64,000 nt of DNA from an uncultured bacterium (GTDB lineage Bacteria > Krumholzibacteriota > Krumholzibacteriia > JACNKJ01): assembly GCA_963695095.1 (NCBI GenBank), contig CAVOFT010000001.1, forward strand, positions 2,880,001 through 2,944,000, in the 5' to 3' direction. A program made the translations under genes and the position numbers. How positions within the stretch are numbered: position 1 is the stretch's first letter; every line of letters starts with the position of its first letter. Of the stretch, positions 1 to 64,000 are shown in pieces. The notes beneath the pieces were generated by a model. It saw only the letters and a list, made by a program, of their open reading frames with translations, ran no database searches and was not told the origin of the DNA.

Positions 1-48
1 GCGCCGGCAGGCCGTCTAGGCTCGCGGCCTAGCCGGCGGAGGTCGCGC

Positions 49-834
49 ATGATCCGTTCCCGCGCCGTCGTGGCGCTTCTTCTCCTCGCCCTGCTCGGGG
101 CCGCCTGCGGACGCCGCGGGCCGGAACGCATCCACTTCTACGCCGCCGCCAGTCTCACCGATGCGGTCGCCGAGATCGTCACGGCCTGGGAGGCGGATGG
201 CGGCCGGCCCCCCGTGCTGCCGGTCTTCGCCAGCAGCTCCACGCTGGCGCGACAGATCCGCGAAGGCGCCCCCGCCCAGCTCTTCCTGTCCGCCAACGAG
301 CAGTGGATGGACTACCTGGTCCACGAGACCGAGCGCGTGCGCTCCGACAGCCGCCTGGATCTCCTCGCCAACCGCCTGGTGCTCGTCGTGCCGCCCGGCA
401 ATCCGGCCGGCATCGACTCCCCGGCGGATCTGACCCAGCGCATCGACGGGCTGGCGATCGGCGATCCCGATCACGTGCCCGCGGGCATCTACGCCGTCGC
501 CTGGCTCCAGAGCGCCGGGCTCTGGCAGCAGGTCAAGCGCGAGCTGCGGCCGGCCAAGGACGTGCGCGCGGCCCTCGCCTACGTGGAGAAGGGCAGCGTG
601 GACGCCGGCATCGTCTACTTCACCGATGCGCAGGCGGGCAACGTGGAAGTGGTGGCCGTCCTCGACGGCCGGCTCGCGCCGCCCATCCGCTACCCGCTCG
701 CGCTCATCGAGCCCGAGGACGATGACGAGGAACTCGCGCCCGCGGCCCTGAGCTTCTACCGCTGGCTGACCAGCCCGCGCGCGGCGGCCATCTTCCGCAG
801 GCACGGCTTCCTCACCCTGGCGGAAGGCCGGTGA
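49..834 (+). CDS. modA: Molybdate ABC transporter substrate-binding lipoprotein
   Basis: Lipobox LGAAC; motifs YAAASLTDA, FASSSTLARQI, GDPDHVPAGIYA, DVRAAL, I.YP; first gene of an overlapping operon. Confidence 0.95.
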   Translation: MIRSRAVVALLLLALLGAACGRRGPERIHFYAAASLTDAVAEIVTAWEADGGRPPVLPVFASSSTLARQIREGAPAQLFLSANEQWMDYLVHETERVRSDSRLDLLANRLVLVVPPGNPAGIDSPADLTQRIDGLAIGDPDHVPAGIYAVAWLQSAGLWQQVKRELRPAKDVRAALAYVEKGSVDAGIVYFTDAQAGNVEVVAVLDGRLAPPIRYPLALIEPEDDDEELAPAALSFYRWLTSPRAAAIFRRHGFLTLAEGR

Positions 835-1505
835 GCGCGGCCGAGTGGCAGGCCCTGAGCCTCTCGCTGCGCGTGAGCCTCGTGGCCACGCTGGTCGCCC
901 TGCCGCTGGGCCTCGTCATCGCCGCCTGGCTGGCCCGCGGCGCCAGCCGCCTGCGCTGGCTGGTCGATGCCCTCGTCCAGATTCCTCTGGTGCTGCCGCC
1001 CCTGGTCACCGGCTACCTCTTGCTGCTGCTGCTGGGCCGGCGCGGGCCGCTGGGCCGGCTGCTGGCGCCCCTCGGGCTGGACTTCGCCTTCGACTGGAAG
1101 GGCGCCGCGCTCGCGGCGGCAGTGGTCTCCTTCCCGCTGCTCGTGCGCGCCGCGCAGGTCGCCTTCGCCGCCGTTGACCCGCGGCTGCCGCTGGCCGCGC
1201 GCAGCCTGGGAGCGAGCCGTCTGGACTGCTTCTTCACGGTGACGCTGCCCCTCGCTCGCCGCGGCATTCTCGCCGGCCTCCTGCTCGCCTTCACGCGCGG
1301 CTTCGGCGAATTCGGCGCCACGATCGTGCTGGCGAGCAACATCCCCGGCGAGACGCGAACCGTGCCCTTGGCCATCTACTCCCTCATCGAGAGCGCGGAC
1401 GGCGAGGCGGCCGCCGGCCGGCTCGTCCTGGTCTGCGTGGCCGTGAGCCTGGCGGCGATGCTCGGCGTGCAGCTCCTGCAGCCGCGCGCGAGCCGGGAGC
1501 GCTGA
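831..1505 (+). CDS. modB: Molybdate ABC transporter permease
   Basis: PLVLPPLVTGY, FTRGFGEFGAT, NIPGETRT.PLAIY; GTGA overlap with modA. Confidence 0.95.
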   Translation: MSAAEWQALSLSLRVSLVATLVALPLGLVIAAWLARGASRLRWLVDALVQIPLVLPPLVTGYLLLLLLGRRGPLGRLLAPLGLDFAFDWKGAALAAAVVSFPLLVRAAQVAFAAVDPRLPLAARSLGASRLDCFFTVTLPLARRGILAGLLLAFTRGFGEFGATIVLASNIPGETRTVPLAIYSLIESADGEAAAGRLVLVCVAVSLAAMLGVQLLQPRASRER

Positions 1506-1506
1506 G

Positions 1507-2199
1507 GTGCTGCGCCTGGATCTCGAGTTGCGCCGCGGCGACTTCCGTCTGCAGGTGGATCTGACGATCGCCGCGCGCGTCTGCGCCATCGTCGGTCCCA
1601 GCGGCGCCGGCAAGACCAGCCTGCTCGAGGCCGTGGCCGGTCTGGCCCGGCCCGAGAGTGGGCGAATCGAGCTGGACGGCGTCACCCTCTTCGACGCCGC
1701 CGCCGGCATCGACCTGCCGCCGGAGCGGCGGCAGCTCGGTTACGTCTTCCAGGACGGCGCGCTCTTTCCCCACCTCAGCGTGGCGGGCAATCTGCGCTAC
1801 GGGCTGCGGCGCCGGCAGGGCGCGGGCCCCGCCTGGGGCGAAGTGGTCGAGGTGCTGGGCCTGGCCGGCCTGCTCGCGCGCCCCGTGACCGGCCTGTCCG
1901 GCGGCGAGCGGCAGCGCGTCGGCCTGGGTCGCGCCCTGCTCGCCGCTCCCCGCCTGCTCCTGCTCGACGAGCCGCTGGCCAGTCTCGATGCGGAGTTGAA
2001 GCTGCGCATCCTGAGCTTCCTGGCCCGCGGTGTCGAGGCCTTCGGCGTGCCGGTGCTCTACGTCTCCCACTCGACGCGGGAACTGCTCGAGCTCGCCGAG
2101 CACGCCGTGCTGCTCGCCTCCGGCCGCGTCACCGCCGCGGGCCCACCTGCGGCCCTTTTCGCGCCGGACGGCCCGGCCGCGCGGCTGGCCCTCTATTGA
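1507..2199 (+). CDS. modC: Molybdate ABC transporter ATPase (short, no TOBE domains)
   Basis: Walker A GPSGAGKT, GYVFQD, LSGGERQRV, LLLLDEP. Confidence 0.92.
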   Translation: MLRLDLELRRGDFRLQVDLTIAARVCAIVGPSGAGKTSLLEAVAGLARPESGRIELDGVTLFDAAAGIDLPPERRQLGYVFQDGALFPHLSVAGNLRYGLRRRQGAGPAWGEVVEVLGLAGLLARPVTGLSGGERQRVGLGRALLAAPRLLLLDEPLASLDAELKLRILSFLARGVEAFGVPVLYVSHSTRELLELAEHAVLLASGRVTAAGPPAALFAPDGPAARLALY

Positions 2200-2303
2200 C
2201 GTCGCCCCCGGCTTGACGCTCCCCCCGGCTGCGCACTACTGTGGGCCCAATCGTGGCGGGATCCGCACCCGCCTGCACCCGTGACCGTGCAAGGAGATGG
2301 GAT

Positions 2304-3959
2304 ATGACTTTCCAGGACAAGCTGGCCGGCCTGCTCACCAGCCGCGGCAAGGCCGTGCACGACAATCCTCCCCGTGCCGAGCTGATCCGCGCGGCGCTGG
2401 CCAACGGCGAGGCCGTGGCGGCCACGTGCGGCGCCCTCGTCACCTGGACTCCGCCCGAGTCCACCGGCCGCAGCCCGAAGGACACGGTCATCGTTCGCCG
2501 CCCCGAGAGCGAGCAGACTATCGACTGGAGCGCGGCCAACAACATCCCGCTCGATCCCGAGACCATGGACATGGTGCTCGAGGACGCGCTGGCCGCCTTC
2601 ACGCGCCTGCCCCGCCTCTACAAGATCAACCGGCTGGTCGGCGCCGACCCGGCCTACACCCTGCCCGTGCACATGGTGAGCAGCCACGCCCTGCACTCGG
2701 TCTTCGCCGACAACATGTTCCGGCCCTGGTCGGACGCGGAGGTCAAGCAGAGCGTCTTCAAGGACAGGCCCTTCACCCTGATCGCCCTGCCCTACGAGAA
2801 GCTCGACCCCAAGCGCTATGCCGGCCGCCTGCGCGAGGATCCGCGCCTGGGCCACACCTCGACGATGGTGGTGGCCATGGACTTCGATCGGCGCCTCGGC
2901 GTCGTCTACGGCTCGGCCTACTGCGGCAGCGTCAAGAAGCTGATCTTCACCGTGATGAACTACATCCTGCCGCCGGCGGGCATCCTGCCCCTGCACTGCA
3001 GCGCCAACGAGGGGCCCAAGGGGGACAGCGCTCTCCTGCTCGGCCTGTCGGGCACGGGCAAGACCACGCTGTCGGCGGATCCCGGCCGCGCCCTGCTCGG
3101 CGACGACGAGCATGGCTGGAGCGAGGCCGGCATCGCCAACTTCGAGCACGGCTGCTACGCCAAGCTCATCGACCTCGACCCTGCCAAGGAGCCGGAAATC
3201 CACAAGGCCTGCTTCCACGAAGCGCCGGTGGAGCAGCACGGCGCCGTCATCGAGAACACGATGATGTGGCCGGACGGCAGCTTCGATCTCTACGATGCCC
3301 GCCTCACGCCCAACAGCCGGGGCAGCTATCCGCTCAGCTATCTCAGCAACATCAAGCCGAGCTCGATGGCCGGCCATCCGAAGGCCATCCTCTTCCTCAC
3401 CGCCGACGCCAACGGCGTCATTCCGCCGGTGAGCAAGCTGACCCGCGAGCAGGCCATGCTCTGGTTCCTGATGGGCTACACGAGCAAGCTGGCGGGCACG
3501 GAGACCGGCATCGTCGATCCGGTGAGCACCTTCTCGCGCTTCTTCGGCGCCCCCTTCATGCCCCGCAACCCGGACGACTACGCGTCGATGCTCGGCCGCA
3601 AGCTGGACGAGCACGGCACGCAGGTCTTCCTCATCAACACCGGCTGGTCGGGCGGGGCCTACGGCGAAGGCCACCGCATGGACATCAACCTCACGCGCAG
3701 CATGGTCAACGCCGCGCTCGCCGGCGCCCTGGACAGCGTGGACTGCGAGGCCGATCCCATCTTCAAGGTGCTGGTGCCGACCAGCTGCCCGGGAGTGGCG
3801 GATCCCAGCATCCTGAAGCCGGTGAACACCTGGAAGGACAAGGCCGCCTTCACCGCCCGGGCCCGCAAGCTGGCCGGCGAGTTCGCGTCCCAGTTCGACA
3901 AGGCCTACGGCGACAAGGGCATCGATGCCGCCGTGGCCGCCGCCTGCCCCGGCCGCTAG
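2304..3959 (+). CDS. pckA: Phosphoenolpyruvate carboxykinase (ATP)
   Basis: TGRSPKD, LHCSAN, GLSGTGKTTLS, LGDDEHGW, NFE.GCYAK, INTGWSGG; AAGGAG RBS before ATG 2304. Confidence 0.95.
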   Translation: MTFQDKLAGLLTSRGKAVHDNPPRAELIRAALANGEAVAATCGALVTWTPPESTGRSPKDTVIVRRPESEQTIDWSAANNIPLDPETMDMVLEDALAAFTRLPRLYKINRLVGADPAYTLPVHMVSSHALHSVFADNMFRPWSDAEVKQSVFKDRPFTLIALPYEKLDPKRYAGRLREDPRLGHTSTMVVAMDFDRRLGVVYGSAYCGSVKKLIFTVMNYILPPAGILPLHCSANEGPKGDSALLLGLSGTGKTTLSADPGRALLGDDEHGWSEAGIANFEHGCYAKLIDLDPAKEPEIHKACFHEAPVEQHGAVIENTMMWPDGSFDLYDARLTPNSRGSYPLSYLSNIKPSSMAGHPKAILFLTADANGVIPPVSKLTREQAMLWFLMGYTSKLAGTETGIVDPVSTFSRFFGAPFMPRNPDDYASMLGRKLDEHGTQVFLINTGWSGGAYGEGHRMDINLTRSMVNAALAGALDSVDCEADPIFKVLVPTSCPGVADPSILKPVNTWKDKAAFTARARKLAGEFASQFDKAYGDKGIDAAVAAACPGR

Positions 3960-3967
3960 CGCGCCCG

Positions 3968-3996
3968 TTGACGGGGGCAGGGCGCCCCGCTAGACT
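3968..3996 (+). promoter_or_regulatory. Sigma70-like promoter TTGACG-N17-TAGACT
   Basis: Near-consensus boxes with 17-bp spacer upstream of the ORF at 4042. Confidence 0.55.
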
Positions 3997-4041
3997 CAGG
4001 GCCGGCTCCCTGCCCGGGAGCCGGCCGCTACTACTCCCGAG

Positions 4042-4758
4042 GTGCTCATGCTGCGCCGGCCACTCCTGCGCGATCCCTTCCTCGCCGCCGCCGTGGCCAT
4101 CCTGGTCGGCCTGGCGGCGCCGGCCGCGGCCCGCGCGGCCGGCCGCGGCTTGCAGGAACCCAGGGACCCGCTGCGCTCGACCTTCGCCATCAGCTTCGGC
4201 GTGCTCGAGCTCGCGGACGAGGCCTACGGGGACTTCTTCGATCGCGGCGAGCTGAACACCTGGACCCTGCGCTACGACTACCGGGTCTGGGGACCCTTCC
4301 GCCTCGGCAGCGCCCTGGCGGCGAGCCGGAAGAGCGAAGTCGCGCGCGAGGTCTCGCTCGGCAGCGCGGCCTACCCCGTCCGCTACCGCTTCAGCGCCTT
4401 CACCGCCTTCGGCGAGCTGTTCCTGCGCAGCGAGTTGCCGAGCCTGGGCTTTCTGCATCCGCAGGTCAGCGCCGGCCTGCTCGTCAGCCGCATCCACGCC
4501 GAGAGCAGCGGCTATAGCCTGGGCTACGAGGCGGGCTGGGAGGACTATCGCCCGCTCGACGAAGTCGTCAAGTACGGCCACGGCTGGCGCGCCGCCCTGG
4601 GCCTGCACTGGCCCCTCTGGGCCAACGTGGCGCTCTACGCGGAAGGCAGCCGCCAGGAGCTGGACCGCTACGACGCCCCGGTGGACCGCGATCCGCCCGT
4701 GGGCAGCTTCAGCCACAGCGGCGACCGCCTCGAAATCGGCCTCCAGCAGAGCTTCTAG
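4042..4758 (+). CDS. Putative outer-membrane beta-barrel protein
   Basis: Signal peptide, alternating amphipathic strands, C-terminal ...LEIGLQQSF; start may be 4048. Confidence 0.6.
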   Translation: MLMLRRPLLRDPFLAAAVAILVGLAAPAAARAAGRGLQEPRDPLRSTFAISFGVLELADEAYGDFFDRGELNTWTLRYDYRVWGPFRLGSALAASRKSEVAREVSLGSAAYPVRYRFSAFTAFGELFLRSELPSLGFLHPQVSAGLLVSRIHAESSGYSLGYEAGWEDYRPLDEVVKYGHGWRAALGLHWPLWANVALYAEGSRQELDRYDAPVDRDPPVGSFSHSGDRLEIGLQQSF

Positions 4759-4887
4759 CCGGCTCAGACCGGCGCTTGCCGCCCCTGGCTACTCCCTGGT
4801 ATGATTAGGGCCGCTGGGCGCGCCGCTCTGCCCCCGTGGATGCGGCCCGCGGCGCCCTGCCACTCGCCCTCGCGCCAAGGAGTCCCC

Positions 4888-7354
4888 ATGTCCAAGCGCC
4901 TCGTTGCCGCCCTGGCCTTGCTTTGCTGCTGCGTTCCCCTCGCGCTCGCCGACGGCGGCACGGGCAAGCGGCTCGTCCGCGTGGCCGGCTCCGGGGAGAG
5001 CGGACCCGCCCTGGCCGACCACGGGCTCCTGCTCGTCGCCGAGCTGCCGGAGGGCGACGGCTACCTCGCCTTCGCGGACGCTGCCGAGCTGGCGCGCCTG
5101 GCCGCCTGGGGCCGCGCGGTCGAGGTGCTCGACGCCATGGACGACGGCAGCCGCGAGTACCTGATCGCCTATCGCCACGCGCCGGGCGTGCTCCACACCC
5201 AGCACCCCGATCCCGCGGGCGCGCGCCTGCTGTGGACGGGCGCAAGCTATCGCCTGCTCAGCGTGCCGGCCGGGGACCTGGCGCTCACGCCGAGCTGCTT
5301 GCCCGACATCCAGCGCGTCTTCCGCCGGCCTCTGCGCTTCGTGCGCAGCCCCTGGGTGGAGCCCTCTCCGCAGCGGGACGTCGATCCCCAGATCGCCGCG
5401 ATGGTGGCGGGCGTCGTCCAGAGCGAGCTGCAGAGCCAGGTGCAGACCCTGCAGAACTTCGGCACCCGCCATTCGCAGTACGCGGGCGGCCTGTCGGCCT
5501 CGCAGTGGATCCGCGACCAGTTCCTCGCCTACGGCTACACGGACGTGAGCTTCCACGACTACAACAGCTGGAACGACAACGTGGTCTGCGTGAAGCCGGG
5601 CGCGGTCTACCCCGATCGCTACGTCGTGATCGGCGGCCACTACGATTCCACCAACTTCAGCGGCGACAGCTATGCGCCTGGCGCCGACGACAACGCCACC
5701 GGCACCGTGGGCGTGCTCCAGGCCGCGAAGGCCTTCGCGGCGGGTGAGTTCGAGTACACGACCATCTTCATCGCCTTCAGCGGCGAGGAGCAGGGCCTGG
5801 TCGGCAGCGACGCCTGGGCCGCGGCGGCCGCGGCGGCGGGCATGGACATCGTCGGCATGCTGAACCTGGACATGCTCTGCTACAAGGCGACGAGCGACGC
5901 CGAGGACATCGACATCATCAGCAACGCCTCCAGCGATCCGCTGGCGGACCTGGCCTACGCGGCGATCGCCGCCTACGTGCCCGAGCTGGCCGCCGTCGAA
6001 GGCTACCTGTCCGGCGGCAGCAGCGACCACGCCTCCTTCTGGGGCAACGGCTTCCGGGCCATCTTCTTCTTCGAGGACAGCAACGCCTACAGCCCCTACA
6101 TCCACACCGCTAACGACATCATCGGCACCAGCGCCAACAACTTCGACTTCATGTTCAAGAACGTGAAGGCGGCGGTCGCCACCTTCGCCGTCATGGCGCG
6201 GCCCTTCCACATCGCCATCCAGCACGAGGCGCTCGCGCACAGCGAAAGCCTGGGGCCCTTCACCGTCAGCGCCCTCATCCAGGCCGCCGCGCCGCTCGCG
6301 CCGGCCAGCCTGCTCCTCCACTATCGCGCGAACGGCGGCTCCTTCCTGACGCTGCCGCTCGCGGCCACCGGTCAGCCGGACGAGTACGCGGCCACGATTC
6401 CCGGCGCAAGCGCCGGGCAGCCTGGTGGAGTACTACCTGAGCGCGGCCGACCAGTCCGGCTACACGGCGACGGCGCCCGAGGGCGCGCCGGCCCTGCTCC
6501 ATGCTTTCCGCACGGGCGTCACGGCCGTGCTCCGCGATGACGTCGAGGCCGACCTGGGCTGGACCCTGGGCGCCGCCGGCGACGATGCCACGACGGGCCT
6601 GTGGATCCGCGCCGATCCCGTGGGCACCAGCTACCAGCCGGAGTACGACCACACGCCCGATCCCGGCGTGCTCTGCTTCGTCACGGGCAACGGCGCCCCC
6701 GGCGGCAGCGCGGGCGACCAGGACGTGGACGGCGGCAAGACCACCCTGCTCTCGCCGCTCTTCGACCTCGAGGGCGCGAGCTGGGCCGGGCTCTCCTACT
6801 GGCGCTGGTACACGGACGAGACCAGCCACGACGACGACTTCCTCGTGGACATCTCCAACGACGGCGGCGCGAGCTGGGTGAGCCTGGAGATCGTCGCCGA
6901 CAGCGCCTATCCCTGGGTGAAGGCCGTCTTCGACGACCTGGGGACCATCCTGCCCCTCACCAGCCAGATGCGCCTGCGCTTCATCGCCAGCGACACGGGC
7001 AGCGGCAGCCTGGTGGAAGCGCTCATCGATGACTTCGAGGTCGTGGCCGTCACCGACGACCTCACCGGCGTGGAGCCGGATCCGGCGGCGCCCGCCGCCC
7101 GCCTGGCCGCCTACCCCAACCCCTTCAACCCGAAGACGAGCCTGCGCCTCAGCCTGCCCAGCGCCGGGCGCGCCGAGCTGCGCGTCTTCGACGCCGTCGG
7201 CGCCGAGGTAGCCCGGCTCCTCGACGGGCCGGCCGCGGCCGGCCCCCTCGAGCTCAGCTGGGACGCCGGGGCTCTGCCCAGCGGCCTCTACTTCGCGCGG
7301 CTCAGCCTCGACGGCCGGCCGGTGACGAGCCTCAAGCTCACTCTTCTCAAGTAA
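4888..7354 (+). CDS. Secreted M28-family metallopeptidase with C-terminal FlgD/T9SS-like domain (one frameshift near 6400)
   Basis: GGHYDS, PGADDNATG, FSGEEQGLVGS, NLDM, SDHASF, IHT; removing one C near 6400 joins ATIPAQAPGSLVEYYL; ends YPNPFNP...SGLYFARL...KLTLLK. Confidence 0.85.
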
Positions 7355-7419
7355 GGGACTCGCGGGCCTGCGGCCGAGCGCCGCTTCACAGGCGCTCGGC
7401 CCGCAGGTCCGCGAGCCCC
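7355..7419 (+). repeat. Long GC-rich inverted repeat directly after the peptidase stop codon
   Basis: ctcgcgggcctgcgg-ccgagcgcc / ggcgctcgg-c-ccgcaggtccgcgag; no U-tract. Confidence 0.7.
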
Positions 7420-7557
7420 CACTCGAGCCCGCCAGCTCGAGCCCGCCCCATTGACGAGCGAGGAGAGCCGCTTCTTATTGAAGGGTCTGCCGGTCTGGCG
7501 GAGCTAGGAAATCGGGTCGCGGCCCAGGCGCGCCCATGCACACAGGGGGGATGATCG

Positions 7558-9075
7558 ATGAAGGACTTCATGCGCACACTGAGGCTCACCGAGGTCAACT
7601 CCGGGGCCAGCACCCGCGAGTGGATCGCCAAGCCGGGCGGCGGCGAGCTGGCCGTCTTCTCGCCCGGCGACGGCAGCCGGATCGGCACGGTGCTGCAGGC
7701 CGGGCCCGCGGACTACGACAAGGTCGCCGCCGAAGCCCTCGCAGCCTTTCACGAGTGGCGCCTGGTGCCCGCGCCCCAGCGCGGCCTCATCGTGCGCGAG
7801 TTCGCCAACGCCTTCCGCGAGTACAAGGAGCCCCTGGGCAAGCTCGTCAGCTACGAGATGGGCAAGATCTACACGGAAGGCCTGGGCGAAGTGCAGGAGA
7901 TGATCGACGTCGCCGACTACGCCGTCGGCCTCTCGCGCACCATCGGCGGGCCCACCCTGCCCAGCGAGCGCCCCGGCCACCGGCTCATGGAGCAGTGGCA
8001 TCCCCTCGGCCCCATCGGCATCGTCACGGCCTTCAACTTTCCCGTCGCCGTCTGGGCCTGGAACGCGATGCTCGCCGCCGTCTGCGGCGACACCTGCATC
8101 TGGAAGCCCTCCAGCAAGACGCCGCTGACGGCGATCGCCATCCAGCACCTTTGCAACGACGTGATGAAGGCCCACGGGCTGCCCTCCATCTTCAACCTGG
8201 TGGTCGGGCGCGGCTCCGCCGTGGGCGAGCTGATGATCGCCGACCGCCGCCTGCCCCTGATCAGCGCCACGGGCTCCGTGCGCATGGGCCGGCACATCGG
8301 CGAAGTGGTCGCCCGGCGCCTGGGCCGCAGCCTGCTGGAGCTGGGCGGCAACAACGCCGTCATCGTGGACGCCTCGGCGGACCTGGACATGGCCTTCAAC
8401 GGGGTCATCTTCGGCGCCGTCGGCACGGCCGGCCAGCGCTGCACGAGCACGCGCCGGCTCTTCCTGCACGAGTCCATCGCCGAGCCCTTCCTGGCCCGGC
8501 TGGTCGCGGCTTACGGGCGCGTGCCCATCGGCGATCCCCTGGATCCCAAGACCCTCATGGGCCCGCTGATCGACGAGGGCGCGGTGGACGACATGCTGAA
8601 GGCCCTGGCGGCGGCCAAGGCCCAGGGCGGCGAAATCCTCACCGGCGGCGAGCGCCTGGACCGGCCCGGCTCCTACGTCCAGCCCACCATCGTGCGCGGC
8701 CCCCGCGACATGGCGATCGTGCGCGACGAGACCTTCGCGCCCATCCTCTACGCCTTCACCTTCACCGACATCGACGAGGTGATCGCCCAGCACAACAGCG
8801 TGGACCAGGGGCTGTCGAGCAGCATCTTCAGCCGGGACTTCCTCAACATCGAGCGCTTCCTGGGCCCGGCCGGCAGCGACTGCGGCATCGCCAACGTCAA
8901 CGCCGGCACCAGCGGCGCGGAGATCGGCGGCGCCTTCGGCGGCGAGAAGGAGACCGGCGGCGGCCGCGAGTCGGGCAGCGACAGCTGGAAGCTCTACATG
9001 CGGCGCCAGACCAACACGATCAATGCCAGCCGGGCCATGCCGCTGGCCCAGGGCGTGCAGTTCGACCTGGAGTAA
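7558..9075 (+). CDS. Aldehyde dehydrogenase, ALDH7/piperideine-6-carboxylate dehydrogenase-like
   Basis: TAFNFPVAVWAWN, LELGGNNA, GTAGQRCT, ETFAPILY, GAEIGGAFGGEKETGGGRESGSD. Confidence 0.9.
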   Translation: MKDFMRTLRLTEVNSGASTREWIAKPGGGELAVFSPGDGSRIGTVLQAGPADYDKVAAEALAAFHEWRLVPAPQRGLIVREFANAFREYKEPLGKLVSYEMGKIYTEGLGEVQEMIDVADYAVGLSRTIGGPTLPSERPGHRLMEQWHPLGPIGIVTAFNFPVAVWAWNAMLAAVCGDTCIWKPSSKTPLTAIAIQHLCNDVMKAHGLPSIFNLVVGRGSAVGELMIADRRLPLISATGSVRMGRHIGEVVARRLGRSLLELGGNNAVIVDASADLDMAFNGVIFGAVGTAGQRCTSTRRLFLHESIAEPFLARLVAAYGRVPIGDPLDPKTLMGPLIDEGAVDDMLKALAAAKAQGGEILTGGERLDRPGSYVQPTIVRGPRDMAIVRDETFAPILYAFTFTDIDEVIAQHNSVDQGLSSSIFSRDFLNIERFLGPAGSDCGIANVNAGTSGAEIGGAFGGEKETGGGRESGSDSWKLYMRRQTNTINASRAMPLAQGVQFDLE

Positions 9076-9112
9076 GCGCCGGCGGCCGCGGCGGCGCCGA
9101 GCAGCGGGAAAA

Positions 9113-9148
9113 GAAGAAGGGAGTCCGGCGAACCGGACTCCCTTCTTC
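9113..9148. terminator. Bidirectional hairpin terminator between convergent genes
   Basis: gaagaagggagtccgg-cgaa-ccggactcccttcttc perfect 16-bp stem. Confidence 0.85.
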
Positions 9149-9170
9149 GCTGCAAGAACCGGGGTCGAGC

Positions 9171-9878
9171 CTAGTAGAGCGCCTTGACGCTGGACCAGGT
9201 CGAATTGTCCGTGGCCGTGGTCTCGAGACCCAGCGAGTAAGCGACATCGCGGGGACCCGTGGTGCTGGTCTGGCTGTAGGGCGTCCAGCGGGGATAGCCC
9301 CAGAACGCGCCGTCGCGATAGGCCTCGCCGCAGCCGTAGATGATGTCGGTGTTCAGCACACCGGCATAGGGAGCAGCCTGCACCGTGCCCGTGTCCATCT
9401 GGAAGCCAATCGACATGCCGGTCGTGATCGTGATCGGCGCCGGCAGCTGGGCCTCCATGTAGTAGATCCAGTAGCTGGGATCATTCTGATTCACCGTGGT
9501 CATCTGGGCCCAGGTGAAGTAGTGCGTCGTGACCGCGGTCTGGCCGGGAGGGCACTGACCGTTGTAGATGCGGATGTAGAGGCCATTGGGCGTGACGCCC
9601 GCGGCGCCCCACTGGATGCCATAGACGCCGACCTCGTTGAAGGACTGGCCGACCAGGCTGTTGGGAATGCCATCGGCGATCTCGGAGGCATAGGCCACCG
9701 AGGAGTTGCCGGCGGAGAGGTTGTACGGGCCAGTGGAAGCGGGCTGCGAGTAGAAGATGGCCCGGCCCATCTCGACATCGGCGCCGAAGCCGTCGGTCTC
9801 GATCGAGGAGGGACCGGCGGCCAGCGCCGTCGTCGCGCCCAGCGCGAGGATCGCAAGCAGAGTGAGCATTTTCTTCAT
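9171..9878 (-). CDS. Secreted hypothetical protein with C-terminal STWSSVKALY tail
   Basis: Sec signal MKKMLTLLAILALGATTALA; AAGGGG RBS; tail motif. Confidence 0.8.
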   Translation of the reverse strand: MKKMLTLLAILALGATTALAAGPSSIETDGFGADVEMGRAIFYSQPASTGPYNLSAGNSSVAYASEIADGIPNSLVGQSFNEVGVYGIQWGAAGVTPNGLYIRIYNGQCPPGQTAVTTHYFTWAQMTTVNQNDPSYWIYYMEAQLPAPITITTGMSIGFQMDTGTVQAAPYAGVLNTDIIYGCGEAYRDGAFWGYPRWTPYSQTSTTGPRDVAYSLGLETTATDNSTWSSVKALY

Positions 9879-10061
9879 CTGGTGTCATCCCCTTGAACGT
9901 TGTGAGGATTCGCCGCCATCGGGGGCCGCCCAGGAGCGGCCTCCCAAGAGGCGGTCGGCGGGACTCAAGGCCCCACCGCTGCATAATTTAACCATAGAGA
10001 ATGGCGGGTTGTCCAGTCCCGGAGACGGCCACGGGGCGCGGAAACCCCCATATCGAAAACG

Positions 10062-10093
10062 AAAACGGGCGGGGGCTTGCGGCCCCCGCCCGT
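10062..10093 (-). terminator. Rho-independent terminator
   Basis: acgggcgggggc/gcccccgcccgt stem; aaaa on + strand gives a U-tract on the - strand. Confidence 0.75.
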
Positions 10094-10132
10094 CCTGCTT
10101 CGCCGCGATCCCGAAGGATCGCTCAACTCAAA

Positions 10133-10831
10133 CTAGTACAGAGACTTGACCGAGCTCATCGTGGCATCCTCGACAGCCGTGGTCACGCTGTAGAGGCAGA
10201 AGGCCATCCCGACGTAGGGCTGCACGGTCCAGTAGGGGATGTCCAGGAGAGGGAAGCCCTGCAGGGGAGCGCCGCAGTCGCCGCCTTCGGCGATGCAAGT
10301 CTGCCAGCCCCACTGGCCCTCGTCCGTGAACACCATGACGCCCTGGACCTCGACCCAGTAGCGCTGACCGGCGGTCTGCGCAACCGGCGTGATGTTCGCC
10401 GACACCGCATACCAGCCGTTGGTCACGTCATAGGTCTCGGTGAAGGTGTGAACTTCCTGCGTGGAGTGCAGGGCGCCGGGATAGCAGGCACCATTGTCCA
10501 GGTAGAAGGTCACGACGTAGTAGTCCACGGTGCCCGGGGTGACGGGGTAGTTCCAGTACTGGCCCCACCAGTCCATGGCATCGACGGAGGTGCCGCTGGC
10601 CGCGACGTAGTCGTCGGCGCAGCCGGAATCAAACGGATACACGAGATCGATCTGGCTGGAGAGGCCGGTGCCCGCAGGATCCGGCATCTGGCAGAACAGG
10701 GTGACGTCGCGGCTCGTGGTGACGCCGGGACCGCCGTTCCCCATCGGGGACGCGCTATCGAGCGTCGCGGCCGAAGCCAGCGAAGCCGTCATCAGAAGCG
10801 CAAAGAGGGCCATCAGTAGCTTGGAATGCAT
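10133..10831 (-). CDS. Secreted hypothetical protein with C-terminal VEDATMSSVKSLY tail
   Basis: Sec signal, AGGAGG RBS, several Cys, tail motif. Confidence 0.8.
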   Translation of the reverse strand: MHSKLLMALFALLMTASLASAATLDSASPMGNGGPGVTTSRDVTLFCQMPDPAGTGLSSQIDLVYPFDSGCADDYVAASGTSVDAMDWWGQYWNYPVTPGTVDYYVVTFYLDNGACYPGALHSTQEVHTFTETYDVTNGWYAVSANITPVAQTAGQRYWVEVQGVMVFTDEGQWGWQTCIAEGGDCGAPLQGFPLLDIPYWTVQPYVGMAFCLYSVTTAVEDATMSSVKSLY

Positions 10832-11026
10832 GTTGTTCCTCCTGTAGCGTAATCAAGCTGAGTGGCAATGGAAGCTCCGCAACTACCTTGTGCGCACATG
10901 AACACTGGCCTGCGGTATGCCTCAGCCATGCAGAGTATGGCACGAATCGGCCTGCGCGTGCAAGGGCTCTCAGGGGGCCTCAGGGCCCGATTTGGCGGGC
11001 TTTCAGGACCTTCCGGTCCCTATTCT

Positions 11027-11773
11027 TCAGATTCCGAAGCGGATCGTCACGGCGACGTAGGGCCCGCTGCCCGCCTCGAGATCGATCGCGCCGACGAGGG
11101 CCGTCTCCCCTTCCAGGGTCCAGTCGCCGCTGGCCAGCTCATAGCCCCCTTCGGTCAGGATGCCCACCCAGCGGGCGAGGCGCAGGTCGAGACCGACGTG
11201 CGGCCGCAGCAGCAGGAAGAGCTGCTCCCCGCGCAGGTAGACCTGGACGATGCCCGTGTCGCCGGCCCTTCGCTCCACGGTGACTTCGCTGGCGCCGCCG
11301 CCGAGGGCCAGGCCGCCCTCCACGAAGATCCGCTTGTGCAGGGGCAGGACGCCCTTGACGTCGAACCAGCCGGCCCCGCGGCTGAAGCGGCTGAAGTCGT
11401 CGCCACGCCGGGATTCGGCGGCGCCGCCGTAGCCGCCGCCGCCCAGGGCGACGAAGAGCTTGTCGCCGCTGTGCATGCTGAACCAGCCGGCGCCGCCCCA
11501 GCTCAGGGTCTTCTCGGGCAGCGCGATGAGGCCGGCCGGGTGCTCCGCCAGCGCGCGGTTGGCCGCCTCCAGGTCCAGCTCCCGCCAGACCATGCTCGGC
11601 CCGCCGCCGGTGCCGGTGCCGTCCAGGTAGTCGTCCTTGAACTCCTCCTCCTCCCAGAACTTGTCGAAGTCCTTGCTGAGGTCCTCGCCGATGGGGGGTG
11701 TCTGGGCGGGCGGCGTCTGGGCCGCCGCCGGCAGGGCGGCAAGCAGCACGAGCAGGATCGCCAGGCGGGTCAT
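11027..11773 (-). CDS. Putative outer-membrane beta-barrel protein
   Basis: Signal MTRLAILLVLLAALPAAA, Gly/aromatic-rich strands, ends VAVTIRFGI; AAGGGAG RBS. Confidence 0.6.
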   Translation of the reverse strand: MTRLAILLVLLAALPAAAQTPPAQTPPIGEDLSKDFDKFWEEEEFKDDYLDGTGTGGGPSMVWRELDLEAANRALAEHPAGLIALPEKTLSWGGAGWFSMHSGDKLFVALGGGGYGGAAESRRGDDFSRFSRGAGWFDVKGVLPLHKRIFVEGGLALGGGASEVTVERRAGDTGIVQVYLRGEQLFLLLRPHVGLDLRLARWVGILTEGGYELASGDWTLEGETALVGAIDLEAGSGPYVAVTIRFGI

Positions 11774-11807
11774 CCGGTCTCCCTTCGCTGTCAGCGCCCG
11801 CGGGCGC

Positions 11808-12806
11808 TCACTTGAGATGAAACTCCAGGACATCGCCATCGGCCACCGGATGCGCCCGGTCCACCGTCTGGCCGTCGAACTTGCCCGAGCCCCAGAGGCG
11901 GGCCGAGGCGAAGCGCTCCACGAATTCCCGATGCACCTTGGCCGCCACGTCGATCACCGTGCTGCCGATGGGTAGCAGGTAGGGTGCGCCGGCGGCCAGC
12001 GGCTTCCCGGGCGCCTTCGTGTAGATGCGCACGAGCTGCAGGGCCGCGAAGACGGTGTGGGCGAAGTTGTCCAGGCCCTGCGCGCGGGTCACCGACACCA
12101 GCACGCGCGGCCAGCGGCCCCCGATCAGCTCCGTGAGGAAGTCCAGATTGACCGGCGCGTCCGGGTGGTCCGCCTTGGTGGCCACGAGCAGCGTGGCCCG
12201 CTCGTTCTGGGCGCGCAGGGGGTCGGCGGTGTCGACCTTGTCCACCAGGCGCAGGCCCCGCTCCTCGAAGCCGGCGTCGATGGTCTCCACCATCTCGCAG
12301 CAATCGGGCGCCGAGAGGTCGGCGATGAGCAGGATGAGGTCGGCGGCGCGGGCCTGGTCCAGCAGCCAGGGCTCGAGCGGCCGCTGCAGGACCGGCGGCG
12401 TGTCCACCAGCTCGATGGCGATGTCCTCCCAGCGCATCATGCCGGGCTGGGGCAGGCTGGTGGTGAAGGGGTAGTCCGCGATCTCGGGGCGGGCGGCGGT
12501 GAGCGCGGCGAGCAGGCTGCTCTTGCCCGCGTTGGGGGCGCCGACCATGAGCACCTGGGGCGCGTCGCCGTGGGGCAGGTAGTAGGGGTTGTGGACCTTG
12601 CCCTTGCCGGTCTTCTTGGCCTGCTCGATCTGCGCCTGCAGGGCCGAGAGCTTGCGGTTCAGCTCGGCGCGGATCTTGTCGGTGCCCTTGTGGTGGGGCA
12701 TGATCGCCATCATCTCGCGCAGATGGGCGATCTTCTCCTCGGGCTCGCGGGCCGCCTTGAAGCGGTCCTCGGCCTTGTGGTAGTGCGGCGGCAGGTTGGT
12801 GGGCAA
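11808..12806 (-). CDS. DRG/Obg-family GTPase with C-terminal TGS domain (archaeal-like type)
   Basis: N-terminal P.HKGTDK, G1 GAPNAGKS, G2 YPFTT, G3 DTPP, G4 TKAD, TGS RIYTK.PG...ARLWG...GQ.V...H...[11 protein letters not shown] start. Confidence 0.88.
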
Positions 12807-12856
12807 GGGAGCCTCCGGCGCGGGGCGAGCGTCCGCCGCCCGCCCCGCGCCGAAGT

Positions 12857-13624
12857 CTAGATGTAGAGGTGTTCGGGGTCAATCTCCTCGCGGAGCACGC
12901 GCAGCTCCTCGTCCGTCGGAGCCGCGTTCGCCTCCACCTGCGGCGGCAGCAGGAGCGGGAAGCCGGTGGCGGCCACCACCTCGTCCACCGTGACGCCCGG
13001 ATTGACGGCGATGAGCTGCATGCGCTTGCTCGCCTCCTCGTAGCCCAGCGTGGCAAGATTGGTCACGACGCGATAGGGCCCGGCGTCCGGGAAGAGGCCG
13101 GCGGCCTCGCGCGCCCCCGGCCCCGTCAGGTAGCCGGGCGTGGTCACGAAGTCGATCTTGGGAATGAAGCGCTGCGGCTCGTGCCGCATGATCGCGATCG
13201 TGCGCCAGCAGAAGCTGCCCACGTCGTTGCCGCCGCCGCTGCCCGGCAGGCGCACCTTCGGGTGCTCGTAGTCGCCGATCACCGTGGAGTTGAGGTTGCC
13301 GTACATGTCGATCTGCGCGCCGCCCAGGAAGCCGTAGGTGACGAAGCCGCGCGCGGCCGTCTCCATGACGTCGCAGATGCCCGTGGCCACCAGGGCGCGG
13401 TAGAAGGTCTTCGACTCGCCGACGCCGCGGGGCAGGTACTTGAGGCTGGAGCCGATGCCGCCGAATTCGAAGACGCTCACGAGATCGGGCGCGTAGAGGC
13501 GCTTGGCCAGGGCGGCGGCCAGCATGGGCACGCCGGTGCCGATGAAGGCGCTGGAGCGGTCCTCCATCACGCGGGCGGCCAGGCAGATCAGCAATTCGGT
13601 GCCGTTGTAGCGATCGCTCGTCAT
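12857..13624 (-). CDS. Family I CoA-transferase beta subunit (GctB/PcaJ-like)
   Basis: [39 protein letters not shown]. Confidence 0.9.
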
Positions 13625-13630
13625 CAGGGC

Positions 13631-14605
13631 CTACCTCCCCACCGCGAGGCCGCGCAGGGCCTCTTGCTTGGCGCCGCCGCCGATCGACTTCAGGTAGGCC
13701 GCATGATCCGGCAGCCGGCGCATCGTCTGTTCGAGGTAGGCCTCCGTGCCCGCGGCGGTCTTCGCCGCCTCCAGCCAGGCGAGGATGTCCGGTTCGTCGC
13801 GGCCGTAGAGGTAGGGCATCTCGCCCGGATGGCTGCCGAAGGGCGCGTGCACGACGGCGTCGACCAGGAAGTAGGGAATCACGTTGCGCTCCGGATACTG
13901 GCGGATCGTCTCGGTGTCGATGATCTCCTCGGCGCTGATCAGCACCTTCTTGCTGGCGCGGGCGATCTCCAGGGCGAAGCCGCTGATGCCGTCGAGCTGG
14001 CAGTTGCCGTACTTGTCGGCCCGGTGCACGTGGATCACCGCGCAATCCACAACGAGCGCCGGCAGCAGCATCACCTTGCCGTTGCCGAAGGGATCCAGGG
14101 CCACCTTGCCGGCCGAGCGCCTGAAGGTGTCCGTGCCCAGCATGCTCTTGATGGGCAGGAAGGGCACGCCCATCGCCGCCGCCTTGAAGCGCCAGGCGAT
14201 GCCGGCGTTGCTCCACTCCACCACCTCGAGGCCGTCCTTCTCCACGGCGCGCCGCAGCACGTTGGAGAGGCCGTGCACCTCGTAGGCGTTGTAGGTGATG
14301 TCCATGGCGTCCACCATGCCGGCGGCGACCAGCCAGTCCACGTCCTGCAGGCCCTGGCCGACGAGGCGCAGATGCCGGCGCCCCTGGCGGACGATCTCGC
14401 GCACGATGCTCAGCGGCGCGCGACAGGTGCCGTACAGCTCGAAGCCGATGTAGTCGCCGTCGGCCACGCAGCGGCGCACCGCCTCGTGCTCGTCGACGAG
14501 CTTGTCCACCAGGGCCATCGACTTGCGCTCGCGGTTCCAGCGGCGCAAGCCGTCGAGGTCGGGCTCCTGCAGGAGCCGCCCCCGCCCGCTCTCCAGTAGC
14601 TCCAT
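13631..14605 (-). CDS. Family I CoA-transferase alpha subunit (GctA/PcaI-like)
   Basis: EIVRQG, AAAMGVPFLP..SMLGTD, IHVHRADKYGN, DAVVHAPFGSHP; GGGAGG RBS before ATG 14605. Confidence 0.9.
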   Translation of the reverse strand: MELLESGRGRLLQEPDLDGLRRWNRERKSMALVDKLVDEHEAVRRCVADGDYIGFELYGTCRAPLSIVREIVRQGRRHLRLVGQGLQDVDWLVAAGMVDAMDITYNAYEVHGLSNVLRRAVEKDGLEVVEWSNAGIAWRFKAAAMGVPFLPIKSMLGTDTFRRSAGKVALDPFGNGKVMLLPALVVDCAVIHVHRADKYGNCQLDGISGFALEIARASKKVLISAEEIIDTETIRQYPERNVIPYFLVDAVVHAPFGSHPGEMPYLYGRDEPDILAWLEAAKTAAGTEAYLEQTMRRLPDHAAYLKSIGGGAKQEALRGLAVGR

Positions 14606-14849
14606 GTTGCCTCCCACGCTGCCCGCCGGAGCGGGATTCAGGACCAGTGCCTCCGGCATGGTGCCGGAGCGGAGAGCGGGCGTCAAGCCCCCGGCCAGCC
14701 TGCCCGCTCGGAACCGTAGGAGACCAGGGGTGGCCACCTTTGATTGTTCGTCGGTTCGCCCGCAATCCATGCCTGATAGCGCCCAGCAGCTTGCTTCCGC
14801 CAAATGGATCTGCTCTACTGGAAGCGCTCATCAACCTGGAGGAGGGGGC

Positions 14850-16259
14850 ATGTCCACGGATCTCAGCCAGTACTCGGCCGGCGTCCGCGCCCGGGTGGAA
14901 GCGGGGCGCGCCCTGATGGCCCGGCGCGAGGCGGCCCTCGAGCGCATGCGGGCTTGCCGCTTCGACACCATCGCGGTGCACGGACTCTACACCATGCAGG
15001 AGGCGCTGGAGAACAACCAGGGCTCCATCATCGAGCCGGCCTACCTGTCCACCAGCGAGCACTACGCCGACGCGGACGCCATGGAGGCGGCGCTGGCCTA
15101 CCTCATCCCCACCTGGTGCTACGCGCGCATCGCCAACCCCACCACCTACTACCTCGAGTGGATGCTGGCCCTGCTCGAGGGCTACGGCACGGGTCTGGAG
15201 ACGAGCGCCGTCGTGACGGCCAGCGGCATGGCCGCGATCATGGCCGCCGTCGATCCCTTCCTCGTCAAGCGCACGAAGGACCCCGCCGAGCGGATGAACT
15301 TCGTCTCCTCCTGCCACGTCTATGGCGGCACCTTCCAGCAGTTCTCGGTGCGCCGCGACCAGGACCGCGGCCACGAGGTGCGCTGGATCAGCGATGTCAT
15401 GAACATCGACGCCTGGGCCGCCCGCATCGACGCCGACACCCGCTTCGTCTACGTCGAGCTGCCCAGCAACCCGACGATCAGCTTCGTCGACCTGGCCGCC
15501 CTGGCCAAGCTCGCCCACGCGCACGGCATTCCCCTCATCGTGGACGCCACCGTGGCCACGCCGGCGCTGCTGCGCCCGCTCGCCCACGGCGCCGACATCG
15601 TGGTGCACTCGGTCTCCAAGAGCATGACGAGCAGCGGCATGGGCGTGGGCGGCGTGCTGGTGGCGCGCAAGGACATCGTCAGCAACATCGACAACCCGGA
15701 GATGAAGGCGGACTTCGCCAGCTGGGTGAAGTTCCTGCCCTACCGCGACAACGGACCCAGCATGAATCCCCTGCACGCCGTCATGGTGATGAACGACCTG
15801 CGCACCCTGCGCAGCAAGATGGACCTGGTAAGCAAAAGCAGCCAGACCGTGGCCGAGTACCTCGCCGCGCATCCCAAGATCGAGCAGGTGGACTACCTCG
15901 GCCTGCCGGACAACCCCAAGCACGCCGTCGCCAAGCGCTACCTCAAGCTCGTGGACTCGGAGCTGGAGACCGGCGGCGAGCCGGTCAACCGCTACGGCCA
16001 CCTGATGAGCTTCCGCGTCAAGGGCGGCGGCGAGGCGGCGCGGCGCGTCTTCGACGGCTTCCAGATGATCTGGCGGGCCACCGATCTGGGCCGCATCAAG
16101 TCCGTGGCGACGATCCCGGCGATCAGCACCCACCAGCAGCAGGGCGAGGCCGCGCGGGCGATGGCCGACGTGGCGCCGAACATGATCCGCCTCTGCGTGG
16201 GCGGCGAGCACCCAGAGGACATCATCGCGGACCTGGAACAGGGCCTCAAGCGGGTATAA
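14850..16259 (+). CDS. Cys/Met-metabolism PLP-dependent enzyme (O-acetylhomoserine sulfhydrylase / methionine gamma-lyase-like)
   Basis: YARIANPT, ASGMAAI, YGGT, E.PSNP, VDATVATP, PLP lysine in VHSVSK, IRLCVGGE; GGAGG RBS. Confidence 0.88.
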   Translation: MSTDLSQYSAGVRARVEAGRALMARREAALERMRACRFDTIAVHGLYTMQEALENNQGSIIEPAYLSTSEHYADADAMEAALAYLIPTWCYARIANPTTYYLEWMLALLEGYGTGLETSAVVTASGMAAIMAAVDPFLVKRTKDPAERMNFVSSCHVYGGTFQQFSVRRDQDRGHEVRWISDVMNIDAWAARIDADTRFVYVELPSNPTISFVDLAALAKLAHAHGIPLIVDATVATPALLRPLAHGADIVVHSVSKSMTSSGMGVGGVLVARKDIVSNIDNPEMKADFASWVKFLPYRDNGPSMNPLHAVMVMNDLRTLRSKMDLVSKSSQTVAEYLAAHPKIEQVDYLGLPDNPKHAVAKRYLKLVDSELETGGEPVNRYGHLMSFRVKGGGEAARRVFDGFQMIWRATDLGRIKSVATIPAISTHQQQGEAARAMADVAPNMIRLCVGGEHPEDIIADLEQGLKRV

Positions 16260-16460
16260 GCCGCTCGATGACAAGGCATTACGAAGGCTCTTCCGGCGGC
16301 GGCGGCGCGGCCGGGCGGGGCCCATTTCGGCGAGCAAATCAAGATCCGGTAGTCTTGCATAACCCGGGGCGAGCGTGTTTCTTCCTGGGGTTCTCAGGGG
16401 CCGAACGCGGTTCCGCTCCGACCTCTACCCAAGCCACGCGTCAACACAAAGGAGTAAGCG

Positions 16461-17799
<1,339 letters not shown>

Positions 17800-17844
17800 T
17801 TCGGCAGCATTTCAGCGCGGCGGCGACGCCGCGCATGCAATTGA

Positions 17845-17879
17845 GAAGGCGGGGTGCGCGAGCGCCCCGCCTTTCTTCT
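17845..17879 (+). terminator. Terminator after gdhA
   Basis: aaggcggggtgc-gcga-gcgccccgcctt followed by a pyrimidine run. Confidence 0.75.
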
Positions 17880-17904
17880 ATCACGCGGCGAGAGGTCAGG
17901 TAGC

Positions 17905-18409
17905 CTATCGCGTGATCGTGATCTTTGCCTGCCCCATGGCTGCGCCGACCTGCAGGCGCGCCAAGAAGATCCCCGACGGGAGCGCCGTACCGTCACCCGC
18001 TTGACCATCCCAGGTGATCCCGTGGGCGATCGCGTCAGCAGTGACATGCTCGCTCCAGACGCGTGCCCCTGCCACAGAATAGATCTCTAGCACGCCCGCT
18101 CCGGTGGCGCGCACCGGCAACTCGGCCTGGAACACGATCGCACCGCGCGCTGGATTTGGTCGCACCACGAGGAGCAGGCTCGGTTCGCTCGCGCTCTCAG
18201 TGGATGGCACCGTCGTAAGCGTCGCCGCCACCTCGCCGACTAGTCGGAATGGACCGCAGCTTCCCTCCTCGCCGTCGACGACGAGGTAGTATGTGCCCGA
18301 GGTTAGGAACACTAGCTGCACAGACCAAGAGAACTGCGAGGATCCTGCAACTGCGCCGCTGGCGGGAGCCGTTGGCCCAAGTCGCGTTCGAAGTCGCTGC
18401 CATTCCCAT
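17905..18409 (-). pseudogene. Small or internally deleted secreted protein with FlgD-like CTD (frame break near 18310)
   Basis: AGGAGG RBS then signal-like MGMAA...RILAVLLVCAASV, shifting to LTSGTYYLVVDG...PNP...WDGQ...LPSGIFLARL...KITITR. Confidence 0.55.
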
Positions 18410-18413
18410 CCTC

Positions 18414-19277
18414 CTATTCTCTTCCTGGCCGCTCCGGTCGCTTGAGCTCCACGACTACCGTTTGCTGGACCCCGGGTTCGCTGCCTTTCCAGGGGATGCG
18501 GTCGATGAGAATCGTCTGATTGGTGATCCAGAGCGGATTCTGTTCGATCCACTCCTGCGTCTCCAAGAGCGGCCAAACACCTCCGGTTGCGGGCTCGGCG
18601 ATCCATAGATCCGCGGCCGTGGGATCTTCACCCATAGAGTCAAGGGCCATTGGCTTAGTGAAGGCGAGCCAGCGCCCATCTGGCGACCATGAATAATCGT
18701 AGTCTGCAACGACCTTGAGCGTGTCGAGAACGCTCACCTCGCCCGAAGGGACCCACACAACATAGAGCAATTGCAGGGGCTGTCCGTAGATCCCACCATT
18801 CACCGCGAGGGCTTCCCCATCCGGGGACCACTTCGACCAGCTTCCAGCTACGGGGAGAGGCGGGTCGATCACAATCTGCCGGGACGCAAGCTCGAGCACA
18901 ACAAGCTCGTGATACTCTGCAGCGGACTTCCACAAGACGCAGCTGATGTACTTGCCGTCCGGGGACCACTTGGGTAGGGAAGCATTGCCATCAATCAGCG
19001 GCACAGCTTCCCCCGTCCGCAGATCCTGAAGCTCGAGGTGGGGGCGGTGGTCTTCGATGCGGACGAGCGCCAGCAGGGAATCTGGGCCATGAGCGCTGTT
19101 CAAGTCCGGCGACGGAAAGAGATACCCTGAAGCATCCTCAAAGGATACCTCGCCTGGCTGGCGCTCCCGGACAGCACCCACGGTCCAGGGAGATTGTGCC
19201 GGGATGCAGCCAGCTTCACTTGCGGCCACTGCCAGGCTGCTGGCCAGGATCGCAGCGCGAGCGATCAAGAAGCGCAT
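18414..19277 (-). CDS. Secreted TolB-like/PD40 beta-propeller protein
   Basis: Three WSPDG repeats, N-terminal signal with possible lipobox (EAGC); visibly more A/T-ending codons than flanks. Confidence 0.8.
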   Translation of the reverse strand: MRFLIARAAILASSLAVAASEAGCIPAQSPWTVGAVRERQPGEVSFEDASGYLFPSPDLNSAHGPDSLLALVRIEDHRPHLELQDLRTGEAVPLIDGNASLPKWSPDGKYISCVLWKSAAEYHELVVLELASRQIVIDPPLPVAGSWSKWSPDGEALAVNGGIYGQPLQLLYVVWVPSGEVSVLDTLKVVADYDYSWSPDGRWLAFTKPMALDSMGEDPTAADLWIAEPATGGVWPLLETQEWIEQNPLWITNQTILIDRIPWKGSEPGVQQTVVVELKRPERPGRE

Positions 19278-19409
19278 GGAGAGCCCCCTTCCTAACTAAT
19301 GGGGACGGGAAGGACCAGCACTCGCGACCAAGATCACGATGCTTCTGATTCTCGGGCAGTGTCAAGGAAGAAGCGCGGAATTGGCCGTTGGCGCCCCGCT
19401 CACTCACTC

Positions 19410-19520
19410 TCAGCGCAGCATGAGCACCCTGGCTGCGGCCTGCTCGCCGCCACTAGCGACACGCAACAAATGGACGCCATGCCCCAAACGCCAGCCTGCT
19501 TCATCGCGGCCGCCCCGACG
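19410..19520 (-). pseudogene. Orphan remnant of a FlgD/T9SS-like C-terminal domain
   Basis: Reads GGRDEAGWRLGHGVHLLRVASGGEQAAARVLMLR*, matching the WDGRD..G..L.SGVY..RL..KLLLK ends seen elsewhere; no start. Confidence 0.55.
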
Positions 19521-19537
19521 CGCGAGCGCTGGCCCGC

Positions 19538-22489
19538 TCAGGCGCGCAGGACCACCCCCCGCCCGTGGCGGCCGTCGAGATAGACGGCCAGGGGCGCGGA
19601 CAAGCGCAGATGGCGCAGGAACTCCGTCTCGGCGGCGGCGGGCTGGGCGAGCAGCCAGTCCCAGTCCACCTTGACGCCGTCCCGGCCCTCGTGAGCGGTG
19701 AAGTAGCCCACCTCGAAGCTCGTCAGGTTGTGGAAGAAGTGGCTGCCCTGGCTGGGCTCCACGGCGATGTCGGCCATCGCGGTCTCCACGATCACGCGGG
19801 CGCCGTTGATGTCCGACCAGGCCACGGGAATGCCCAGCCAGCGGTCGCGGGAGCCCCAGCGCCCGGGGCCGATGAGCAGGTAGGGCCGCCCTTCTTCGCC
19901 GAGCCGTTCGTTCATGCCGCGCAACTCCAGCGCCACGTCGGCCGTGCGGCCGCGGTCGAAGCTGTCCGGCCGCACGTAGACCAGGTCGCAGAGGTTCTCG
20001 ATGGCGCCGTTGCCGAGCACGGAGCCCGAGCGGATGAGCACGCGGCTGGGATCGGTGACCCGCTGATCGAGATCGATCTCCTCGCGGCCCACGACGAGGG
20101 GCCGGATCTGCAGCACGGCGAACTCCCCGCTCTCGCCGGGACGCGCGCCGGGCTGGGCGGCGAACTCGATCTCCACGGGCGCGGCCATGCCGCGGCTGCC
20201 GAGGGCAAGCAGTTCCCGCAGCAGGGCCGGCAGCGGGAAGCGGTCGCCCTTGAGCACGCCGGCCATGGTGACCAGGCGCACGCCGGGCCGCGCGATGCCG
20301 TCGTAGACGGCGTCGTTGTCGGGCATGTAGGTGGAGGCCACCGCGGCGAGGGTGCCGTCGGCCTCGGCGCGCTCCAGGTCGCGGCGCACGAGCGAGGCAT
20401 TGCCGTCCGTGCTGGGGAAGAGCTCCGGGCGGCTCAGGTCCAGCGCCCAGAATTCGCGCTGGCTGGAGCGCAGCATGTCCTGCGTGCTGCCGAACTGGGG
20501 CAGCCGCTGCGGGTGCGCCGGCGAGAACCAGAGGCTGCGCTCGCCCTCCACCACGCTCTTGCCGAGCCCCAGCACCACCGAGGCCGAACCCTCCTCGGGT
20601 TTGGCCTCGAAGAGCGGGTAGAAGTTGTAGGACTGCGCCACCCCGGCGATGGCGGGATAGAGCAGGTCGCCGTGCAGACCGCCCACCATGCGCTGGACGA
20701 CGACGGCCATCTTCTCCTCCTCGATCCGGTTGGGCGTGCCGCGCAGGTAGGCCTTGGCCGTGGCGTAGTAGGTGGAGGCGAAGACCAGCTTGATCGCGTG
20801 GCAGAGCTGGTCCAGGCGCTGCTCGTCGTCCGGGTGATTGTTGGGCAGCATGTGGCTGGTGTAGACGCCCGCGAAGGGCTGGTGCTGGCTGTCCTCGAGC
20901 AGGCTGGAGGAGCGCACGGCCAGCGGATAGCGCACTTCGTCGAGAAAGGTCATCAGATCGTCGCGCACGGGCTCCGGCAGGCGCCCGGCGACGAAGGCGG
21001 CGGCCACCGCCGCATCGTCCCGGGCGGCGAGCGCCCGACCGAGCAGGTCGTTCTCCTCCATGAACTGGTCGAAGACGCCCGTGGCCAGCACGGCGCACTC
21101 GGGCACCGTGATGCGCACATCGGGGAAGCGCTCGCGGAAGTCGTAGCGGGAGAGCAGGGCGTCCACGAAGGCGAGGCCGCGGCCCTTGCCGCCGAGGGAC
21201 CCGCTGCCGATGCGCACGAAGCTGCTGCTGGCGTCGAAGTGCTGGCGGGAGAAGTCGGCCACGCGGCCGCGGCGGCTGAGCTTGCGATACTCCGCCAGCG
21301 TTTCGCGCAGGTAGCGGCGCAGCTCCTCGTTGTCCGCGAACTGGCTCACGCGCACCGGACGAATGCGCAGCGCCAGCTCGAACTCCGTGCGCGCCATGAA
21401 CCAGTTGCTGAAGTGGTTGCGGCGGGCATGATAGCGCAGCGACTCGCCCGGCACCTCCTTGAGCAGGCGGGCCATGGCCGTGAGGTCGCGGGCGCGGCCG
21501 ACGACGGTGCCGCTGGGCAGCATGAAGACGAAATCGCCGAAGCCGAGATTGGCCTTCATGAAACCGCTGAGATCGGCCAGCAGGGTGGGGGAGGCCTTGT
21601 TCAGGAAGCTCACGCCCAGCGCGTGCGCCTCCTGCGCCCGCTGCTCGTCCGAGGACTGCAGCAGGACGGGCAGCTCGGGATCCGCCCGCCGCACGCTGCG
21701 AATGAACTCCACGCCCGCGCGCGGATCGATGGCGCCGCCGCGCGCGAAGCTGGCGTCCGTGATCACGCAGAGCAGGTAGTCGGCGAAGTCCTCGTAGATC
21801 CGCTCGGCCTCCTCGAAGGTCTCCGCGAGCAGGATCTTCGGCCGCGCGCGCATGCGCAGCAGCTTGTCCATGATGTCGATGCCCTCGGCCATCAGCGCCT
21901 GGGTCTGCCGCATCAGCTCCGTGTAGAGCATGGGCAGGTAGGAGGAGTAGAAGCCGACCGAGTCCTCCACCAGCAGCATGCAGCGGACCTGGCCCTCGTA
22001 GGCGTCCGCCGCCACGTTCACCGAGTCCTCGATGCACTTGATGATGGCCAGCAGGATGCGGGCGTCCCCGCGCCAGGCGAAGACGCGGTCGATGTCCGGC
22101 TTCAGGTCCTGCTCGCTGAGCATGGCCAGCTCGCGCGTGTTGTAGACGAGCAGCACCACCGGCATGTCCGGCCGTAGGCGCTTGGCGCGGCGGCCGAAGT
22201 CGTGCACCTCCATGTCGCCGAGATGGGTCATCGTGATGATCAGATCGAAGCGCTGCTCCTGGAGGCGGGCCAGCGCCTGTTCGCCCGAGGAGACGCGCGT
22301 GACCATCGGCGCGTAGCTCAGATTGAGCTGGGCGTACTCGCCCAGCAGCAGCTCGGTGAGGCGGCCGTCCTGCTCGATCACGAAGGAATCGTAGAGGCTG
22401 GACACCAGCAGGATATCGCGGATGCGGAAAGGCATCAGCCGATCGAAGCCGGTGAAGCTGAAGGCGCTGGGCAGGGTTTCCTTGGACAT
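19538..22489 (-). CDS. Receiver-like domains fused to a PEP synthase/PPDK N-terminal ATP-grasp domain
   Basis: ILLVSSLYDSF.IEQDG, GSLGGKGRGLAF, PLAVRSSSLLEDS..QPFAGVY, EEEKMAV, GPGRWGS, SQGSHFFHN; no phospho-His or PEP-binding barrel. Confidence 0.85.
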   Translation of the reverse strand: MSKETLPSAFSFTGFDRLMPFRIRDILLVSSLYDSFVIEQDGRLTELLLGEYAQLNLSYAPMVTRVSSGEQALARLQEQRFDLIITMTHLGDMEVHDFGRRAKRLRPDMPVVLLVYNTRELAMLSEQDLKPDIDRVFAWRGDARILLAIIKCIEDSVNVAADAYEGQVRCMLLVEDSVGFYSSYLPMLYTELMRQTQALMAEGIDIMDKLLRMRARPKILLAETFEEAERIYEDFADYLLCVITDASFARGGAIDPRAGVEFIRSVRRADPELPVLLQSSDEQRAQEAHALGVSFLNKASPTLLADLSGFMKANLGFGDFVFMLPSGTVVGRARDLTAMARLLKEVPGESLRYHARRNHFSNWFMARTEFELALRIRPVRVSQFADNEELRRYLRETLAEYRKLSRRGRVADFSRQHFDASSSFVRIGSGSLGGKGRGLAFVDALLSRYDFRERFPDVRITVPECAVLATGVFDQFMEENDLLGRALAARDDAAVAAAFVAGRLPEPVRDDLMTFLDEVRYPLAVRSSSLLEDSQHQPFAGVYTSHMLPNNHPDDEQRLDQLCHAIKLVFASTYYATAKAYLRGTPNRIEEEKMAVVVQRMVGGLHGDLLYPAIAGVAQSYNFYPLFEAKPEEGSASVVLGLGKSVVEGERSLWFSPAHPQRLPQFGSTQDMLRSSQREFWALDLSRPELFPSTDGNASLVRRDLERAEADGTLAAVASTYMPDNDAVYDGIARPGVRLVTMAGVLKGDRFPLPALLRELLALGSRGMAAPVEIEFAAQPGARPGESGEFAVLQIRPLVVGREEIDLDQRVTDPSRVLIRSGSVLGNGAIENLCDLVYVRPDSFDRGRTADVALELRGMNERLGEEGRPYLLIGPGRWGSRDRWLGIPVAWSDINGARVIVETAMADIAVEPSQGSHFFHNLTSFEVGYFTAHEGRDGVKVDWDWLLAQPAAAETEFLRHLRLSAPLAVYLDGRHGRGVVLRA

Positions 22490-22661
22490 CGCATGCACCT
22501 CCGCGGCGGCCCCATCCTAGCGGCCGGGCCCGCGGGGGGGAAGGGCCAAAGCCCGCCCGCGCCTGAGGCCGGGCGAGACGCCATTTTCATTGCTCGCCGG
22601 CCGTCGCTCGCTACACTGGGGCGGTCCGCGGCCAGCCCGCCGCGGCGGGACGGGCCCGGGC

Positions 22662-23786
22662 GTGCGCGAGCGCATTCGCATTCTCCATGTCATCACGCAG
22701 CTCGACACGGGCGGCGCCGAGCGGCAGCTGCTTGCGCTGTGCCGCTCGCTGCCTGCGGACCGCTTCGCCCAGCAAGTGGTCAGCCTGAGGGCCGGCGGCG
22801 GCCTGGCCGCGGAGTTCGCCGCCTCCGGCTGCCCGGTGACCGAGCTGGATCGGGCCGCCCAGGGCGGGCCCCTCGGCCAGCTCATCGCCCTGGCGGCGCT
22901 CCTGAGGCGTGAGCGTCCGGACATCCTGCAGACCTGGCTGCTCAAGGCCAACCATGTCGGCCGCCTGGCCGCCCTGCTGGCCGGCCAGCACCCGGTGGTG
23001 GCCAGCTTCCGCGACATGGGCTTCCAGGCGGGGCCGGGCGACACCCTGCTCGATCGCCTGCTGGCTGGCGGAAGCAGCCTGATCCTCCACAACTCGGCCA
23101 GCGGCCGCGCCGCCTGCCTGGCCCGCACCGGCGAGGCGGGGGGAAGCCGCCACCTGCTCTTGCCCAACGGCGTGGACACGGAGCGCTTCCGGCCCGATGC
23201 CCAGGCCCGCCGGCGCCTCCGCGAGGAGTTGGGCCTGGGAGCCGCCGATTCCGTGGTCGTCATGGTGGCCAGACTCCACCCGGTGAAGGACCCCGGGCTC
23301 TTCCTCGCCGTGGGCAGGGCCGTGCGGCAGAGTCTGCCCAGTTGCCGCTTCTGGCTGGTCGGCGCGGGTCCGCTAGCGGCCTCCTTGCAGGCCGAGCTGG
23401 CCGCCCGGCCCGATCCTGGCCTCTGGCTGGCCGGGGAGCGCCAGGACATCCCCGCCCTCCTGGCCGCTGCAGACCTGGCCCTGCTCACCAGCCGCAGCGA
23501 GGGGCTCTCCAACACCGTCCTGGAGGCGATGGCCGCCGGCCTGCCCGTCCTGGCCCCGGATGTCGGCGGCAACCGGGAACTGATCCGCGATGGCGAAACC
23601 GGTTTCCTGCTGAAAACCCGGGATCCCGTGGAAATTGCGGCACTTGTGGTACAGGTCTTGCGGAATAAGCCACTTGCCAGCAATCTGGGGGGGCAGGGGC
23701 GGCGGCGGGCAGAGGCGGAATTCTCCCTGAACCGGCTGGTCACGCACAGCCTCGGATACTACGAGCGTCTGATCGAGGATGGATAA
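22662..23786 (+). CDS. GT4 glycosyltransferase
   Basis: ILHVITQLDTGGAERQL, PNGVD, S.SEGLSNTVLEAMAAGLPV. Confidence 0.92.
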   Translation: MRERIRILHVITQLDTGGAERQLLALCRSLPADRFAQQVVSLRAGGGLAAEFAASGCPVTELDRAAQGGPLGQLIALAALLRRERPDILQTWLLKANHVGRLAALLAGQHPVVASFRDMGFQAGPGDTLLDRLLAGGSSLILHNSASGRAACLARTGEAGGSRHLLLPNGVDTERFRPDAQARRRLREELGLGAADSVVVMVARLHPVKDPGLFLAVGRAVRQSLPSCRFWLVGAGPLAASLQAELAARPDPGLWLAGERQDIPALLAAADLALLTSRSEGLSNTVLEAMAAGLPVLAPDVGGNRELIRDGETGFLLKTRDPVEIAALVVQVLRNKPLASNLGGQGRRRAEAEFSLNRLVTHSLGYYERLIEDG

Positions 23787-24642
23787 GCGTATGCCGAACA
23801 CTCAGGGGCCAGCGAGTCCGGACCTCATCGTCGCCTTCTTCCGCAATGACGATGTCAACGAACTCACTCCCGAGCTCGTCGCCGTCAGCGAGCTGCTCTT
23901 CGCCGAGGGCATTCCGATCATCCACGCCGTCGAGCCGGGCAATGTCACGGACGCCTGCGTGGACTGGCTGCTCGAGAAGAAGGCCCAGCACGGCCGCCTG
24001 CTCGAGATCATGCAGCACGGCTACAACCACACGAAGCACTACGGCGGGGAGTTCGGCGGCAAGCGGGCCTACCAGGAGCAGCACGACGACCTCCGCCGCG
24101 GCCGCGAGATCATGGACCGCCGCTTCGGCGACCACTGGTTCCCGGCGGTGAACTTTCCCTACGGGCCCTACAACCAGGCGACGATCCGCGCCGTCGACGA
24201 CCTGGGCTACACCATCTTCAACGGCCACTACAACCCGCGCCTGTCGCGCCGGCTCTTCTACGTGATCGGGCGGCTGCTGGGCAAGGGGCAGATCCTCAAC
24301 CGCCACATCAGCCATCACCTGGAGATCTACCCGGGCACGCATGTCTTCACGATCGACATGGCCATCAGCTACATCGATCGCTATCATGGCAACTACGGCA
24401 GCAACCAGTGCGACTGGCACGGGCTCGCCGACTTGATGCAGCGCTTCGAGGCCGCCAAGCGGCACATCCACGCCATCGGTTGGCTGCTCCACCACCGCTA
24501 CCACTCGACGCCGGCCAGCCTCAAGCTGGTGCAGGACACCATCACCGCCATGCGCCAGGGTAACCCCGGCATCGAGTTCTGGAACTTCGAGGAGATCCAC
24601 GCCGCCTACGCGCCGCAGGCGGCCCAGCACAAGGTCGGCTGA
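23779..24642 (+). CDS. Polysaccharide deacetylase-like protein (NodB/DUF2334-like)
   Basis: FRNDD, EIMQHGYNH, FPYG.YN, GWLLHH. Confidence 0.75.
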   Translation: MDKRMPNTQGPASPDLIVAFFRNDDVNELTPELVAVSELLFAEGIPIIHAVEPGNVTDACVDWLLEKKAQHGRLLEIMQHGYNHTKHYGGEFGGKRAYQEQHDDLRRGREIMDRRFGDHWFPAVNFPYGPYNQATIRAVDDLGYTIFNGHYNPRLSRRLFYVIGRLLGKGQILNRHISHHLEIYPGTHVFTIDMAISYIDRYHGNYGSNQCDWHGLADLMQRFEAAKRHIHAIGWLLHHRYHSTPASLKLVQDTITAMRQGNPGIEFWNFEEIHAAYAPQAAQHKVG

Positions 24643-24689
24643 AGCCCGCGCCGTCGCCAACGCGGACCGGAAGCCGCCGCGAGGCCGCC

Positions 24690-25907
24690 GTGCCCCCCAC
24701 CGCATCTAGCGCCCAGTTCGACATCCTCTGCTTCGGCGAGGACTGGTACAAGTCCAGCTATACCAGCACGCGGCAGATCGCCCTGCGCCTGGCCATCGGC
24801 CGCCGCCTGCTCTGGGTCAACCCGCTGCCCATGCGCGCGCCCTCCCTGGCCGGAGCCGACGAGCGCCGCGCCTTCCTGCGCAAGGTGGGCCACAAGCTGA
24901 AGACCCACCTGCGCCTCCTCTCCCGGCCGCAGCCGGGCGTCTGGGTGCTGAGTCCCCTCTACCTGCCGCTCTTCTTCAGCGCCCGCGGCGATCGCGCGAA
25001 CGCCGCCCTGCTCACCGCCCAGGTGTGGCTGGCCCTGCGCCTGCTCGGCCTCCGGCGGCCCCTGATCTGGTCCTCCTCGACCTATCACGCCCTCTTCGTG
25101 GCGCGGCGCCTGGCCCACCACCGCTTCTTCTATCGCTTCGCGGACAAGAACAGCGCCTTCACGGACCTGCCGCCCGAGCGGGCGGAGCGGGCGCGGGCCC
25201 TCTTCGAGAGCTACGACCTGGCCATCTGCGCCGAGGCCGACCGGGTCTACTGCGCCTCGCGGGCCGTCTACGAGGATCTGCGGGCGCGCAGCGGCGAGGC
25301 GGCCAAGCTCGTCTACCAGCCGCACGGGGTGGACTTCGCCCACTTCCACGCCGCCGCGGAGGGCAAGCTGCCGCTGCCCGCCGCGCTCGCGCGCCTGCCG
25401 CACCCCGTGGTCGGCTACTTCGGCAGCCTCACCAACCACAACAACAAGCGCATCCTGCGCCTCATCGCCGAGCGGCATCCGGACTGGAGCCTCGTGCTCA
25501 TCGGCCGGGTAGTGGGCGACTACGGCGAACTCGCCGGGCTCGCGAACGTCCACCTCACGGGCGCCGTGCCCTACGCCGAGCTGCCGGCCTGGGCGCAGGT
25601 CTTCGACATCGGCATCATGAACTGGAACGAGACCGAGTGGATCGCGAGCAGCTTTCCGGTCAAGGCCCTGGAGTACCTGGCCCTCGGCCTGCCGGTGGTT
25701 TCGGTGCGCATTCGCGAGCTGGCCGAGCAGTTCGGGGATCTCCTGCGCATCGCCGAGGGCGAGGAGGACTTCGTCCGTCTCGTCGAGGAGGAGCTGGCCG
25801 CGGACGCGCCCGCCAAGCGGGCGGCGCGCGTCGAGCGCGTGCGCGGTCGCGACTGGTCGCGGCTCGCGGCGGCCATTCTCGCCGACGCCGGCGCGGGGGC
25901 ACCGTGA
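24690..25907 (+). CDS. GT4 glycosyltransferase (TuaH-like)
   Basis: HGVDFAHF, PVVGYFGSL, G.VPYAELP, P.K.LEYLA.GLPVVS. Confidence 0.88.
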   Translation: MPPTASSAQFDILCFGEDWYKSSYTSTRQIALRLAIGRRLLWVNPLPMRAPSLAGADERRAFLRKVGHKLKTHLRLLSRPQPGVWVLSPLYLPLFFSARGDRANAALLTAQVWLALRLLGLRRPLIWSSSTYHALFVARRLAHHRFFYRFADKNSAFTDLPPERAERARALFESYDLAICAEADRVYCASRAVYEDLRARSGEAAKLVYQPHGVDFAHFHAAAEGKLPLPAALARLPHPVVGYFGSLTNHNNKRILRLIAERHPDWSLVLIGRVVGDYGELAGLANVHLTGAVPYAELPAWAQVFDIGIMNWNETEWIASSFPVKALEYLALGLPVVSVRIRELAEQFGDLLRIAEGEEDFVRLVEEELAADAPAKRAARVERVRGRDWSRLAAAILADAGAGAP

Positions 25908-27136
25908 ACATGAGCATTGGCCATTCGGCGGCGGGCGCGCCGCGCCTGCTCTACGTCCTCGACCGCTTCCCCACGGACACGGTCACCTTCATCACCAACG
26001 AGATGCGCGCCTTCGCCGCCGCGGGCATCGACTTCGAGATCGTCTCGCTGCTCGGGGCCGGCCCCTGCCCGGCCGCGGCGCGCGAGTTCCTGCCGCGCGT
26101 GCGCACGCTGCGCCCGATTCCGCCGGGGCTCGCCCTGCGCGCCTGGCTCCACTATGCCACCCGCCGGCCGCGCGCGCTGGCCGGTCTTCTCGGCACGGCC
26201 TTCGAGGACGCCGGCCCGGCCAAGGCCCTGCGCAACCTGGCCCAGCTCGCCGTGGGCGTCGTCTTCGCCTACACGGTGCGAGACAGGCCCGGCCACATCC
26301 ACGCCCACTTCGCCTTCAAGGCGGCGACGGCCGGCCTCTGCGCGAAGCGCCTGAACGGCAATGGCTTCAGCTTCACGGCCCACGGCAGCGCCACCGTGCA
26401 GCCGGCCCGGCGCCACAGCCTGCGCAGCAAGATTCGCGGCGCCGACTTCGTGGTGGCGGTTTCCGAGTACAACCGCGGCGTGCTGCGCGCCCTCTGCGCC
26501 GAGCTTCCCCCCGAGCACATCCTGCTCAGCCGCACCGGCATCCGCCTGGCCGACTTCCCCTACCAGCCGCGCCCGCCGCGCCGCGAGGGGCCCGCGCGGA
26601 TTCTCTGCGTGGCCTCGCTCTACGCGGTCAAGAACCACGAGGGCCTGCTGGCCGCCTGCGCGCTGCTCGCCGGGCGGGGCGTCGACTTCCGGCTCGAGCT
26701 CATCGGCAAGGACGAGGGGCGCGGCCGGGAGCTGGCCGCCCTCGCCGCGCGGCTCGGCATCGCCGAGGCGGTCGTCTGGCACGGCGGCGTCGATCACGGC
26801 GAGATCGCGCGCCACCTCGCCGCCGCGGACCTCTTCGTGCTCGCCAGCCACAGCGAGGGCGTGCCCGTGTCGATGATGGAGGCGATGGCGGCGGGAGTGC
26901 CCGTGGTCGGCCCGCGCGTGACGGGCCTGCCCGAGCTGGTGAGCGAGGGCGAGAGCGGCCTGCTCGCCGATCCCGCGCGGCCGGAGGAATTCGCGGCGGC
27001 GATGGCTCGCCTGCTCGGCGATCCCGCGGCGGCCGCGGCCATGGCGGCCCGGGCGCGCGCGCGCATCGAGGAGGCCTATGACATCGAGGCCAATGCCCGC
27101 GATCTTGCCCTCCACCTGCGCTCTCAGCTCGCCTGA
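25904..27136 (+). CDS. GT4 glycosyltransferase (WcaL-like)
   Basis: FP..TFI.NE, HIHAHF, SFTAHG, EGVPVSMMEAMAAGVPVV; GTGA overlap. Confidence 0.9.
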   Translation: MNMSIGHSAAGAPRLLYVLDRFPTDTVTFITNEMRAFAAAGIDFEIVSLLGAGPCPAAAREFLPRVRTLRPIPPGLALRAWLHYATRRPRALAGLLGTAFEDAGPAKALRNLAQLAVGVVFAYTVRDRPGHIHAHFAFKAATAGLCAKRLNGNGFSFTAHGSATVQPARRHSLRSKIRGADFVVAVSEYNRGVLRALCAELPPEHILLSRTGIRLADFPYQPRPPRREGPARILCVASLYAVKNHEGLLAACALLAGRGVDFRLELIGKDEGRGRELAALAARLGIAEAVVWHGGVDHGEIARHLAAADLFVLASHSEGVPVSMMEAMAAGVPVVGPRVTGLPELVSEGESGLLADPARPEEFAAAMARLLGDPAAAAAMAARARARIEEAYDIEANARDLALHLRSQLA

Positions 27137-27160
27137 GGCCGGAACTCCGCGTAACGCCAA

Positions 27161-27182
27161 GGGGGAGCCGCTCGGCTCCCCC
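27161..27182. terminator. Hairpin terminator (GGGGGAGCC-N4-GGCTCCCCC family)
   Basis: gggggagccgctcggctccccc between convergent genes; same stem at 41063 and 43841. Confidence 0.75.
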
Positions 27183-27200
27183 TGTCTGTTAAGCTAGCGA

Positions 27201-27249
27201 GCCGGCTTCCGGGTCGCGCGCGCTGTTTCGCGAGCGAGAGGCAGCCGGC
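27201..27249 (-). repeat. Conserved 3'-UTR hairpin, copy 1 (copy 2 at 43894-43940)
   Basis: gccggcttcc-gg-gtcgcgcgcg-ctgttt-cgcgagcgag-a-ggcagccggc. Confidence 0.7.
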
Positions 27250-27255
27250 GAGCGT

Positions 27256-29599
27256 CTACTTGAGGAGCAGCAGCTTCCCGCTGACGCCGCCGCTCGCTCC
27301 GTTCACCCGCACCAGGTAGAGGCCGCTGCCCAGCGCGACGCCGCGCTCGTCGCGGCCGTCCCAGCGCACCTCCTGCCGGCCCGCGGGCTGCCACTCGTCC
27401 GCCAGCGTGCGCAGGCGACGGCCCTGGGCATCGAAGATCGCCACCTGCCAGCGGCCCGCCGCGGGCAGCTCGTAGCTGATCAGCGTGCTCGGATTGAAGG
27501 GATTGGGCTGATTGCCCAGGATGCGCAGGGCGAAGGATGGCCGCCGCCGGCTCCTCCACCGCGGTCAGATCGTCGATCACGTGCAGCGAGTCGCCGCTGC
27601 TGGTCGCATAGCCCAGCTCGGTGTTGTTGGCGTCGCGCACCCTCTCCTGGATGAAGACCAGGGGCGTGGAGCCCGCGGCCAGGCCGCTGAATTCGAGCAG
27701 CGCCACCTCGCCGCCCCCTTCCCGAGCGCCGTCGAGAAAGGCCAGCGAGAAGTGCGCCGTGCTGCTGCCGCTCTCCGTGTAGTCGTGGAAGTAGCTCTGC
27801 AATCCGGAGCTGGTGACCCAGCTCCCCGCATGGATGGCAGTCAGCTCCGCCACGCTCTCGTCGAAGTCCACGACAACGTCGACGCCCTTCACGGGCACCT
27901 GACTGGGGTCGATCATCACGCGCAGCGTGCAGGCTTCGGCGACGTTGGTGGTGCAGCTGACGGGATCGATGCTGAGGCGGCCCTTGAGGGCGTTGAGGCG
28001 ACCCGTCGCGGCCTGCCAGATGCGCCGGCTCGTCTGCTCCTGGAGGAATACCGTGGCGTTGAGCGCGAGCCGGCTGCCAGAAGCTCGCGAACGCGATGGG
28101 CACGCTGAAGCTCTGCACACCGACCGCGGGATCCACGGGAATGCCGCCAGGTCGAGCGGGAAGACGCGCCGCAGGGCCTGGCTGGTGCCAGTTGTGTCCG
28201 TTGCCGCCGACGAGTAGATGCTGTCTTCGGTGACGGCCGACTGCAGGCGATAGTCACCGGCCGGGTCCAGCGGCTCGGTCCAGGTCCAGACTGACCACGA
28301 GCGTGGAGTCGGCCGCACGCCAGTGCAAGGCTGATGCTGCCGGGGCTGAGCACGTTCTTGCGCGCCGTCATGCCGCTGTGATAGGTGCTCTCCACCTCAG
28401 CCCAGATCCACGACGCCGTCGATCCAGAAGTGCGGCGTGAAGTCGCGCCCCGTAGCCCAGAGATCAGCTGCTGGTTCTGGACGGAGTTCTGCAGCCACAT
28501 GATGTCGGCGCCGCTGGGCCACCAGGTGTGGCAGCGGATCAGACGCCACCGAGCTGCCCTGGCCGGGCAGCCAGGCGTCGAAGGCAAACTCGGGTGCGGC
28601 GCAGTAGCCGCAGCCTGCGTTCGTGTGGAACCACCCGAGGGGCACATGCGGCAGCGTGTAGCTATCGCAGGAGGCTTCCCGGCTGTTGTCGCCCGGCGCC
28701 TCGTCGGCAGGCAGTAGCGCTTCAGCGTGCAGATGGTAGTAGTGGCCCGCGGCGGCCAGGAAGTCCGGGAAGTCGAGCGTCGCCTGCTCGGCCGGCTCCA
28801 GATGATGACTCAGGATCTCGCTGTAGACCAGCGTCCCCGATTCCTCGATGCGGAGCTCGACATCGAAATCCTCGGCCAGCGCACCCTTGTTCGTCACCAG
28901 CACGGACGGGGCGATCGTGCCGCCGGCCGCAAACTGCTCGCCGTCCGGGGTGAGCGCCAGCAGGGCCAGGTCATGGTCGAAGGGCTCGTAGACGCGCACA
29001 TCGTCGATGTACCAGTCGTCGGCGTAGTCGCCGTAGTAGCGGAAGGCGAGGTAGACCACCGGCTCGCCCGCATAGGCCTGCAAGGCCAGGGTGACGGGGT
29101 CCGCGGTGAAGTCACCGATCTCGTGGTTGGCCGGCGTCCAGTCGACGAGCATGGTGAAGGCGGCCGGATCGGTCTGGCTCGTCGTGCTCGCCGCGATGTA
29201 GTGGTGCTCGCCGAAGCCCGGCCAGTAGTCCTGCTTCTCGTAGAATTCCAGGTAGGCGGACTGCAGCGCGGAGAAGTCCAGCGCCGGCGTCACCAGGTAC
29301 TCGTCCTGGAGCAGGCCCGGCGAACCGTAGTGCACGCGCGCCGAATAGGCGCCGCTGTGCTTGAAGGTGCCGTTTCGCTCCCAGGTGAAGGTGCTGCCCA
29401 GGTGGATCACCGCCCAGCCCGCGGGCGGGAAGCTCCCCTCGAAGCCCTCGTTCAGGATGTCATTGCGCACGGGCTGGTAAGGCGGCGCGGCTTGGGGATC
29501 GGGACAGGGGGAGAACGCTTCGTGAGTCGAGGCCTGCCCGGCTCCCGCGAGGAGAGCCAAGGCCATGGCCAGAGCGCGAAGGGCAGCGCCATTACGCAT
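27256..29599 (-). CDS. Secreted multidomain protein: cleaved-adhesin-like, Ig-like, Omp28/thioredoxin-like (CGYC), cohesin-like, FlgD CTD (multiple frameshifts)
   Basis: EGFEGSFPPAGW...DEYLVTP...DDWYIDDV; TNAGCGYC..HTWWPS; FTPHF.IDG; VKGVDVVVDFD; NxPNPFNP...SGLYLVR...KLLLLK, reconstructed across frames. Confidence 0.75.
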
Positions 29600-29757
29600 G
29601 CTCGAGCCTCCCGCGGCAGGACCGCTGGTTCCGGTTGGAGGATGATTATAGCAGATCGCAACCATTCAGTGGAAATTCCTCTTGAGTGCGGCCAAGGGAT
29701 TGTTCAATCGTCATTTTTCTGAGACATCGCCCTCCCGGTTGACGGCTGTCGGACCGC

Positions 29758-31899
29758 CTAGAGGGACAGCCGGCTCCCGATCTGGAAGATCGCCAGCGAG
29801 AGCAGGTAGGCGAGGCCCGTCAGACCCAGCCACTGCGCCGCGGCCAGGCTCCAGCGTCCGGACTCCCGCCGCGTGATGGCGAAGGTGGCCATGCAGGGCG
29901 TGGCCAGCAGCGCGAAGACCAGGATCGAGAGCCCCTGCAGGGGGCTGTAGTGGCCGGCGAGCGCCGCGCGCAGGCCGCTGGAGTTCTGCGCTGGGTCCCC
30001 CATCGCGAAGATGATGCCGAGCTGGGCGACGAAGACCTCCTTGGCCGCGAAGGCGCCGAGGAAGGCCGTGTTGATGCGCCAGTCGAAGCCCAGCGGCGCC
30101 ATCGCCGGCTGCAGGGCCTGGCCGATGCGCCCGGCCAGCGAAAACTCCAGGGCCTCGGCGGCCCGCGCCGCGGAGAGCGCCGCGGGGTCCGCACCCGGGC
30201 CGAGCAGCGCATCGGCACGGTAGCTCTCCGGCTGCGGGAAGCTCATCAGGATCCACAGCAGCACCGAGATGCCCAGGATCAAGGTGCCCGCCTTGCGCAG
30301 GTACATGGAGGCGCGCTGCCAGACGTGGATGCTGATGCTGCGGCCCGTCGGCCGCCGGTAGGGCGGCAGCTCCATGACGAAGGGCGTGGCCAGGCCGGCC
30401 AGCACGCTGCGGCTCAAGATGCGCGCCACGATCAGCCCCAGGCCGATGCCGAGCAGGTAGAGGCCGAAGAGCACGGGCGTGTGCCAGGCCCGCGGGAAGA
30501 AGGCCGGGATCATCAGCAGGTAGATCGGCAGGCGAGCGCCGCACGAAATGAAGGGCAGGATCAGCATCGTCACCAGGCGGTCGCGGCGGCTCGGCAGGGT
30601 GCGCGTGGCCATGATCGCCGGTATCGTGCAGCCGAAGCCGATCAGCATGGGGATGAAGCTCTTGCCGTGCAGGCCGAAGCGGTGCATCACCCGGTCCATG
30701 ATGAAGGCCGCCCGCGCCATGTAGCCCGTGTCCTCGAGCAGGCTGATGCCCAGGAAGAGCAGCACGATGTTGGGCAGGAAGACGAGCACGCCACCCACGC
30801 CGCCGAGAATGCCGTCGACGACGAGGCTCTCGAGCCAGACGAAGCGGCCGGCCGGCCAGAGGGCCGCCGCCCGGCCGCCCAGCCAGCCGAAGAGGGCGTC
30901 GATGCCGTCCATCAGCGGCGCGCCGAGGCTGAAGGTGAGCCAGAACAGGCCGTACATGAACGCCAAGAACAATGGGAGGCCAAGCACGCGATGCGTGAGC
31001 ACGGCGTCGATGCGCTCGCTTTCGGTGACGCGATCCACGCGCGCGGGCCGGCGCGTGACCTCCCGCGCCAGGCCGGCGGCGAAGCCGTAGCGGCGATCGG
31101 CGATGAGCACGGCCACGGGGTCGCCCAGGCGGCGCGCCAGGCGCTCGTTGACGGCGGCCAGGTGCTCGCGCAGGGCGGTGAGATCGGCCACCTGCGCCTC
31201 GACGGCCGCCAGCACTTCCATGTCGCCCTCGAGCAGCTTGACGGCGGCGTAGCGGCGCGGGAGGCGCAGCTCGCCGAGCGGGGCGAGGCGCGCTTCGAGC
31301 GCGGCGATCTCTGGCTCGAGGTCACTGCCGTAGTCCACGCGCGGCAGCTCGGCGCGGCGGCTCGCCGCCAGGCGCAGGCGCTGGCGCAGCTCGTCGATGC
31401 CGGCGCCCTTGTGGCCCACGGTCTCGGCGACCATGGCCCCGGTCAGCTCGCCCAGCCGCTCGACGTCGAGCAGCTGGCCCTGGCCGCGGGCGATGTCGGC
31501 CATGTTGAGCACGAGCACGAGATTGACCTCCAGCTCCATGAGCTGGACGGCCAGGTGCAGGTTGCGCTCGAGGTTGGAGCTGTCCAGCACGTCGACCACG
31601 ACGTCCGGCCGCTCGTCGATGAGGAAGCGGCGGGCCACGCGCTCCTCGTCGCTGTGGGCGTGGAGGCTGTAGGTGCCCGGCAGGTCGACGATCTGCATCG
31701 GCCCGCCCACGCCGCGCAGGCGCCCCCACTTCTTCTCGACGGTTACTCCAGGATAGTTGCCGACGTGCTGGTGTCCGCCGGTGAGGCGATTGAAGAGGCT
31801 GGTCTTGCCCGAGTTGGGATTGCCGGCCAGGGCCACGGTGATCTCGCGGCCGCGCAGCAGCTCGCCGGGAAAGGCCGCCGTGCTACCCGACGTGCGCAT
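29758..31899 (-). CDS. feoB: Ferrous iron transport protein B
   Basis: GNPNSGKT, GNYPGVTVE, DLPGTYSL, NMAD, GFGC, CGARLP, FVMELPPY, AAKEV, TPCMAT. Confidence 0.97.
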   Translation of the reverse strand: MRTSGSTAAFPGELLRGREITVALAGNPNSGKTSLFNRLTGGHQHVGNYPGVTVEKKWGRLRGVGGPMQIVDLPGTYSLHAHSDEERVARRFLIDERPDVVVDVLDSSNLERNLHLAVQLMELEVNLVLVLNMADIARGQGQLLDVERLGELTGAMVAETVGHKGAGIDELRQRLRLAASRRAELPRVDYGSDLEPEIAALEARLAPLGELRLPRRYAAVKLLEGDMEVLAAVEAQVADLTALREHLAAVNERLARRLGDPVAVLIADRRYGFAAGLAREVTRRPARVDRVTESERIDAVLTHRVLGLPLFLAFMYGLFWLTFSLGAPLMDGIDALFGWLGGRAAALWPAGRFVWLESLVVDGILGGVGGVLVFLPNIVLLFLGISLLEDTGYMARAAFIMDRVMHRFGLHGKSFIPMLIGFGCTIPAIMATRTLPSRRDRLVTMLILPFISCGARLPIYLLMIPAFFPRAWHTPVLFGLYLLGIGLGLIVARILSRSVLAGLATPFVMELPPYRRPTGRSISIHVWQRASMYLRKAGTLILGISVLLWILMSFPQPESYRADALLGPGADPAALSAARAAEALEFSLAGRIGQALQPAMAPLGFDWRINTAFLGAFAAKEVFVAQLGIIFAMGDPAQNSSGLRAALAGHYSPLQGLSILVFALLATPCMATFAITRRESGRWSLAAAQWLGLTGLAYLLSLAIFQIGSRLSL

Positions 31900-32674
31900 C
31901 TAGAGCCGCTCCACGCCGATGGTGGCCGCCTCGGCCTTGCGCAGCGACAGGTGGCAGCCCTTGATCTTGATGTCGATGGGATCGCCCAGCGGCGCCACGC
32001 CCTGCATGCCCACCTCGACGCCGGGCAGCAGGCCCAGGTCCAGCAGGCGCTGGCGGATCTCCGTGGCCGCGCGCACGCTGACCACGCGGGCGCGCTGGCC
32101 CGGGCGCGAGACGGTCCAGCGTGGTCAGCTCGCGCCCGCGCGCGAAGAGGCCCACGACCTCGGGCCCGAAGGCCTCGGTGCAGGCCCGGGTGCGGCAGGC
32201 CATCAGGGCGCCCGCTTCGCCGTCCTGCTCGCGGCGGCTGGCCGCGTAGCAGTCGTGGAAGCGCTCGACGAGATCCCCGCCTGCCCGCGGGCAGCCGCCG
32301 AGGAACTCGACGAAGCCGGCCAGGCGGTCCAGGGTCTCGATGCTGATGATGTGTTCGATTGAGCAGGCTTCGCGACTGGCGGTGTCCAGGGGCACGCCGA
32401 GGATTTCGTTGAGGAAGCGCGTGATGAACTCGTGGCGCTGCAGCACGCGATTGGCCAGCTCGCGGCCGGAGGGCGTGAGCACGGCCGTCTCGCGGGCGCG
32501 ATAGTCGATGAGGCCCTCGGCGGCCAGGCGCTTGAGCGCCCCGGTCACGGAGGCCATGCGCACGTCCTTGCGCTGGGCGATCTCCTTGGCCCGCGCCTCG
32601 CCCTTCTCCTGCTCGAGCTGCAGGATGATCTCCAGGTAGTCTTCGAGGCTCTCGCCGAGTTCGCCGACGTGCAT
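31900..32674 (-). CDS. DtxR/MntR-family metal regulator fused to FeoA (one frameshift near 32100)
   Basis: SLEDYLE, SVTGALKRL, RHE, EACSIEH; removing one base joins TTLDRLAPGQRARVV...RLLDLGL.PG...APLGDPI...LSLRKAEA. Confidence 0.85.
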
Positions 32675-32706
32675 GCCGCCGCCTTTCGGGTCGCAGAAAT
32701 CTGAAG

Positions 32707-32720
32707 TTAGTCCAGGCTAA
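32707..32720. promoter_or_regulatory. Candidate DtxR/MntR-family operator TTAGTCCAGGCTAA
   Basis: TTAG-N6-CTAA palindrome about 33 bp upstream of the regulator start, in the divergent intergenic region. Confidence 0.6.
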
Positions 32721-32817
32721 GTCCAGAGACAAGATGAATTCGGTGACGGCGACAGGAATCCGGACCGCGTGCCCCGACGCCTTGCGCGCCCGCGGCCCCA
32801 ACCCTTACCCTCCGGCC

Positions 32818-33108
32818 ATGGTCCACCGCTGGCGCGCCCGCCTGCTCATCCTGCTGCTCGGCTTCTGGCTGCTCGGTCAGGGCGCGCACGACCTGCTGGT
32901 CCATGCGGGCGAGTGGAGCCATGACCCCAACGGCGACCACCGCTTCTGCTCACTCTTCCAGGGGCTGGAGCAGGTCGAGTGGGCCGGCATCCACCTGCCG
33001 ACGCCGGAGGGACGCTGCCCCGAGCAGCCGCTGCCCGCTCCTGTCCCTGCCGGCCCCAGCTCCCGCCCCCTGGGTATCGCGAGCCGCGCCCCGCCCCTCC
33101 CCGTCTGA
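32818..33108 (+). CDS. DUF2946-like leader protein with C-terminal RAPP motif
   Basis: N-terminal hydrophobic segment, His-rich H..C patch, Pro-rich linker, ends ASRAPPLPV. Confidence 0.75.
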   Translation: MVHRWRARLLILLLGFWLLGQGAHDLLVHAGEWSHDPNGDHRFCSLFQGLEQVEWAGIHLPTPEGRCPEQPLPAPVPAGPSSRPLGIASRAPPLPV

Positions 33109-33171
33109 GCGCGCAGTCCACCAGCACTCGCAGGGCTCGGAAGGCCGGCCAGGCCGGCCGGGAGGATTCTC

Positions 33172-34323
33172 ATGCACCGACTTCAGCTCGTGGCGGCTCT
33201 CGCCGCCCTGCTCACCGGCGCCGGCAGCGCTAGCGCCTCGTCCACCGCCAGCGGCGTCAGCCGCGACTTCAACCCCGCCATCAGCGTCAACACCCTGCTC
33301 GTCTTTCGCGAGGGACTCATCGCCGCGGCAACGGCCGACAGCATCGCTGCCGAGCACGAGCACGCCAGCGCCACGGAGGGCTTCGCCGTCCAGGAAACCG
33401 AGCTGCAATTCACGGCCAGCGTGGACCCCTACGCCCGCGCCAGCGTGACGCTCGCCATGCACGGCACGGAGAGCATCGAGGCCGAGGAGGCCTTTCTCCA
33501 GCTTCTCCAGCTCCCGCGCGGGCTGGGCCTGCGCGCCGGCGCCTTCTACTGGGAGTTCGGCAAGCACAACACCCTGCACACGCACCAGTACCCCTTCGTC
33601 GAGCGACCCGTGGCCTGGGACGCCCTGCTCGGCGAGCACGGGCTCTCCGGTGCCGCCATCGAGCTGTCCTGGCTCACCCCCCTGCCCTGGTTCGCGGAGC
33701 TGACCGCCACGGCCGCGCCGCTGGGCGAGGCCGTCTACGGCGAGCACGCCGAGGCCCCTGCGGACGAGTGGTCCGGCGGCCTGCGCCTGCGCCAGCTCTG
33801 GGATCTGGGCGACCGCACGACGCTCGAGGCCGGCGGCTCCTGGTTCACGGGCGACACCGCGCACGAACACGACGATGCGCTGGAGATCGGCACCCGGCAC
33901 TTCCTCGGCGCCGACCTTACCGTGAAGTGGACCGGCGGCGGCGCCAACCCGCGCGCGCTCGAGCTGCAAGCCGAGTGGCTGCGCCGCCACGACAGCCTGG
34001 ACGACGGCGGAGAGATCCTCGACGACGATGGCCTCTACGCCGCTATCCGCGGTCGCGTGACGCGGCGCTTCTGGCTCAGCGGGCGCTTCGATCTGCTCCG
34101 CGCCGCCCAGCACGCGGAGGCCGCCGCCGAAGTGGATGAAGGGCACAGCCACGGAGCCCTGCCCGATACGGACACCTGGACCGCCTCGCTGGCCTTCGTG
34201 CCCAGCGAGTTCCAGGCCTGGCGACTGGATCTGCTCTCCCGCGAGATCGCGGGCGAGCGCGACACCGGCCTGCGCGCGCAGGTGAACTTCACCATCGGCA
34301 GCCACCCGGCGCACCGCTACTAG
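33172..34323 (+). CDS. His-rich outer-membrane porin-like protein of a metal-uptake operon
   Basis: Signal peptide; FNPAISV, VDPY, EEAF, FGKHNTLHTH, PSEFQ..R, IGSHPAHRY. Confidence 0.75.
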   Translation: MHRLQLVAALAALLTGAGSASASSTASGVSRDFNPAISVNTLLVFREGLIAAATADSIAAEHEHASATEGFAVQETELQFTASVDPYARASVTLAMHGTESIEAEEAFLQLLQLPRGLGLRAGAFYWEFGKHNTLHTHQYPFVERPVAWDALLGEHGLSGAAIELSWLTPLPWFAELTATAAPLGEAVYGEHAEAPADEWSGGLRLRQLWDLGDRTTLEAGGSWFTGDTAHEHDDALEIGTRHFLGADLTVKWTGGGANPRALELQAEWLRRHDSLDDGGEILDDDGLYAAIRGRVTRRFWLSGRFDLLRAAQHAEAAAEVDEGHSHGALPDTDTWTASLAFVPSEFQAWRLDLLSREIAGERDTGLRAQVNFTIGSHPAHRY

Positions 34324-34333
34324 GAGGACGGCC

Positions 34334-35260
34334 ATGCGCATACGACTCGCCCTCACCGCGCTGCTCCTCTGTGCGGCAACGCTCACCGTGGCCCCACCTC
34401 TGCGCGCCGCCGCGCTCGAGGTGGCGGCCACCCTGCCCGAACTCGCCCTGCTCGTCGAGGCCGTCGGCGGCGAGCGCGTCGAGGTCACGGCCCTCGCCCG
34501 CGCCGACGAGGACCCTCACTCCCTCGCCGCCAAGCCCAGCCACAGCCGCCGCCTGCTGAAGGCCGATCTCGTCGTCTACAACGGCCTGCAGCTCGAGGTG
34601 GGTTGGCTGCCGCTGCTGCTGCAGGGGGCGCGCAATCCGGCGCTGCTCGCCGGGGGCAGGGGCAGTCTCGATCTCGCCAGCGCGATCGAGCCGCTCGAGG
34701 TGCCCACGGGCAGCATCGATCGCAGCCAGGGCGACGTGCACCCCGAGGGCAACCCGCACTACACGGTGGATCCCGGGCTCTACCCCGAGCTCGCCGACGC
34801 CGTCGCCGAGCGCCTCGCCGCGCTCGACCCCGCCGGCGCCGCCGGCTACCGCGACGCCGCGGCTCGCTTCCGCGCCGATTGGGAGCCGCGCCTGGCGGCC
34901 TGGCGGGAGCGCCTGGCGCCCGCGGTGGACAGGGCGGTGATCAGCTACCACAAGCAGTGGGAGTACTTCGCACGGCGCTTCGGCCTGCGCATCGTGGACT
35001 ACATCGAGGACCGGCCGGGCATCCCGCCCTCGCCGCGCCACGTGAGCGAGCTCGTCCAGCGTATCCAGACCGGCGGCGTGGCGCTGGTGATCTATGCCGA
35101 CCTCACCCACCCTGAAGTGCCCGAACGCCTCGCCGCGCGCGGCGGCTGCCGGGCGCTGGCCTTGCCGCAGTCGCCCGGCAGCCGGCCGGGCACGGAGACG
35201 CTGGTCACTTGGTTCGACACCCTGGTTGGCACGCTAGCCTCCGCAATCGAGGAGCCTTGA
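34334..35260 (+). CDS. Zn/Mn (cluster A-I) ABC substrate-binding protein
   Basis: DPH, NGLQLEVGWLP, GDVHPEGNPHY, YHKQWEYF, E..PGIPPSPRH. Confidence 0.9.
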   Translation: MRIRLALTALLLCAATLTVAPPLRAAALEVAATLPELALLVEAVGGERVEVTALARADEDPHSLAAKPSHSRRLLKADLVVYNGLQLEVGWLPLLLQGARNPALLAGGRGSLDLASAIEPLEVPTGSIDRSQGDVHPEGNPHYTVDPGLYPELADAVAERLAALDPAGAAGYRDAAARFRADWEPRLAAWRERLAPAVDRAVISYHKQWEYFARRFGLRIVDYIEDRPGIPPSPRHVSELVQRIQTGGVALVIYADLTHPEVPERLAARGGCRALALPQSPGSRPGTETLVTWFDTLVGTLASAIEEP

Positions 35261-35261
35261 G

Positions 35262-36083
35262 ATGGAACTGCTGCGCATCATGGCCGCGCCCTTCGCAGCC
35301 AGCGTCGTGCTGGTGCTCATTCACGCCTACCTCGGCGGCCACGTGCTGCAGCGCGGCGTGATCTTCGTGGATCTCGCCATGGCTCAGTTCGCCGCCCTCG
35401 GCGCCACGGCCGGCTTGCTCTTCGGCGTCGAGCTGGAGAGCCGGCCGGCCTATTTCCTCGGGCTCGCCGCCTCGCTGGGGGCGGCGGGCCTCTTCGCCCT
35501 CTCACGCCAGCACCTGCGCCGCGTGCCGCAGGAGGCGGTGATCGGCATCGCCTATGTGTTCGCCTCGAGCGCGGCCTTGATCATCGCCGCGCGCAGCCCC
35601 CACGGCGCCGAGCACGTGGAGCAGATGCTGGTCGGCGCGCTGCTCTGGGTGAGCTGGCAGGAAGTGCTGAAGACGGCCCTGCTCTACGGCCTGCTCGGAG
35701 CCCTGCTCTGGCGGATGCACGGTCCGCTCAGCCAGCTCAGCGCCGATCCGGACGGCGCGCGGCAGGTAGGGCGCCGGCTCTTCGGCTGGGACTTCCTCTT
35801 CTATGCGGTCTTCGCGCTGGTTGTGACCAGCTCGGTGCGCATCGCCGGCGTCCTGCTGGTCTTCAGCTTTCTCATCGTGCCCTCGGTGTTCGCCGCCCTG
35901 CGCGGCGCCCAGGGCGGCCGGCGCCTGGCCTTCGCCTGGAGCTTCGGCATCGCTACCAGCCTGGCCGGCATGCTGGCCTCCTACTGGCTGGACCTGCCCA
36001 CGGGCGCCACGGTGGTGGTGGTGATGGGCCTCGCGCTCTTCACGGCCAGCCTGCTGCCAGCCCCGCGCGCTCAGTCGAGCTGA
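35262..36083 (+). CDS. Metal ABC transporter permease (ZnuB-like)
   Basis: H.YLG.HV..RGVIFVDLA.AQ, EAVIG, GVLLVFSFLIVP, DLPTGA. Confidence 0.88.
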   Translation: MELLRIMAAPFAASVVLVLIHAYLGGHVLQRGVIFVDLAMAQFAALGATAGLLFGVELESRPAYFLGLAASLGAAGLFALSRQHLRRVPQEAVIGIAYVFASSAALIIAARSPHGAEHVEQMLVGALLWVSWQEVLKTALLYGLLGALLWRMHGPLSQLSADPDGARQVGRRLFGWDFLFYAVFALVVTSSVRIAGVLLVFSFLIVPSVFAALRGAQGGRRLAFAWSFGIATSLAGMLASYWLDLPTGATVVVVMGLALFTASLLPAPRAQSS

Positions 36084-37249
36084 AGCGCGAGCACGGAGAG
36101 ATAGCGCGTCTCGGGCATGCCGGGCAGCACCGGGTGGTCCGCGCCCTGGCCGCCGCGGTAGAGGATGCGCGCCGCGCGCCCGCTCTTGGCCACAGCGCGC
36201 AGCACATGGCCCTGCCAGATCTGCTCCTCGATGGGATAGGTGCAGGAGCAGGTGAGCAGGACGCCGCCCGGCGCCACGCGCCCGGCGGCCTTGCGATTGA
36301 GGTGGGCATAGGCGCCGAGAGCCCCCTCCACCTCGCCGCGCTCCTTGGCCAGCGCGGGTGGATCGAGCACGACCAGGTCCCAGTCGCCGTGGGGCCAGCC
36401 CGCCGCGCCCTTGCCGGCGTGGAGCAAGTCGAGCGCCTGGAAGCGGCAGCGCTTGCCCAAGCTGTTCGCCTCCGCGCTCGTGCGAGCAAGGGCGAGGGCG
36501 GGCTCTGAGCGGTCCAGGCCCAGCGCGCTCGCGGCGCCGCCTGCCGCCGCCTGCAGCGCGAAGCCGCCGCTGTGGCAGAAGAGGTCCAGCACGCGCCGGC
36601 CCTGCGCCGCACGGCGCAGCCAGGCGCGGCTCTCGCGCTGATCCCAGAACCAGCCGCCCTTGAGCCCGCCCAGCGGGTCGATGGCGAGGCGCAGGCCGCC
36701 TTCTTCGGCCCAGGCCTGCTCCGGCAGCTCGCCGAAGCTCTCGGGCGGCAGCTCGGGGAGACCCTCCTTGCGGCGCACGCCCGCGTCGCGGCGCAGGACG
36801 AGGCCGCCCACGCCGGGCAGGGCGAGCAGGCTCTCGACCAGGGCCGGCGCATGCGCCTCGCTGGCCGCCGAGGCGAGCTGGGCGACGAGCAGGGCGCCGA
36901 AGCGGTCCACGGTGAGGCCGGGCAGGCCGTCCGCCTCGCCGTAGACGAGCCGGTAGTGCGGCGCGCCGTAGAGGCGCTCGCGCAGATCGAGGGCGCGGGC
37001 CAGGGCCTGCGGCAGGTGATCGGCGAAGGGCAGTGGCCGCCGCGCGTAGATCCGCGCGCGAATCAGCGACTGCGGGTTCCAGAGCGCGGCTCCCAGCGCT
37101 TCGCCCCGCGCGTCGACGAGCAGCACGCTGTCGCCGGCGACGAGCCCCTCGGGCGCCGCGGCGATCTCGCCCGCATAGGCCCAGCAGTGGCCGCGCCGGA
37201 GGCGGCGTTCTTCGCCGGGCAGCAGGGTGACGACGGGTAGGGCGCTCAT
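36071..37249 (-). CDS. rlmI: Class I SAM-dependent rRNA methyltransferase, RlmI-like
   Basis: GH.W.Y..EI, GEADGLPGL.VDRF, K.G.F.DQR, VLDLFC..GGF, LDPP, TCSC, DHPV...PET.YL. Confidence 0.85.
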   Translation of the reverse strand: MSALPVVTLLPGEERRLRRGHCWAYAGEIAAAPEGLVAGDSVLLVDARGEALGAALWNPQSLIRARIYARRPLPFADHLPQALARALDLRERLYGAPHYRLVYGEADGLPGLTVDRFGALLVAQLASAASEAHAPALVESLLALPGVGGLVLRRDAGVRRKEGLPELPPESFGELPEQAWAEEGGLRLAIDPLGGLKGGWFWDQRESRAWLRRAAQGRRVLDLFCHSGGFALQAAAGGAASALGLDRSEPALALARTSAEANSLGKRCRFQALDLLHAGKGAAGWPHGDWDLVVLDPPALAKERGEVEGALGAYAHLNRKAAGRVAPGGVLLTCSCTYPIEEQIWQGHVLRAVAKSGRAARILYRGGQGADHPVLPGMPETRYLSVLALQLD

Positions 37250-37320
37250 CGCAGGGCCTCGCGCTGGGGCTGGGGCTCGGGCGGATCGGGGCCGCCAGCA
37301 TAGGGCGCGGGCCCCGGGGC

Positions 37321-37349
37321 TTCAAGCGCGCGGCCGAATCTGCTACAAT
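37321..37349 (+). promoter_or_regulatory. Promoter TTCAAG-N17-TACAAT with extended TG
   Basis: Upstream of the ORF at 37402. Confidence 0.5.
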
Positions 37350-37401
37350 CGGGGCGGAAGCAGGCCGGTTCGTCCCCAGGATTCCCCCTGGAGCCCCGGC
37401 C

Positions 37402-38031
37402 GTGATTCGTCGCCCCCTTCGCCTCGCCCTCGTGCTGGCCCTCGCGCTGGCCGCGTCCGGGCCAAGCCGGGCCGCCACGCTCCGCGTGCCGGGGGACTTC
37501 CCGCTCATCCAGCAAGCGCTCGACGCCGCCCAGCCGGGCGACACCGTGCGCGTGGCCGCCGGCATCTTCAGCGGCCCGGGCAACCGCGCCCTGGACACCC
37601 GCGGCAAGGCGCTCTCCTTGATCGGCGCCGGCCCGGGCGGCACGCTCATCGACTGCGAGGGCGCCGGCGGCGGCTTCCTGCTGCGCGCCGAGGGCGAGGC
37701 GCGCAGCCTGATCCGCGGCTTCACGGTGCTGCGGGCGGCGGCGGCCCGCGGAGCCGGGCTGGATTGCGAGGGTGGGCATCTGCGCCTGGAGAGCTGCGCC
37801 TTCGTCGGCGGGCGTGCGGACTGGGGCGCGGGCCTGGCGGCGACCTGGGAGAGCACGGTGCACCTGCAGAGCTGCACCTTCACCGGCAATCGGGCGGCGC
37901 TGGGCGGCGACGATCTCTACCTCGTCGGCGGCAGCGCGCTGCTCAGGGACTGCCGGGCGCGCGCCGGCGGCATTCTCGCGCTCGCCGGCGCCGAGCTGCG
38001 GCATCTGAGCAGCGGATCCAGGGCGCAATGA
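37402..38031 (+). CDS. Short secreted right-handed beta-helix protein
   Basis: Signal, [33 protein letters not shown] repeats. Confidence 0.65.
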
Positions 38032-38034
38032 AGA

Positions 38035-38061
38035 GCGGGGCTCCCGGGAGAGGAGCCCCGC
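38035..38061. terminator. Hairpin between convergent genes
   Basis: gcggggctcc-cgggaga-ggagccccgc. Confidence 0.6.
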
Positions 38062-38082
38062 CGACCTTCGGGAATGATGGCG

Positions 38083-38699
38083 CTACTTCTTCAGCGCCTC
38101 GAAGCGCTTCGCTACTTCGCTCCAGTTGACGACGTTCCACCAGGCGCCGATGTAGTCCGGCCGGCGGTTCTGGTAGTGCAGGTAGTAGGCGTGCTCCCAG
38201 ACGTCGAGGCCGAGGATCGGCGTGCCCGCGCCGTCCATGAGCGGGCTGTCCTGGTTGGGCGAGCTCGAGACGACGAGCTTGTCGCCCTTCGACGGAGAGC
38301 CAGGCCCAGCCGCTGCCGAAGCGCGTGGCGCCGGCGGCGGCGAACTGCTCCTTGAAGCCGTCGAAGGAGCCGAAGTCGGCGGCGATGGCCTCGGCCAGCT
38401 GCGCCCGTGGGCTCGCCGCCGCCCTTGCCGCTCATGACCTTCCAGAAGAGGTGTGGTTCCAGTGGCCGCCGCCGTTGTTGCGCACGGCCGTGCGGCTGGG
38501 CCTCGGGCACGGCGCTCAGGTCGGCGAGCAGCTTCTCGAGCGGCATGTCGCCGTGGCTGCCGCCGGCGGCCTCGAGGGCCTTGTTCAGGTTGGCGACGTA
38601 GGCGGCGTGGTGCTTGCCGTGGTGGATCTCCATGGTGCGCGCGTCGATGTGCGGCTCCAGGGCGTCGAAGTCGTAGGGCAGGTCGGGCAGCTTGTGCAT
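38083..38699 (-). CDS. sodA: Mn/Fe superoxide dismutase (several frameshifts)
   Basis: [56 protein letters not shown]. Confidence 0.9.
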
Positions 38700-38798
38700 C
38701 GTCTTCCTCTCCTTCACAGAGTCCCATCGTGGTCGGTTGGCTACGGGACCAAGATAGTCCAATTTCGGATCGAGTCAAGAAGGCCGCAAACAAAGCGG

Positions 38799-41021
38799 TT
38801 AGGGGATTTCGGGAGTGCGAGATCCGGATGCGCCGGCCTGCTGCTTCTTGAAGAAGAGCCGCAGGCTGAGGGCCAGGCTGGCCAGCTTGGTGAGGGCCGT
38901 GTCGCCGCGGCTCGTGAGCACGATGGGGATGCCGCAGCCGACGATGACGCCGGCCGTGTTGAGCCCGCTGGAGACCGTGAGCGACTTGTAGACCGCATTG
39001 CCCGCGTCGATGCCGGGCATGATGAGGATGTCCGCGTTGCCGCGGATCTCGCCGTGGTACTCCTTCTCGGCGGCGATCGCCGCATCGACCGCCACGTCGA
39101 AGCTGAGCGGCCCCTCGACCAGGCAATCCTCGCGCCCGGCGAAGTCGGCGGCGAGCTGGGCCGCCTCCACGCTGCTCTCGATGCGCGGGTTCACCTTCTC
39201 GATGGCGCTGATCACGGCCACCCGCGGCCGCGGCAGGTTGAGGCTGCGCGCCACCACCAGCGCGTTCTCGAGGATGCGCCGCTTCTTGTCGAGGTCGGGA
39301 TCCACGTTGACGCCGGCATCGCTGAGCAGCAGCAGCTTCCCCTGCTCGGCGCGCTGGAAGACGGCGACATGGCTGAAGAGCGCGCCCTCGGGCAGGCGCC
39401 CCTGCTCCTTGAGCCAGCGGAAGACCGGCGCCAGCAGTTCCTCCGTCTTCACCGAGCCCTTCATCAGGACCTGGCAGCGCCCGGCGGCGTAGAGCTCGAG
39501 GCAGGTGGCCACGGGATCCACGCTCTCCACCAGCTCGAAGTCGCTGCGGGCGAGGTCCAGGCCCACCTGCGCCGCCAGCTTGCGGGTGGCGGCGAGGTCC
39601 CCCACCAGCAGGAAGCGGGCGATCTTGTACTCGCCCTCCTCGGTGGCGCGGCGCACGGCTTCGAGCGCGTCGTCGTTGTCGGCGCCGGCGATGGCGATGG
39701 TGGGCAGAAAGAAGCGATTCACCTGCTCGCGGGTGGCCTGGATCAGCTCGTCCAGGCTGCGGATGGGGCTGCCCTGGCGCCGCCGCAGCACGGCCCGGCG
39801 GAAGACCGGCTGCTCGATGAGCCGGTTCTCGCGGCCGCGGTAGGCTGCCAGCATGTCCCGTTCCTCTTCGTAGAAGCGCAGGCAGCTCGGATCCATGAGG
39901 GCCTGCGCCATGCCGGCGGCCAGCGCCTCCTGCTCAGCCGATCCAGGCAGCCGCACGATGGGCAGGAGCCCCCCCACGCGCTCCTCGATGCGCTCGGCCA
40001 GCTCGACGCTGCGCGTGAGCCCCCCCGTGATGACGACGTAGTCCGGCCGCCCCCAGCCCGCGGCGAGCGAGAGAATGCCCTCGCTGATGCGCTGCGCGAA
40101 GAAGCGCAGGAGCAGGTTGATCTTGTCGGCCTGCTCGCGCGTGGCGCCGTGCTCGCGAAAACCGAGCAGGGTCTTGAAGTCGTTGGTGCCCGCCAGCGAG
40201 AGCAGCCCGCCCTGCCGGAAGACGCCCTTGTCCAGCTCCTCCAGGCTGATGCGGTGCTCCTGGAGCGCGAGCAGGAGGTCGTGGATGGGCAGGTTGCCGC
40301 TGCGGTTCATCGAGGGCAGGCCGCTGAAGGCGTTGATCACGCGCACGGCCTTGCCGCGATGGTGCCGAACCATGGAGATGCCGCCGCCCAGGTGGGCGCT
40401 GATCACGCTGGCCTCGACCGGATCGATGCCGAACTCCCAGGCGCTCAGGCGCAGCACGGCGCGGTGGTTGAGGTAGTGCACGGCCGTGCCGTCGGTCTTG
40501 AAGTCGCGCAGGCCGGTCATGCGGCACTCGATGTCCACCTCGTCGATGACGGGCGGGTCGGTGACGGTGATCGGGATATCGCGCGCGCCCATGTCGCCCA
40601 GGTCCTTGAGCGCCAGGGCGATGGGCACGCCCATGTTGGAGGCGTGGGCCAGCCGCGGCTGGGCGAGGTCCGCGAGCAGGGCCTCGCTGATGGGATAGGT
40701 GCCGCCGGGAATGGGCTTCAGCACGCCGCCGCGGGAGGCGATGCCTTGCAGACGGGCCAGGTCGACGCCCGTCTCGGCCAGCCAGCGCAGGATGAGGGCG
40801 GCGCGCTCCTCCGCCGTGTCCTCCTGATCGGGGCCGACGTGCACCTCGAAATCGCCGCGCTTGTCGATGCCCTCGAAGTAGGCAACCTTGGTGGAGGTGG
40901 AGCCCGGATTGATGACCAGGATGCGATAGCCCTCGCCGGCCAGGCGCTCGGCCAGCGGCGTCCCCAGCAGCCGCCGGAAGACCTCCAGCGGTGGCATCTT
41001 GCGCAGGAGCAGGGTTTTCAC
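38799..41021 (-). CDS. Butyrate kinase-phosphate butyryltransferase fusion
   Basis: Buk: [30 protein letters not shown]; Ptb: [33 protein letters not shown]; single uninterrupted frame. Confidence 0.88.
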
Positions 41022-41057
41022 AGGGTCAAGGTAGCGTGGCCCGGGCAAAGGGCAAGC

Positions 41058-41085
41058 AAAAAGGGGGAGCCTCGCGGCTCCCCCT
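41058..41085 (-). terminator. Rho-independent terminator
   Basis: aaaaa-gggggagcc-tcgc-ggctccccc. Confidence 0.8.
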
Positions 41086-41113
41086 GCGTGCACGATGGCG
41101 CATGGGTTGGGGC

Positions 41114-41626
41114 CTATTTTACCAGCAGCATCTTCCTCGTCTCGCGGTAGTCGCCGGCTACCAGCCGGTAGAAGTAGACGCCGCTGGCGAGATCATCCGC
41201 GCGCAGGGTCACCTCCTGGACGCCAGCCGCCTGGTCCTCATCCACGAGCAGGGCCACCCGGCGCCCCGTCGGATCGTAGAGCGCGAGTTCCACCCGCGCG
41301 GCCTTGGGCAGGCCGTAGCGGATGGTGGTCGTCGGGTTGAAGGGGTTGGGATAGTTCTGACCGATCCAGAAGCTGCCGGGCACGGTCTCGGCGGCCGTGG
41401 GCAGCGGCGGCCCCGACCAGAAGCCGGCCTCGTGCAACCAGGACGGACCACCGAGGCGACCGATGGCCGCCTGGCCCACGGTGCCGTTGATCTGGTAGCC
41501 GCTGCCGGCGCCGCCGCCCGCGCCGCTGCCGACGACGCTGCGCGACATCACGATCGCTGCACGCCCCGGCATGGCACTCGCAGCGAGCAGGCAGGTCGCA
41601 CCGAGGAGCATCGAGAGCTGCCGCAT
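41114..41626 (-). CDS. Small secreted protein: short Gly-rich domain plus T9SS-A-like CTD
   Basis: Signal MRQLSMLL..., SVVGSGAG...GTVGQ..IG......GFW, then QNYPNPFNP...SGVYFYRL...RKMLLVK; TGATG overlap with upstream gene. Confidence 0.8.
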   Translation of the reverse strand: MRQLSMLLGATCLLAASAMPGRAAIVMSRSVVGSGAGGGAGSGYQINGTVGQAAIGRLGGPSWLHEAGFWSGPPLPTAAETVPGSFWIGQNYPNPFNPTTTIRYGLPKAARVELALYDPTGRRVALLVDEDQAAGVQEVTLRADDLASGVYFYRLVAGDYRETRKMLLVK

Positions 41627-43488
41627 CACCGGGCTCCCTTCACGAGCGCCGCGCGGTGCTCCTCGTAGCCCACGCCCATGCTCTCGGGCATGCCGAAGGC
41701 CTCGGGGCTCAGATAGCGGCCCTGGTTCTTGCTGTCCTTGATCTCCTCCACGGGGATGCGGTTGGCGTTCGCATAGGCGTCCTGGCGGATGCCCGTCACC
41801 ATCCAGGACACCTTCATGCCCGCCTGGCCGCCGGCGATCTGGAAGCGATTGCCGTCCATCTCCCTCGCCACGTAGACCGGCGCGAAGCCGCCGATGCAGG
41901 TGAGCTGGTAGCGGAAGTCGCGGTTGAGCGCCTCGAACCACGCGGGCATCTCCACCCAGGAGCTGCCATCCGCGCCGAGCACGATGTTGCCGTTGTAGAC
42001 GTTCATCATGTCCGGGCTCTCGACAAAGCTGTGGCTGAGCGTCTTGTTCGCGGGATCGAGTGGGTGGTCGATCGTGAAGGAGCCAGCGGCCTTGCTCAGT
42101 GTGCCTGTCACGTGAACATTGCCGCTGAAGTAGCCGGCGTAGTTCGTGGTGCCGCCGGCGCCGTAGCCGAAGACGCCGTAGTTCGTGTTGCTGCCGAGGG
42201 CGTAGCCGTAAACCCCGTACTTGGTGCCGGTGCCGAAGACCTGGCCGATGAGGCCCGTGTAGGAGTTGAGGCCGGTGGAGCTGACTTCACCGACCGCGCC
42301 GGTGTAGCCGCCCGTGAACTTTCCGCCGATTCCAAAGTAGTCGCTCGGCACCGAGCGGCCTTCCACGCCAATGTAGTCCGCCATGCCGACATAGGTGACC
42401 TCACCCATGATGGCGGGACCCGAGGGGTTGTTCACCTCGAGCGGGCGGTCGGGAGCCGAGGTGCCGACGCCGACCCGGCCGCCGATGTAGGCGCTGCTCG
42501 GCGTGTAGATGCCCCACCCTACAGAGGCCGCGTCCAGGTAGCCCAGGGCGGCCCAGGAACCACCACCCTGGTTGCCGCCGATCACGCCGGCCGTGTGGGG
42601 GCTGTCGAAGTAGGTGAAGCCCGCAACACCGGCGCTGTAGCTGTCGCCCCAGCTGTTATAGCCCATCAGGGCGCTGTTCATCCCGTTGGGGGTGAATGAG
42701 AATCCGGGATTGCTCAGATTGGAACTACGCAGGCCATAGATGGCCGCGCGGGCATCGCTGTTGTCGTCGAGGTCGTAGAAGCTGGCGTAGAGGCCGCCCT
42801 CCTCGTTCGGGGTTGCGGCATAGATCTGCAGCTTGGAGAGGGAGGCGTGCCGGCCCATGCGCTCCGCCGTCTTCCCATCGGGGTTCACCGGCCGCGCCGG
42901 CACCACGCCGAGGCCCACCTTGCCCGACGGGCGATAGACGTCGCCGCCGTTGTTGTCCCAGTCGTCGCCGCCGGCCACAGGCGTTTGTGCATCCCAGGCA
43001 GTCCCGTTGAAGGTGAGCACCTGGCCGCTGCTGGGCGTCGGCACACTCACATCGCTCAGCGCATCCAGCGTATGCGCGTGCGTGGCCGTCGCCAGATCGC
43101 TGCTGTTGAGGCCATCGAGCCGATCGGCGTTGAGGCTGTAAGGTGCGGAGGCCAGCACGATGCGCGGCGTCAGCTCCGGATTGGCCCCGACGGCGACGCC
43201 CAGCCAGTAGGTGTCGTTGAAGCTGAGGGAGAGCGAGGTCAGGCTGCCGAGCAGCGCATTGAAGACGCCGTCCTGAACGGAGAGCGTGTGGGTCTCCGTC
43301 CAGAGAGCGGAGCCGCCCGCGGGCACGTTGTAGAGCTTGAAGGTGAGGGTGTAGCTGCCGTCGGCGACGATGCTGCCGCCGTCGTCGCGCAGGATGCCCT
43401 GGTAGCTGATTAGCTGCGGTACCGTGGCCACGGCGGCCGTGGCCCAGAGCAGCAGAGCCAGGAGACCGAAGGGGAGAACGCGTCTCAT
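41626..43488 (-). CDS. Secreted fibre/tail-fibre-like protein with phage-like C-terminal domain
   Basis: Signal; ISYQG.L.D...WTETH...GVFN..LG...ELTPR...SAPYSLNA; G.VG.GT..P and GVYG repeats; FTIDHPLDPANK.L.HSFVESP; GGAGG RBS. Confidence 0.75.
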   Translation of the reverse strand: MRRVLPFGLLALLLWATAAVATVPQLISYQGILRDDGGSIVADGSYTLTFKLYNVPAGGSALWTETHTLSVQDGVFNALLGSLTSLSLSFNDTYWLGVAVGANPELTPRIVLASAPYSLNADRLDGLNSSDLATATHAHTLDALSDVSVPTPSSGQVLTFNGTAWDAQTPVAGGDDWDNNGGDVYRPSGKVGLGVVPARPVNPDGKTAERMGRHASLSKLQIYAATPNEEGGLYASFYDLDDNSDARAAIYGLRSSNLSNPGFSFTPNGMNSALMGYNSWGDSYSAGVAGFTYFDSPHTAGVIGGNQGGGSWAALGYLDAASVGWGIYTPSSAYIGGRVGVGTSAPDRPLEVNNPSGPAIMGEVTYVGMADYIGVEGRSVPSDYFGIGGKFTGGYTGAVGEVSSTGLNSYTGLIGQVFGTGTKYGVYGYALGSNTNYGVFGYGAGGTTNYAGYFSGNVHVTGTLSKAAGSFTIDHPLDPANKTLSHSFVESPDMMNVYNGNIVLGADGSSWVEMPAWFEALNRDFRYQLTCIGGFAPVYVAREMDGNRFQIAGGQAGMKVSWMVTGIRQDAYANANRIPVEEIKDSKNQGRYLSPEAFGMPESMGVGYEEHRAALVKGAR

Positions 43489-43734
43489 CGAAGGAACCTC
43501 CTCTAGGGATGTCTGAGCAGCCCACGACTCACGGTTGCACGGGGCCGATAACATCTCGGCCGGCGATGGCGTGAAGTGCGCATGAAGCGTCAAGGACGGG
43601 GGATTCCCCTTGAAGCACGACGAGAGGGCTGCGGTTCGCCCCCTCGATCCTGGCCTTGGCAAGCAGCCTGCGCCGCGCTACCGGACAAGCATAGCATGGA
43701 GACCTAATCCGATTGTGGAAAAAAGAGCATGTGG

Positions 43735-43765
43735 TATCTAAATTGAATCAAGAATTCAAGAGATA
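43735..43765. promoter_or_regulatory. AT-rich palindrome, candidate operator
   Basis: TATCT-aaa-TTGAAT-caaga-ATTCAA-g-AGATA upstream of the fibre gene. Confidence 0.4.
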
Positions 43766-43835
43766 GAACGGGGGAACGCGCGGTTCCCGCCTGCGCACTG
43801 AAGGAGTCCCCTGCCCGCTGCCGGGGACCGAAGAG

Positions 43836-43862
43836 AAAAAGGGGGAGCCTCTCGGCTCCCCC
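43836..43862 (-). terminator. Rho-independent terminator
   Basis: aaaaa-gggggagcc-tctc-ggctccccc. Confidence 0.8.
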
Positions 43863-43893
43863 CGTGTGGTTCTCATCTGCTTGCGCTGGCGAG

Positions 43894-43940
43894 CTCGTTT
43901 CCGGCTCGCGCGCGTTGTATCGCGCGCGAGAGGAAACGAG
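43894..43940 (-). repeat. Conserved 3'-UTR hairpin, copy 2
   Basis: ctcgtttcc-gg-ctcgcgcgcg-ttgtat-cgcgcgcgag-a-ggaaacgag; both stems perfect. Confidence 0.75.
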
Positions 43941-43945
43941 GGCGC

Positions 43946-46219
43946 CTACTTCAAGAGCATCATCTTCTTCGTCTCGGTCCAGGTCCCGGCCGACAGGCGA
44001 TAGAAGTAGACGCCGCTGCCCACGCTGCGGCCCGCGTCATCGGTGCCGTTCCAGACCACCTGCTGCATGCCCGCCGGCAAGTAGCCGTCCAGGAGACGCG
44101 CCACGTGCTGGCCGCTGGCGCTGAACACGTCCAGGGCGACCCGCGAGGCCGCCGGCAGCGCGAAGCCGATCGTGGTCTTGGGGTTGAAGGGGTTCGGGTG
44201 GTTCTGGCCCAGGGCGACGGCCGCGGGCGTCGAATCGCCGACCGGCGTCAGGTCCACGAGCACGTCCACCTGGCCGACGTAGGCGAAGCGGTTGAAGTTC
44301 GTCACCGTCACCGTGATCTGGCCCTCGGGCAGGCTGCGCACGATGGGCACGATGGCCACACCGCCGGCATCGGCGATGGCGGAGCCCAGGAAGGTGCCGC
44401 CGCTGCTCAGGCCCACCAGGGCGCCCGGCTCGGCGTTCACCGTGAAGTCGGTGGCGGCCAGCAGGATCTGGCTGTCGTGGGAAACGCTCATCGCCGTCGG
44501 CGTGTCCGTGCGCACGCGCAGGGTAGGATCGCCGAAGATGGTCCAGCACTTGTACTCGGTCTGCCCCGTGCTGCCGTACTCGTCCATCATCTGGCAGGAG
44601 CCGTTGTAGCAGAGGCCGCCGAAGCTGCGCTTGGCGCCCGCGCGCAAGAGGTCCGTCACCTCGTCCTGCGCGGACATCGGCGGCGCCCAGCTCTGGTTGA
44701 TCGTCGAGGCGTACATGGCCACCGCGCCCGAGGGCTCGCCGTTGTGGCTGGCGCGTAGCCAGGCCTCGGCGAAGCAGGTGGCGCTCATGAAGGCGCCGTT
44801 GACGCAGGCCACGCTGACGATGAAGGGCAGCTTGTTGTCGTTGGTCAGCGCGTTGACGTGCGTGTTCGAGAAGCCCGTCGTGCTCCAGGCCGTCGTGCTG
44901 CCGTGGCCGCAGTAGTTCATGAAGCTGCGCCCGTAGTTGACCGCGGTGGTCACCATGGCCGCCGTGCCGCCATTGGTGGCGTAGATCTGGTCCACCTGAT
45001 TGTAGGTGAAGCCGAGCAGCTTGCCGCGGATCACGTCCATGTGCTGCCAGTCGGCTTCGCCGTCGTCGCCGATGCCGGCGCCCTCGGCGGAGCCGATGCC
45101 CACGCCCTTCTTGTACCAGTCGGCGCTGGCCTGGGCGTCGCGCTCGTACTCGATGAACTTGGTGATCTGGTTGGTGACCTCGGCGGTCGTGGTCGCCGAC
45201 AGGCGGCCCACGAAGCCCTCCGGGTAGCTGTCGGTGCCGGCCAGGAGCGCCAGCGAGGGATCCGAGGCGCCGCCGGACACTGTGATGTAGGGCACCTGGG
45301 CGCCGTCGCCCACGAGGAGCACGTAGCAGAGCTCGTCGGTGTCGTACATGTTCTGCACGTAGGCCTTGAGCGCCGTCCCCGTCGCGCCGGCCGTGGAGAC
45401 GGGCACCATCGTGGTCTCGATGCCCATCTGGTTCTTCCAGTCCACGAAGGGCTGCATGGCGCTCATGAAGGCGTCGTAGGCGATGACGAGCAGGCAGTCG
45501 CCCTCGGGCACCGAGGCGTAGCGATCGCCCAGGCCGGACTGCTCGTAGTTCAGGTAGTGGCGCTCGTAGATGCGCTCGAACTCCGCCACGGCCTTGGCGG
45601 GCCGGTGGGTGAGCACGTTGACCATGCCCGGCCCGGTGACCGCGACCTCCACCGTGAGGCCCGTGTAGACGCGCAGGGTGTGCGTGGCCGGATTGTAGGC
45701 GAAGGGGTTCACCTCGACGACCAGGCCGCGGGTGTCGCGCATGATGTAGGGCTCGTCCAGCCGGGCGGACTCGGCCGGGTACCAGGCGTTCTCGCCGTAG
45801 AAGTCGGCGAACTCGTAGCGCACGAGCGAGGGATCCACGTTGCGCGTCAGGTTGCCCTTGGACGGCGCCACGTCGATGCCCGGCAGGTCCACGTACTGGG
45901 CGTCCAGGATGCGCAGGCCCATGGCGGCGTCATCGGGGATGACGATGGACTCGCGCAGGGTGGGCAGGCCCGGCAGCCCCAGCTCGAGGCGCTGGGCCCG
46001 GTTGCCCAGGTCGACCACGCTGTACTCGCGGCCGTCGATGAAGACGGTCTCCAGCGTGAAGGCATTGATGGCGTAGTGGACGACGGTGCGCTCGAGATTG
46101 GCCTGGAGCACTTCGATGTCGTAAAGGCCATCGCCGTCCTGCACGACGACCTGCTGTGCGGCCAGGGCGGCCGAGGCGGCAGCGAGAAGCAGAACCAGCG
46201 ACAGTGTCAGTCTTTTCAT
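43946..46219 (-). CDS. C25 family (gingipain R-like) cysteine protease with propeptide and FlgD CTD
   Basis: Propeptide APSKGN, YVLLVGD, GRLSA, catalytic His in NYCGHGS and Cys in SVACVNG, FGDP, NHPNPFNP...KKMMLLK. Confidence 0.92.
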   Translation of the reverse strand: MKRLTLSLVLLLAAASAALAAQQVVVQDGDGLYDIEVLQANLERTVVHYAINAFTLETVFIDGREYSVVDLGNRAQRLELGLPGLPTLRESIVIPDDAAMGLRILDAQYVDLPGIDVAPSKGNLTRNVDPSLVRYEFADFYGENAWYPAESARLDEPYIMRDTRGLVVEVNPFAYNPATHTLRVYTGLTVEVAVTGPGMVNVLTHRPAKAVAEFERIYERHYLNYEQSGLGDRYASVPEGDCLLVIAYDAFMSAMQPFVDWKNQMGIETTMVPVSTAGATGTALKAYVQNMYDTDELCYVLLVGDGAQVPYITVSGGASDPSLALLAGTDSYPEGFVGRLSATTTAEVTNQITKFIEYERDAQASADWYKKGVGIGSAEGAGIGDDGEADWQHMDVIRGKLLGFTYNQVDQIYATNGGTAAMVTTAVNYGRSFMNYCGHGSTTAWSTTGFSNTHVNALTNDNKLPFIVSVACVNGAFMSATCFAEAWLRASHNGEPSGAVAMYASTINQSWAPPMSAQDEVTDLLRAGAKRSFGGLCYNGSCQMMDEYGSTGQTEYKCWTIFGDPTLRVRTDTPTAMSVSHDSQILLAATDFTVNAEPGALVGLSSGGTFLGSAIADAGGVAIVPIVRSLPEGQITVTVTNFNRFAYVGQVDVLVDLTPVGDSTPAAVALGQNHPNPFNPKTTIGFALPAASRVALDVFSASGQHVARLLDGYLPAGMQQVVWNGTDDAGRSVGSGVYFYRLSAGTWTETKKMMLLK

Positions 46220-46307
46220 TCCAACCCCCGGGGCGTGGGCGGTGAGTCATGGGAGAAACGGTGAGCAGTAGCTTACCCTGCGGCGGATATCGCACGGGGA
46301 AGACATG

Positions 46308-46336
46308 ATTCTAGCAGAATTGCGAAGCCCGGACAA
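46308..46336 (-). promoter_or_regulatory. Promoter TTGTCC-N17-TAGAAT (extended -10) for the C25 protease
   Basis: Near-consensus boxes, 17-bp spacer, TG at -15. Confidence 0.55.
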
Positions 46337-46428
46337 CGGCAGATTCGCCCTGGGAAGGCCATGTTGGGAAAGCACTTGGGCCCTATTTCCAGAGGTGGAA
46401 TCGGAAATCGGCGGGCTTCGGCGGCCGC

Positions 46429-47710
46429 TCAGGGGCCGTAGAGCACCTTGATCTCGCCGATCGTGGTGTCCTCCACCCGCCGCCATGAGGCCGGCACTCG
46501 CCTGGTGGTCGCGACATCCCGCCACTTCCAGAGCCGCCACTCGGTGCCGGCGCCCACCTGCACCGGGAAGCAGTGGACGATGGCGCGATCTTGCACGAGG
46601 AAGGCCGAGGGCCCGCCCGCGATCGTCGCTTTCAGGGTCATGAGGATGTTCGTGTCGTAGGCTCGCCAGAGCGCGTCCTCCGGGCAGGGATCCTCCCCCA
46701 CCTGGCCACCCGTAACCGCCTGCCAGTCCCCGGACCCCATGAAGTCCGCGGCGAGCGCCCTGAGACCGGCCAGGCCCTCGCCCGGCTCCTCGCCCAGCAG
46801 GGTTTCCGTGCAGGTCTGCTCGTCCTGGCAGGGCCAGGAGACCGGCAGGCTGGGGTCCGCCGCCTGATCGAAGTAGAAGCTGAAGGGCAGGTAGTGCTCG
46901 CCGTCCGTGGCCGCCTCGCTGCCGTCGTAGAGCAGGGCCGCGTAGCCGACGGGATCCAGGGCCTCCCAGGCGAGCAGGAGGTTCGCCATCAGGTGATCCG
47001 GGCTGTCGTTGGACAGGTAGGCCGGCGCCGGCGGGGCGAAGTAGGCCTTCACCTCGCTGAGGGACTTCTCCGCAGCGCCGCCTGGAATGGCGCCCGCGCG
47101 CCGGTCCGTTTCGTCCCACCACTTCCAGAGCCGCCACTCGGAGACGCCCTCCACCTCCACCGGCACGCACTGGAAGAGGAAGCGGCCGCTGATCGACAGC
47201 TGGTCGGTGTCGCCGCCACCGATTGCTGCTTTCAACGTGATGAGCATGCTCACCGCGTGCAGGCACCAGCGAGCTTCGGTCGGGAAGGGGTCGCCGGCGA
47301 TCTCGTCGCCGCCCATCGGGCCCCAGTCGCCGATGGGGCTGAGCTGAAGCGCCACCGATTTTATACCCGGCACTCCGTCGCCGGCCAGGCCGCTCATCAG
47401 GCGCGCGGCGCAGAGCGTGTCCCGGGACTTCACCCAGAACGCGGGCAAGTCGAGGCTGACGCTCTCCACGAAGTGGAACTTGAAGGGCGCATAGAAGGCG
47501 CCGTCCGTGGCGGTCTGCTCGCCTCCGTAGAGCAGGCTGGCGTAGCCGGCCGACGTCCATGGCCTCCCAGGCCATTTCCAGGTTGGCGATCAGGTTCTCG
47601 GGGCTCGTGTTGGGCAGATAGTCGGGCGGGCCTTGAACGCCTGCGGGATTGTCCCCCCCGCAGCCCGCGGCAAGCAGCGAACCCACGCAGAGCAAGAGTC
47701 CGAAGCGCAT
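46429..47710 (-). CDS. Lipoprotein with two tandem copies of the array domain (one frameshift near 47551)
   Basis: Lipobox LAAGC; twice YL.N.SP..L.ANL..AWEA.D..GY..LLY...WRLWKW; internal AEKSLSEVKAYF, terminal VEDTTIGEIKVLY. Confidence 0.8.
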
Positions 47711-47729
47711 GTCCACCCCCCGCAACTCG

Positions 47730-48449
47730 TCAGTAGAGCGCCTTGATACTGCTGAAGGACGATTCCTCAGTCCGCGCCCGCGCCGTGGAGAGCGTCCGGG
47801 CCAGGGTGACGACATCCCGCCACTTCCAGAGCCGCCACTCGGTGTTCGCGCCCACCTGCACGGGAATGCAGTGCACGATCAGCCAGTCCTGGACGAGCCA
47901 GGCACTCGTGTTCTCGCCGTAGTTGCCCTTCAGCGAGATCAGGAAGTTCGTGGTGTAGCTCCGCCAGCGAGCATCCTCGGGATAGGGGTCCCCGTCCACA
48001 TCGGGGCCGATCGGGGCCGTCCAGACGCCAATGGGGTTCAGGTCCATGCTCACGGACCTTACGCCCGGCACCGCGTGCCCCTGGCTGTCCATCCCCTCCT
48101 CGCCGCCGAGGAGCGCCCCGGTGCGGACGAGCTCCCGATCGTAGAGGTCGATCACGGGCAGATCGGGGTCCAGGCTGCGATCGTAGTAGAACTTGTAGGG
48201 CGCGTAGGCTTGCCCGTCCGTGGCCAGCTCGATGCCGTCGTAGAGCAGGGCGGCGTAGCCCTCGGCATCCATGGCCTCCCAGGCGATGACGAGATTGGCA
48301 ATCACGTTGTCCGGGCTGTCGTTGGCAAGGTAGTCCGGCCCCTCGGGCGGGTTCAGCGTGCGCTCGGCGTCCTCGCCGCAGCCGGCGAGGAGGCCGCCGG
48401 CCAACGCAAGAACTGCAAGCGCAGCTCGCCACCTTCGCGATGTCTTCAT
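47730..48449 (-). CDS. Array lipoprotein paralog
   Basis: LLAGC; YLANDSPDNVIANL..AWEAMD; WRLWKW; tail EESSFSSIKALY. Confidence 0.85.
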   Translation of the reverse strand: MKTSRRWRAALAVLALAGGLLAGCGEDAERTLNPPEGPDYLANDSPDNVIANLVIAWEAMDAEGYAALLYDGIELATDGQAYAPYKFYYDRSLDPDLPVIDLYDRELVRTGALLGGEEGMDSQGHAVPGVRSVSMDLNPIGVWTAPIGPDVDGDPYPEDARWRSYTTNFLISLKGNYGENTSAWLVQDWLIVHCIPVQVGANTEWRLWKWRDVVTLARTLSTARARTEESSFSSIKALY

Positions 48450-48458
48450 GCGCGCCCC

Positions 48459-49136
48459 CTAGTCGTCGGGTTCGAAGTAGAGCTTGAGACCGCTCAAGGA
48501 GAAGCGGACCGGCCCCGGTCTCTCCTCAGCTGGCTCCGGGCTGGGTGTCATCCCGGTGAAGTCCTCCCAGCGCCAGAGCCTCCATTCCTGCGGATCGCCG
48601 GCGTCCAGAGGCCGGCAGTAGAGCAGGGCAATGGCGGCGACGTGCAGGCCGTTGATCGCCGTGCCCTCGATCGGCTCGCGCAGCCTGACCAGCATCTCGA
48701 GGGCGTAGCTCCGGCGCAGCGTCCCGTCCGGCACGCTGTGGCCCTCCAGGTCCTCGGGGGTGACGGCCTCCCAATCACCCTCTGGGCTGAGCGTCATCGC
48801 GATCGAGGCGATTCCCGGCATGGCGATGTCGCCGATTTCTGCGCCGGGCTGGCCGCTGAGGAGACGCTCGGCGCAGTCAATCTCCTCCTCGTGGCCCCAG
48901 AGGTAGGTGAAGGTCGGATCATCCCGGAAGAAGTAGAAGTCGAAGCCCGCATCGAGCAGGGAGGTGTAGCCTGCGGCATCCATGGCCGTCCAGGCGAGGG
49001 CGACGTTCGCCACCACGCTATCTGGGCCGCTGTTCGCCCAGTAGCCGGGCGGCGTGGGAGTCAGGCTGTGCTTCGCATCCTCACCGCAGCCGGCGAGGAG
49101 CAGGAGGCTCAAGCAGAACAGCCGTACCCAGCGCAT
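48459..49136 (-). CDS. Array lipoprotein paralog (most diverged)
   Basis: LLAGC; YWANSGPDSVVANV..AW.AMD; WRLWRW; tail FSLSGLKLYF. Confidence 0.8.
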   Translation of the reverse strand: MRWVRLFCLSLLLLAGCGEDAKHSLTPTPPGYWANSGPDSVVANVALAWTAMDAAGYTSLLDAGFDFYFFRDDPTFTYLWGHEEEIDCAERLLSGQPGAEIGDIAMPGIASIAMTLSPEGDWEAVTPEDLEGHSVPDGTLRRSYALEMLVRLREPIEGTAINGLHVAAIALLYCRPLDAGDPQEWRLWRWEDFTGMTPSPEPAEERPGPVRFSLSGLKLYFEPDD

Positions 49137-49150
49137 CGAGTCCCCCCTTA

Positions 49151-49891
49151 CTACTCGGGCACGTAGAGCCACTTCACCTGTCCCCAAGTCGCATCCTCGG
49201 TCCGCTCGGGGGGATCGGGCACAGTCCTCCCGAGATAGTAGACGTCCCACCACTTCCACAGACGCCATTCAATGTCGCCACCAACCTGCACGGGAATGCA
49301 GCAAAAAGTGGCCTGGTGCTGCACGTAGAAGGCATTGATGCCCCAATCCGCCATCGCCTTCAGGGTAATGAGCGAGGCGTGAAAGAAGCCCCTCTGCTGA
49401 ACCGACTCCGGGCAGGAGTCGCCCGCTGCCTCTCCTCCCACCAGCTCCATCCATGCTCCAAAACCCGTAAGCTGGACGGCGAGCGACCTCACTCCCGGGA
49501 CCGGGTCGCCCTCATGATTCCCCGGCTCGCCCCCGAGCAGGGGCTCCATGCATGCCAACTCCTCGGCGCGGCTCAGTGTGTCGGGCAGCGTGGGGTCCAG
49601 GCTGCGGTCGAAGTAGAACTTGTAGGGCGCATAGGTCAGCCCATCCGTGGCCGGCTCGATGCCGTCGTAGAGCAGGGCGGCGTAGCCCTCGGCATCCATG
49701 GCCTCCATGGCGATCACCAGGTTGGCGATCACGTTGCCCGGGCTGTCGTTGGCGAGGTAGTCGGGTCCCTCGGGCGGGTTCAGGCTGCGCTTGTCCTCGT
49801 CGCAGCCGAGCGCAAGGGCCTGCAAGCAGGCGAGCGCGATCAGGAGGCCGCGAGCGCGGCTAGGTCTGGCGTTCCGGTTCCGGCAGTGCAT
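49151..49891 (-). CDS. Array lipoprotein paralog
   Basis: LALGC; YLANDSPGNVIANL; WRLWKW; tail TEDATWGQVKWLY. Confidence 0.85.
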   Translation of the reverse strand: MHCRNRNARPSRARGLLIALACLQALALGCDEDKRSLNPPEGPDYLANDSPGNVIANLVIAMEAMDAEGYAALLYDGIEPATDGLTYAPYKFYFDRSLDPTLPDTLSRAEELACMEPLLGGEPGNHEGDPVPGVRSLAVQLTGFGAWMELVGGEAAGDSCPESVQQRGFFHASLITLKAMADWGINAFYVQHQATFCCIPVQVGGDIEWRLWKWWDVYYLGRTVPDPPERTEDATWGQVKWLYVPE

Positions 49892-50075
49892 GCTCCCGTC
49901 CCTTCGCCCGCGCCATCTGCACGTAGCTGACGAACGCGGCCCCCACGGCCATGCCGCTGAAGAAGAGCGTCAGCACGTCCACCAGGCGGGCTTCCTCGCC
50001 CACCACCATGATCGACGCGTAGAGCCCCGCCACCAGCGAGGCCAGCAGGCCGATCCCCGTGAGCTTTTTCCTCAT
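49860..50075 (-). CDS. Small two-TM membrane protein heading the lipoprotein array
   Basis: 71 aa, two hydrophobic segments, overlaps the next gene's start. Confidence 0.55.
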   Translation of the reverse strand: MRKKLTGIGLLASLVAGLYASIMVVGEEARLVDVLTLFFSGMAVGAAFVSYVQMARAKGREHALPEPERQT

Positions 50076-50168
50076 GGCACAACCCTAGCAAATCGCAAGG
50101 CCGAAGTGGAGAACAATCGAATGGCAAGTGCTCGTGCCGGCCGGTCCGCCGGGCAGGCGCGGCAGCGC

Positions 50169-51609
50169 CTACTTCATCAGCAAGAGCTTGCGCGTGGCCG
50201 CGCCCTGCGGTCCGACCAAGCGCGCCAGGTAGACGCCGCTGGCAAGCGGCCGGCCGGCCTGGTCGCGGCCGTCCCAGCTTGCCGCCTGTTCGCCCGCGGG
50301 CCAGTCGCCCTCGGCGAGCAGGCGCAGCCGGCGGCCCTGCAAGTCCAGCACTTCCAGACGCGCCCGGCCCGGCGCGGCGAGCGCGAAGACCAGGCGGACG
50401 CTGGGATTGAAGGGGTTCGGCCAGGCCTCCAGGCGCAGCGCCGCACTTGGCGGGGCCTCGGGTGCCGCCGTGGCGCCCAGGTGCAGGGTCACGGGCACGA
50501 TCAGGTCCCCCGCCGGATCGTTCGAGCTGAAGCGCAGGCCGGCCAGCTGGTCCTCGCCCGGCGGCAGGCCCTCCGTGTCCACCTGCACCCACAGGGTATC
50601 CACCTCGCCCGCCGCCAGGCTGCCCGCCGCCGGCCCCGCGATCTCCAGCCAGTCGATGGGCCGGTGGATGTAGAAGCTCGCCGCGCTCTCGTCCTCGCAG
50701 GCGCCGCCCACGTCGGCGACGCGCACGCGGCAAGCGGCCGACAGCGGCCCGGTCACCACCCAGTCGAAGGGCAGGCCGGCGGGGTGGCCGACGGCCAGCG
50801 GCTCCCAGCTCTGGCTGCCGTCGCGGCTCAGCGAGAGATCCACCGCGTCGATCCCGCCCCAGCTGCTCCAGCGGATCTGCTGGCTCTCGCCCAGGGCCCA
50901 GACCTCGCCGCCGTCGGGCACGAGCAGGTCCAGCCCCGGCCCGCCGGGTCCGGCGAGCACCAGCTTGCCGGCGATGTCATGGGGCGGGCTGCCGTAGCCG
51001 TCGCCGCTCATCGTCCAGGGCAGGCCCAGGTTGCCGTAGAGCTCGGGGGCGAAGACCACGGTGACCGTGGCGGTCACCGTCTCGCCGCCGTAGACGTTGC
51101 CCCAGCCGCCGTTGGCGTCGATCCAGCGCACCAGCGCGCCGTTGCCCGTGGCATTCGTGGTGGCGAGAACGCCGCCGCTGCCGCCGACGAAGTGGGTCGA
51201 GCCGAGCACGTTCGCCCCCAGCGGGAAGTCCAGCGTGATGCCGTCGAGCCAGTCGTAGTCCGGGCTGGCATTGGTCACCGAGAGGGTGAACTGCAGGGTC
51301 TGGCCGGGCTGGTAGGCGTCGGGATCGGCCGTGAAGGTGGAGCCGCCGATGTTGCGGCCGCCCGGCAGGAAGGGATCGTCGACGGCCGCCGTCCACAGGA
51401 GCTGGCTGCCGGGCTCGCCCAGGTTGGCGACGTAGAGGGGCAGCAGCGCGCTGCCGCCGGGCTCGAGGGCGAGCTCCAGCAGCCGGCGGCTGCACATCGA
51501 GCAGTGGCTGCTCGTCCGCAGCAACCGGCAAGGGCAGCCTGCCGGCGGCCATGGCCCAGACCAATACGACAATGCCCGACCCGAGACGGGCCGGGTGCGG
51601 CTTGTTCAA
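50169..51609 (-). CDS. Secreted Ig-like multidomain protein with FlgD CTD (one frameshift near 51485)
   Basis: TTG start with AAAGGA RBS and signal-like N-terminus; removing one base gives DEQPLLDVQPPLLELALEPGG; P.GGE.W..G....I.W domain; WPNPFNP...SGVYLARL...RKLLLMK. Confidence 0.75.
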
Positions 51610-51785
51610 TCCACGCCGTCCTTTCAGCGCTGGGGAGCGCGGATGCCCGACAAGAGGCCCCTCCAGTATAACACTCCGCAGGATGCCGTGATAGTCGTTG
51701 CCAGTGTCGGCGCCAGAGGCTACCTTCGCGCCGCCTGCCGAGCGGGCAGGCGCAGCTCCCCATCCTGAAGCCAGCGAGGTATGCG

Positions 51786-52806
51786 ATGTCACTGCGGGTC
51801 GGAATCATGGGCTTCGGCCGCATCGGCCGCAATCTCTTCCGACAGGCCGCCCAGCGGGACGATCTCGACATCGTCGCCATCAGCGACCTCGGCGCGCCGG
51901 AAGCCATGGCCTATCTTTTCGAATTCGACACGATCTACGGGCACTTCGACGGCAAGGTCCGCCTGGACGGCAAGTACCTCTGCGCCGGCCGCCAGCGCGC
52001 CCGCCTGCTCAAGGGCGTCGCGCCGGAGGACATGCCCTGGGACGCCTACAACGTGGACGTCGTCGTCGACTCCACCGGCGCCTACCGCGAGCGCGCGCCA
52101 GCTCGAAGGTCACCTGCGCTCGGGCGCCCGCCGCGTCGTGCTGAGCACGCCGGCCCTGGACGCCATCGACCGCACCATCGTGCACGGCGTCAACGACAAT
52201 ACCCTGCGCCCCGAGGACCGCATCGTCTCCTGCGCGAGCACGACCACGCACGCCCTGGCCCTCATGCTCAAGGTGCTCGACGAAGCCGTGGGCGTTCAGC
52301 GGGCGCTGATGACCAGTGTCCACGCCTACTCCAGCGATCAGAAGCTCTCGGATACGATCACGCCCAACCTGCGCCGCAGCCGCAGCGCGGCCCAGAATCT
52401 GATCCCCAACTGGACCTGGTCGCCAGGCGTCGTCGAGACGATGATGCCCCACCTCAAGGGCAAGATCGACGGCATGGCGGTGAACGTGCCCGTGCCCAAC
52501 GGCTCCAACCTCGATCTCAGCATGCAGCTCGGCCAGAGCCTGGACAAGGAGGCCGTCAACGCCATCGTGCACAAGGCGTCCGCCGGGCCCGCTCGGCCGC
52601 TATCTCGAGTACAGCGACGAGCCGATCGTCTCCAGCGACGTGATCGGCAACGCGCACTCGGCGGTCTTCGACTCGCTGGCGACGATCGCCCTGCCCAGCG
52701 GCCTCGTCAAGACGATCACCTGGTACGACAACGGCTGGGGCTACGCGGCGCGCATCCTGGACACGGTGATCACCCTGGGCGCCTTCGAGGCGGAGGAGGT
52801 GCAGCG

Positions 52807-52810
<4 letters not shown>
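51786..52810 (+). CDS. GAPDH-like paralog lacking the catalytic Cys (frameshifts near 52095 and 52590)
   Basis: GIMGFGRIGR, VVVDSTG, VHGVND, SCASTTTHALA (canonical [11 protein letters not shown]), VHAY, WYDNGWGY; stop overlaps next ATG. Confidence 0.88.
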
Positions 52811-53809
<999 letters not shown>

Positions 53810-53856
53810 CCCCGCCGACGCCGGCGGGCGGCCGACCACAGCGGTGGAGGCTATCG

Positions 53857-55686
53857 ATGCGCCTGCCTTCGGTGGATTTCGTACTCAGTGCCGCTGCCGC
53901 CACGGCGCGGCGCTTCCCGCTGGTGCTGGCCGCCGCGCTCGCGAGCGCGGCGGCCGCCGTCTTCCTCATCGGCGCCCGGGACGGCGAGATCCGGCTCATC
54001 CGACTGCTGATGGCCGCCCAGCTCGGCATCCCGCTCCTGCTTGCCCTCGCGCTCACGGCCGAGCGCTGGACGCTGCGCTGGCGGCGCTGGCTGCTGCCGG
54101 CCCTGGGCCTGGCGGCCCTCGTCGCCTACGGCCTCACGCTGCCGGCGCGACTCGAAGGCACGCAGCTGATCCGCTTCGCGCTGTTCAACATTGCGGCGCA
54201 CCTGGCCGTCTGCTTCCTGCCGCTCTGGCGCCTCGCCGGCGAGTACGCCTTCTGGCAGTTCAACAAGGCGCTCTTCCTGCGTCTGCTCGCGGGGCTGATC
54301 TTCTCCCTCGTGCTGATGATCGGCCTCAGCGTGGCCCTGCTCGCCCTGGACAAGCTCTTCGGCCTGAAGGTGGACGGGGACGTCTATCCGCGGCTCTACG
54401 TGATCACGCTGTTTCTCTTCAACACCTGGTATTTCCTGGCCGGCGTGCCCGAGCGCCCCGCCGCGCTCGAGTCCCTGCGCGATCATCCAACCGTGCTGCG
54501 CATCTTCGCGCAGTACATCCTGGCGCCGCTGGTGGCGGTCTACCTCGCCCTGCTCACGGCCTACCTGGTCAAGGTGCTCGCCACCGCCCAGTGGCCGAGC
54601 GGCTGGATCGGCTGGCTGGTCTCGAGCGTCGGCGCGGCGGGCCTGGCCTCGCTGGCCCTGCTGCACCCGCTCAGCCTGGAAGGCCGGCAGCGCTGGGTGG
54701 CCGTCTATGCGCGCGCCTACTTCATCCTGCTCCTGCCGGCCGTCGCCATGCTGCTGATGTCCGTGGCCAAGCGCATCGGCCAGTACGGCGTCACCGAGCC
54801 GCGCTACTTCCTCACCCTGCTCGGCCTGTGGCTGGGCGCCATCGCCCTGCTCGGCGCGCTCGGCCGCCTGAAGAGCCTGCGCCCCCTGCCACTCTCGCTT
54901 TGCCTGCTGGCCCTGGCCGCCAGCGCCGGGCCCTGGGGCGCCTTCAGCGTCAGCCGCCACAGCCAGCTCGACCGCCTGGAGACCCTGCTCAGCGCGGGCG
55001 GCATGCTCGCCGACGGCCATTTCGTCGCGGCCCAGGCGCCGGTGGACGAGGAGACGCGCCGCGAGCTGAGCGCCGTTCTCCACTACCTCTTCGATCGCCA
55101 TGGCCCGCGCGCGCTGGCTCCCTATCTCGACGCCAAGCTCGAGGCCGAGCTGGCTGCCGAACTCAATCCGCGCAATCCCAACCGCCAGGACAGCGCTGCA
55201 CTCGGTCGGCTGGTCATGCGCCGACTGGATCTCGATTACGTGGAGAACTGGCAACGCGAGGGCGACGGCTTCCACTTCTACCAGCGCGGGCCCGGCGGGG
55301 AGGCGCTGCGGCTGGCGGGCTACGAATTCGTCGTCGGCGTCACGCTGGGGCCACACGCGGAGGGCGGCGGCTTCCGGGTCGGAGAGGCCGCCTGGACCCT
55401 GGTCGAGGACGGCCAGCGGCTGCGGCTGCTCCGGGAGGAGGCGGAGCTGCTGGCCTTCGATCTGGCGGCGCTCCAGGCGGCGCTGCGCCAGCAGCCGCGC
55501 GGCGAGGACCTGCCGGCGGCGGCCTTGACCCTGCCCGCCCTTGGCAGCGGCTGGCGGGCGCTGCTCCTGGTGAATCAAATCGGCTGGCAAGAAGGTAAGA
55601 CAGACCTCAGCCAGTTCGATGCCGAGCTCTTCCTCGCCCCGCCCGGGGCGACGGAGGCGGCGACCCCAGCCAATCCGGAGCACTGA
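53857..55686 (+). CDS. Multi-pass membrane protein, DUF4153-like
   Basis: RRFP, FWQFN, LYL..L.AY, KRI.QYG.TE.RY, GPWGA..VS..SQ; GGAGG RBS. Confidence 0.7.
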   Translation: MRLPSVDFVLSAAAATARRFPLVLAAALASAAAAVFLIGARDGEIRLIRLLMAAQLGIPLLLALALTAERWTLRWRRWLLPALGLAALVAYGLTLPARLEGTQLIRFALFNIAAHLAVCFLPLWRLAGEYAFWQFNKALFLRLLAGLIFSLVLMIGLSVALLALDKLFGLKVDGDVYPRLYVITLFLFNTWYFLAGVPERPAALESLRDHPTVLRIFAQYILAPLVAVYLALLTAYLVKVLATAQWPSGWIGWLVSSVGAAGLASLALLHPLSLEGRQRWVAVYARAYFILLLPAVAMLLMSVAKRIGQYGVTEPRYFLTLLGLWLGAIALLGALGRLKSLRPLPLSLCLLALAASAGPWGAFSVSRHSQLDRLETLLSAGGMLADGHFVAAQAPVDEETRRELSAVLHYLFDRHGPRALAPYLDAKLEAELAAELNPRNPNRQDSAALGRLVMRRLDLDYVENWQREGDGFHFYQRGPGGEALRLAGYEFVVGVTLGPHAEGGGFRVGEAAWTLVEDGQRLRLLREEAELLAFDLAALQAALRQQPRGEDLPAAALTLPALGSGWRALLLVNQIGWQEGKTDLSQFDAELFLAPPGATEAATPANPEH

Positions 55687-55688
55687 CC

Positions 55689-55922
55689 ATGGCCATGCGC
55701 TTCGCCCCCTGTCCGAACTGCAACAGCAATCAGCTCTTCCAGAGCGAACCCGTCAGCGCGGGCGGCGGCCATGCCCCCAACTACCTGCCCGGCCTCGGCG
55801 GTTTTCTCACGACTGAGAAATTCCTGCTCGTGCTCTGCCGGGATTGCGGCCTGACGCGCTTCTTCGCCCGCGCCGAGGCCCTGGCGAAGCTGGGCGAGTC
55901 AGGAAAGTGGCGGCGCGTTTAG
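55689..55922 (+). CDS. Small zinc-ribbon protein
   Basis: CPNC...C.DCG.T.FF. Confidence 0.7.
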   Translation: MAMRFAPCPNCNSNQLFQSEPVSAGGGHAPNYLPGLGGFLTTEKFLLVLCRDCGLTRFFARAEALAKLGESGKWRRV

Positions 55923-56020
55923 CCGCCTCGCCACTCGCGGAATTTATCTCTGCGCAGGCTTGCCAGCGGCCCCCGATCGGCTTAAGCTCAGGCGAGGATC
56001 GCAGGACCGGGGAGGTCGGT

Positions 56021-56422
56021 GTGTTTGCCTATCTCATCCATCCCGAGACGCAGCTCGTCGTCGCCCGCTTCGAGGGACGCATCGACGCGGCCGAGTTTCG
56101 GCAGTTCTTCGACTGCCTTGACGGCGATCCCGCCTACCTGCGCACGATGAACGGGCTCGTCGACATCCGCTGGGTGGAGGCCGCCCTTGGTATGGAGGAG
56201 ATCCAGGGGCTCGCCGACTATGCGGTGGCCAAGCAGCTCAAGCGCGGCCGCTGGGCGGTACTCGTCGACCTGCCCAAGCCCACCGCGCTGTCGATGCTCT
56301 ACACCAAGGCCGTGGACTCCCGCTACGACTTCCAGGTCTTCTCCACCGTGCCGGGCGTCTCGGAGTACCTGGGCATCGACGTCAGCGGCTACCTGCAGCC
56401 GACCACCACGCGCGAGGCCTGA
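56021..56422 (+). CDS. Hypothetical protein (possibly STAS/SpoIIAA-like fold)
   Basis: GGAGG RBS, GTG start, typical codon usage; fold is a guess from the alpha/beta pattern. Confidence 0.55.
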   Translation: MFAYLIHPETQLVVARFEGRIDAAEFRQFFDCLDGDPAYLRTMNGLVDIRWVEAALGMEEIQGLADYAVAKQLKRGRWAVLVDLPKPTALSMLYTKAVDSRYDFQVFSTVPGVSEYLGIDVSGYLQPTTTREA

Positions 56423-56463
56423 TCAGGCGGGCGTGGGCGGCCGGACTCGAGGCCCAGGCCAGC

Positions 56464-58815
56464 CTAGATCCGCGCTCCGCGCAAGCGCAGGGCATTGGCG
56501 ATCACCGAGACAGAGCTGAGACTCATCGCGGCGGCGGCGATCATGGGGCTGAGCAGCAGGCCTAAGACCGGATAGAGAGCCCCGGCCGCAATCGGCACCC
56601 CGATCACGTTGTAGATGAACGCGAAGAACAGGTTCTGCTTGATATTCGCCATCGTCAAACGGCTGAGGCGATGCGCGCGCAGGATTCCGATCAGATCGCC
56701 CTTCACCAGAGTGACCGCCGCGCTCTCCATGGCCACGTCCGTTCCCGTGCCCATCGCGATGCCGACTTCGGCCTGGGCCAGAGCCGGGGCGTCGTTGATG
56801 CCGTCGCCCGCCATGGCAACGGTGTGGCCCGCCGCCTGGAGGCGCTTGACCACGTCGACCTTCTGACTCGGCAGCACCTCGGCGACGACTTCGTCGATGC
56901 CGAGCTGTCCCGCCACGGCACGGGCGGTGACGAGGCTGTCCCCGCTGACCATCATGATGCGGATCCCTTCATCGTGCAGCGCCTCAATGGCGGCCGGCGT
57001 ACTCTTCTTGATGGGGTCGGCCACGCCGAGGAGCCCGGCGGCTTTCTCGTCGACCGCAACGAGCATCACGGTCTGTCCCTCGGCGCGCAGGGCTTCCGCC
57101 CGCTCGCTCAGCGGCCCGAACTCCACCCCGAGGTCGCCCATGAGGGCGGCGTTACCCAGCGCGACGGAGCGCCCGTCGACCTTGCCGCTGACGCCCTTGC
57201 CGGTGAGGCTCGCGAAGTCGCTCGCCTCCACAAGAACAAGCTGCCGATCCTCCGCCGCTTGGACCAAGGCGGCGGCCAGGGGGTGCTCGCTGCCGCGTTC
57301 GAGACTGGCCGCCAGGCGCAGCAACTCCGGCTCGGGGAAAGGCGCCACGGGGTGGAGCGTGACAAGGCTCGGCTTGCCCTCGGTGAGCGTGCCCGTCTTG
57401 TCCACCACGAGGGTGTCCACCTTCCTCATGACCTCGATGGCCTCTGCGTTTCGGAAGAGGATGCCCATCGTTGCGCCCTTGCCCGTGGCCACCATGATCG
57501 ACATCGGGGTGGCGAGGCCGAGCGCGCAGGGGCAGGCGATGATCAGCACGGCGACGGCATTGACCAGCGCGTGGGCCATGCGCGGCTCGGGGCCCAGCAG
57601 GCCCCAGATGGCAAAGGTCGCCACGGCGACGGCGATCACGGCCGGCACGAAGTAGCCCGAGACGAGGTCGGCCAGCTTCTGGATGGGTGCTCGACTGCGT
57701 TGCGCCTCGGCCACCATGGCCACGATGCGCGAAAGAAGCGTATCGGCGCCGACCTTCTCCGCGCTCATGATGAGAGACCCGGTGCCATTGATGGTGGCGC
57801 CGACGACCTGATCGCGGGGCCGCTTCTGGACCGGAATCGGTTCTCCGGTGACCATCGACTCGTCGATCGAGCTGGCACCCTCGATGACGACGCCGTCCAC
57901 CGGGACCTTCTCCCCGGGGCGGACGCGAAGGCGATCCCCCACTCGGATGGCCTCGAGGGGGATGTCCTCCTCGCTGCCATCCCCGCGCAGGCGGCGCGCA
58001 CTCTTGGGGGCCAGGCCGAGGAGCTTCTGGATCGCGGCGCCGGCCCGGCTGCGAGCCCTGAGTTCGAGCACCTGACCGAGCAGGATGAGAGTTACGATGA
58101 CGGCAGCGGCCTCGAAGTAGACCCCGACACCGCCGGACGCGTCACGAAAGCTGGGCGGGAAGAGTCCGGGCCGCAGCGCCGCGATCAGGCTATAGAAGTA
58201 GGCTACGCTCACTCCGAGCCCGATGAGGGTGAACATGTTGAGGCTGCGGCGCTTCACGGATTGAAAGGCCCGGACGTAGAAGGGCCATGCGGCCCACAGG
58301 CAGACCGGAGAGGCGAGGAGTAGCTCCAGCAGGACCCGCGCGTTCCCGGGGAGCATAGGCTCGAGGGGACGACCGGGCCAGAGATCGCTCATCGCCACGA
58401 GCACGAGCGGGACTGATAGCGCCGCCGAAACCCAGAACCTGCGAGTCATGTCGTGCAATTCCGGATCCTCACCCGCCGGCTGGCCGGACCTCGGCTCGAG
58501 CGCCATGCCGCAGATGGGACAGCTCCCGGGCCCATCCCGCAGGATCTCCGGATGCATTGGGCAGGTATAGTCACCGGGCGCGCTGGTGGTTGCGAGATCC
58601 TGCCCGCTGGCTCCACCGCGAGTGTAGCGTTCCACATCCGCCAGGAACTTGGCCAGGCACCCCTGACTGCAGAAGCGGTACTCGATGCCGGCGTGGCGCG
58701 CATGATGGAGCGAATCGGCCTTCACCGCCATTCCGCAGACAGGGTCCTTCTCCGTCGCAGGATCATGGAGGGATGACGGCGGCATCTCCAGCCCGTGCTT
58801 CTTCTGACCCGCCAT
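56464..58815 (-). CDS. copA: Cu(I)/Ag(I) P1B-type ATPase with YHS and HMBD domains
   Basis: [60 protein letters not shown]. Confidence 0.95.
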
Positions 58816-58887
58816 GACATTGCCCCCTTTCTTGGGTGTAAGCGATTCCACAGCCCCGTGCAGTAGGCAACGGAGCTGCAGGGCGAC

Positions 58888-59604
58888 TCATTCAGCCTTG
58901 CTCTTGCCCTTCAAGCTGAGGAGGAAGGCGACGACGCCGTCCGCCTCCTCGTCCCACAAATCGAGATCCTTCATGGCAGTACCCGGTACGACGTACTGTG
59001 GGTCGAGGAGCAGCGACCTCATGTATCCGGCTTGTCTCCGCTCGCCGACCTCATCGAGCGCCGGTCCGACCCGTTTCCCCTCTCCGCCCAGCTCATGGCA
59101 GCCCAGGCACTGGTACAGCTGGAAGAGGGCCGCTCCCTCTGCCGCCAGCGACTCCGCCGCCGAGGGCGCCGGCGGCGGCCACCAGGCCGGCGCGAGCGCC
59201 TCGTCGATCTGGCCGGCCAGATAGGCGCTCAGGTCGACGGCCTCGCTGCGCGACACCGCGGCGCGGGGCATGCGCAGATCGGGGAGCAGATCCTCGTCCC
59301 GATAGCGCAGCGGATGCGGATCGAGCAGGTAGTCGGCCATCCAAGCCGGATTGGCGCGACTCCCGGCCACCGAGAGCGGGGGAGGCACATTGATGCCTCG
59401 CCCCGTCCTCGGCTCCGAGTGGCAGCGGATGCAATCGAGCCGCTCGAACAGACGCTCGCCCTTGATCGGATCGCCTGGGACCCCGGGGTTCGCCGTCGCC
59501 GGCTGCATCCGGTCGGTCGTGGCGCCCCAGGGCCCGGCCAGCGCGACCGCGGCGATGGCGAGGAGCGGGACATCCAGCTTGAGGCGGCGGCGGAGGCGGA
59601 TCAT
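58888..59604 (-). CDS. Diheme c-type cytochrome
   Basis: CIRCH and CLGCH, each with a downstream Met. Confidence 0.85.
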   Translation of the reverse strand: MIRLRRRLKLDVPLLAIAAVALAGPWGATTDRMQPATANPGVPGDPIKGERLFERLDCIRCHSEPRTGRGINVPPPLSVAGSRANPAWMADYLLDPHPLRYRDEDLLPDLRMPRAAVSRSEAVDLSAYLAGQIDEALAPAWWPPPAPSAAESLAAEGAALFQLYQCLGCHELGGEGKRVGPALDEVGERRQAGYMRSLLLDPQYVVPGTAMKDLDLWDEEADGVVAFLLSLKGKSKAE

Positions 59605-59606
59605 CG

Positions 59607-60266
59607 CTAGTGCTGGTGCGGCGACTCGCCCGCCTCGTGCCCGTGCCCGCCAGCCATGTGGCCGCTCATCTTCTCCAGCTTCATGCCGCACTTGCTGCAG
59701 CGCCCGGGATCCTCTCCCGTCACGTCCGCATGCATGGGGCACGCGTAGATCGCCTCTTCCCCGAGGGACAGCGCCGACTTGAACTCCACCGGCTTCTCGG
59801 CCAGACCCTCGATCGTGAAGACGGCCTTCACGGCATTCTTGGCGACGCCGCTGAAGTCATGCGCGGCGCTGAAAAAGCCCTGGCTGCGGCCGTGGGCGGG
59901 ATCCGGCTTCACGTAGGTCATGGCGACCGTCATGGGCTTGCCGGCCTTCTCCTGGAGCATCATCGAGGCCTTCATGTGCTCGAGGTTCACGAGAGGGGCT
60001 TGATGGTCGTCGTAGACGTACAGCCGCGCCTCCTTTGGCGTGCACAGCAGCTCGAAGTGGTGCGTGGGAGTCATTGTGACCGAGCCGCCGTGGAGCTGCG
60101 CCATTTCGTGGGAGTGACCCATGGCGGCTTCCTTCGCCGGCTCCTGCCCGGCATGCGGGTGCTCGTCCATGTGCTGCGCGCTGGCGGGCCCAATCGGCCA
60201 GGCGGCGCCTGCCGCGATGACCAGGGTACCCAGCATCGCCCTGCCTAGGATCGTGCTTGGTTTCAT
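59607..60266 (-). CDS. Secreted His/Met-rich metal-binding protein with HMBD
   Basis: Signal, HGG....H.EL, YACPMH...PGRCSKCGM. Confidence 0.8.
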   Translation of the reverse strand: MKPSTILGRAMLGTLVIAAGAAWPIGPASAQHMDEHPHAGQEPAKEAAMGHSHEMAQLHGGSVTMTPTHHFELLCTPKEARLYVYDDHQAPLVNLEHMKASMMLQEKAGKPMTVAMTYVKPDPAHGRSQGFFSAAHDFSGVAKNAVKAVFTIEGLAEKPVEFKSALSLGEEAIYACPMHADVTGEDPGRCSKCGMKLEKMSGHMAGGHGHEAGESPHQH

Positions 60267-60303
60267 AGCTAGCTTCTCCTTCTGATTGACGAGTACGCTG
60301 TGA

Positions 60304-60762
60304 CTAGAATGTCCAGATCTTTCCCCATCCGAACACGACCCAGCCGCCATAGTGGCCAGTCAGACCCACGAGCCCGGCGGCGACATAGTAAAGACCCCGG
60401 TAGACGAGGAGCCGGGCCCGCGTCGGCGCCGGACCCTTGGCCAGGTTTCCGGCCGCCAGCGCGGCCAGCGCAGCCGCCCCGGTGGCAAGCCCGAGCACCC
60501 GATGGATGTGGACCGCTGCCAGGGTTCGTCCCCGAAAGTCCTCCGGGTGGAAGAGCAGGAGACCCGAGAGCAGCGCGGCGAGGGCGGCGCCCGCGCCCAG
60601 GACGAGCAGGGTCAGTGCGAGCTCGGAGCCGACCTTGGCGCCCTGAATGCTCTGCCGCGCTTCGAGGGCGGCCCCGGTCAGTAGAAGCGCGATCGGGAAA
60701 TGCACCAGGGCCGGATGGAAGTGGCCGAGCGCATTCCGGAGGCTGCTCAGGAACTCAGTCAT
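60304..60762 (-). CDS. DUF2231-like membrane protein
   Basis: FHPALVHFPIAL, SG, H...G, TGHYGG..V. Confidence 0.8.
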   Translation of the reverse strand: MTEFLSSLRNALGHFHPALVHFPIALLLTGAALEARQSIQGAKVGSELALTLLVLGAGAALAALLSGLLLFHPEDFRGRTLAAVHIHRVLGLATGAAALAALAAGNLAKGPAPTRARLLVYRGLYYVAAGLVGLTGHYGGWVVFGWGKIWTF

Positions 60763-60796
60763 GACCGCTCCCCGTCCCGGCGCCGGTCCGCGCGCG

Positions 60797-63700
60797 TCAT
60801 TCCGGCAGCCCCCGCAGTTCCGTCCGTCGCTTCCAGAGCTTGTAGATGGCGGGATAGACGAGCAGCTCCAGCAGGAAGGACGTGACCAGGCCACCGAGCA
60901 TGGGCGCGGCGATGCGCTTCATCACGTCCGCGCCCGCCGACGTGGACCACATGATCGGCAACAGCCCCACGAACGCCGCCGCCACCGTCATCATCTTGGG
61001 TCGCGCTCGCTTGACCGCGCCGTGGATGATGGCCTCATCGAGGTCGCGCACGGTCTTCAGGAGGCCGCCGTCCCGGTAGCGATGGTAGGAGAGATCCAGG
61101 AAGAGCATCATGAACACCCCGGTCTCGGCATCGAGCCCCAGAAGCGCAATCATCCCCACCCACGCTGCGATGGAGACGTTGTAGCCGAGGATGTGAAAGA
61201 GCCAGATCGCCCCGATCGCCGAGAACGGCACGGCCAGCAGCACCACGAGCGACTTGAAGATGGAACGCGTGTTCGCATACAGGAGCAGGAAGATGAGGAA
61301 CAGCACGGCCGGCACCACCAACCGCAGCCGCTCCTTGACCCGGATCATGTTCTCGTACTGCCCGCTCCACTGGATCACGTAGCCCGGCGGCAGATTCAAC
61401 TGCTCGCGCACGACCTGCTTGGCCTCGTCGACGTAACGCCCCGACGTCGCGGCCGGCGATGTCGACGTAGACGTAGCCGGCCAGGAAGCCGTTCTCATCG
61501 CGAATCATGGCCGGCCCGTTCACGAGACTCAGGTCGGCCACCTGCCCCAGCGGGACCTGCGCGCCGGTGGGGGTTGCGATGAGCACGCGCCGCAGGCGGT
61601 CGATGTCGTCCCGCAGCTCGCGGGGGTAGCGCACGTTGATCGAGTACCGCTCGCGCCCCTCGATCGAGGTCGACACGTTCTCCCCGCCAATCGCACTCAT
61701 GACCACCATCTGCACGTCGTCGATCCTGAGCCCGTAACGAGCAAGCTGATCGCGGCGCGGCTCGATATCGACGAAGTAGCCCCCGGTCACGCGCTCGGCG
61801 AACACGCTGCGCGTGCCGGGGATATCGCGGACCATGCCCTCGATGCGGGCGCCCAATTCCTCGATCACCTTGAGATCCGAGCCGAAGATCTTGATGCCGA
61901 CTGGCGTGCGCACACCGGTGGTGAGCATGTCGATGCGGGCCTTGATCGGCATCGTCCAGGCGTTGGTGACGCCCGGGATCTGCAACGCCTGATCCATCTC
62001 GGTTACCAGCTCGTCCCATGAGATGTGATCCGACCAGATCGGCCGGACCAGGGGTTTGAGCCAGTCGGGCAGCCAGGACGAGTACCAGCGCTTCTTCGAA
62101 CGCCACTCGTCGGTCGGCTTCAGGACGACCGTGGTCTCCATCATGGAGAGCGGCGCGGGGTCGGTGGAGGTGTCGGCACGCCCTGCCTTGCCGAATACCC
62201 GCTCCACTTCGGGGAAGGACTTGAGCACCCGATCCTGCGTCTCCATGAGATCCTGGGCCTGCGCCACCGAGATGCCGGGCAGCGTGGTCGGCATGTAGAG
62301 AATCGTGCCCTCGTTGAGCGGCGGCATGAACTCCGACCCCAGCCTGAAGTAGGCGGGAATGCTCACTGCCACCAGCAGGAACGCCGCGGCGATCACCGTG
62401 CGCGGGCGGCGCAGCACGAAGCGGCAGGCCGGCTCGTAGACCCGAAAGATCGTGCGGCTGATCGGATGGCGTTCTTCGGCATGGTAGGTGCCGACGAGCG
62501 CCCCGGAGGCCAGCTTGGCCAGGAATCTCGGCTTGAACCGATAGGGATCCATGCGCGTGAACATCATCCGCAGGGCCGGATCCAGCGTGATGGCCAGACA
62601 CCGCGGCCAGCGCCATGGTGAGGTTCTTGGACCAGGCCAGCGGCTTGAACAGCCGGCCTTCCTGATCCACCAGCACGAAGATCGGGATGAACGCGACCGC
62701 AATGACCAGAAGCGAGAAGAAGACAGAGGGGCCGATCTCCTGCAGCGCCTCGAGACGCACCTTGTGATAGTCCCCTTTGCGCCCGCCCGCTTGCCACTCG
62801 TGGAGCTTGTTGTAGGCGTTCTCCACCTCCACGATCGCGCCGTCCACGAGCACGCCGATCGAGATGGCGATGCCGGCGAGCGACATGATGTTGACGGTGA
62901 TGCCGAAGTAGTAGAGCGGGATGAAGGTCAAGAGCACCGAGATCGGGATGGTGAGGATGGGCACGACGGCCGAGGGGATGTGCCAGAGGAAGAGCAGGAT
63001 CACCAGGGACACGATGATCATCTCGATCAGCAGTTCGTGCTTCAGCGTGTGGATGGCATGCTCGATCAGGTCGGCGCGGTCGTAGGTGGTGACCATCTTC
63101 ACTCCCGCCGGCAGCGAGGGCTCGACGTCATGCAGCTTCTGCCTGCACCCGCTCGATCACGTTGAGCGCGTTCTCGCCGTGGCGCATGACCACGATGCCG
63201 CCCACGTGGTCGCCGAGGCCGTCCAGGTCCGACACCCCGCGCCGGATCTCGGGCCCCAGCTCCACGCGGGCCACGTCCCTGATGAGGACGGGCACGCCGT
63301 CGGCGTCCGTCTTGAGGACGATCTGTTCCAGGTCGCCGATCGAGCGCGAGTAGCCGCGCGCCGCGCACCATGTACTCGGTCCCGCCCCATTCGATCAGGC
63401 GGCCGCCCACCTCGTTGTTGGAGGCGCGGATCGCCTCGATCACATCGCCGAGTGGCGATCCCGTAGGCCGCGAGCCGGTTGGGATCCACGGTGACCTGGT
63501 ACTGCTTCTGGAAGCCGCCGATCGAGGCGACCTCGGCCACTCCCGGCACCGACTGCAGCGCGTAGCGCAGCGTCCAGTCCTGGAAGGAGCGCAGCTCGTC
63601 CAGCGAGTGCGTGCCGGCGCTGTCCACCAGCGCGTACTGGAAGACCCAGCCCACGCCGGTGGCATCGGGACCCAGCTCCGTCGCTACCCCCTCGGGCAGC

Positions 63701-64000
63701 CGGGACTGGATCTTGGAGAGGTACTCGAGCACCCGCGAGCGCGCCCAGTAGATGTCGGTGCCGTCCTCGAAGATCACGTACACGTAGGAGAAGCCGAAGT
63801 CGGAGAAGCCGCGAATCGCCTTGACCTTCGGCGCGCCGAGCAGCGCGGTGATGATCGGGTAGGTGACCTGGTCTTCGATGATGTCGGGCGAGCGGTCCCA
63901 GCGCGAGTAGACGATGACCTGCGTGTCGGACAGGTCCGGCAGCGCATCCAGGCGGATCCGCTGCAGCGTGCACGCCGGCGAACACGCAGAGAGCCGCGAA
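60797..64000 (-). CDS. cusA: CusA/CzcA-family heavy-metal RND efflux permease (5'-partial, several frameshifts)
   Basis: [78 protein letters not shown]. Confidence 0.92.

What the first reader, a model, noticed from the sequence alone, without database searches (positions are those of the whole stretch)
32818..33174. RAPP-motif leader peptide with an anti-Shine-Dalgarno upstream of a metal porin
Seen: a 96-aa ORF with an export-type N-terminus, HDLLVH...SH...DHRFC, a Pro-rich spacer and terminal RAPP (33085-33096). CCTCCC at 33096-33101 is complementary to the porin RBS GGGAGG at 33160-33165. Known: RAPP motifs stall ribosomes (ApdA/ApdP), and DUF2946 leaders (CruR, CutF) control downstream copper genes and typically carry CxxC. 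Inference: stalling frees the RBS, and metal binding during export releases the stall. The HxxC/His-rich ligand set and Zn/Mn-type cargo suggest sensing of a non-copper metal.
Basis: partly seen in the sequence, partly recalled or inferred. Interest (0 to 1): 0.72.

Follow-up and report, generated by a model that had tools for sequence, protein, structure and literature searches.

The report
Zinc-importer leader that stalls its ribosome
A small, widely conserved gene in front of a porin and zinc-type importer operon encodes a peptide that likely jams its own ribosome and so uncovers the next gene's start signal, probably acting as a built-in zinc switch where Vibrio appears to use a repressor protein instead.

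Summary
The 96-aa ORF (32818-33108), RAPP and the CCTCCC:GGGAGG pairing are there. An R[AG]PP-ending leader precedes the porin in 72 of 84 related loci (controls 3 and 0). The last Cys lies 43-46 residues before the Arg in 68 of 68 leaders, as in CruR. Stall-site RNA pairs with its own porin RBS better than with swapped ones (z -11.9). Added here: (1) the leaders look leaderless (-10 hexamer 5-8 nt before ATG in 35 of 72; 2.5% background). (2) The same porin-SBP-permease cassette in Vibrio campbellii has no leader but two Zur-type boxes, and its V. parahaemolyticus counterpart is a published zinc-starvation operon; this is the best evidence for zinc. (3) HxxC is a minority variant (10 of 70; CxxC 47), so it does not by itself indicate a non-copper metal. 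It is a DUF2946/CruR-like leader on a different cargo. Non-copper sensing by such leaders is already proposed in print, similar pairings sit in published source data, and this scan found the system before on other DNA (8 notes). Stalling, the metal and the direction of control are untested.

The parts
32782..32811 (+). Predicted sigma-70-type promoter (-35 TTGCGC, 18-nt spacer, -10 TACCCT) ending 6 nt before the leader ATG, so a likely leaderless transcript
   Evidence: Family signal 35 of 72 vs 2.5% of any ATG and 1 of 79 porin starts; coordinates; too weak in this window for the strict scan, which found 0 promoters
32818..33108 (+). 96-aa RAPP leader ORF, DUF2946/CruR-like
   Evidence: no Pfam or NCBIfam hit on its own
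32842..32886 (+). Hydrophobic export signal or signal anchor (L9-A23)
   Evidence: Sequence; AF2 helix 2-29; cleavage not testable here
32887..32949 (+). Predicted metal site: His24, His29, His35, His41, Cys44 (HxxC where most relatives have CxxC)
   Evidence: Cys44 at least 90% and His24 at least 70% conserved in 70 leaders; motif classes
33085..33096 (+). RAPP arrest motif; Arg is 46 residues after Cys44 (45 between, as in CruR)
   Evidence: stall position RAP/P taken from ApdA/ApdP
33096..33101 (+). Anti-Shine-Dalgarno CCTCCC, inside the predicted footprint of a ribosome stalled with 33091-33093 in the P site
33104..33159 (+). Two predicted intergenic hairpins (33104-33141, 33143-33159) that bring anti-SD and SD together
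   Evidence: MFE and centroid fold
33160..33165 (+). Shine-Dalgarno GGGAGG of the porin
33172..34323 (+). 383-aa outer-membrane porin, His-rich; family often mislabelled 'zinc-regulated TonB-dependent receptor'
   Evidence: AF2 pLDDT 87.8, beta barrel; Foldseek OmpT/OprP/Omp32; Atlas structure hit TM 0.85 for homologue P0019; homologous to V. campbellii porin, profile E 7e-55
34334..35260 (+). ZnuA-family solute-binding protein, ZnuA2/Vpa1307 type, His62/His142/His206 plus conserved His136
   Evidence: Pfam ZnuA; best PDB hit a zinc-uptake SBP, 2ov1/1pq4
35262..36083 (+). ABC-3 (ZnuB-like) permease; no ATPase gene in the cassette
32707..32720 (.). DtxR-type palindrome TTAGTCCAGGCTAA; probably the operator of the divergent dtxR-feoA-feoB operon, about 60 nt from the leader's -35
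   Evidence: Only match of the pattern on contig C1; similar palindromes in L001, L002, L004, L123; family assignment of the motif is recalled

Best explanation
The 96-aa gene is a conserved leader that likely stalls its own ribosome at RAPP when zinc is scarce, and the stalled ribosome would then cover the anti-Shine-Dalgarno and free the start signal of the porin-ZnuA2-ZnuB2 importer. Steps: (1) Transcription likely starts at or next to the leader ATG (inferred from family promoter placement). [quoted passage not shown] (3) It then covers 33096-33101, and the computed cost of opening the porin SD falls from about 9 to about 2 kcal/mol (computed). (4) With zinc present, the His/Cys site 45 residues upstream, just outside the exit tunnel, would fold around the ion and pull the chain free (inferred from CruR). 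The ribosome terminates, the anti-SD:SD helix re-forms and import is shut off. Shown: anatomy, conservation, fixed spacing, covarying pairing, cargo homology. Inferred: translation, stalling, the metal, the direction, the compartment of sensing. Separate odds: arrest leader controlling the porin about 0.85; zinc given that about 0.7; metal releases rather than induces the stall about 0.85.
For: Leader in 72 of 84 loci and in 35 of 40 further phylum loci directly before the porin; 4 of the other 5 have it one gene earlier. Cys-to-Arg distance 43-46 in 68 of 68; CruR has 45 intervening residues and loses control on +5. 25 of 70 leaders hit DUF2946 at E up to 0.1. In 79 deduplicated loci, native footprint:RBS duplex averages -14.8 vs -11.6 kcal/mol when swapped (0 of 20,000 permutations); 38 of 79 beat synonymous recoding at p<0.1. 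The signal peaks at the RAPP footprint (z -11.2) and is absent 45-93 nt upstream (z -0.5 to -1.4); masking the footprint lowers RBS opening cost by 2 kcal/mol or more in 53 of 66 loci. Compensatory changes in 4 of 16 pairs in one clade. Zinc: V. campbellii carries the homologous three genes with no RAPP ORF and two TGTTAT-N3-ATAACA boxes, which 0 of 65 leader promoters have. The V. parahaemolyticus omr-znuA2-znuB2 operon is listed in the Zur regulon and rises 283-1034-fold on zinc limitation (PMC9817125); Vpa1307 aids growth in TPEN through its His residues (PMC3794297). The cassette with leader occurs in 6 genomes, 92-99% complete, with no heme-copper oxidase subunit I match (G031, G033, G040, G042, G052, G053). 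No copper-type family among 184 neighbouring ORFs scanned.
Against: No experiment on this family; no RNA data. The window's own anti-SD is not special against recoding (p 0.50), Pro-Pro codons are inherently complementary to G-rich RBSs, and RNAalifold finds only a weak consensus in the window's clade (-0.5 kcal/mol, 1 of 7 pairs compensatory). After masking, the first four SD bases are still mostly paired in a local hairpin (unpaired 0.04-0.35). The genome already has a Fur-family gene with znuACB and a DtxR-family gene with troABCD, so a second zinc route is not obviously needed. CxxC, the motif that senses copper in CruR, is the majority form. Deleting VP_RS21425 alone did not impair growth in TPEN in RIMD2210633, and TPEN is not zinc-specific (own knowledge). 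The Zur box of this lineage is unknown, so Zur control of the leader promoter is not excluded; a Fur/Zur-like pattern at 2 mismatches appears in 5 of 65 vs about 1 expected. In this family the cassette sits back to back with dtxR-feoAB. Loci are kin, so z values overstate.
Confidence: 0.55

Rival explanations
1. Same arrest-and-unmask switch, but the sensed and imported metal is not zinc: copper (as in CruR), or Ni, Co, Mn or Fe.
For: 47 of 70 leaders have CxxC, which senses Cu in CruR. The genome has separate Zn-type and Mn-type ABC systems. dtxR-feoAB is divergent in this family and L048 has the porin right after a FeoA-domain gene. His-only CutF-like leaders precede HupE/UreJ Ni/Co genes. 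The SBP has a fourth conserved His (115 of 117).
Against: The homologous Vibrio cassette is Zur-type and zinc-starvation induced. No Cu-type neighbours in 184 ORFs. Present in genomes without COX1. An AztD-like propeller is inserted in some copies (1 of 4 hits AztD, E 8e-7, far below cut-off).
Confidence: 0.17
2. The stall controls the operon mainly through Rho-dependent transcription termination, as in CruR; the RBS pairing is secondary.
For: Closest tested relative CruR works this way. The leader's 3' half is C-rich. The window's anti-SD alone is not exceptional.
Against: Family-wide RBS-specific pairing localised to the stall footprint. Intergenic regions are mostly 45-100 nt (63 here) against 162 in CruR.
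Confidence: 0.1
3. CutF-like polarity: metal binding induces the stall, so the operon is switched on by metal excess.
For: CutF, the relative that works by SD unmasking, has this polarity and needs its signal peptide.
Against: The cargo is an importer whose Vibrio homologue is induced by starvation. The motif is RAPP at CruR spacing rather than CutF's PPP/CxxxC. Single-Cys leaders cannot form the intramolecular disulfide proposed for CutF.
Confidence: 0.07
4. A metal-independent secretion or redox monitor (SecM/ApdP-like) that ties porin synthesis to export capacity or thiol state.
For: Export signal plus RAPP is the anatomy of ApdA/ApdP.
Against: Fixed Cys-Arg spacing and conserved His; His count rises when one Cys is lost (mean 6.3 in 16 vs 3.5 in 54); cargo is a metal importer in 75 of 79 loci.
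Confidence: 0.06
5. The ORF is an ordinary small exported metal-binding protein (chaperone) of the operon with no cis-regulatory role.
For: Export signal and His/Cys cluster; first gene of the operon.
Against: Mean column identity only 19% with R, P, P nearly invariant; AF2 model unstructured after residue 51; RNA pairing conserved at the stall site; absent from the Vibrio copy.
Confidence: 0.04

Closest known systems
CruR (Bp2923), DUF2946/PF11162, Bordetella pertussis (PMC9426467; passages and sections 9-10 read)
   Same: First gene of a metal-uptake operon; export signal; Cys motif with 45 residues before a C-terminal RAPP; stall needed for downstream expression.
   Different: HxxC instead of CxxC in this copy; cargo is porin-ZnuA2-ZnuB2, not a TonB copper transporter; short intergenic region with covarying anti-SD, whereas CruR acts through Rho; likely leaderless mRNA; below Pfam detection.
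CutF, Rhodobacter capsulatus (PMC9973294 passages; bioRxiv 10.1101/2025.02.05.636593 passages)
   Same: Exported uORF whose stall unmasks the next gene's SD.
   Different: CutF has CxxxC and PPP, is induced by Cu and controls detoxification; its stem-loop is intergenic, while here the anti-SD lies in the leader's last codons.
Vibrio omr-znuA2-znuB2 (VP_RS21430-21420; Vpa1307) (PMC9817125 passages; PMC3794297 passages)
   Same: Same three genes, same order, no ATPase; homology tested on the V. campbellii copy (porin E 7e-55 by profile, SBP and permease 31% identity).
   Different: No RAPP leader; two Zur-type boxes upstream instead.
ZrgD / DUF2607 (PF10795), first gene of the Vibrio zrg zinc operon (PMC9817125 Table 1; PMC12992588 source data rows)
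   Same: Rows show a hydrophobic N-terminus, His-rich HxxC with one Cys, and terminal RAPP (Cys48 to Arg93 in row 354, counted by hand), before a zinc-binding protein gene.
   Different: Cargo is ZrgA (DUF2796); the operon is also Zur-repressed; described as unknown function. Direct homology to this leader is not shown (1 of 70 leaders hits DUF2607, E 0.037).
ApdA/ApdP RAPP arrest peptides (PMC10951233 passages; PMC12992588 section 13)
   Same: RAPP near the C-terminus of a small exported protein.
   Different: They lack the metal motif and control protein-localisation genes.

Membership tests
DUF2946 / CruR-like uORF | Pfam PF11162 match over the cut-off | tested here: not met
   No hit for the window leader at E up to 0.1; 25 of 70 relatives hit, best E 1.5e-5
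DUF2946 / CruR-like uORF | CxxC motif | tested here: not met
   HRFC here; CxxC in 47 of 70 relatives, including the three in the sister branch on the porin tree
DUF2946 / CruR-like uORF | C-terminal RAPP a few residues before the stop | tested here: met
   RAPP-LPV-stop
DUF2946 / CruR-like uORF | About 45 residues between the Cys motif and RAPP | tested here: met
   45 intervening here; distance 43-46 in 68 of 68
DUF2946 / CruR-like uORF | N-terminal export signal or membrane anchor | tested here: met
   Hydrophobic segment and AF2 helix 2-29; no signal-peptide predictor was available
DUF2946 / CruR-like uORF | First gene of a metal-homeostasis operon | tested here: met
DUF2946 / CruR-like uORF | Copper-responsive control of the downstream gene | not testable with these tools
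   Context points away from copper
RAPP arrest peptides (ApdA/ApdP type) | [quoted passage not shown] | not testable with these tools
   Needs toeprinting; motif alone depends on upstream context (abstract)
CutF/SecM-type translational switch | RNA helix hiding the downstream SD within reach of the stalled ribosome | tested here: met
   Computed only; weak
DUF2607 / ZrgD | Pfam PF10795 match | tested here: not met
   No hit for the window leader; 1 of 70 and 5 of 150 relatives at weak E
Vibrio omr-znuA2-znuB2 cassette | Homologous porin, SBP and permease in that order without ATPase | tested here: met
Vibrio omr-znuA2-znuB2 cassette | Zur box in the promoter | tested here: inconclusive
   Gamma-type box in 0 of 65 leader promoters, but this lineage's Zur box is unknown
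TonB-dependent receptor | 22-strand barrel with plug domain | tested here: not met
   383 aa, porin-sized barrel without plug; best structural hits are porins

The most novel reading that the evidence does not exclude
A widespread ribosome-based zinc sensor: a leaderless RAPP uORF that replaces Zur on the omr-znuA2-znuB2 importer across many phyla, with repeated Cys-to-His swaps at the sensing site. Vibrio ZrgD (DUF2607), long called unknown, would be the same kind of switch and makes the idea testable in a culturable genus.
Probability: 0.45. Interest if true: 0.72.

Novelty: new variant of a known kind. Interest (0 to 1): 0.5.

Why it matters
Metal-sensing arrest leaders have been tested only for copper in the papers found. 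Roy et al. note that no riboswitch is known for Cu or Zn. A zinc-responsive leader would fill that gap and show a transcription-factor circuit (Zur in Vibrio) swapped for a nascent-chain sensor on the same cargo. The family also supplies natural CxxC, HxxC and CxC variants at fixed spacing for asking how such sensors choose a metal, and it gives a concrete hypothesis for ZrgD/DUF2607 and for a porin family mislabelled as TonB-dependent.

Tried and rejected
Pfam and NCBIfam on leader and porin: no hit. Rfam on the window region and on 24 loci, including those without a leader: no riboswitch. Sequencing runs: no RNA holder listed, no evidence either way. Window porin against plasmids: no match; a more distant homologue found two records. 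DUF2607 in the V. campbellii record: no match, and the control also did not ring, so uninformative. Atlas did not hold the window proteins; a porin homologue was used and the leader was not searched. Profile comparison A2 vs A3 is circular because A3 was found with A2 and is not used. The careful porin tree did not finish; only the quick tree is used. Supplements of PMC9973294: 3 files held, no ZnuA/zinc terms; its File S1 neighbour table may not be among them. File 8 of PMC12992588 was cut when stored and file 10 was not searched, so counts from it are lower bounds. Rejected: HxxC as proof of a non-copper metal; the DtxR palindrome as the leader's operator (found near only 1-2 of 65 leader promoters); TonB-dependent receptor; chance ORF. 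No complex prediction was run.

Full report
Observation. The MFE and centroid folds pair 33096-33101 with 33160-33165 across two hairpins; the region as a whole is no more stable than shuffles (z 0.35). Neither leader nor porin matches Pfam or NCBIfam; the next genes are a ZnuA-family SBP and an ABC-3 permease, and dtxR-feoA-feoB runs the other way. Names on porin homologues (Ca. Krumholzibacteria, Eisenbacteria) suggest the lineage; this is inference.

Conservation. Porin relatives were collected from GTDB and metagenomes (L001-L115). Of 84 non-identical loci with at least 450 nt upstream, 72 have an ORF ending R[AG]PP and 80 with near variants, against 3 and 0 in controls. Of the 4 misses, L107 and L112 have an LSPP leader slightly further up; L077 and L100 have none found. 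I then chose 40 further, mostly weaker, matches from the 142 phylum genomes with a hit: 35 have the leader directly before the porin; 4 have it before an inserted beta-propeller gene and 1 has masked bases there. A profile of the 70 leaders finds 5,987 representatives at E up to 0.001; 89 of the top 150 hit DUF2946 weakly, and some of those 150 are my own input leaders.

Family. The window leader misses DUF2946, but 25 of 70 relatives hit it, and a profile made without the window's clade ranks it first in its genome. The last Cys lies 43-46 residues before the Arg in all 68 leaders that have it; here 45 residues intervene, as in CruR. Motifs: CxxC 47, HxxC 10, CxC 6, other single-Cys 5, none 2. 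On a quick porin tree the HxxC label needs 4 changes (3 forced by well-supported branches) and the window's sister branch is CxxC. Leaders with at most one Cys carry more His (6.3 vs 3.5). So it works like CruR and is a divergent relative, but fails two literal membership tests.

RNA switch. In 79 deduplicated loci (of 103 with a usable start), the 24 nt under a ribosome stalled at RAP/P pair with their own RBS region at -14.8 kcal/mol on average and with swapped ones at -11.6 (z -11.9); 38 of 79 beat synonymous recoding at p<0.1 and 65 of 79 beat its mean. Windows 45-93 nt upstream show no such preference (73 loci). Masking the footprint lowers RBS opening cost by at least 2 kcal/mol in 53 of 66 loci with spacers up to 130 nt, and SD opening from 9.3 to 1.7-1.8 in the window. 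One clade shows compensatory changes. Against: the window itself is average under recoding (p 0.50), its clade gives a weak alignment consensus because the register shifts, and a local hairpin keeps part of the SD paired.

Leaderless start. A TAnnnT hexamer lies 5-8 nt before a leader ATG in 35 of 72 loci, against 296 of 11,788 arbitrary ATGs and 1 of 79 porin starts; TTG-type -35 elements are visible in most listed sequences (about 1.5 ATG candidates per leader were allowed). The window's copy is too degenerate for the strict scan. This supports the ATG and a dedicated transcript, but is not a mapped start.

Cargo and metal. The porin is a plug-less barrel. An SBP follows in 75 of 79 loci, with His62/136/142/206 kept in 116, 115, 114 and 103 of 117. 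An ATPase lies inside the cassette in 8 of 122 loci; many loci are truncated, and 57 have at least 900 nt beyond the permease. The V. campbellii record NZ_CP050465.1 holds the same three genes with no RAPP ORF and two TGTTAT-N3-ATAACA boxes; the pattern was recalled and agrees with Zur sites tabulated in PMC4176598. PMC9817125 names this cluster in V. parahaemolyticus, V. vulnificus and V. campbellii and reports 283-1034-fold induction on zinc limitation. By eye, the mutagenic primers for Vpa1307 in PMC3794297 encode the same residues around two His as the V. campbellii SBP. The window SBP scores 124 bits to that SBP and 52-57 to its own genome's other two. Copper is disfavoured by neighbours and by presence in six COX1-negative genomes of one family, which are kin. 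Against zinc: the genome has separate Zn- and Mn-type systems (labels from sequence reading), and one study saw no growth defect for the single znuA2 mutant.

What is known. CruR and CutF are the tested copper prototypes. Ozturk et al. already report His-only and mixed CutF-like clusters and propose Ni/Co sensing. [quoted passage not shown] No paper proposing zinc sensing by such a leader, or ZrgD as one, appeared in searches; the library lacks most subscription journals. What I saw of each paper: PMC9426467 passages and sections 9-10; PMC12992588 abstract, section 13, passages and rows of supplementary file 8; PMC9973294, PMC4176598, PMC10951233, PMC9817125, PMC3794297, PMC6103462, 10.1101/072470 and 10.1101/2025.02.05.636593 passages only; the rest search listings. 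The scan's earlier notes describe the same system in other genomes; I read them after stating my view and count them as no support.

Verdict. Real, conserved and mechanistically coherent; a new variant of the CruR/CutF kind. Zinc is the best-supported metal, from cargo and regulatory substitution rather than from the HxxC motif. Interest 0.5.

Noticed in passing
PMC12992588 file 8 with PMC9817125 Table 1: DUF2607 (ZrgD), first gene of the Zur-repressed Vibrio zrg zinc operon and called unknown, has the anatomy of a His-rich single-Cys RAPP leader; 137 RAPP uORFs precede DUF2796 genes (268-fold enrichment).
   Followed up: partly
G000:C1:about 257497-257841, + strand: Second DUF2946-like leader in this genome (CHACLCACH, ending EQPPQSA) before what reads as an RND metal-efflux operon; would be a CzcI/CutF-type case.
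   Followed up: partly
L124, L143, L148, L149: Variant operon: leader, His-rich beta-propeller (weakly AztD-like), porin, SBP, ATPase, permease.
   Followed up: partly
window 35262-36083 and relatives: ABC-3 permease without an ATPase gene in most copies and in the Vibrio copy; it may borrow the ZnuC-type ATPase at G000:C1:300269-301081 or work without one.
   Followed up: partly
window 31883-32674, - strand: DtxR-FeoA fusion is split over two frames here but intact (258-266 aa) in L001 and L003. Similar breaks in the sodA-like gene near 38112-38900 and in troCD suggest assembly indels.
   Followed up: partly
L164:3138-3494 (Sulfurovum mangrovi, NZ_CP087125.1): Same cassette in a cultured organism with a CxxC leader ending HAPP instead of RAPP, also with a -10 hexamer close to the start.
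   Followed up: no
L048, L077, L100: Porin copies with no leader found; in L048 the porin follows a FeoA-domain gene directly. No Rfam match.
   Followed up: partly
L049, L052, L061, L069, L072, L074: One clade has CxC instead of CxxC at the same spacing; L061 has a ZIP transporter after the permease.
   Followed up: no
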